Positions 1 through 30,191 of a DNA stretch of 30,191 nucleotides are shown piece after piece. Position numbers and translations under genes: made by a program. Source of the DNA: an uncultured Thermoprotei archaeon (GTDB lineage: Archaea; Thermoproteota; Thermoprotei; QMSL01; B3-G16). Positions within the stretch are counted from its first letter, which is position 1, and the number at the start of each line of letters is the position of its first letter. The notes beneath the pieces are model-generated. The model was not told where the DNA came from, did no database searches, and worked only from the letters and a program-made list of their open reading frames with translations. Where the stretch lies: NCBI GenBank assembly GCA_964517845.1, contig CAZFCQ010000016.1, forward strand, positions 1 through 30,191, read 5' to 3'.

Positions 1-613
1 GTAGTTCAACCATTTCTCTAATCCTTTGCTTAGCCTCCTCAAGATCACCAATATCGTCATATGTAACTCTTGGGACTCTACCTACTTCGACAGGTTTCTC
101 GAAGACTATAAGCTCGGTATCTTCAGTTACAATAATTACTCCTGAGGGTCTTGTCTTAATTACTACAAAGGGTATAGGTTGACCTAAGACAGGAATTTGA
201 ACGTAATCGCCTTCACAAAGAGGATAATCAATAAGTCTCCTCTTAATGTAATTCACGAAATTACTATCCACAGAAAGTGTAATAGAAGCAGGAGCTAACT
301 TAATTATTGATGCAGGTTTAACATCAGCTTTCCTAACTATAACTCTATCGCCGATACTAACACCAGCATTTCTTCTAGTAATTCCATCCATTCTAATTAT
401 ATCAAGTCCTTGGTCTTCAGTATAAGCTGGCCATACTACTGCCGCTGTACGCCTTTTACCTATTATCTCTACTACATCTCCAACAGTTATTCCTAACTTG
501 TTCATGATCTCAGGAGGTATCCTAACTTTACCTCTACCTACATCTCTCTGCTTTGCTTCTGCTACACGAAGTCTAATTTCAGGCCTTCTTCCTCTGCCTC
601 TCTTTTCTGGCAT
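1..613 (-). CDS. cdc48: AAA+ ATPase CDC48/VAT, N-terminal domain portion (gene continues past the window start)
   Basis: Manual minus-strand translation from ATG (complement of 611-613) gives MPEKRGRGRRPEIRLRVAEAKQRDVGRGKVRIPPEIMNKLGITVGDVVEIIGKRRTAAVVWPAY...RMDGITRRNAGVSIGD...VTYDDIGDLEEAKQRIREMVEL. This is the typical CDC48/VAT double-psi barrel N domain leading into the D1 ATPase. It is open to position 1 and absent from the ORF track because it is truncated. Confidence 0.8.
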   Translation of the reverse strand, partial: MPEKRGRGRRPEIRLRVAEAKQRDVGRGKVRIPPEIMNKLGITVGDVVEIIGKRRTAAVVWPAYTEDQGLDIIRMDGITRRNAGVSIGDRVIVRKADVKPASIIKLAPASITLSVDSNFVNYIKRRLIDYPLCEGDYVQIPVLGQPIPFVVIKTRPSGVIIVTEDTELIVFEKPVEVGRVPRVTYDDIGDLEEAKQRIREMVEL

Positions 614-769
614 TTGTATAACCCCACATTTTACTACACATACTCCTCTAAAAATCCATCTCTCCTGTTTCTATACGCTACCTCTCGACTTCTTAATAGC
701 TCTCGAAAGTTATCTTGTACTTCTAAAAATAGGTGTGAGGATTTATATTTATCGTACTTCACCTTATAA

Positions 770-1042
770 TTAACTAATCCTTGTAACATACTCTCCTTCA
801 AGCTGGCTAACCTCTTCAATAGATGAAATAATCTCCTCTATCCTGCTAGTACCTCCTTCGTAATCTTCAGGTAAAAGTATGTAGACTCTGAGTAATTTTA
901 TGCCAAAGCCAACTTCTTCGATTTCATGCTTAGCAAGCTTACATTCACTTGGTAATTTTTCGCTGATCTTTCTACTAAGCTGTTCTAAGTCTATTTCTAT
1001 ACTTTTAGGGTATATTTTGAATACAGCCATAACCTTAGCCAT
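770..1042 (-). CDS. ef1b: translation elongation factor aEF-1 beta
   Basis: 90 aa, MAKVMAVFKIYPKSIEIDLEQL...GFGIKLLRVYILLPEDYEGG. The size and motifs fit archaeal EF-1beta. It is adjacent to its usual Zn-ribbon partner. Confidence 0.88.
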   Translation of the reverse strand: MAKVMAVFKIYPKSIEIDLEQLSRKISEKLPSECKLAKHEIEEVGFGIKLLRVYILLPEDYEGGTSRIEEIISSIEEVSQLEGEYVTRIS

Positions 1043-1228
1043 TTAAGGTCCCTCAAACCCACATTTAGGACATCTATAAGATATAACTAACTTACGACAT
1101 TTAGAGCAACGCCAAATGATTATTTCACCACAATTTGGACAAGGAAATCTAACTCCCCTTTCACTTGGCAGTATGGGTTTCCTACATGAGGAGCATATAG
1201 GTAACCTTAGTTCAGACATGATCTTCAC
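1043..1228 (-). CDS. small Zn-ribbon protein (four CxxC pairs), of the type usually found upstream of aEF-1beta
   Basis: 61 aa with CSSC...CPNC...CSKC...CPKC. It abuts the EF-1beta start and overlaps the upstream gene's stop (ATGA). Confidence 0.75.
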
Positions 1229-2460
1229 CTGATGAAAGACAGAAGGAATCTTATAAGAATTCCCTTATAAATATCACTATCGAGATTTTTGATAAGTTTA
1301 AATAATAGTTTAATACCTGCTCTTGTTAAAGCACTAGCATGAAAATCAAAGCTACTAGAACTGACAAGTTCCCTGACTATCTCGTCACACTCATCACCTA
1401 TCTTAATTAAGTCCGCATTAGAAAGAGTATCAAAAAAGTTTCTGAAAACTCTTCCTATCCTTATCTCTCTCCCAAAAATAGAGTACCATCTTCTCTCATA
1501 TAATGCACTTAATGGTTCCTTATATTCAAAGTATCTAATAATAGCCTCTCCGAGCATTATAGCACCTAATCCCCCATAGTATAGTCCACCACCTGTAGTA
1601 AGCTTATTTTGACCAGCAGCATCCCCTACTAAAACCACTCTCCTTTTCTGAACGAACCTCTTTAAGGGTCCATCTATATTAATTAACCCACTCATTACTC
1701 TTATTCTGCTAGCACCTTCAATTTTCACACGTACATCATCAATGTCCTTGAAGTTACTAAACCTCTCACCTATGTTTTTATCTGAGGCAAGTCCAATGCG
1801 TACTATTTTATTACCTAGAGGTATTGCCCATCCAAAAAATCTCCTTGAAAGCTTTTTATCGAGATATATATCTACGTTGTCTTCATCTAAGAAGTCTATA
1901 CTACAATCTCCATAATCCTCTTGAATTCCTATAAGTGGCTTACTTTCAACTCTCAGTATTGATTTAGTAATCCGTCTACATAATCCCTCACTTAACACTA
2001 ATAATCTGCTCTTGAATGTCACTTTATTATCATTATATAGTGCTAAGATCTTCACATAATCATTTTTGACATTAATTTTTAATGCTCTACATGAAGTAAG
2101 GACTTGAGCACCTACATCTAAAGCTTCTCTGTATAGTTCTTTATCAAAAGCAATCCTATCTATTACCAAAGCATTAATCCTTGGACTTCTTATCTCCCAT
2201 GTAGTTCCGTTAGGAAAGTGTACTTTAGCCCTCTTAATCCTGTTCAGTACGATTTTATGAAGATTCGCTATCCTAAGTTCCTTAAGGCACCTTAGACTTA
2301 CTAGACCTGCACAATGTTGAGGCCTTCCTATCTCTTTATGTTCTTCTAAAACTAAGACATCAAGGCCTGCCTTAGCTATTTCCCTAGCTGTTATAAGACC
2401 ACAAGGTCCTCCACCTATCACTATAACGCTATATGTCTTTAAATTCAACTTTAAGTCCAC
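1225..2460 (-). CDS. FAD-dependent oxidoreductase, geranylgeranyl reductase family
   Basis: 411 aa. N-terminal Rossmann dinucleotide motif [29 protein letters not shown] followed by HCAGLVS, and a later VLVGDAAGQ motif typical of GGR/FixC-like flavoproteins. Confidence 0.7.
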
Positions 2461-2475
2461 CTACGATTAATATTT

Positions 2476-2859
2476 ATGAGTATGGGATTGCCTAAAAGTA
2501 TAGAGATGAAATATAAGCAAGTTCTCATACTACGGGCTGACTTACACATGAGTCCTGGTAAAGCTGCAGCTCAAGCAGCTCATGCAGCAGTCTCAGCTCT
2601 TGAAATCGCTAGAAAAACTAAACCAGAATGGGTTAAGGCATGGCTGAACGAGGGACAAAGAAAGATAGTATTAAAAGTCAAAAGTAAGGATGAAATAGTC
2701 CAGCTTAAAAAAGAGGCCGATTTAAGGGGCCTTCCTAATGCTATAATAGAAGATATGGGATTAACGGAATTACCGCCTGGTACTATTACAGCATTAGGAA
2801 TAGGCCCTGCTCCTGCAGATCTAATAGACCCTCTAACACGTCATTTAAAACTTTATTAA
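2476..2859 (+). CDS. pth2: peptidyl-tRNA hydrolase, archaeal type (Pth2)
   Basis: KQVLILRADLHMSPGKAAAQAAHAAV...LPNAIIEDMGLTELPPGTITALGIGPAP is a Pth2 signature. The real start may be the third ATG at 2506 (MKYKQV...), which gives the usual ~117 aa. Confidence 0.85.
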   Translation: MSMGLPKSIEMKYKQVLILRADLHMSPGKAAAQAAHAAVSALEIARKTKPEWVKAWLNEGQRKIVLKVKSKDEIVQLKKEADLRGLPNAIIEDMGLTELPPGTITALGIGPAPADLIDPLTRHLKLY

Positions 2860-2875
2860 AAATGAAGTACAAGCT

Positions 2876-4243
2876 ATGCCTCTTAAATCCTTTTCTGAGC
2901 TTGATATGCTATTGGGAATGGAATGTTACGCTACTTCTTCTCCCCCTATACCTGGTATTATTCGCCTCAAGTTAGATGATTTTCAAGTTTTTGAAGTTGA
3001 TGAACGAGGCATCACTGTTAGAAGGTATGATATGTTAAGACAGTTTTATAGTAACATGGCTGGTCTCTATTCTTTATTTCTCCTAGAGAAGAAAGGACTT
3101 TCACATTACGAAGCAGTACGTATTATATGTAATTTACTTAATGTAGACTCAAGAAGCCTGAGTTTCTCAGGTATTAAGGATACACGTGCACATACGTGGC
3201 AGCTTTTCTCTGTAAGAGGTTATAGAAAGGAATGGAATAATTTTGATAAATTGCTATGCTTTTCTAAGGAACGTTTCCTAAGAGTTAGCTTCATTTCACG
3301 CTATCCATGGAGGCTTTACCCAGGCTGTAATAAAGGAAACTTATTCCATGTTGTAATAAGGAGAATACCTTCCTCTTCATGTATCGTATCACTTAGTAAA
3401 ATTCTTTCTGAGTTAAGAGAACTAGGAGGGATTCCTAACTTCTACGGTTATCAACGATTCGGTACAATTCGCCCAAATACACATATCATAGGCAAATATG
3501 TATTGTTAGGTAATTACAAGTCCGCAACTAAGGAGATCCTTACTTCAATCTATCCTTATGAAAGTGAGATTGCTAAGAAAGCTAGAGCCTATCTTAAGGC
3601 TACTTGGGACTTGAGAGGAGCTCTTAGGATATTTCCTAAATCTTTGTCTTATGAAAGGTTAATATTGAATTACCTAATAAAGCATCCTAACAAGTATGAA
3701 AGGTGCTTTTGTGTTCTGCCTAAGTGGCTTAGAGGTATGTTTATAGAAGCTTATCAATCATATCTCTTCAATAGAATCTTAAGTAAAAGGCTTTTACTTG
3801 GAATTTCTCTTAAGGACGTCATAGATGGGGATCTAGTGTATTTAACACATAAAGATGCTATTATTACTGCTACATCGAGCAATATATCTTATCTCCAAAA
3901 ACTTGTAGACCTAGAAAGAGGAGTTATATGTCAAAGAATCATAGGTTTCGATTATAAATTCCATAATTCCTTCATTGGAGAAATTGAAAGAGAGATTCTA
4001 GAGGAAGAAGGAATTAGTCCTTCTCACTTTTATAGTATTTCCCGATTCTTCCCTAGATTAAGAGGAGGATATAGAAAGATAACTCAATATGACTTTAGAA
4101 TAAAGATAACTACTCTCTTGGATGATGCGTTTCCTAGCTTTATTAAAGCCAAACTTGAGTTTTTCCTTGAAAAAGGCTTTTATGCTACGTCTTTCCTAAG
4201 GGAGATTATTAAGTCTGGAAATCCTATAAAAAGCGGCTTTTAA
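2876..4243 (+). CDS. truD: tRNA pseudouridine synthase TruD/Pus7 family
   Basis: 455 aa with DDFQVFEV near the N-terminus, the catalytic-Asp motif GIKDTRAHTWQ, and NFYGYQRFG. Confidence 0.85.
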   Translation: MPLKSFSELDMLLGMECYATSSPPIPGIIRLKLDDFQVFEVDERGITVRRYDMLRQFYSNMAGLYSLFLLEKKGLSHYEAVRIICNLLNVDSRSLSFSGIKDTRAHTWQLFSVRGYRKEWNNFDKLLCFSKERFLRVSFISRYPWRLYPGCNKGNLFHVVIRRIPSSSCIVSLSKILSELRELGGIPNFYGYQRFGTIRPNTHIIGKYVLLGNYKSATKEILTSIYPYESEIAKKARAYLKATWDLRGALRIFPKSLSYERLILNYLIKHPNKYERCFCVLPKWLRGMFIEAYQSYLFNRILSKRLLLGISLKDVIDGDLVYLTHKDAIITATSSNISYLQKLVDLERGVICQRIIGFDYKFHNSFIGEIEREILEEEGISPSHFYSISRFFPRLRGGYRKITQYDFRIKITTLLDDAFPSFIKAKLEFFLEKGFYATSFLREIIKSGNPIKSGF

Positions 4244-4263
4244 TGTAGTGTATTGGGTAAGAG

Positions 4264-4270
4264 TTTTATA
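4264..4270 (+). promoter_or_regulatory. TATA box candidate for tRNA-Lys
   Basis: TTTTATA ends about 29 nt upstream of the mature tRNA 5' end at 4300. Confidence 0.45.
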
Positions 4271-4299
4271 GGTGAGAACTTATCATCTAAACAGATGAG

Positions 4300-4373
4300 G
4301 GGCCGGTAGCTCAGCCAGGTAGAGCGCTGGGCTTTTAACCCAGTGGTCCCGGGTTCGAATCCCGGCCGGCCCG
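4300..4373 (+). tRNA. tRNA-Lys (anticodon UUU), intronless, CCA not encoded
   Basis: Hand-folded cloverleaf. Acceptor GGGCCGG/CCGGCCC, D stem GCTC/GAGC, anticodon stem CTGGG/CCCAG with loop CTTTTAA, T arm CCGGG-TTCGAAT-CCCGG, discriminator G. 74 nt, GC-rich against an AT-rich background. Confidence 0.95.
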
Positions 4374-4610
4374 CCTTCATTATCATCGGGAAGTTCTAGC
4401 AAAGCTTAAGTTTTCACAAACTGCTTCTAATAGAATTAATTAATGATGACTAATGCTTTATAAAAGTGACTTGGGCATGGAGATCTATAAAGTCCATTCT
4501 ATATTCATATTATATCTCTTTAGGAATTATTATTCAATAGTAATTAGGGAGGCTCAAAAGTCCTGTCTATTTACATAAGTCAAACATTGAGTTCCTTCCT
4601 TAACGATAGT

Positions 4611-4621
4611 AAAATTTATAT
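4611..4621 (+). promoter_or_regulatory. TATA box candidate for the rpoH-rpoB-rpoA operon
   Basis: AAAATTTATAT about 55 nt upstream of the rpoH ATG. It is the only strong TATA-like element close to the operon start. Confidence 0.4.
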
Positions 4622-4676
4622 CAATCAATCTTGAGTGTGGTATTAGCACATTTAGAGAACTTCTTAGCGTGAAATC

Positions 4677-4919
4677 ATGCCTAAAAAGTTTAATATATTC
4701 GATCATGTATTGGTGCCTAAGCATATACTTCTTAGTAAAGAGGAAGCCAAGGAGGTTCTGGAAAAATTAGGCATAGAGCCATGGCAATTACCCTGGATTA
4801 AAGCCTCAGATCCCGCAGCTCGTGCTTTAGGTGCCAAACCCGGTGATATAATCAAGATAATTAGAAAAAGTCCTACTGCTGGAGAGACTGTAGCCTATAG
4901 GTATGTAGTACCTGGATAA
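4677..4919 (+). CDS. rpoH: DNA-directed RNA polymerase subunit H (Rpo5)
   Basis: 80 aa, [26 protein letters not shown]...[33 protein letters not shown]...YRYVV. Sits in the canonical position ahead of rpoB. Confidence 0.92.
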
Positions 4920-4938
4920 GATTAAGAGGTGGTATAGA

Positions 4939-7900
4939 TTGAGTAATATAAGTATAGATGATAGATGGTTCTTACTTGAGACTTTCATAAAAGAACATGG
5001 TTTAGTTAGACAACATCTGGATAGCTATAATGATTTTATAGAAAGACGCCTACAGGAGATAATTAATGAGCAGGGAGTCATAGAAACAGATATACCTAAT
5101 TATTATGTTAAGTTAGGAAAAATCAGAATAGGTAAGCCTAGAGTAAGAGAGGCAGATGGTTCTGAAAACGAAATCTTGCCCCTAGAAGCGCGTTTAAGGA
5201 ATCTAACATATGCTGCTCCAATATATCTAACTATGATCCCTGTCATAAATGGTGAAGAGAGAGAACCTATTGAAGTGTATATAGGCCAAATACCAATAAT
5301 GGTTAAGTCTGTAAAGTGTACCTTATACGGAATGAGTGAAGAGGAGTTAATGGCTGTAGGTGAAGATCCTAGGGATCCAGGTGGTTATTTTATAATAAAT
5401 GGATCCGAAAGGGTACTAGTAGCTCAAGAAGATTTAGCTATCAATAGAGTCCTAGTTGATAAAGGTGGTGCAAGTTCATCAGTAGCTTACACAGCTAAGG
5501 TTTTTTCAGCTACAAGCTCTGTACGAGTTCCAGTTACAGTAGAAATGCTAAAAAATGGCGTACTTTACGTATCCTTCCCTGCTATACCTGAACGTATCCC
5601 CTTTGCAATTATGATGAAAGCATTAGGATTTGAAAGTGACAGAGAGATAGTACTTGCTGTTAGTGACAATCCTGAAATACAAGAAGAACTTATTCCTACA
5701 TTAATGCAGGCTACTTCAATAAAGAACTCCGAAGACGCTCTCAACTACATTGGTAGTAGAGTTGCTATAGGTCAGACTAGAGAGTATAGAATCCAGAGGG
5801 CAGAACAAATTATAGATCGTTATTTCTTACCACATTTGGGTAGTACAAAGGAGGCGCGAAGAGCTAAAGGATATTATTTAGGTCAAATGGCTGAAAAACT
5901 CATAGAATTAGCATTAGGTAGACGTCTCCCAGATGATAAGGATCATTATGCTAATAAAAGACTTAAGCTAGCAGGGGATCTTTTAGCTCAACTATTTCGT
6001 GTAGCTTTTAGAACATTCTGTAATGATGTACGCTATCAACTTGAAAGACTTAAAAGTAGGAATAGAACCATTAACCTAGCTACAGTTGTTAGAGCTGATG
6101 TAATTACTGAGCGCTTAAGACATGCACTTGCTACAGGTAATTGGGTAGGCGGGAGAGCTGGAGTCAGTCAATTATTGGATAGAACTAACTATTTGTCAAC
6201 ATTAAGTCATCTACGTCGTGTGGTCTCTCCTCTAAGTAGAAGTCAGCCGCACTTTGAAGCAAGAGATCTACATCCAACACAGTGGGGAAGATTATGTCCA
6301 AATGAAAGCCCCGAGGGGCAAAATTGTGGCTTAGTTAAGAATCTGGCATTAATGGCTAGAATTACTGTAGGTACTGATGAAAAATCAGTACATGCAATAC
6401 TGGAGAAATTAGGGGTAATTCGAATTGATATTGCTCGTATGAAGGGTATTAAAGGTACAAAAGTATTCCTTAACGGTACATTGATTGGTGTTCATCTTAA
6501 GCCTGAAAAATTAGTTAAGGAGATAAGGCGGTTAAGAAGGCGAGGTCAATTAAGTTATGAAGTTAACATAGCTCATTACAGAACAAAGTATATTGATGAG
6601 ATATATGTAAATTGTGATGCTGGTAGGATCCAAAGGCCCCTTCTTGTTGTAGAAAATTGTGAACTTAAAATAAAGCCTGAACACATAGAGAAAGTACGAA
6701 AAGGAGAATGGGGCTGGTATGACTTAATCAAACGTGGTCTAATAGAGTACCTTGATGCAGAAGAGGAAGAAAACGCATATATAGCAATAAATCCTGAGGA
6801 TATAACGCCTAAGGTAACCCATGTAGAACTTGTACCTAGTGCTATATTAGGTGTCGTTGCCTCGATAATACCTTATGCAGAACATAATCAATCTCCACGT
6901 AACTCATATGAAGCGGCTATGGGTAAACAGGCTTTAGGTATACCCCTAATTAATTTCCGATACTATCTTGACTCTAGAATGCATTTACTTCACTATCCTC
7001 AAACTCCGCTAGTACAGACTCGAGGACTAAAGCTTATAGGATATGCAGAAAGACCTGCTGGTCAAAATATGATTGTTATGGTAAGTACTTGGGGAGGATA
7101 CAATATAGAAGACGCTATAATAATGAATAAAGCATCTATAGAACGTGGTTTGGCAAGATCCACCTTCTTTAGGACGTATGAAGCTGAAGAAAGAAAATAT
7201 CCTGGAGGAGAAGAAGATCATATAGAGATACCTGAACCTACCGTCAGAGGATATAGAGCATCTGAAGCCTATATACACTTAGGAGAAGATGGTATAGTTG
7301 AACCTGAAGCTTTCGTTTCAGGTGGAGAAGTATTAATAGGGAGAACCTCACCACCAAGATTCCTCGAAGAATATAGAACATTTGAGATGGCTAGTACTAG
7401 AAGAGATACATCAGTTAGTATGAGACACGGCGAACGTGGAGTTGTAGACTTAGTTCTAATAACTGAAAATGTTGATGGTAATAAACTCATCAAAGTACGC
7501 GTTCGTGATTTAAGAATACCCGAATTAGGAGACAAATTCGCATCACGACACGGTCAGAAGGGAGTAATAGGTATGATCGTTCCATTAGAGGATCTACCCT
7601 TTACAGAAGAGGGAATAGTTCCGGACTTAATAATAAACCCTCACGCTATTCCATCTCGAATGACACTAGGGCAGCTTCTTGAATCCTTAGGTGGTAAAGT
7701 TGCAGCTCTCTCTGGACGCTTCGTAGACGGCACCCCCTTCTGTGGTGAGAATGAAGAGAGCCTACGAAGAGAATTGTTAAAATTAGGATATCGGCCTGAT
7801 GGAAAGGAAACTATGTATGATGGAGTAACCGGAGAATTACTAGAGGTTCCTATATTTATAGGTATAGTTTACTATCAAAAGCTACACCATATGGTAGCTG

Positions 7901-8277
7901 ATAAAATGCACGCCAGGGCTAGAGGTCCTGTGCAGATATTAACTAGACAGCCTACAGAAGGAAGAGCTCGAGAAGGAGGGCTTAGATTCGGAGAAATGGA
8001 ACGTGATACATTAATAGGACATGGTGCTTCAGTACTACTAAGAGAACGTCTTTTTGAACAGAGCGATAAATATCTAGTTTATATATGCAACAAGTGTGGT
8101 ATGATCGGCTGGTATGATAGAAAGCGTGATAAACTTATTTGCCCAATACATGGAGACAAAGGAGATTTGCATCCGGTTGAAGTCTCTTACGCCTTCAAGT
8201 TATTACTACAGGAATTAATGAGCATGTGCATATATCCAAAGTTAATACTAGGTGATATTACTGAGGTGAGTAAGTAA
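4939..8277 (+). CDS. rpoB: DNA-directed RNA polymerase subunit B (Rpo2), unsplit
   Basis: 1112 aa with [36 protein letters not shown] and a C-terminal Zn ribbon CNKCG...CPIHG. TTG start lies 5 nt after the SD GAGGTGGT. Confidence 0.97.
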
Positions 8278-10940
8278 TGTCATTAATGAATACACTTAAG
8301 AAGATAAAGGCAATAGAATTCGGATTTTTAAATCCTGACGTAATACGTAAGATGTCTGTAACTGCAATAATTACTGCAGACACCTATGACGAAGATGGTA
8401 TGCCCATAAGATCGGGATTAATGGATAGAAGATTAGGCACTATAGAACCTGGAGTTAGATGCGAAACTTGTGGAAATCCCGTGGGTTTATGTCCAGGACA
8501 TTTTGGACACATAGAACTTGCTAGACCTGTTATTCATGTAGAATTCGTAAAAGTAATTCATCAGCTACTTAGAGCTACATGTAGAAGATGTGGTCGTTTG
8601 TTAATATCCGAAAGTGAGCTAGAAAAGTATCGAGAAAGAATGGATCGATATCAGAAAAGATGGAGAGCCCTTAGTGCTAAATTAGCGGAAGTTATATTAA
8701 AGAAAGCTATAGACACGCCAGAATGTCCTCATTGTCATGCTAAGCAGTATAAAATAAAACTAGAGAAACCTACTACATTTTATGAAGAGCGCGAAGAAGG
8801 TCTAGTTAGACTTCTACCTACTGAAATACGCGAACGTCTTGAGAGAATACCTGATGAAGATCTTAAACTCGTAGGGATAAATCCTGAGAATGCTAGACCA
8901 GAATGGTTTATCTTAACAGTACTACCTGTCCCACCTGTTACTGTTCGTCCATCCATAACCTTAGAGTCGGGAGTACGTTCAGAAGATGATTTAACACACA
9001 AATTAGTTGATATTATAAGAATCAATGAACGACTTCGTGAAAATATTGAAGCAGGAGCCCCCCAACCTATAATAGAGGATCTATGGGAGCTACTTCAATA
9101 TCACGTTACTACATACTTTGATAATGAAGTGCCTGGTATACCCCCTGCTAGACATCGTTCAGGAAGACCATTAAGAACATTAGCACAAAGACTAAAAGGA
9201 AAAGAAGGCAGATTTAGAGGAAGTCTCTCAGGTAAACGTGTTGATTTCTCTGCACGTACTGTAATTTCACCAGATCCTAACCTAAGTATAAATGAAGTTG
9301 GAGTGCCTGTAGATATCGCTAAGATATTAACTGTACCTGAAAGAGTAACTGAATGGAACTTAGAAGAAATGAGACAGCTTGTAATAAATGGTCCATTCAA
9401 ATATCCAGGAGCTAACTACATAATAAGACCTGACGGTAGACGTATAGACTTAAGATTTCCTAAAGATAGAAAAGCACTTGCTGAAGCTTTAAAACCAGGA
9501 TACATGGTTGAACGTCACTTAAAGGATGGAGACATAGTGCTCTTTAATAGACAACCATCTCTTCATAGGATGTCTATGATGGCACATAAGGTCCGTGTCT
9601 TGCCTTATAGAACATTTAGACTAAATCTATTAGTATGTCCACCTTACAACGCTGATTTCGATGGTGATGAAATGAATTTGCACGTCCCCCAAAGTGAAGA
9701 AGCACGTGCTGAAGCACGTATATTAATGCTAGTCCAAGAGCAAATACTCTCTCCGAGATATGGTGGCCCAATAATGGGTGCAATTCATGACTATATAACT
9801 GCTGCATATTTGCTAACCTCTAAGAGTACTCTACTTGATAGGGAAAAAGCATCGCAACTATTAATGGCCGGTAATTATAAAGGGGAGTTACCAGAGCCTG
9901 CTATAATGAAGCCTAGGGAACTTTGGACTGGAAAGCAAATCTTCAGTGTGTTTCTCTTTAAAGGGCTAAACTATACATCACGTGCAAACATATGCTTAAA
10001 GTGCTTCACTTGTCTGAAGGAGAAATGTCCTATAGATGCTTATGTAGTAATTAGAGATGGTAAACTTATAATGGGAGTAATAGATAAAGCTAGTATTGGT
10101 GCTGAGAAAACTGAGTCTCTCCTTCATAAGATAGTTAAAATTTATGGCACTGATAAAGCTAGAATGTTCATGGACACTTGCTTTAGAATGCTACTTTACT
10201 TCTTAGATAGACATGGCTTCACAATGGGATTGGATAGCTTAGATCTGCCTAAGGAAGCACTAAATGAGATAGAACAGATATTCTCTAGAGCAGATGAAAG
10301 AGTTAGTGAATTAATAAAAGAGTACCATTCTGGGAAGCTTGAATCTCAGCCAGGTAAAACCTTAGAGGAGACCCTTGAATTAAGAATTATCGAGGTATTA
10401 GCTGAAGCTAGAGATGAGGCAGGTAGAATCGCTAGTAAGTACATGGGTTTAGACAATGAGGTCCTCATAATGACGCAAAGTGGCGCTAGAGGAAATATAG
10501 TGAATGTAACGCAGATGAGTGCTTGTCTTGGACAACAACACTTAAGAGGCGAGCGTATACATAGAGGATATACTCAAAGACCACTACCTCACTTTGAACC
10601 TGGGGATCTTGGCATTGAAGCTCGAGGATTTGTCTTTAGCTCATTCAAAAAGGGCCTTAATCCAGTAGAGTTCTTCTTCCATGCAATGACTGGTAGGGAA
10701 GGACTAGTAGATACTGCAGTGCGCACTTCTCAGAGTGGCTACATGCAGAGAAGACTTATTAATGCATTGCAAGATGTACATGTAGAATACGATGAAACTG
10801 TAAGAACAGCTGAAGGTACTATAGTGCAATTCAAATATGGTGAAGATGGTGTAGATCCGGCTAGAAGCTATCATGGGAAAGCTATCTTATTAGATGATAT
10901 AATAGCTGAGGTGGTGAATAAGAGAGATGAGCGAAGCTAA
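8277..10940 (+). CDS. rpoA1: DNA-directed RNA polymerase subunit A' (Rpo1N)
   Basis: 887 aa with the Zn motifs CETCG...CPGHFGH and the active site [12 protein letters not shown]. The start overlaps the rpoB stop (TAATG). Confidence 0.97.
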
Positions 10941-12171
10941 GATTAAACTAGAAGAAATAGCCTCTCAAGAGTATATAATTAATAAAATTAAAGAACTAGA
11001 GAATAGATTGCCTAATTCTCTATTAGAAGAGCTAAAAGAAAAATTAGTTAAAAGTGACCTTAAACTAACTAAAAAAGAAGTTGAAGAAATTTTAGAAAGA
11101 GTAGTTACAGAGTATGAAGAATCGCTTGTAGAGCCAGGAGAAGCTGTAGGTACAGTAGCTGCACAGTCGATAGGAGAGCCTAGCACACAAATGACTCTAA
11201 GAACTTTCCACTACGCAGGCGTTAGAGAATTCGATATAACACTAGGCCTTCCAAGGCTCATAGAGATTGTCGATGCTCGCAGAACCCCATCAACTCCTAT
11301 AATGACCATTTATTTAGATAAAGAGCATCGTTATGACAAAGAAAAAGCTATGGAAGTTGCTCAGAAGATCGAATACACCACTATAGAGAATGTAATAAAA
11401 AGCGTAGAACTAGACCTAGCCACATTCTCTATAATGCTTGAACTCGATCCCGATATGCTAGAAAATAAGGGCTTAACGGCAGATCGTATAGTACGAGCTT
11501 TACATAGACTTAAAGGTGAGGTACAAGTTAAAGAAAATATTATATACTTTACACCTAGCGATGTAACCGATCTAACTAAGTTAAGAAAAATTCGTGACCG
11601 AGTATTAGAACTTAAGCTTAAAGGTATTAAAGGCATAAAACGTGTGGTAATACGTAAAGAAAACAATGAATACATATTAGTTGCAGAAGGCAGTAACTTA
11701 GCTGCAGTATTAAACGTAGATGGAGTAGATCCCTCCCGTACTATGACTAATGATATACACGAAATAGCTGAAGTACTAGGCATAGAAGCTGCACGAAACG
11801 CTATAATGAATGAAATAATTAGAGTCCTTGAAGAACAGGGTCTTGACGTAGATATAAGACATATAATGCTAGTAGCAGATGTAATGACTGCTACTGGCAA
11901 AGTCAGGCAAATAGGAAGACATGGTGTTAGCGGTGAGAAAGAAAGTGTCCTTGCTAGAGCTGCATTCGAGGTGACCGTTAAACATCTAGTTGATGCAGCG
12001 GTCAAAGGGGCTATGGATGAACTCAAAGGAGTCGCAGAAAATGTTATTGTCGGTTCAAATTTAGTACCTGTTGGAAGTGGAATGGTAAGCCTATTAATGA
12101 GTATAAGACAATTACAAAAGGAAAATACTCTGAAAGATAAGACTTTAAGTGAACTTAAGGAAGGTGAGTAA
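10927..12171 (+). CDS. rpoA2: DNA-directed RNA polymerase subunit A'' (Rpo1C)
   Basis: 414 aa with [29 protein letters not shown] (trigger-loop region). Overlaps the rpoA1 end by 14 nt. Confidence 0.95.
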
Positions 12172-12175
12172 ATCT

Positions 12176-12493
12176 ATGGATCTTGGAAGGGAGCTTAGGA
12201 CTGCAATGAAAACTGGGAAAATAATTCTAGGCTACAAGCAGACGCTTAAAGCATGTATGTTCGGTAAAGCCCAACTCATAATAGTGGCTAATAATGCCCC
12301 TGAAAGGATTAAGAAGGAGATAATTTATTACGCAAAGATAGCTCAAGTGCCTGTATACATATTTCCAGGATCTAGTTGGGACCTTGGAGGTTTATGTGGG
12401 AAACCCTTTATGGTATCCTCCTTAGCAATAATTGATCCTGGGGAATCTGAGATTCTTAGACTGGCTGAATTAGAAAGTACCATAAGGGGGTGA
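12176..12493 (+). CDS. rpl30e: 50S ribosomal protein L30e (eL30)
   Basis: MDLGRELRTAMKTGKIILGYKQTLK...AQLIIVANNAP...YYAKIAQVPVYIFPGSS.DLG..CGKPF. The ATG at 12176 follows the SD GGTGAG; the track ORF begins earlier at 12149. Confidence 0.9.
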   Translation: MDLGRELRTAMKTGKIILGYKQTLKACMFGKAQLIIVANNAPERIKKEIIYYAKIAQVPVYIFPGSSWDLGGLCGKPFMVSSLAIIDPGESEILRLAELESTIRG

Positions 12494-12499
12494 TATGAA

Positions 12500-12934
12500 A
12501 TCCCAAATATTAAGTTAACAGTAGAAGAAATGAGATACATAAGCCTTTTCGAAAGTATCACAGGAGCTTCTACTAGGGATTGTGTACTTGACTCTCATAT
12601 GAACAGACTAATATTTCTTGTTAAGCCAGGTGAAGTTGGTCTAGCTGTAGGTAAGAATGGGATTAAGGTTAAACAACTAAGAAAACTATTAGGAAAAAAC
12701 ATTGAGGTTGTAGAGTATGCAGATACTCCAGAAAAACTAATAGCAAATAGTCTCTTTCCAGCTAAAGTTCGAGGTGTACGTATAACTAAAACTAGCGATG
12801 GAAGAAAAATCGCTATAGTTATGGTAGACCCTGCTCATAAAGGCTTGGCAATAGGTAGAGATGGTAGAAACATTAGCCGTGCCCGAATCTTAGCCAAGAG
12901 ATACTTTGATATAGATAATGTTGTAATACCCTAA
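12500..12934 (+). CDS. nusA: archaeal NusA-like transcription factor (two KH domains); proposed non-canonical ATC start
   Basis: RYISLFESITGA...GLAVGKNGIKVKQL...GLAIGRDGRNISRARIL. The conserved N-terminal PNIKLTVEE lies upstream of the first ATG (12530), in frame and without ATG/GTG/TTG. ATC at 12500 sits 5 nt after GGTGAT. Confidence 0.8.
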   Translation: MPNIKLTVEEMRYISLFESITGASTRDCVLDSHMNRLIFLVKPGEVGLAVGKNGIKVKQLRKLLGKNIEVVEYADTPEKLIANSLFPAKVRGVRITKTSDGRKIAIVMVDPAHKGLAIGRDGRNISRARILAKRYFDIDNVVIP

Positions 12935-12947
12935 CAATTTAAGTAAC

Positions 12948-12957
12948 AAATTTATAC
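12948..12957 (+). promoter_or_regulatory. TATA box candidate upstream of rps12
   Basis: AAATTTATAC lies in the 57-nt nusA-rps12 spacer, about 35 nt before the ATG. The SD GGTATT is 5 nt before the ATG. Confidence 0.4.
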
Positions 12958-12991
12958 CCCTTATCTATCCTTAAAAGAGAGGTATTTACAT

Positions 12992-13435
12992 ATGCCAGGA
13001 TCTAAATCACCTAAAGGTCTATATGCAGCTAGGAAACTCCGGTTAAAACGAAAGAAGTTCAGATGGAGTGATATCTACTATAAGAAGCGTATACTAGGTT
13101 TAGATAAGAAAATGGATCCATTAGAAGGCGCACCAATGGCTCGAGGCATAGTACTTGAAAAAGTAGGAATCGAAAGTAGACAGCCAAACAGCGCTGTAAG
13201 AAAATGCGTTAGAGTACAGTTAATCAAAAATGGTAAACAAGTTACAGCCTTCGTCCCTGGAGACGGTGCTCTAAACTTCATTGATGAACATGATGAAGTC
13301 ATAATCGAAAGAATAGGTGGCCCAGAAGGTAAAGCGTACGGAGACCTACCTGGTGTTCGATTTAAGGTAATAAAAGTTAATGGAGTCTCCTTAAAGGCAT
13401 TACTTACTGGCAAGAAGCAAAAGCCTATGCGTTAA
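12992..13435 (+). CDS. rps12: 30S ribosomal protein S12 (uS12)
   Basis: 147 aa with [49 protein letters not shown]. Confidence 0.96.
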
Positions 13436-13446
13436 GGTGTAGCATA

Positions 13447-14265
13447 TTGAAAGTGAAGATTCTAGAGTTAACTAATGAGCGTATCTCATTCATAGTAGAG
13501 GGTAGTAATCCTGCTTTCGTCAACGCACTTAGGCGAATAATGATATCTGAAGTTCCTACTATGGCTATAGATGAAATTGTATTCTTAGAAAATACCTCAG
13601 TACTCTACGATGAGATATTAGCTCATAGGTTAGCGCTTATACCCTTAAGGACAGACCCTACTTTACTAGAACTTGCAAGGAAGGAAGAAGATCTCAGCAA
13701 ATATCAAACTAGGCTAATACTCGATATAGAAGCTATAGATGGTCCATTAATAGTATATTCAGGTGATCTTAAATCTGAGGATCCAAGAATAAAACCTGTT
13801 TCCGACAATATCCCAATTGCCAAGCTTATTAAAGGTCAGAAGATAGTATTAGAGGCTTATGCTCGTCTTGGAAGAGGAAAGGAACACGCTAAATGGACTC
13901 CTGTCTCTGCATGTAGCTATAAGTATTTTCCTATAGTGAAGATAAATAGAGAACGTTGTAATGGATGTGGCGACTGCGTTAAATATTGTCCTCGTCATGT
14001 TCTTGAACTTAAAAATGGGGAAGTTTTAGTGAAAAACCTGCTAGCTTGTACAATATGTAGATATTGTGAAAAGGTCTGTAATAATGAAGCTATATACGTT
14101 AAAGGGGATGATACTAAGTTTATATTTTACGTAGAATCAACCGGAGCTTTAGACCCTGCTGATATTGTTGTGGAATCATCTCAAATTTTAAAGTCAAAAG
14201 CCGAAGAGTTTATAAATCAGTTAAAATCCCTTCTATCAGCCTCTAAGGAGGTGACCTCTACTTGA
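13447..14265 (+). CDS. rpoD: DNA-directed RNA polymerase subunit D (Rpo3) with ferredoxin-like Cys-rich insert
   Basis: 272 aa with FVNALRRIMISEVPTMAIDEI plus CNGCGDCVKYCP and CTICRYCEKVC (Fe-S domain, as in Sulfolobus-type Rpo3). TTG start lies 5 nt after GGTGTA. Confidence 0.9.
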   Translation: MKVKILELTNERISFIVEGSNPAFVNALRRIMISEVPTMAIDEIVFLENTSVLYDEILAHRLALIPLRTDPTLLELARKEEDLSKYQTRLILDIEAIDGPLIVYSGDLKSEDPRIKPVSDNIPIAKLIKGQKIVLEAYARLGRGKEHAKWTPVSACSYKYFPIVKINRERCNGCGDCVKYCPRHVLELKNGEVLVKNLLACTICRYCEKVCNNEAIYVKGDDTKFIFYVESTGALDPADIVVESSQILKSKAEEFINQLKSLLSASKEVTST

Positions 14266-14624
14266 AAAGAACAGGCCCAACCAATGTATACCTTAGAGTA
14301 CTAATGCGGAGATTACGAAAGGCATATAGAATGAATGGTGCTAAAATATGGCGAGCAGTAGCTAAACTACTCGATAAACCAAGAAGAAAAAGAGTAGCAG
14401 TAAATCTCAGTAGAATAAATAGATATACAGAGCCAAATGATATCGTAGTAGTTCCTGGTAAAGTTCTCGGTACCGGCATCATAGATCATCCCGTTACAGT
14501 GGCCGCTATTAAGTTTTCAGAAAGTGCTAAAGAGAAGATAGAAAAAGTAGGTGGTAAATGTATTACTATAGATGATCTTCTTAAGGAACACCCCGACGGC
14601 TCTAATATTAAGATCATAGGGTGA
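14262..14624 (+). CDS. rpl18e: 50S ribosomal protein L18e (eL18)
   Basis: 120 aa, KRTGPTNVYLRVLMRRLRKA...VVVPGKVLGTG. TTG start lies 6 nt after GGAGGTGAC and overlaps the rpoD stop. Confidence 0.9.
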   Translation: MKRTGPTNVYLRVLMRRLRKAYRMNGAKIWRAVAKLLDKPRRKRVAVNLSRINRYTEPNDIVVVPGKVLGTGIIDHPVTVAAIKFSESAKEKIEKVGGKCITIDDLLKEHPDGSNIKIIG

Positions 14625-14628
14625 GGGT

Positions 14629-15069
14629 ATGCAGAAGAATGTCGTAGTTATTGATGCTGAAGGTCTAATACTTGGGAGACTTGCAAGTATAGTTGCTAAA
14701 CGGCTACTTTATGGCGAACGTATAGTTATAGTTAATGCTGAGAAAGCGCTTCTCTCTGGTAAACCACTTTCCGTACTTGCATGGTATTGGGATAGGTTAG
14801 CTAAGAAGACTCACTACAATCCTGAAAAAACAGGTCCTAAGCATCCTCGTAGACCTGATATGATAGTTAAACGAGCTATAAGAGGTATGTTACCAAGAAA
14901 AAAACCGAAGGGTCGTAACGCTTTAAGCAGACTAAGAGTATACATTGGCGTACCTGATGAGTATAAGAATGTACCTAAAATTAAAATAGCAGAAGCATTA
15001 CCTAGAAATGCTAGAATTAAGTATTTAAGTGTTGGTGAACTGGCTAGACGAATAGGCTGGAGTGAGTGA
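14629..15069 (+). CDS. rpl13: 50S ribosomal protein L13 (uL13)
   Basis: 146 aa with [33 protein letters not shown] and RAIRGMLP. Confidence 0.95.
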
Positions 15070-15071
15070 AT

Positions 15072-15476
15072 ATGGCTAGGATCGTAATTTCAGTAGGAAG
15101 ACGCAAAACAGCAGTAGCAAGAGCAATTATCAAACCAGGTAGAGGTAGAATAAGAATCAATAACATCCCTCTAGAGATATTTCAACCTGAGATGGCGAAA
15201 TGGAAAATCATGGAGCCACTACTTTTAGCTGGTAAGGATATTCTAAGTAAAGTAGATATCTACATTAACGTTAAAGGTGGTGGTTGGATGGGACAAGCTA
15301 CTGCTGCAAGAGTTGCTATTGCCCGTGGACTTGTTGAGTGGACAAAATCTGAAGAGTTAAAGAAGATGTTTCTTGAATATGATAGATCAATGCTTGCTGG
15401 TGATCCAAGGCAAGCAGAACCTAAGAAACCGCGTGGACGTTCAGCAAGAGCAAAGAGACAGAAGAGCTACCGTTAG
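15072..15476 (+). CDS. rps9: 30S ribosomal protein S9 (uS9)
   Basis: [11 protein letters not shown]...[16 protein letters not shown]...DPR..E.KK.G...AR...QKSYR. The ATG at 15072 is 6 nt after GGAGTGA; the track ORF starts at GTG 15066. Confidence 0.95.
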
Positions 15477-15694
15477 TGTTCCTCAGCAGCTTTTCTTCTT
15501 GCTTCCTCATACCTAAGAATCTCATCTATAAGTTCTACATGACTTAAAAACATTCTCCTACAACAATATCTAGTTATACCTAACTCATCTAATACCTTAG
15601 CTGGACTCTCGCCATCCTTAACCCTTTTAGCGAACTCTTCCCATTTATCAGCTATAAGTTTCCCACAAGTAAAACATCTAATAGGTACTATCAT
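15473..15694 (-). CDS. rpoN: DNA-directed RNA polymerase subunit N (Rpo10), on the opposite strand to its usual operon partners
   Basis: [21 protein letters not shown]...[23 protein letters not shown]. The ATG at 15694 is preceded by GGTGCT plus 4 nt. The 3' end overlaps the rps9 stop convergently. Confidence 0.9.
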
Positions 15695-15776
15695 GTTTAG
15701 CACCTAGATCTTAAGCTAGTAAACACTTAAATTTAACCTTTTACCTCTAACTTGATGATATAGGAGGTGGAGTTGT

Positions 15777-16445
15777 ATCTCAGAGGAGAAGGTAGGTAGT
15801 AAAGAAGGACAAACAGTAGGAGAGCAAGAACTACTAGTACCTTTAGAAACATATCTGGCCTCTGGCATAAGGATTGGTACCCATATTAAGAATAAAGTAA
15901 TGCAACGCTTCATATATAACGTCAGACCTGATGGTCTATACATATTGGATGTTAGGAAAACTGATGAACGTATACGTATCGCTGCAAAGTTTATAGCTAG
16001 GTACGAACCTAGTAAAGTTGTAGCAGTTTCAGCTAGGCAATATGGACAACAGCCCGTTAGAATGTTTTGTTCACTAACTAGAGCTATACCTGTTGTAGGT
16101 AGGTTCATACCAGGAACGTTTACAAATCCTAGCTTATCTAACTATATTGAAGCCGATATTGTCATAGTTACAGACCCAAAAGCTGATTCTCAAGCTATAG
16201 ATGAAGCATCTGAAGTAGGAATTCCTGTAGTAGCTTTATGTGATACAGACAATCTGTGTAGTAATATAGACTTAATAATACCTGTTAATAACAAAGGACG
16301 TAAATCACTTGCCTTAGCTTACTGGCTATTAGCAAGACAAGTATTACGTGAACGTGGGGAAATAGGTCCCAACGATGATCTACCAGTACCTGTAGAAGCG
16401 TTTGAAGCTAAGATAGTTAGGCCATCGTTACCAACGGAGGAGTAA
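15777..16445 (+). CDS. rps2: 30S ribosomal protein S2 (uS2); proposed non-canonical ATC start
   Basis: The track ORF (15900..) begins inside the conserved core. The in-frame upstream reading [58 protein letters not shown] is conserved S2 N-terminus, open back to the stop at 15756, with no ATG/GTG/TTG in frame. ATC at 15777 lies 5 nt after GGAGGTGGA. Confidence 0.85.
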
Positions 16446-16448
16446 ACG

Positions 16449-17312
16449 ATGGGCACTCCTCATAAACATATAAGAAAACCTGCAGTAGCAGGATTTTTCT
16501 ACCCTAGTGATAAAAAATCATTAATCAAAAGCATAGAAGAATGCTTTAAACATACACTAGGGCCACGTGACTTACCTAGTGTTAATAAACGTGGTTCTCG
16601 TAGAATAATAGGTCTTGTATGTCCTCATGCAGGGTATATGTATTCTGGCCCTGTTGCTGCTCATGCTTACTACATGTTAGCTAAAGACGGCATCCCTAAG
16701 TCCTTCATAATTTTAGGGCCTAATCACCAAGGTATAGGATCTGTTATTGCCACAGTTTCTTCGGGTTTATGGGAAACACCACTTGGCCATATAAAAATTA
16801 ATGAAGAACTAGCAAAAAGAATTGTTAAACTAAGCGGAATACTTGATATTGATGAAGAAGCTCACATATACGAACACTCTATTGAAGTCCAATTACCTTT
16901 CCTACAGTACCTTTATGGAGATAAGTTTACTATTGTGCCTATAACTATGCTCATGCAAGACTTAGAATCTAGTACAATATTGGGAAGAGCTATAGCTAAA
17001 GCTATCAAGGATGAAAATGTGGTGATAATTGCTAGTACTGACTTTACGCATTATGAACCTCATGAAAGTGCAAAACGAAAGGATACCGAAGCTATTAAAT
17101 GCATATTACGGTTAGACCCAGAGGACCTATATCGTGTGGTTTCTTCAATGAACATTACGATGTGTGGAGTTGGGCCAGTGATGACAATGCTTGTAGCTGC
17201 TAAAGAACTAGGAGCCTCTGTTGCATATTTGCTAAAATATGCTACTTCTGGTGATATTACAGGAGATCTCTCACAAGTAGTAGGTTATGGTGCAATAGCA
17301 ATTATGAGATGA
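16449..17312 (+). CDS. MEMO1-family protein (AmmeMemoRadiSam system protein B-like)
   Basis: 287 aa with IRKPAVAGFFYP, CPHAGYMYSGPVAAHAY, GPNH and EHSIEVQLPFLQ. This is the usual neighbour of rps2 and mevalonate-pathway genes in archaea. Confidence 0.8.
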   Translation: MGTPHKHIRKPAVAGFFYPSDKKSLIKSIEECFKHTLGPRDLPSVNKRGSRRIIGLVCPHAGYMYSGPVAAHAYYMLAKDGIPKSFIILGPNHQGIGSVIATVSSGLWETPLGHIKINEELAKRIVKLSGILDIDEEAHIYEHSIEVQLPFLQYLYGDKFTIVPITMLMQDLESSTILGRAIAKAIKDENVVIIASTDFTHYEPHESAKRKDTEAIKCILRLDPEDLYRVVSSMNITMCGVGPVMTMLVAAKELGASVAYLLKYATSGDITGDLSQVVGYGAIAIMR

Positions 17313-18279
17313 CTTTAACCTCGACTCCTTTTGGACTTATATTAGTCTCAAGTACCTGTCTAGCATAAGGTCTAACAGCATTCTTAATCTTAGTAGCATC
17401 ACATCTCTTAGCCAATATTAATACTGCCCCTCCCCCTCCTGCACCTGTGAGCTTAGCCCCTAAAGCTCCCGAACTCCTCGCTTTATATACTATTTCTTCT
17501 ATCTGTAGAGTAGAAACCCCTATCGCAGAGAGCATGCCTTGGTTGATGTTCATTAACTCGCCTAATCTCACATAATCACCATTCTGTAATGCTTTACCAG
17601 CTTCAATTGCTAAATGTCCTGCTGCATGATAAAGAGGCATAAAAATATCTACATATTTATCGTACAACTCTAGAACCTTTCTTACTAAATCTCCTGTGCT
17701 TCTTCTTACACCTGTATCAGCAATTAGCCATACATATTCTTCGCTTAATTTTGCATTTATCCTAAGGAAGCCTTCACTTTTACGATATGCTATAACACCA
17801 CCATATGTAGTTATGGTATTATCTATACCACTTGGTTTCCCATGCACTATACACTCAGCTTCATAGGCTATCTTGCTTATCTCATCTAGAGATACTTCTA
17901 TATCAATGAATTTTAAATACGCCGCTGTAAATGCTGTAAAAGTAGAAGCGGAAGATCCCATACCACTACCAACTGGTATCTCAGATGATATAATAACTAA
18001 ACAGGGTCTTAAATCATCAAATCTCTCTCTTATTATTTCCAAAATTCTAACAAACGGCACTATGTCACTAGGTACCTTTCTACTCAACCTCATATCGATT
18101 TTAACATCGATACCTAGGTTAGTTGAAATTATTCTTATATATTCATGACTGTGTTCTTTAGCCTTAACATAAGTCCTTATATTAAGTGCAGCAGCTATTG
18201 CAGGCTGATCCCTCACTACAAAATGCTCTCCGACTATAATAGCCTTACTTGGAGCACTTCCTTCTATAACTCTTGTCAT
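17302..18279 (-). CDS. mvk: mevalonate kinase (GHMP kinase)
   Basis: 325 aa with APSKAIIVGEHFVV, the GHMP motif PVGSGMGSSAS, and KLTGAGGGGAVL. Confidence 0.9.
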   Translation of the reverse strand: MTRVIEGSAPSKAIIVGEHFVVRDQPAIAAALNIRTYVKAKEHSHEYIRIISTNLGIDVKIDMRLSRKVPSDIVPFVRILEIIRERFDDLRPCLVIISSEIPVGSGMGSSASTFTAFTAAYLKFIDIEVSLDEISKIAYEAECIVHGKPSGIDNTITTYGGVIAYRKSEGFLRINAKLSEEYVWLIADTGVRRSTGDLVRKVLELYDKYVDIFMPLYHAAGHLAIEAGKALQNGDYVRLGELMNINQGMLSAIGVSTLQIEEIVYKARSSGALGAKLTGAGGGGAVLILAKRCDATKIKNAVRPYARQVLETNISPKGVEVKVIS

Positions 18280-18467
18280 TTAGTTATTCACCTCTACACT
18301 ATAATGATTGCCTTCTAGTAGCTTAAATTAATTGCAACTACCTAATTATAAATGCTGTCTTATTCGTTCACATTCTTGCTAAGAGCTATGATATCAATCA
18401 CTTTAAACTGCCTTATAGAATGATAAGATAAAAATGTATTTCTCCACATTAAAGCCTGGGGTTAAAT

Positions 18468-19577
18468 TTGAATCTAACCTCTCAGCGAAAACTTGATCAT
18501 ATAATGATCTCTCTTAAGAGCAACGTAGAAGGCGGCCTTACTACGTGGTTCGAAGATGTATATCTTATTCATAATGCTATATCTGAAGTCACTTTTGATG
18601 ACATTAACTTAGAAGTAAGCTTTCTAGGACATAAACTTAAAGCACCTCTACTAATCGCTGGGATGACTGGTGGTCATGACTTTTCACTAAAGATAAATTC
18701 TGCTCTGGCTGAAGCAGCAGAAAAGTTAGGGATAGCTATAGGTGTCGGGAGTCAGAGAGCTGCAATCGAAAACCCGAAATTGAGGTATACATATTCCATA
18801 GTTCGTGAAAAAGCTCCTACAGCCTTTGTAATAGCCAATATAGGAGCAGCTCAAGTAGCTCGCTATCTTAAATATGAAGACCTTCAAGAAGTAATTAGTA
18901 TGATAGATGCTAATGCCCTAGCAGTTCACCTTAATTTACTCCATGAGATTCTACAGCCTGAAGGTCAACCTAACTTTAAGGGATTATTAACTAGACTTCA
19001 GGAAATTAAGTCCTTACTTAAAGTACCTTTAATCATTAAAGAGACAGGATCAGGCATATCTAAGGAAGTAGCTCATACTTTAAGTAATGTAGTAGATGCC
19101 ATAGATGTAGGGGGAGCAGGAGGTACAAACTGGGCTTTAGTAGAATATGAACGAGCTAAGCGACAAGAGAAGTACTCCCTCATGAGGTTATCTAAATTAC
19201 TTTTAGCTTGGGGCATTCCTACAGCTATAAGTATCTGTGAAGTTCGTGCTACTCTTCCCAATATGCCTCTAATAGCTACTGGGGGCATAAGGACAGGCCT
19301 TGATATAGCAAAAGCAATAGCCCTAGGCGCAGACTTAGTAGGAATAGCACTACCCCTACTTAGAGCTGCCTACAGTGAAGGAAAAGAGGGAGTCATCAAG
19401 ACATTGGAGCAAATGATCTTCGAGCTTAAAGCGATTATGGTATTAGTTGGAGCCTCTACTATAGAGGAACTAAAAAGAGTTCCTATAATGTTCTCACATA
19501 GATTTATTGAATGGCTTAAATACAGAGAACTTGAAGAATTCATTAGACGAAGATGTTCAAATTTAACAACGATATAG
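18468..19577 (+). CDS. fni: isopentenyl-diphosphate delta-isomerase, type 2 (FMN-dependent)
   Basis: 369 aa with RKLDHI, APLLIAGMTGG, GVGSQRAA, IIKETGSGIS, VGGAGGTNWA and ATGGIRTGLDIAKAIALGA. TTG start. Confidence 0.9.
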   Translation: MNLTSQRKLDHIMISLKSNVEGGLTTWFEDVYLIHNAISEVTFDDINLEVSFLGHKLKAPLLIAGMTGGHDFSLKINSALAEAAEKLGIAIGVGSQRAAIENPKLRYTYSIVREKAPTAFVIANIGAAQVARYLKYEDLQEVISMIDANALAVHLNLLHEILQPEGQPNFKGLLTRLQEIKSLLKVPLIIKETGSGISKEVAHTLSNVVDAIDVGGAGGTNWALVEYERAKRQEKYSLMRLSKLLLAWGIPTAISICEVRATLPNMPLIATGGIRTGLDIAKAIALGADLVGIALPLLRAAYSEGKEGVIKTLEQMIFELKAIMVLVGASTIEELKRVPIMFSHRFIEWLKYRELEEFIRRRCSNLTTI

Positions 19578-19597
19578 GGATATAGTAGAGGATACGT

Positions 19598-20002
19598 CTA
19601 TACTCTTCTACCTCTACGACCACCTTTCCTTCTAATCGTATCATGAGGTAGTGGTGTTACATCTTCTATTCTACCTATAATTAGTCCAGAGCGAGCTAAT
19701 GCTCGTATTGCAGGTCCTGCTCCTGGGCCTGGAGTCTTAAGCCTTGCTCCACCAGGGGCGCGCACTTTTATATGAATAGCGTTTATACCTTTAGCCATGG
19801 CTTCATGGGCTGCTCTTAATGCTGCTTGCATTGCTGCATATGGTGATGGTTTGTCTCTATCAGCTTTTACTATCATTCCTCCACTAGCTTTAGCTATAGT
19901 CTCAGCTCCTGTTAGATCTGTAATTAGTATGATAGTGTTATTATGGCTAGCATATATGTGCGCTATACCCCATCTGAGCTTAGGTTTTGAAGAACTACTC
20001 AT
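19598..20002 (-). CDS. rps11: 30S ribosomal protein S11 (uS11)
   Basis: 134 aa with [19 protein letters not shown] and [20 protein letters not shown]. Confidence 0.95.
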
Positions 20003-20517
20003 TGCTTACCCACCACTACATCGGCCTTTTTAGCTATAGGAGAATTAGGAGCATAGTTAATTAATATTTCCTCATTCCTTGAGACTAGATATCCTGGACT
20101 TCGTATTTTTCTATCTCCAATAGCTATATGACCGTGCACTATAAATTGCCTAGCTTGGTGTATAGTCCTTGTTAGTCCTTTTCTGTAAACTATCGTCTGA
20201 AGTCTACGCTCAAGTATGTTTTCTACTGTTAAGTTAAGAATATCGTCAATAGTACCATTTGGATTCTCTAAAATACCCATGTTATATAGCTTATTTACAA
20301 GTTCGTGCTCCTTCTCTCTTCTCTCAGCTTCAGGTAACCCTAACAAGCTTCTAGCTCTTCTTCTTATATCACTAAGTAGAGTTTTAGCTATCCAAAGTTC
20401 TCTTTTATTTCTTAGCCCATACCTTCCTACAAGTTCAAGTTCTTCCTGTAATACATCCTTACGCCAAGGATGTCTAGGTCCACGCCACTTTTTTCTAGAT
20501 CTTTTAGGATCTCCCAT
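19999..20517 (-). CDS. rps4: 30S ribosomal protein S4 (uS4)
   Basis: 172 aa with [47 protein letters not shown]. Confidence 0.95.
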
Positions 20518-20525
20518 ATTTTCAC

Positions 20526-20975
20526 CTATCTAGCCTTTCTACGTACACCTATAGTTATACCAGTTCTTCCAGTAGTCCTAGTCTTTTGTCCTCTAACCTT
20601 AAGTCCTAGTGAGTGTCTAATACCTTTCCAACACTTTATTTTCTTCATTAACTCTACATCACTTCTTACTGCTAATACTAAATCAGAAGTTATTAGATGA
20701 AGATCCTTTCCTGTTCGTGGATCCTTCCGCCTATTTAAGAACCAAGAAGGAAATCCATATTTAGGAATATTCTGTACAACATCCTCTATTTTCTTAATCT
20801 CAGCATCGCTTAGTTCACCAAGTCTACGCTTTAAATCTATACCGAGAATCTTACATATGGCACTTGCAGTATTCCATCCTATTCCTCTAATATGAGATAG
20901 AGCTTGAACTACATTAACCTTTCCATCAAGATCCGTACCAGCGATTCTAACTATATATTTGAATTCCTCTGACAT
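20526..20975 (-). CDS. rps13: 30S ribosomal protein S13 (uS13)
   Basis: 149 aa with FKYIVRIAGTDLDG...AL..I.GIG and WKGIRHSLGLKVRGQKTRTTGR. Confidence 0.95.
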   Translation of the reverse strand: MSEEFKYIVRIAGTDLDGKVNVVQALSHIRGIGWNTASAICKILGIDLKRRLGELSDAEIKKIEDVVQNIPKYGFPSWFLNRRKDPRTGKDLHLITSDLVLAVRSDVELMKKIKCWKGIRHSLGLKVRGQKTRTTGRTGITIGVRRKAR

Positions 20976-21023
20976 GGTGACCTCGATTTTTTCTTACTAA
21001 GAAACTTATTAGTTTTTCCCTAA

Positions 21024-22068
21024 TTATTTTCTAAAGAACTTATACTCCATACTCTTCCTTCTTTTCCATAAAGGCGGATATGTACCTCGTTTCATAATAA
21101 CTCTTACAGGTTTAACAGCAAGTCCTCTATCCTTTTTATACATATCCTCACTAGCCATAAGTGCCTCTCCAAGCGCTACCAATTCTCCTTTTTGGGTCAT
21201 TATTGCTACTAAGTCTCCTTTCTTGATTCCACTCTCTAATCTTAATATTCCAGGAATAGCTAGCGTAGCTCCGTTACATATAGCATCTACTGCAGAGTCT
21301 CTTATTACTACCTTAGGTAAATGTTCTACACCTCTCTCCATGGGTAATATTACCTTTCTGATCCACCTTTCATCTTTTTCTTCGATCCAGAACTTGTAAG
21401 CATCTACGACATCGTATAATGTAACTAAAGTTTCATCTTCTCTAAATGGCCCTACTCTTGTTCTCCTAAGTTCCTTCATATGTGCACCTACACCAAGTAC
21501 TTCCCCTATGTCATGGCAGAGCTTCCGCATATAGGTTCCTGCTTCACACCCTATTCTTAAGAGAACATCTCTTCCTTGAATCTCTAGAATACGTATGTAG
21601 TATACGCGCTTTATTCTTACAACACGTTTTACAGAAGATCTTAAAGGAGGTCTCTGGTATATGGGTCCTATGAATTCGTTAATGACTTTTTCTAGTTTGT
21701 CTTCGCTTACGTCTCCATGAAGTCTCATTACACATACATACTCTTTTCCAGCCTGAAGTAACGCACGTATTATTCTAGTTCCTCGACCTAAAGCTATAGG
21801 TAAAATACCAGAAACTTTAGGATATCCCCGCCCATAAGGGCTCTAGGGTCCCTCCATGACCTGCATTTTCAATATTAAGAATTCGCTTAACCCAGGCAAC
21901 TATTTCATGACTCGTAGGCCCTGGAGGCTTATCTAAATTTATTATTCCACTGTTTAATAACTCCTCTACGCTACGTTTATCAGGCGGGCATCCATATCTA
22001 GGATCTGTAGGCTCCTCATCTTTAATAAGTACTTCACGTTTAATATCTGCTGGTAACATATGCATCAA
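21024..22068 (-). CDS. cbf5: tRNA/rRNA pseudouridine synthase Cbf5 (H/ACA RNP catalytic subunit), interrupted by a 19-nt intron
   Basis: The 83-aa ORF (...KPPGPTSHEIVAWVKRIL...GHGGTLEPLWAGIS*) and the 234-aa ORF (MRLHGDV...PUA domain) are the two halves of one TruB-family protein, in different frames. Removing 19 nt gives [45 protein letters not shown]. Joined length is 1026 nt, 341 aa. Start candidates are TTG 22068, ATG 22065 and ATG 22059, just after GGTGAT. Confidence 0.9.
21824..21842 (-). other. BHB (bulge-helix-bulge) splicing-endonuclease-type intron in cbf5 pre-mRNA, 19 nt (boundaries +/-1 nt)
   Basis: RNA reading on the minus strand: GGGA|CCCU|AGA|GCCC-UUAU-GGGC|GGGG|AUA|UCCU. Outer helix GGGA/UCCU (4 bp, one G-U). 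Central 4-bp helix CCCU/GGGG (one G-U). Two 3-nt bulges, AGA and AUA. Inner hairpin GCCC/GGGC. Cutting after the second nt of each bulge joins CUAG to AUCCUAAA, giving CUA GAU CCU AAA (L D P K). Confidence 0.8.
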
Positions 22069-22079
22069 ATCACCAAAAA

Positions 22080-22385
22080 TTAGGATAAAGGAATCTCTTC
22101 AAAAGCAGGCTTTACTTTCTTTTTCATCTCTTCTATCAACCCTGCCTCTTCTAATGCTTTCTTGACTTCTTCATCGGAGGCGCCTCTTCTTATGTTTATT
22201 TTGTAGGGTGTTGGTTCAAGGTGTTTAACATTAGCTCTCCTTCTCTTAACTCCACTGACTTCCTTAGGTCCAGTTACAAGAACGAATCTATCATCTATTA
22301 TATCTACTATAACACATTTCCTACCAGCTTCTCTACCCATGGTCTTTACACATACTCTACCTATATCAAAGACTGAGACAGGCAT
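22080..22385 (-). CDS. rpl14e: 50S ribosomal protein L14e (eL14)
   Basis: [31 protein letters not shown]...VLVTGP (KOW motif). The ATG at 22385 lies 5 nt after GGAGGAGA; the track ORF starts 36 nt earlier. Confidence 0.9.
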
Positions 22386-22488
22386 GAATCTCTCCTCCTT
22401 TACTAACAGGGTTATAATCATTCCTTACTATTTTAAAAATTTAGCTCATATCACATATCCTTATAATAATCGATCATTACCCCTTTTT

Positions 22489-23049
22489 CTAGTCTTTACT
22501 AGCATGCTTCAAATACTCTTCTACAAAAACCTCGAGTATCCTTCTTATAGATTCTACAGGCAATTTTGATGTATTTATAATTAAATCAAATATTGATAAG
22601 TCGCTAACATCAATACCATATATCTCTAAATATCTTCTTCTGTTACTCTCCTCACGAATTCTTAGTTCTTCTAATGCTTCTTGAAATTTCTTACCTTCTC
22701 TTTCAGCTAGACGTCTAGCTCTCTCTTCTAATGGAGCAGTAAGATAAATCTTTAAATCGCTATGTTCTCCAGTGATCCAAGCGGTTAAATGACCATCCAG
22801 TACTACATTTCCTTTCTTTGCCTCTTCAATACTTCTTTTATCTACCATGATATCGTATTTATAGTCTTTTTCTGCTATTCTATGGAACTCTTCTAAGCTA
22901 ATTCCTATCTCTCGTGCCATCTCTCTAAAAAGAGCTCCTGCTGAGACATACTTAAGATTGAATCTTTTTGCAAGATATTTCGCATGAGTAGTTTTGCCAG
23001 AGGCAGGAGGGCCGCTTACGGCTATCACTATGCCTCTTTTAGAATTCAT
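22489..23049 (-). CDS. cmk: cytidylate (CMP) kinase, archaeal type
   Basis: 186 aa with P-loop IAVSGPPASGKTT followed by SAGALFREMA. Sits in the canonical rpl34e-cmk-rpl14e position. Confidence 0.9.
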   Translation of the reverse strand: MNSKRGIVIAVSGPPASGKTTHAKYLAKRFNLKYVSAGALFREMAREIGISLEEFHRIAEKDYKYDIMVDKRSIEEAKKGNVVLDGHLTAWITGEHSDLKIYLTAPLEERARRLAEREGKKFQEALEELRIREESNRRRYLEIYGIDVSDLSIFDLIINTSKLPVESIRRILEVFVEEYLKHASKD

Positions 23050-23315
23050 ATCTTTACCATCTGCCTAACCGCAACCTTAATACCTTCTCTTAGACAACGA
23101 GGACATACGTTCCCAGCATAGGGCCTTCCTGGAGTTCTATATCCCTTGCGTTCTTCGCGTATAGTCATCCTAGGAATATTGAGTTTACGTCCACATATAG
23201 CACACTTAGGGTAGTCATGTTTCTTCCTTTCATAGTGAATCTTAGTTGTGCCTCCAGGGGTTCTAACAAATCTTCTTCTCCAACCCTTTTTGCTTCTATG
23301 TGTTGGCCTAGGCAT
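23046..23315 (-). CDS. rpl34e: 50S ribosomal protein L34e (eL34)
   Basis: 89 aa, basic, with a Zn-ribbon-like CAICG...CPRC and RRRFVRTPGG. Confidence 0.9.
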   Translation of the reverse strand: MPRPTHRSKKGWRRRFVRTPGGTTKIHYERKKHDYPKCAICGRKLNIPRMTIREERKGYRTPGRPYAGNVCPRCLREGIKVAVRQMVKI

Positions 23316-23321
23316 ATGTAT

Positions 23322-23825
23322 TCACCTTGTCTTAATACCAAGGAATCTCCTAAATATAAACGATACTGCAAATATAGCTATAAAATACCAACTGTTAAAG
23401 TCTAACCATCTTCCCAGAAGGGGAAAGTATGCCACCTCGCTTGTTGCTATAACCCTATTAAAAAGATTCCATAATGCTAAGAGAGGGAAGAAGAGGACTA
23501 CCCAAGCTCTCATACTAGCCTTAAAGACCTCAACTTGCAATCGCTCTATTCTTCTCTTTCTTTTATTAAGTCTATCTAGAGTCTTCTTATCTCCACTTTT
23601 CAGTGCCTTCATATACTTACTTCGCCATTCCATTATTTCACTTTGATATCTATTCAACTTGTCTATATCAGTCATTGCTCTATAGATTATGGCCGTTATA
23701 ACTTGGATGAAGATGCAAAAGAGTAGGACTGTTATGGCTGCATATGGTCTGTAGGCGAAAGGGCCTAGGAGTCCTCGTATTATTTCTGCTAATGATTGAA
23801 GAGGATCCATAAGTAATTCACCCAT
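23322..23825 (-). CDS. DUF106/EMC3-like membrane protein (archaeal YidC/Oxa1-like insertase family)
   Basis: 167 aa with three hydrophobic segments flanking a basic coiled region (KYMKALKSGDKKTLDRLNKRKRRIERLQ). Conserved position upstream of rpl34e. Confidence 0.72.
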   Translation of the reverse strand: MGELLMDPLQSLAEIIRGLLGPFAYRPYAAITVLLFCIFIQVITAIIYRAMTDIDKLNRYQSEIMEWRSKYMKALKSGDKKTLDRLNKRKRRIERLQVEVFKASMRAWVVLFFPLLALWNLFNRVIATSEVAYFPLLGRWLDFNSWYFIAIFAVSFIFRRFLGIKTR

Positions 23826-23890
23826 TAGATGGCTTAATATTTTTACTTTTATTACCCTTTCTTAAGCCTTTTAAGTTACAGAGGTTAAAA

Positions 23891-23900
23891 TTTAAATATA
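23891..23900 (+). promoter_or_regulatory. TATA box candidate for EF-1alpha
   Basis: TTTAAATATA about 45 nt upstream of ATG 23943. The SD GGTGAT (23931-23936) is 6 nt before the ATG. Confidence 0.45.
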
Positions 23901-23942
23901 ACTCGTATTTAAGGGATTCTTGCTAGGTGGGGTGATAACTTA

Positions 23943-25271
23943 ATGTCGAGTAGCTCAAAGCCTCATCTCAATCTGGTTATACGGTGACCTTAAGGTCACC
24001 GGACCAAAATAGGGCATGTAGATCATGGTAAGTCAACTACAATGGGTCACTTAATATACCTACTAGGACAATTCGATGAAAGGAAATTCAAAGAATTGGA
24101 AGAAGAAGCTAAGAATCTAGGTAAAGAAAGCTTCAAATATGCTTGGATTCTTGATAAGTTGAAGGAAGAGCGTGAGCGTGGTCTAACAATAGACTTAGCC
24201 TTCTTAAAATTCGAAACTAGAAAATACTTCTTCACTATAATTGATGCTCCAGGTCACAGAGACTTCGTTAAAAACATGATAACTGGAGCTTCTCAAGCTG
24301 ACGCTGCAGTCCTAGTAGTGTCCGCTAAACAAGGAGAATTTGAAGCTGGCATGAGCCCCTTAGGACAGACAAGGGAGCATATATTCTTAGCTCGAACAAT
24401 GGGAATAGATCAAATGGTAGTCGTAATAAATAAGATGGATACTGTTAACTGGGATCGTAACCGATATGAGGAAATCAAGGCCCAACTAACTAAGCTATTA
24501 AGGATGTTAGGCTACAAAGTTAATAAGATTCCATTTGTACCTACATCTGGCTGGACAGGTGATAATCTAGTAGAACCGAGCAAGAACATGCCATGGTATA
24601 AAGGACCAACATTACTTGATGCGTTAGATATGTTGGAAGAGCCGCCAAGACCCATAGATAAGCCACTAAGAATACCCATACAGGATGTATACTCTATAAG
24701 TGGTGCTGGTACAGTCCCTGTAGGCAAAGTCGAAACTGGAGTATTAAAAGTAGGCGATACCGTAGTATTTATGCCAGCTAATAGAAAGGGAGAAGTTAAA
24801 TCTATAGAAACACACCATGTAAGGATACCCGAAGCTAAACCTGGTGATAATATAGGCTTTAATGTTAAGGGTGTCTCAAGAACTGATATTAGAAGAGGTG
24901 ACGTAGCAGGACATCCTGACAATCCACCAACAGTAGTTGAAGAATTTACTGGACGAATCATAGTACTATATCATCCAACAGCTATAGGCGAGGGTTACAC
25001 TCCTGTAATGCACGTACATACTGCAACTGTTGCTACACGCTTCGCTGAATTAGTAGCTAAACTAGATCCTAGAACTGGTGCTAAGCTAGAGGATCGTCCC
25101 AAATTCCTCAAACAAGGTGATGTAGCAATAGTTAGATTCAAACCACTAAAACCAGTTGTAGTCGAGAAATACGCAGAGTTCCCACCATTAGGAAGATTCG
25201 CAATACGAGACTCTGGAAGAACTGTTGCAGCGGGAACAGTGATAGACACTAAGCCCATGAAAATATCCTAG
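23943..25271 (+). CDS. tuf: translation elongation factor EF-1alpha (aEF1A), interrupted by a 27-nt intron-like element after codon 13
   Basis: The track ORF (24042.., MGHLIYLLG...) lacks the G1/P-loop. Upstream, ATG 23943 encodes [13 protein letters not shown], then CGG TGA CCT TAA..., then in frame [17 protein letters not shown]. Removing 27 nt gives [24 protein letters not shown]..., with the same spacing as the [21 protein letters not shown] form recalled for Sulfolobus. Joined length is 1302 nt, 433 aa. Confidence 0.88.
23981..24007 (+). other. BHB-type intron candidate in EF-1alpha pre-mRNA, 27 nt (boundaries ambiguous within the flanking AUA repeats)
   Basis: RNA: GGUU|AUA|CGGUGACC-UUAA-GGUCACCG|GACC|AAA|AUAGGG. 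Central 4-bp helix GGUU(23975-78)/GACC(24002-05), one G-U. 3-nt bulges AUA (23979-81) and AAA (24006-08). Perfect 8-bp inner hairpin, part of a 20-nt perfect palindrome 23982-24001. The outer exon-exon helix is weak, so this is a relaxed BHB. Two in-frame stops lie inside (TGA 23985, TAA 23991). Confidence 0.72.
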
Positions 25272-25275
25272 AAGA

Positions 25276-25280
25276 TTTTT
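25276..25280 (+). terminator. oligo-T tract just after the EF-1alpha stop (possible archaeal terminator)
   Basis: TTTTT lies 5 nt after the TAG and is followed by a TATA-like TTTATAT (25302-25308) ahead of rps10. Confidence 0.3.
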
Positions 25281-25342
25281 AGAGCTTTAAAACACTAAAA
25301 ATTTATATTTTTCAAGATTTTTCTCACTTAAGGTGATTATTT

Positions 25343-25651
25343 ATGGTCCGTAAAGCTCGAATACGCTTAGTCAGTACCGATTACCGCAAGCTTAATGAAA
25401 TTTGTGAAGAGATAAAGAATATTGCAAGAAAAACAGGTGTACGCATCTCAGGTCCTATCCCCTTGCCAACAAAAAGACTTGTAGTAGTCACTAGAAAAGC
25501 TCCTTCAGGAGAAGGTACTCATACATTTGACCACTGGGAATTAAGATTACATAAGCGACTTATTGATATGGATGCTGATGAACGTGCTCTTAGACAATTA
25601 ATGAGAATCCGAGTACCAGAAGATGTACATATAGAAATAGAACTCATATAG
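25343..25651 (+). CDS. rps10: 30S ribosomal protein S10 (uS10)
   Basis: 102 aa, [20 protein letters not shown]...[19 protein letters not shown]...[17 protein letters not shown] lies 5 nt after GGTGAT. Confidence 0.95.
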
Positions 25652-25705
25652 CCTCAGAAGAGGTCCACTCATCACTGTTCTGCACTCGGCAAATTCTTCA
25701 TCGGC
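25651..25705 (-). ncRNA. C/D box sRNA candidate (2'-O-methylation guide)
   Basis: Minus-strand reading: GCC-G-AUGAAGA(C, one mismatch)-AUUUGCCGAGUG(12 nt)-CAGA(D')-ACA-GUGAUGA(C')-GUGGACCUCUU(11 nt)-CUGA(D)-GGC. The box order, the 12/11-nt spacers, the 3-nt D'-C' loop and the GCC/GGC terminal stem all fit archaeal C/D sRNAs. Targets were not identified. Confidence 0.5.
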
Positions 25706-25737
25706 ATAACTATTAATAATCGAACATACTTATTAAG

Positions 25738-25743
25738 TTATAT
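25738..25743 (+). promoter_or_regulatory. TATA box candidate for tRNA-Ser
   Basis: TTATAT is centred about 24 nt upstream of the tRNA 5' end at 25764. Confidence 0.4.
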
Positions 25744-25763
25744 GAAGCTACTCACTTCTTAAC

Positions 25764-25851
25764 GCCGGGGTGGCCGAGCGGACTAAGGCGCCGGCCTTGA
25801 GAGCCGGTGGGTGATAAGCCCGCGCGGGTTCGAATCCCGCCCCCGGCGCCA
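25764..25851 (+). tRNA. tRNA-Ser (anticodon UGA), class II long variable arm, CCA encoded, intronless
   Basis: Acceptor GCCGGGG/CCCCGGC, 3-bp D stem GCC/GGC, anticodon stem CCGGC/GCCGG with loop CTTGAGA, 16-nt variable arm, T arm GCGGG-TTCGAAT-CCCGC, discriminator G, then CCA. Confidence 0.95.
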
Positions 25852-25868
25852 AGAACTTCCATTATAGA

Positions 25869-26807
25869 TTAACTTACAAACAAGTCTATATACTGATACT
25901 CCCCTAAGTAGCTCTCTAGCCTGCAGTGAGTGTTCTCGTCTAGCCATATTATAGGGATGAACTTGTTTCCGTATATGATTTTATTTAACTTTGCAAGTCC
26001 CTCAATATGCTTAATATTAAGGCCTTGATCTAAGGAATTAATTTCCTCTAGACTTAACTTCAATTTTACAAGATCTTCAATAATCTCCTGTATGACATCG
26101 TAATTAAAGCCTAGATCTCTAAGAGTCTTCACAAGATGTTTAACTTCAGCATTCAAGCAAGCAGCACCAGAGCACTTATGATATAACATTACATGTACTC
26201 TACTAAGATATTTTTCTAAGACCTTAGGCTCCTGGCCAACATATCTTGATAGTGGGTAAGGAAATACAGCTGCTATAAGTTTAACATCAAGCTCCTTAGC
26301 TCTATCATATAGTATTGATAATAGGTTTTCTACATGCTCAGTTCTAGCGTACGCTAGCTCATCTAAAAGTTCAAGTAAGCCCTGCCTCGTTGGTCTACGT
26401 AAAATATTCTTAAATGAATCTCTAAGATGTCTAAGCTTTGAATATAACTCTAAGCTATAGCTACAGAAACACGTTGTTAGGAAATATAACCCATCTATAG
26501 GTGATGGAAGTCTAATAGCATCGAGCATGAGCTTTTTATAGCCTAATGAATGAGCTCTCTCTAAGGCCTCTAAAGAATAGTTAATGATGCCTGGCTTAGC
26601 TATACAGCCACTATTGTTAAATGCAAAGAGATATTTCCTCCCATATATATCCTCGACACCCTCATCGATATTCATAGCTTTTGGGACCCATAAAAGGGGG
26701 ACTAATTTCTCATCAAAAGTATTGATCTTATCAAGGCTAGTATAAATAACATCGGGCTTTAGCCCTAAGTTTTTTATCTTTGAAACTTTGCCGAATACTC
26801 CTATCAT
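25869..26807 (-). CDS. hypothetical protein (312 aa), family not recognised
   Basis: Long uninterrupted ORF with the same codon style as the core genes. No motif I can name. The alternating pattern could fit an alpha/beta barrel, but that is a guess. Confidence 0.6.
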   Translation of the reverse strand: MIGVFGKVSKIKNLGLKPDVIYTSLDKINTFDEKLVPLLWVPKAMNIDEGVEDIYGRKYLFAFNNSGCIAKPGIINYSLEALERAHSLGYKKLMLDAIRLPSPIDGLYFLTTCFCSYSLELYSKLRHLRDSFKNILRRPTRQGLLELLDELAYARTEHVENLLSILYDRAKELDVKLIAAVFPYPLSRYVGQEPKVLEKYLSRVHVMLYHKCSGAACLNAEVKHLVKTLRDLGFNYDVIQEIIEDLVKLKLSLEEINSLDQGLNIKHIEGLAKLNKIIYGNKFIPIIWLDENTHCRLESYLGEYQYIDLFVS

Positions 26808-26988
26808 GATCGTACCTAGGAAATAATATCTAAAAATAATTATAAAGGAATGTTACATTCTTAACGGTACTTATCCTCATTTCACAGAAATTAAGTTCCT
26901 ATAACTTAAGAGGTGTAATGTACTGAAAGTCTCAATTTAGCTGAATTAAATATAGTTGGTCTCAAGTTATAACATGAGGTCATTCCTT

Positions 26989-27389
26989 ATGTCGTAATTA
27001 GAAGTGAGGCTAAAGACTGGTTTGATGGTGCTTTAATAGACTTAGAGGAAGCTAAAGATGCCTTTAATAGAGGTCGATTTAACTGGGCTCTCTTCGCTGC
27101 TCATCAAGCTGTAGAAAAAGCGCTAAAAGCAGCATATATAGCTTTAAAGAGAGAAAGGCCTCCTAGATCTCATGATTTAACTAGGCTATTACAAGGATTA
27201 GACCTTAGTATATCTGAGGATTTAATTAGAGGTATCTCCGAACTATCTCCATATTATACGATAGCCTAGTATCCAAATGCAGGTCTTGAAAGACCTTGGG
27301 AAAGTATCAAAAGAGGAACTGCTGAAAGGCTTATTGAAGTAGCTAAGAGGGTTATCGAAATTGTCGAAGAGAAAATCTATCTTAAATGA
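26989..27389 (+). pseudogene. HEPN-domain protein (toxin half of a HEPN/MNT pair), apparently inactivated by a frameshift at codon 2-3 and an in-frame TAG
   Basis: The frame-0 reading VVIRSEAKDWFDGALIDLEEAKDAFNRGRFNWALFAAHQAVEKALKAAYIALKRERPPRSHDLTRLL...LSPYYTIA*YPNAGLERPWESIKRGTAERLIEVAKRVIEIVEEK is a typical HEPN fold sequence. The only SD-positioned start (GGTCAT plus 5 nt, then ATG 26989) reads ATG TCG TAA in another frame. TAG at 27267-27269 sits where family members usually have the R of the conserved RYP motif. Confidence 0.6.
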
Positions 27390-27711
27390 ATTAAGAATAC
27401 CCATTGAGATTAAGAATACACTCAAAGAGTTCATAGATAATGCTATCAGGGAGTTTAAACAAGTTGAGATATATCTATTCGGGAGTTATGCTAAAGGAAC
27501 GTGGCTTAAAGATAGCGATATAGACTTAATAGTTATTACACCTAAATTCAAAGGTCTAAGCTTAGGAGAGCGGTATCTCAAAACAAGACGATTAATCTCC
27601 AAAAAAGTCTCCGTAGAACTACTACTGTACACGCTTGAGGAATTTAAAGAAGTAAGGAAAAAGAGCATTATAATACAAGATGCATCAGAATACTGGATAA
27701 AGCTAGCATAG
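27361..27711 (+). CDS. minimal nucleotidyltransferase (MNT, Pol-beta superfamily), partner of the HEPN gene
   Basis: 116 aa with LFGSYAKGTWLKDSDIDLIV (the GS...DxD nucleotidyltransferase signature). TTG start overlaps the HEPN reading frame by 29 nt. Confidence 0.8.
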   Translation: MSKRKSILNELRIPIEIKNTLKEFIDNAIREFKQVEIYLFGSYAKGTWLKDSDIDLIVITPKFKGLSLGERYLKTRRLISKKVSVELLLYTLEEFKEVRKKSIIIQDASEYWIKLA

Positions 27712-27724
27712 AGAATTCAACTTG

Positions 27725-28312
27725 TTAAGAACTTCTCCTTATTATCTTATAAGCAACTACTACTGCTAAAACATGATCAACAAGAATATCCTGAGGAAGA
27801 AAAATGAGCACTCCTACAAAAAAGGCTACAAGAACATCATTAGAAGGAATCCCCAGTAGTCTAGCTACATTATACGCCCAAATTTTTATACCACCATCCA
27901 GCCATTTCAACCATAAAATAAGCCAAGACGCACCTATAGCGTATATGAAGATCGATACAAGCGTACAAACACCCCAACTCCTCACCTTATATCCTCTTCT
28001 AAGAATCGGACGAGCAAATATACTAACCATATACGATACTATAGGAAAAGCCCATAAATAACCTGCTGTAGGACCAACGAGGACTCCCATACCGCCTTTA
28101 AAACCTGCGGCTAAAGGAGCTCCTATCATTATTAACAAGAGATATAATAATTGAGATATACATGCATATCTAGGAGAAAGAAGTAAACCAGAAAGCATCA
28201 CACCAAAATTCTGGAACGTGTACGGAACAGGACCAACATATATACATAGTTGCGCACTCAAACCTGTTATTACTGCCATTAATGAAGCCATTACGAGCTC
28301 TCGTGTACTCAT
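27725..28312 (-). CDS. bioY: BioY-family biotin transporter (ECF S component-like)
   Basis: 195 aa, polytopic, with VPYTFQNFGVMLSGLLL, GAPLAAGFKGG and GPTAGYLWAFP, typical BioY motifs. Confidence 0.78.
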   Translation of the reverse strand: MSTRELVMASLMAVITGLSAQLCIYVGPVPYTFQNFGVMLSGLLLSPRYACISQLLYLLLIMIGAPLAAGFKGGMGVLVGPTAGYLWAFPIVSYMVSIFARPILRRGYKVRSWGVCTLVSIFIYAIGASWLILWLKWLDGGIKIWAYNVARLLGIPSNDVLVAFFVGVLIFLPQDILVDHVLAVVVAYKIIRRSS

Positions 28313-28377
28313 AAATCTCTCAAACTCCTACATCGCATTTAGATGAATAAAGGAAGATTAAAATTGGGGTAAGAGAA

Positions 28378-29643
28378 ATGGAAATAATCTCTTTGATGGA
28401 GCCTCATCGATTACCTATAATAGACCTTAGAGGAAATGTAGGAAGCCCATGTATAGTGTACAACCCATTTGAACCGTGTTACTACATACTATTCTTAGGC
28501 GAAAAAGAACCAGCACAGGCACTAAGAGAAGTATGGGTAGCACCAATAGAAAAAGACCTCACAATAGACTTAAACAATGCGAAAAGACTAGTACAACGCG
28601 ACTCACACATAGAAGCCCCTTCCTTCAAAGGAACCCCTATCCTAGTACCTCTAAAACGTGATGCCCATCTTAGTGCAATACGCGGAATATTTAATGCCAC
28701 AAGAAGAGAATACATCCTCACATTATCAATAGGTAAGCACACCTACGTACTCTACTTCGACGAAGACTGGAATCTCAAATCTTACAGAAAAGTATACTCG
28801 AACTCTGGAGACCACGGATTTCCCTTAGCTCCAATAGGAGCCTATGGAAGAGAACATCAAGCACTAACAACTATACCAAAAGGACCCTTAGTCAAACTTG
28901 GATACTTTGACAATATAGACTCTCCAGAGAAAGTCTCTCTAATATTAGACAGAGAATATGCCTTTCAACATGGTTGGGCAAATGATGTATGCGATATAAC
29001 ACTATTACCCAGAATAGCCCTACTTTATGAAAGTGATGAATTCGCCCAATGGAAAGTAAAAATAGCATTAGGTCCACCAACAATAGACTTCGGTCACCAT
29101 AAAAAACCAGGTATAGAATTCAACATAGGATTCCTAGTAGCATATCTACAATCTATCCTACCATTCCACTCACACTACGTCCAAATAGGACACCCACATT
29201 ACACTGTATATCCCGATGGAAAACCAAAGCTCTTAGTAGCATGCTTCAGAGACACTTGGAGCTCAAGACCAGACACAGGTAGAGAAGGCTATCGGCACGA
29301 AATACATGCAGTATATCTCAATAACACGGACATCTTCAACCCAAAAACCTACAACACACTAAAAGACACGATAATATCCCCGCAAAGAGGACAAACAAGC
29401 AAGTGGTATTACATTCAACAAGCTACGAAAGTAGTTCTCCTCATAACAGGAATCAAAAATACAACAAAAATTCAAGTAAATGAAGCTAGCTCCATAGAAG
29501 AGGCACTAGACCAAGAATACATAACTACCACACTTCCGGAAACCACAACCCCAACAAAAATCACTATAGAAAATCCCGCACCCACAATAAGAATCAAAAC
29601 TCAACAAAAAGGAACAAAAATAACCATGATAGCCTATTACTAA
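28378..29643 (+). CDS. hypothetical protein (421 aa), no recognised family; Thr/Pro-rich C-terminal tail
   Basis: 1266-nt open frame in AT-rich DNA, with only short ORFs on the other strand. No signal peptide is evident. Weak resemblance to beta-propeller glycosidase-like folds (SPCIVYNPFEPCYYILFLG); this is a guess only. Confidence 0.55.
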   Translation: MEIISLMEPHRLPIIDLRGNVGSPCIVYNPFEPCYYILFLGEKEPAQALREVWVAPIEKDLTIDLNNAKRLVQRDSHIEAPSFKGTPILVPLKRDAHLSAIRGIFNATRREYILTLSIGKHTYVLYFDEDWNLKSYRKVYSNSGDHGFPLAPIGAYGREHQALTTIPKGPLVKLGYFDNIDSPEKVSLILDREYAFQHGWANDVCDITLLPRIALLYESDEFAQWKVKIALGPPTIDFGHHKKPGIEFNIGFLVAYLQSILPFHSHYVQIGHPHYTVYPDGKPKLLVACFRDTWSSRPDTGREGYRHEIHAVYLNNTDIFNPKTYNTLKDTIISPQRGQTSKWYYIQQATKVVLLITGIKNTTKIQVNEASSIEEALDQEYITTTLPETTTPTKITIENPAPTIRIKTQQKGTKITMIAYY

Positions 29644-29677
29644 ACCAAGAATAAGAGGAAATCAAAGGCAATCAACC

Positions 29678-30181
29678 ATGCACGCCAAAGGACACCTAGG
29701 AATGGCATTACTCATAACTTTTAGCTTACTCTCTATATTCAAATTAAAATCGCCAAACCATATAGTTTTAGCCTTACTCACAGCAGGGTTAGCCACACTT
29801 CCTGACATAGACATAAAGCTAGAACTAACGCATAGGAAATACACTCATAACATACTATCATCCATAATCCTCGGTCTCTTCACAGCACACCTTTACAAGC
29901 CACTAGATCAGTACACTGGCTTCGTAGCAGGATTCTCAGCAACATGGATACATATATTAGGAGACCTTCCTACTCATACCCCATTCCCACCCCTATGGCC
30001 AATTCTCAAGAAGAAAGTAAGCTTAAAACTCTTTAAATCAAACAACCCCATCATAAACAACACATTCTGGATCCTTGGAATAACTACCACACTTGCATAC
30101 TTCCTCTTCATATACTCAAATACTGGGCATACACTTATAGACATAATAAAACAGATGATAAATCTACTAACAAGGAAATAA
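29678..30181 (+). CDS. membrane-bound metal-dependent hydrolase-like protein (YdjM/DUF457 family)
   Basis: 167 aa, hydrophobic. His/Asp pattern H-x3-G...LPDIDIK...THRKYTHN...HILGDLPTH matches the DUF457 layout as I recall it. Confidence 0.6.
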   Translation: MHAKGHLGMALLITFSLLSIFKLKSPNHIVLALLTAGLATLPDIDIKLELTHRKYTHNILSSIILGLFTAHLYKPLDQYTGFVAGFSATWIHILGDLPTHTPFPPLWPILKKKVSLKLFKSNNPIINNTFWILGITTTLAYFLFIYSNTGHTLIDIIKQMINLLTRK

Positions 30182-30191
30182 ATCAGGATCT

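Follow-up and report, generated by a model that had tools for sequence, protein, structure and literature searches.

The tuf gene of an uncultured Thermoprotei archaeon from a hot environment, which encodes EF-1alpha, is interrupted directly upstream of the P-loop (the GTP-binding loop) by 27 nt at positions 23981 to 24007 of the forward strand. Judging from folding and sequence comparison, these 27 nt are very likely an archaeal bulge-helix-bulge (BHB) intron that lies in the coding region of the single housekeeping gene for EF-1alpha. The stretch of DNA analyzed, referred to here as the window, is 30,191 nt long, and it also contains a cbf5 intron that we used as an internal control. The significance of the tuf element comes less from its fold than from the fact that the motif lies exactly on a break in a highly conserved gene, restores the missing residues, and is kept in relatives.

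The interrupted locus and its predicted splicing

The tuf reading frame starts with the ATG at 23943, is split after the peptide KPHLNLVI by an insert of 27 nt with in-frame TGA and TAA stops, and resumes in the same frame beyond it, as the sequence-only reading of this DNA had described. Its prediction that unspliced tuf RNA would give a 14-aa peptide also holds on translation. A Shine-Dalgarno-like GGTGAT (23931 to 23936, forward strand) stands 6 nt 5' of the start codon. Relatives with the intron and intronless EF-1alpha genes alike have this sequence ahead of the start codon, and among the intron-bearing loci, where the start codon of exon 1 is either ATG or GTG, it is conserved, which indicates that translation truly begins at exon 1. 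Exon 1 (23943 to 23980, forward strand) comprises 12 residues and the first two bases (AU) of the codon for Ile13; exon 2 (24008 to 25271, same strand) supplies the third base of that codon, followed by the P-loop, and extends to the stop codon. The rps10 gene, an ORF with a Pfam Ribosomal_S10 match, lies directly 3' of tuf (25343 to 25651, forward strand), and tuf-rps10 synteny is the same in all relatives. This canonical arrangement indicates that the window gene is the housekeeping tuf copy. The identical element is present in two independent assemblies, one from JGI (L093) and one from ENA (L119), whose populations are 99.8% identical, and it is thus not an assembly artefact.

Cuts were placed after the second nucleotide of each bulge, a rule calibrated against two references: the window's own cbf5 intron and the boundary published for cbf5 (PMC2738675). 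Removal of the predicted 27-nt BHB intron, ACGGUGACCUUAAGGUCACCGGACCAA, then gives an ORF of 433 aa that matches the TIGR00483 EF-1alpha equivalog over profile positions 4-425 of 427. The largest unspliced ORF, the 409-aa one 3' of the intron, has no P-loop and matches this profile only from position 24. A cut one base later (23982-24008) leads to an identical mRNA. The predicted junction is GTT ATA ATA GGG, with the window-type junction sequence GUUAUAAUAGGG / GGTTATAATAGGGCATG, and the predicted spliced junction of the 25-nt type described below is GGTCATAATAGGACATG. The junction peptide LNLVIIGH is identical to that of intronless orthologues, including L004, L018, L021 and P0013. In all 80 fetched loci among the matches listed, LN[LIVM] is separated from GH by exactly three residues, and the family spacing proposed earlier for the restored junction agrees with these 80 intronless loci.

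The cbf5 intron, recognized by folding and homology, is 19 nt long (AGCCCUUAUGGGCGGGGAU, 21842-21824, reverse strand) and lies 2 kb from the tuf insert. Its motif is of the full hBHBh' form, GGGA-CCCU-AGA-GCCC-UUAU-GGGC-GGGG-AUA-UCCU (21852-21819). Splicing in silico yields GGTLDP and a 338-aa Cbf5 that matches the equivalog model end to end. The catalytic Asp is regained when the cut follows bulge nucleotide 2, and a cut after nucleotide 1 would give Tyr; the boundary separates the first base of this Asp codon from the second. Verified cbf5 introns have the same published boundary within the Asp codon (PMC2738675). The parallel drawn earlier between the tuf and cbf5 interruptions is borne out, the two having the same architecture.

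The tuf element folds as a central helix H, in which GGUU of the exon (23975 to 23978) pairs with GACC of the intron (24002 to 24005, assigned by folding and conservation), with a 3-nt 5' bulge AUA (23979 to 23981) and a 3' bulge or loop AAA (24006 to 24008). The inner hairpin h' found by folding, CGGTGACC-TTAA-GGTCACCG (23982 to 24001), has a perfect 8-bp stem, CGGUGACC/GGUCACCG, and a UUAA loop at 23990-23993. The 5' splice site is predicted between 23980 and 23981 and the 3' splice site between 24007 and 24008, all of these features being on the forward strand. Helix, both bulges and hairpin are those of the sequence-only reading. RNAfold places helix, 5' bulge and hairpin in its minimum-free-energy structure. 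A 50-nt segment has a z-score of -4.0, with none of 200 shuffles folding as well, and a 76-nt segment one of -2.7.

The 3' side of the motif is less regular. The minimum-free-energy fold adds a U-A pair, U23974 with A24006, to the helix and leaves the other bases in an internal loop. By such pairing of the presumed 3'-bulge bases H grows to 5 bp in the window and to 6 bp in the relative L082. The outer exon-exon helix has at most 3 bp, including a G-U (UCU at 23972-23974 with AGG at 24011-24013), and folding gave no solid outer helix to close a second 3-nt bulge as in the strict hBHBh' form. The folds of all five variants have the 4-bp H and a 3-nt 5' bulge closed by a helix on its other side, this bulge being unpaired in each minimum-free-energy structure. 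The weakness of the outer helix, also pointed out earlier, makes this motif one of the relaxed HBh' type, a recognized class of archaeal BHB motif (PMC6379350). The structural motif by itself is not very rare. In its strict definition (4-bp helix, 3-nt bulge and at least seven Watson-Crick stem pairs) it occurred twice, against an expectation of 0.61 per shuffled window, and a loose motif with a stem of at least five pairs occurs 74 times by chance.

In the pre-mRNA, pairing of exon GGUU with intron GACC into the 4-bp helix would place the 5' splice site in the AUA bulge, between H and the stable 8-bp intron hairpin, and the 3' splice site in the AAA of the opposite strand, four base pairs off, within a poorly closed loop. 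The tRNA splicing endonuclease (EndA) would cleave after the second bulge nucleotide on both strands, and the RNA ligase RtcB would join GUU AU to A AUA GGG. Ligation would recreate the Ile codon and an unbroken beta1-strand/P-loop sequence; if no splicing took place, only the 14-residue peptide or a protein lacking the P-loop would be made. We infer EndA cleavage, ligation, and constitutive rather than regulated removal from the sequence. Outside a tRNA, a relaxed motif would need an endonuclease with broad specificity, either (alpha-beta)2 or epsilon2 (PMC6379350). The host enzyme is likely to be (alpha-beta)2, given the cbf5 intron and the Thermoprotei affiliation (PMC2738675). Neither the window nor the fetched contigs contain an endA gene.

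Conservation and distribution of the element

The sequence-only reading had looked to close relatives for the presence, absence or covariation of the insert. The comparison found it in all clade members examined, with covariation in its stem and with a length variant whose frame logic agrees with splicing. The element occurs at the same site in every sequence examined from one uncultured Thermoprotei clade (82-100% protein identity), in five sequence variants: 27 nt in the window, 27 nt in L081 and L106, and 25 nt in L082-85 and L118, in L086-88, L113 and L114, and in L116 and L117. A length of 25 nt is not a multiple of three, so that the frame can be restored only by the same cut rule. Applied to the 27-nt and 25-nt variants alike, the symmetric cut in both bulges gives, in every case, a 433-aa EF-1alpha with the same canonical junction.

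The N-terminal exon is missing from the gene calls of every one of the 12 protein clusters (P0001-P0012) at 82% identity or more, and the insert was found in each of the six whose DNA was inspected. In a neighbor-joining tree the 12 form one clade, whose sister is the full-length P0013. A single gain in the common ancestor of this uncultured clade, followed by retention, is the probable history of the element. The clade also bears the classical cbf5 intron, the orthologous intron being present in all relatives with lengths of 18, 19 and 20 nt.

The pairs of helix H are all kept in six sequences (G-C, G-C, U-A or U-G, U-G or C-G). Paired cells amount to 96.7% in the proposed structure versus 23-49% when the partners are slid. 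Stem changes consist of one compensatory change from A-U to G-C, found in the 7-bp stem of the 25-nt relatives, and of compatible one-sided changes in four pairs; the covariation comes from two deep subclades only and therefore amounts to one compensatory event. The hairpin loops vary (UUAA, CCUU, GUUA and AUUA).

Among the fetched loci the intron is confined to the clade at 82% identity or more. When genome contigs were searched with the spliced protein, the matches listed covered 80 other TACK and related species, all without the insert, and no member of the window's own clade. Five apparent P-loop misses among these 80 loci proved to be only GHVDNGKS variants. A gene call of 409 aa is not by itself a sign of an intron: P0017, P0030 and P0048 (73-77% identity) are intronless genes with miscalled starts. 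The contig of P0070 (L092) begins 2 nt before the gene, and the intron site is outside it. A pattern scan of metagenomes for any insertion of 15-45 nt at the tuf site gave 20 matches. Five were real, all from the window's clade; the other 15 were not inserts, mostly because the Shine-Dalgarno GGTGAT fitted the 5' anchor, and the match in L107 was an assembly duplication. Searching the protein database with the spliced N-terminus returned nothing above 80% identity, either as proteins from spliced transcripts or as intronless close relatives.

A blind scan of the window for BHB motifs whose removal restores an ORF found tuf and cbf5 again, among false positives far too numerous for it to point to further introns. 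The ORFs at 2476-2859 and 2876-4243 seemed joinable; each is complete, as the PTH2 and TruD genes. The window contained no other copy of the intron sequence. Rfam found only two tRNAs in it, and no intron-containing tRNAs were found in the window or in the contigs of the clade.

Alternatives to splicing

Ribosomes might instead bypass the gap on an unspliced mRNA, leaving the message at the Ile codon that precedes the hairpin and stop codon and resuming on the AUA beyond the gap. The translational bypass of a 50-nt coding gap in gene 60 of phage T4 offers a comparison. As in gene 60, the tuf gap holds a hairpin, here a stable one, and a stop codon soon after the takeoff site, here a UGA one codon past it, and in the window only, its flanking codons are matched, both being AUA. 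Archaea read AUU and AUA with different tRNAs, however, and the 25-nt relatives, unlike gene 60, would pair an AUU takeoff with an AUA landing, so that re-pairing would fail. More broadly, the 25-nt variants read ATT...AGA ATA in place of the ATA repeat, and this lack of conservation in the flanks speaks against codon-matched bypass and an insertion footprint alike. The bypass product, LNLVIGH, would also lack one residue that all 80 homologues among the matches listed possess. Neither the GGUY/GRCC helix nor the fixed 3-nt bulge is needed for bypassing or has a role in it, yet both are conserved, and the same genome has the same architecture in a bona fide splicing substrate, cbf5. We regard bypassing as very improbable.

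The same low probability applies to the idea that this is an inactivated tuf copy carrying the footprint of a small insertion, in a cell that uses another tuf. The two in-frame stops are what such a copy might contain, ATA on both sides of the insert in the window could resemble a target-site duplication, and our view is limited to a 30-kb window of the genome, outside which a divergent second tuf may exist. The clade has nevertheless kept the interruption, with its intron stems and 433 codons in all variants, while synonymous divergence between subclades became saturated and exon dN/dS stayed at 0.02-0.04, which argues against a pseudogene. Exon 1 remains in frame; KPHLNLVI is identical in all variants despite synonymous differences in six of its codons, pointing to purifying selection in the exon 1 frame. 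The lack of the flanking repeat in the 25-nt variants and the position of the gene in the canonical tuf-rps10 locus speak against an inactivated copy as well, and a database of 5.8 billion proteins contained no protein of full length at or above 82% identity. An insertion footprint and bypassing were the alternatives that the sequence-only reading had named; the AUU/AUA codons, the residue count and dN/dS disfavor them, and both rank below splicing.

Just as improbable is a start of translation downstream, at the AUA right after the insert or at the ATG at 24042, with exon 1 serving as a leader or upstream ORF. Gene callers do give such models, of 420 aa and 409 aa, and the NCBI annotation of one relative (MCD6509466.1) starts at the AUA directly after the insert. 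The 409-aa product, though, lacks the P-loop GHVDHGKS and so cannot bind GTP, and the product from the AUA would lack the beta1 strand preceding the P-loop and would have no Shine-Dalgarno sequence. The conservation of exon 1 amino acids under synonymous change would also be left unexplained. Least likely of all is single or two-step programmed frameshifting, or stop-codon readthrough, across the insert: the exon-2 frame is open across it in the 25-nt relatives, reading TWSFGGVSHRTRIGH, but to cross the 27-nt in-frame insert a ribosome would have to read through two stops or leave the frame and return to it. The sequence has no evident slippery site, and the resulting protein would contain 8-9 additional residues in the strand before the P-loop, an insertion that occurs in no homologue among the matches listed. 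Nor can any one such mechanism serve both length classes, as splicing does.

Relation to known introns and significance

The closest known system to the predicted tuf intron is the BHB intron in the cbf5 pre-mRNA of Crenarchaeota (Watanabe et al. 2002; Yoshinari et al. 2006; Yokobori et al. 2009; PMC2738675). Both are very short, lie in protein-coding sequence, split a codon beside an indispensable motif (the catalytic Asp in Cbf5, the P-loop in EF-1alpha), differ among relatives by lengths that are not multiples of three, and are presumably removed by EndA and RNA ligase; in both cases the host genes are often mis-annotated as split or truncated. The tuf intron differs in its host, a core and highly expressed translation factor, in its position 38 nt from the start codon, and in its relaxed HBh' motif, found in all five variants, where the cbf5 intron of this genome is of the full hBHBh' form. 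It also comes so far from one narrow uncultured clade, and the cbf5 intron from two orders.

Archaeal tRNAs and rRNAs have BHB introns as well, among them relaxed motifs (hBH and HBh') at non-canonical positions (Marck & Grosjean 2003; PMC6379350). The tuf element shares with them the 4-bp helix and 3-nt bulges on opposite strands. It has the same order of parts as the canonical tRNA 37/38 intron (exon H strand, 5' bulge, intron hairpin, intron H strand, 3' bulge) and a size within the tRNA-intron range of 11-175 nt. Its substrate, unlike that of tRNA introns, is an mRNA without a tRNA body for recognition, and the reading frame constrains the splice sites further. As we predict for tuf, a messenger RNA is the EndA substrate in the case of Haloferax volcanii HVO_1309, which has a BHB intron in its 5' UTR (Schwarz et al. 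2020, PMC7714728). There, by contrast, the element lies in an untranslated leader, the coding sequence is intact, and the host is a euryarchaeon with a homodimeric enzyme.

In eukaryotes, HAC1 and XBP1 mRNAs undergo unconventional cytoplasmic splicing by IRE1 and RtcB, the XBP1 intron being 26 nt long. As predicted for tuf, a short coding-sequence intron is removed there by protein enzymes rather than the spliceosome, RNA stem-loops set the splice sites, an RtcB-type ligase is used, and the product hinges on a frame that is restored or changed. XBP1 and HAC1 differ from tuf in their endonuclease, IRE1, and in their RNA motif, and they form a regulated stress switch, whereas no sign of regulation was seen for tuf. 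This IRE1/RtcB splicing is mentioned in PMC13149111 and PMC8718801.

The gene cbf5 is the only archaeal protein-coding gene with a documented BHB intron in its coding sequence (PMC7714728, PMC2738675), in agreement with the sequence-only reading, and a 2025 paper (PMC12397907) cites only cbf5 work. We found no published description of the tuf insert in the literature. After more than 20 years in which cbf5 was the sole documented case, tuf would be a second, independent one, and its intron would provide a natural second substrate for the study of EndA recognition of relaxed motifs outside tRNA. Annotation is affected too: the public EF-1alpha records of this clade (RLF16051.1, MCD6096070.1 and MCD6509466.1) lack the P-loop region or start inside it, with consequences for tuf-based marker-gene phylogenies and completeness estimates.

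Because the intron starts 38 nt after the start codon, ribosomes could reach it before splicing, which raises the question of the order of splicing relative to coupled transcription and translation. A broader proposal, which we consider rather doubtful, is that tuf splicing may be a control point tying EF-1alpha synthesis and global translation to EndA and RtcB/archease, together with a wider set of unannotated BHB introns in protein-coding genes; BHB introns were assigned to 2 of about 35 genes in the window. If this were true, regulated tuf splicing would be an archaeal analogue of the IRE1/RtcB-dependent splicing of XBP1 and HAC1. The presence of such an intron in the abundant and essential EF-1alpha would mean that mRNA can gain and keep BHB introns more generally, and similar hidden introns may have been overlooked elsewhere.

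The interrupted EF-1alpha gene

The window carries a conserved neighbourhood of archaeal ribosomal and translation genes. Its minus strand carries S11-S4-S13-cbf5-L14e-cmk-L34e and then an EMC3-like gene, from which tuf-rps10 is divergently oriented; a tRNA-Ser follows rps10. As read from the sequence, tuf begins with an ATG at 23943 (plus strand), preceded by a Shine-Dalgarno-like GGTGAT at 23931-23936. The sequence-only reading had reported a 27-nt break with two in-frame stops, and frame translation places it as described, between the codons for the beta1 strand and those for the P-loop. The largest uninterrupted tuf ORF (24042-25271, plus strand) encodes 409 aa without GHVDHGKS, and it aligns to the EF-1alpha equivalog profile only from position 24 onward.

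Between tuf and the EMC3-like gene (23322-23825, minus strand) there is a perfect, AT-rich palindrome, TTAAATA-N7-TATTTAA (23885-23919), probably representing two TATA-box-like promoter elements set back to back. Two nearby ORFs have no Pfam match, one of 312 aa (25869-26807, minus strand) and one of 416 aa (about 28393-29643, plus strand; 14352-15602 in the fetched contig L119).

Fold and predicted splicing, with cbf5 as internal control

Folded with RNAfold and compared against 200 shuffles, the tuf insert gives a helix-bulge-hairpin with a z-score of -4.0, and none of the 200 shuffles folds as well. On the plus strand, a central helix H, GGUU/GACC, pairs 23975-78 with 24002-05, followed by a 3-nt 5' bulge, AUA (23979-81), a perfect 8-bp hairpin, CGGUGACC-UUAA-GGUCACCG (23982-24001), and a 3' bulge, AAA (24006-08), closed merely by a 3-bp UCU/AGG helix; in the minimum-free-energy fold, A24006 pairs with U23974. 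The helix, 5' bulge and hairpin proposed earlier are thereby recovered, as is the weakness of the outer helix. The topology is that of the canonical tRNA bulge-helix-bulge (BHB) intron: exon H strand, 5' bulge, intron hairpin, intron H strand, 3' bulge. With its weak 3' side, the motif belongs to the relaxed HBh' class, members of which are reported to require (alpha-beta)2 or epsilon2 endonucleases (PMC6379350). By itself the motif is statistically unremarkable: a shuffled window should contain 0.61 copies of its strict version, and its loose version occurs 74 times. The position of the motif carries the weight. The sole other strict match in the window is the palindrome at 23885-23919.

At a distance of 2 kb, cbf5 also has an interruption, which forms a textbook hBHBh' motif (GGGA-CCCU-AGA-GCCC-UUAU-GGGC-GGGG-AUA-UCCU; 21819-21852, minus strand), as its earlier likening to the tuf insert had implied. 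When both bulges are cut after their second nucleotide, a 19-nt intron (21842-21824) is lost, and the gene spliced in silico encodes GGTLDP within a 338-aa protein with a full-length match to the Cbf5 equivalog. Cutting after the first nucleotide would change the catalytic Asp to Tyr. The boundary separates bases 1 and 2 of the Asp codon, where experimentally grounded cbf5 introns have been placed (PMC2738675). In the relatives' loci L081, L082, L086, L113 and L118 the cbf5 intron is 18, 19 or 20 nt long; at every length L-D-P is restored and the Asp codon is split at the same point. The intron places this lineage among the crenarchaea that have an intron in cbf5 (Desulfurococcales/Sulfolobales in PMC2738675). 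Gene calling on cbf5 breaks down in some relatives, with no gene called in L081 (808-1898), fragments of 78 and 74 aa in L086 (1286-2068), and 257 and 74 aa in the nearly identical L113 (1040-2068); the known cbf5 intron is part of the cause.

Carried over to tuf, the same cut rule would remove 23981-24007 and join GUU AU/A AUA GGG. The result is a 433-aa protein whose match to the EF-1alpha profile starts at position 4, and its junction is identical to that of uninterrupted orthologues. The normal residue spacing claimed for this rejoining also holds, since LN[LIVM] and GH are exactly three residues apart in 80/80 loci of other species among the matches listed.

Conservation among relatives and alternative explanations

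The interruption is absent from all 80 GTDB species among the matches listed (Thermoprotei, Bathyarchaeia, Methanomethylicia, Nitrososphaeria and others), at identities of 77% or less. In a large protein database, all 12 clusters at least 82% identical to the window protein are called N-terminally truncated (409, 410, 420 or 362 aa); a neighbour-joining tree unites them as one clade, with the full-length cluster P0013 as sister. DNA was examined for six of the 12, and an unbiased pattern search of metagenomes for insertions of any kind, 15-45 nt long, at the tuf site contributed more loci. Across the fetched relatives the element occupies the same position in five variants: 27 nt in the window; 27 nt in L081 and L106 (loop CCUU, H strand GGCC); 25 nt in L082-85 and L118 (AUU bulge, stem CGGUGGC/GCCACCG, loop GUUA, AGA bulge); 25 nt in L086-88, L113 and L114 (loop AUUA, GGCC); and 25 nt in L116 and L117. 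The helices are kept by compatible or compensatory changes. Standard pairs fill 96.7% of pair cells in the alignment, versus 23-49% with partners slid; one hairpin pair has changed on both sides, from A-U to G-C, four pairs have compatible one-sided changes, and the loops vary freely. The 25-nt inserts are not divisible by three and leave exon 2 out of frame with exon 1, and the cut rule yields a 433-aa protein with an LNLVIIGH junction in every variant, these included.

Assembly error is excluded because independent assemblies and divergent relatives carry the element, which is identical in two independent assemblies of populations 99.8% identical. Translational bypass is very improbable, as its product would be one residue short and, in the 25-nt relatives, the ribosome would have to leave at AUU and land at AUA. 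We give equally little credence to an insertion footprint or pseudogene. The ATA repeat flanking the insert, pointed out in the sequence-only reading, is not conserved, and neither the element's age nor the selection data are compatible with decay: tuf synonymous sites are saturated between subclades with dN/dS of 0.02-0.04, and the KPHLNLVI stretch of exon 1 has synonymous differences in 6/8 codons and non-synonymous differences in none. Translation starting downstream of the insert, just as doubtful, would give a product without the P-loop or without the beta1 strand and would leave the conservation of exon 1 and its Shine-Dalgarno sequence unexplained. Frameshifting or readthrough is the least probable, since it cannot serve the 27-nt and 25-nt classes alike and adds 8-9 residues ahead of the P-loop.

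Two contigs are irregular in this part of the gene. L115 (1490-1520), a JGI contig 3 kb long from the 25-nt subclade, has lost about 50 nt, from the GCCACC of the intron hairpin to a downstream GCCACC in the Gly-His-Leu codons, and with them the 3' splice site and all of the P-loop; the loss reflects either a dead allele or repeat collapse during assembly. In L107 (524-601), a WOR8 metagenome contig with an unrelated EF-1alpha, the CTGGTGGTCATCGGTCACGT...GGTAAGTCCACC P-loop segment is duplicated in tandem, most likely through misassembly. Archease and RtcB make up the RNA ligase system that would join the exons after BHB cleavage. Both genes lie directly downstream of tuf-rps10 in L090 (5761-7703), an intronless relative at about 77% identity, and archease has the same place in L091 (4239-4703; 73% identity); in the intron-bearing clade, tRNA-Ser and unrelated genes occupy it.

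Annotation and a probable new host gene

The clade's public EF-1alpha annotations (loci L081-L088 and L113-L118; clusters P0001-P0012) are wrong, all of them missing exon 1. RLF16051.1, RLF18734.1 and MCD6096070.1 are 409-aa models from an internal Met, and the 420-aa NCBI model MCD6509466.1 starts at the ATA after the intron. The 409-aa calls P0017, P0030 and P0048 were rejected as signs of an intron; these relatives are intronless and their starts miscalled.

Full-text searching of the literature turned up no description of an archaeal EF-1alpha intron, in keeping with the novelty claimed earlier; subscription journals fall mostly outside that search, and an earlier mention is possible. Besides their own Haloferax 5'-UTR case, Schwarz et al. 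(2020) give cbf5 as the sole mRNA intron reported (PMC7714728), and for pre-mRNA substrates a 2025 structural paper cites the cbf5 work alone (PMC12397907). Yokobori et al. (2009) mention merely unconfirmed predictions for other genes, in a rudivirus (SIRV1) paper and a Sulfolobus genomes chapter (PMC2738675).

To the limit of sequence analysis, the evidence supports reading the tuf insert as a BHB intron of the relaxed type, conserved within the EF-1alpha coding sequence and most likely gained once, in an uncultured Thermoprotei clade that also has the cbf5 intron. Its removal would depend on the tRNA splicing endonuclease EndA and an RNA ligase. The mechanism is known and the host gene is new: EF-1alpha, a core translation factor, would be only the second coding-sequence host gene for BHB introns, after cbf5.
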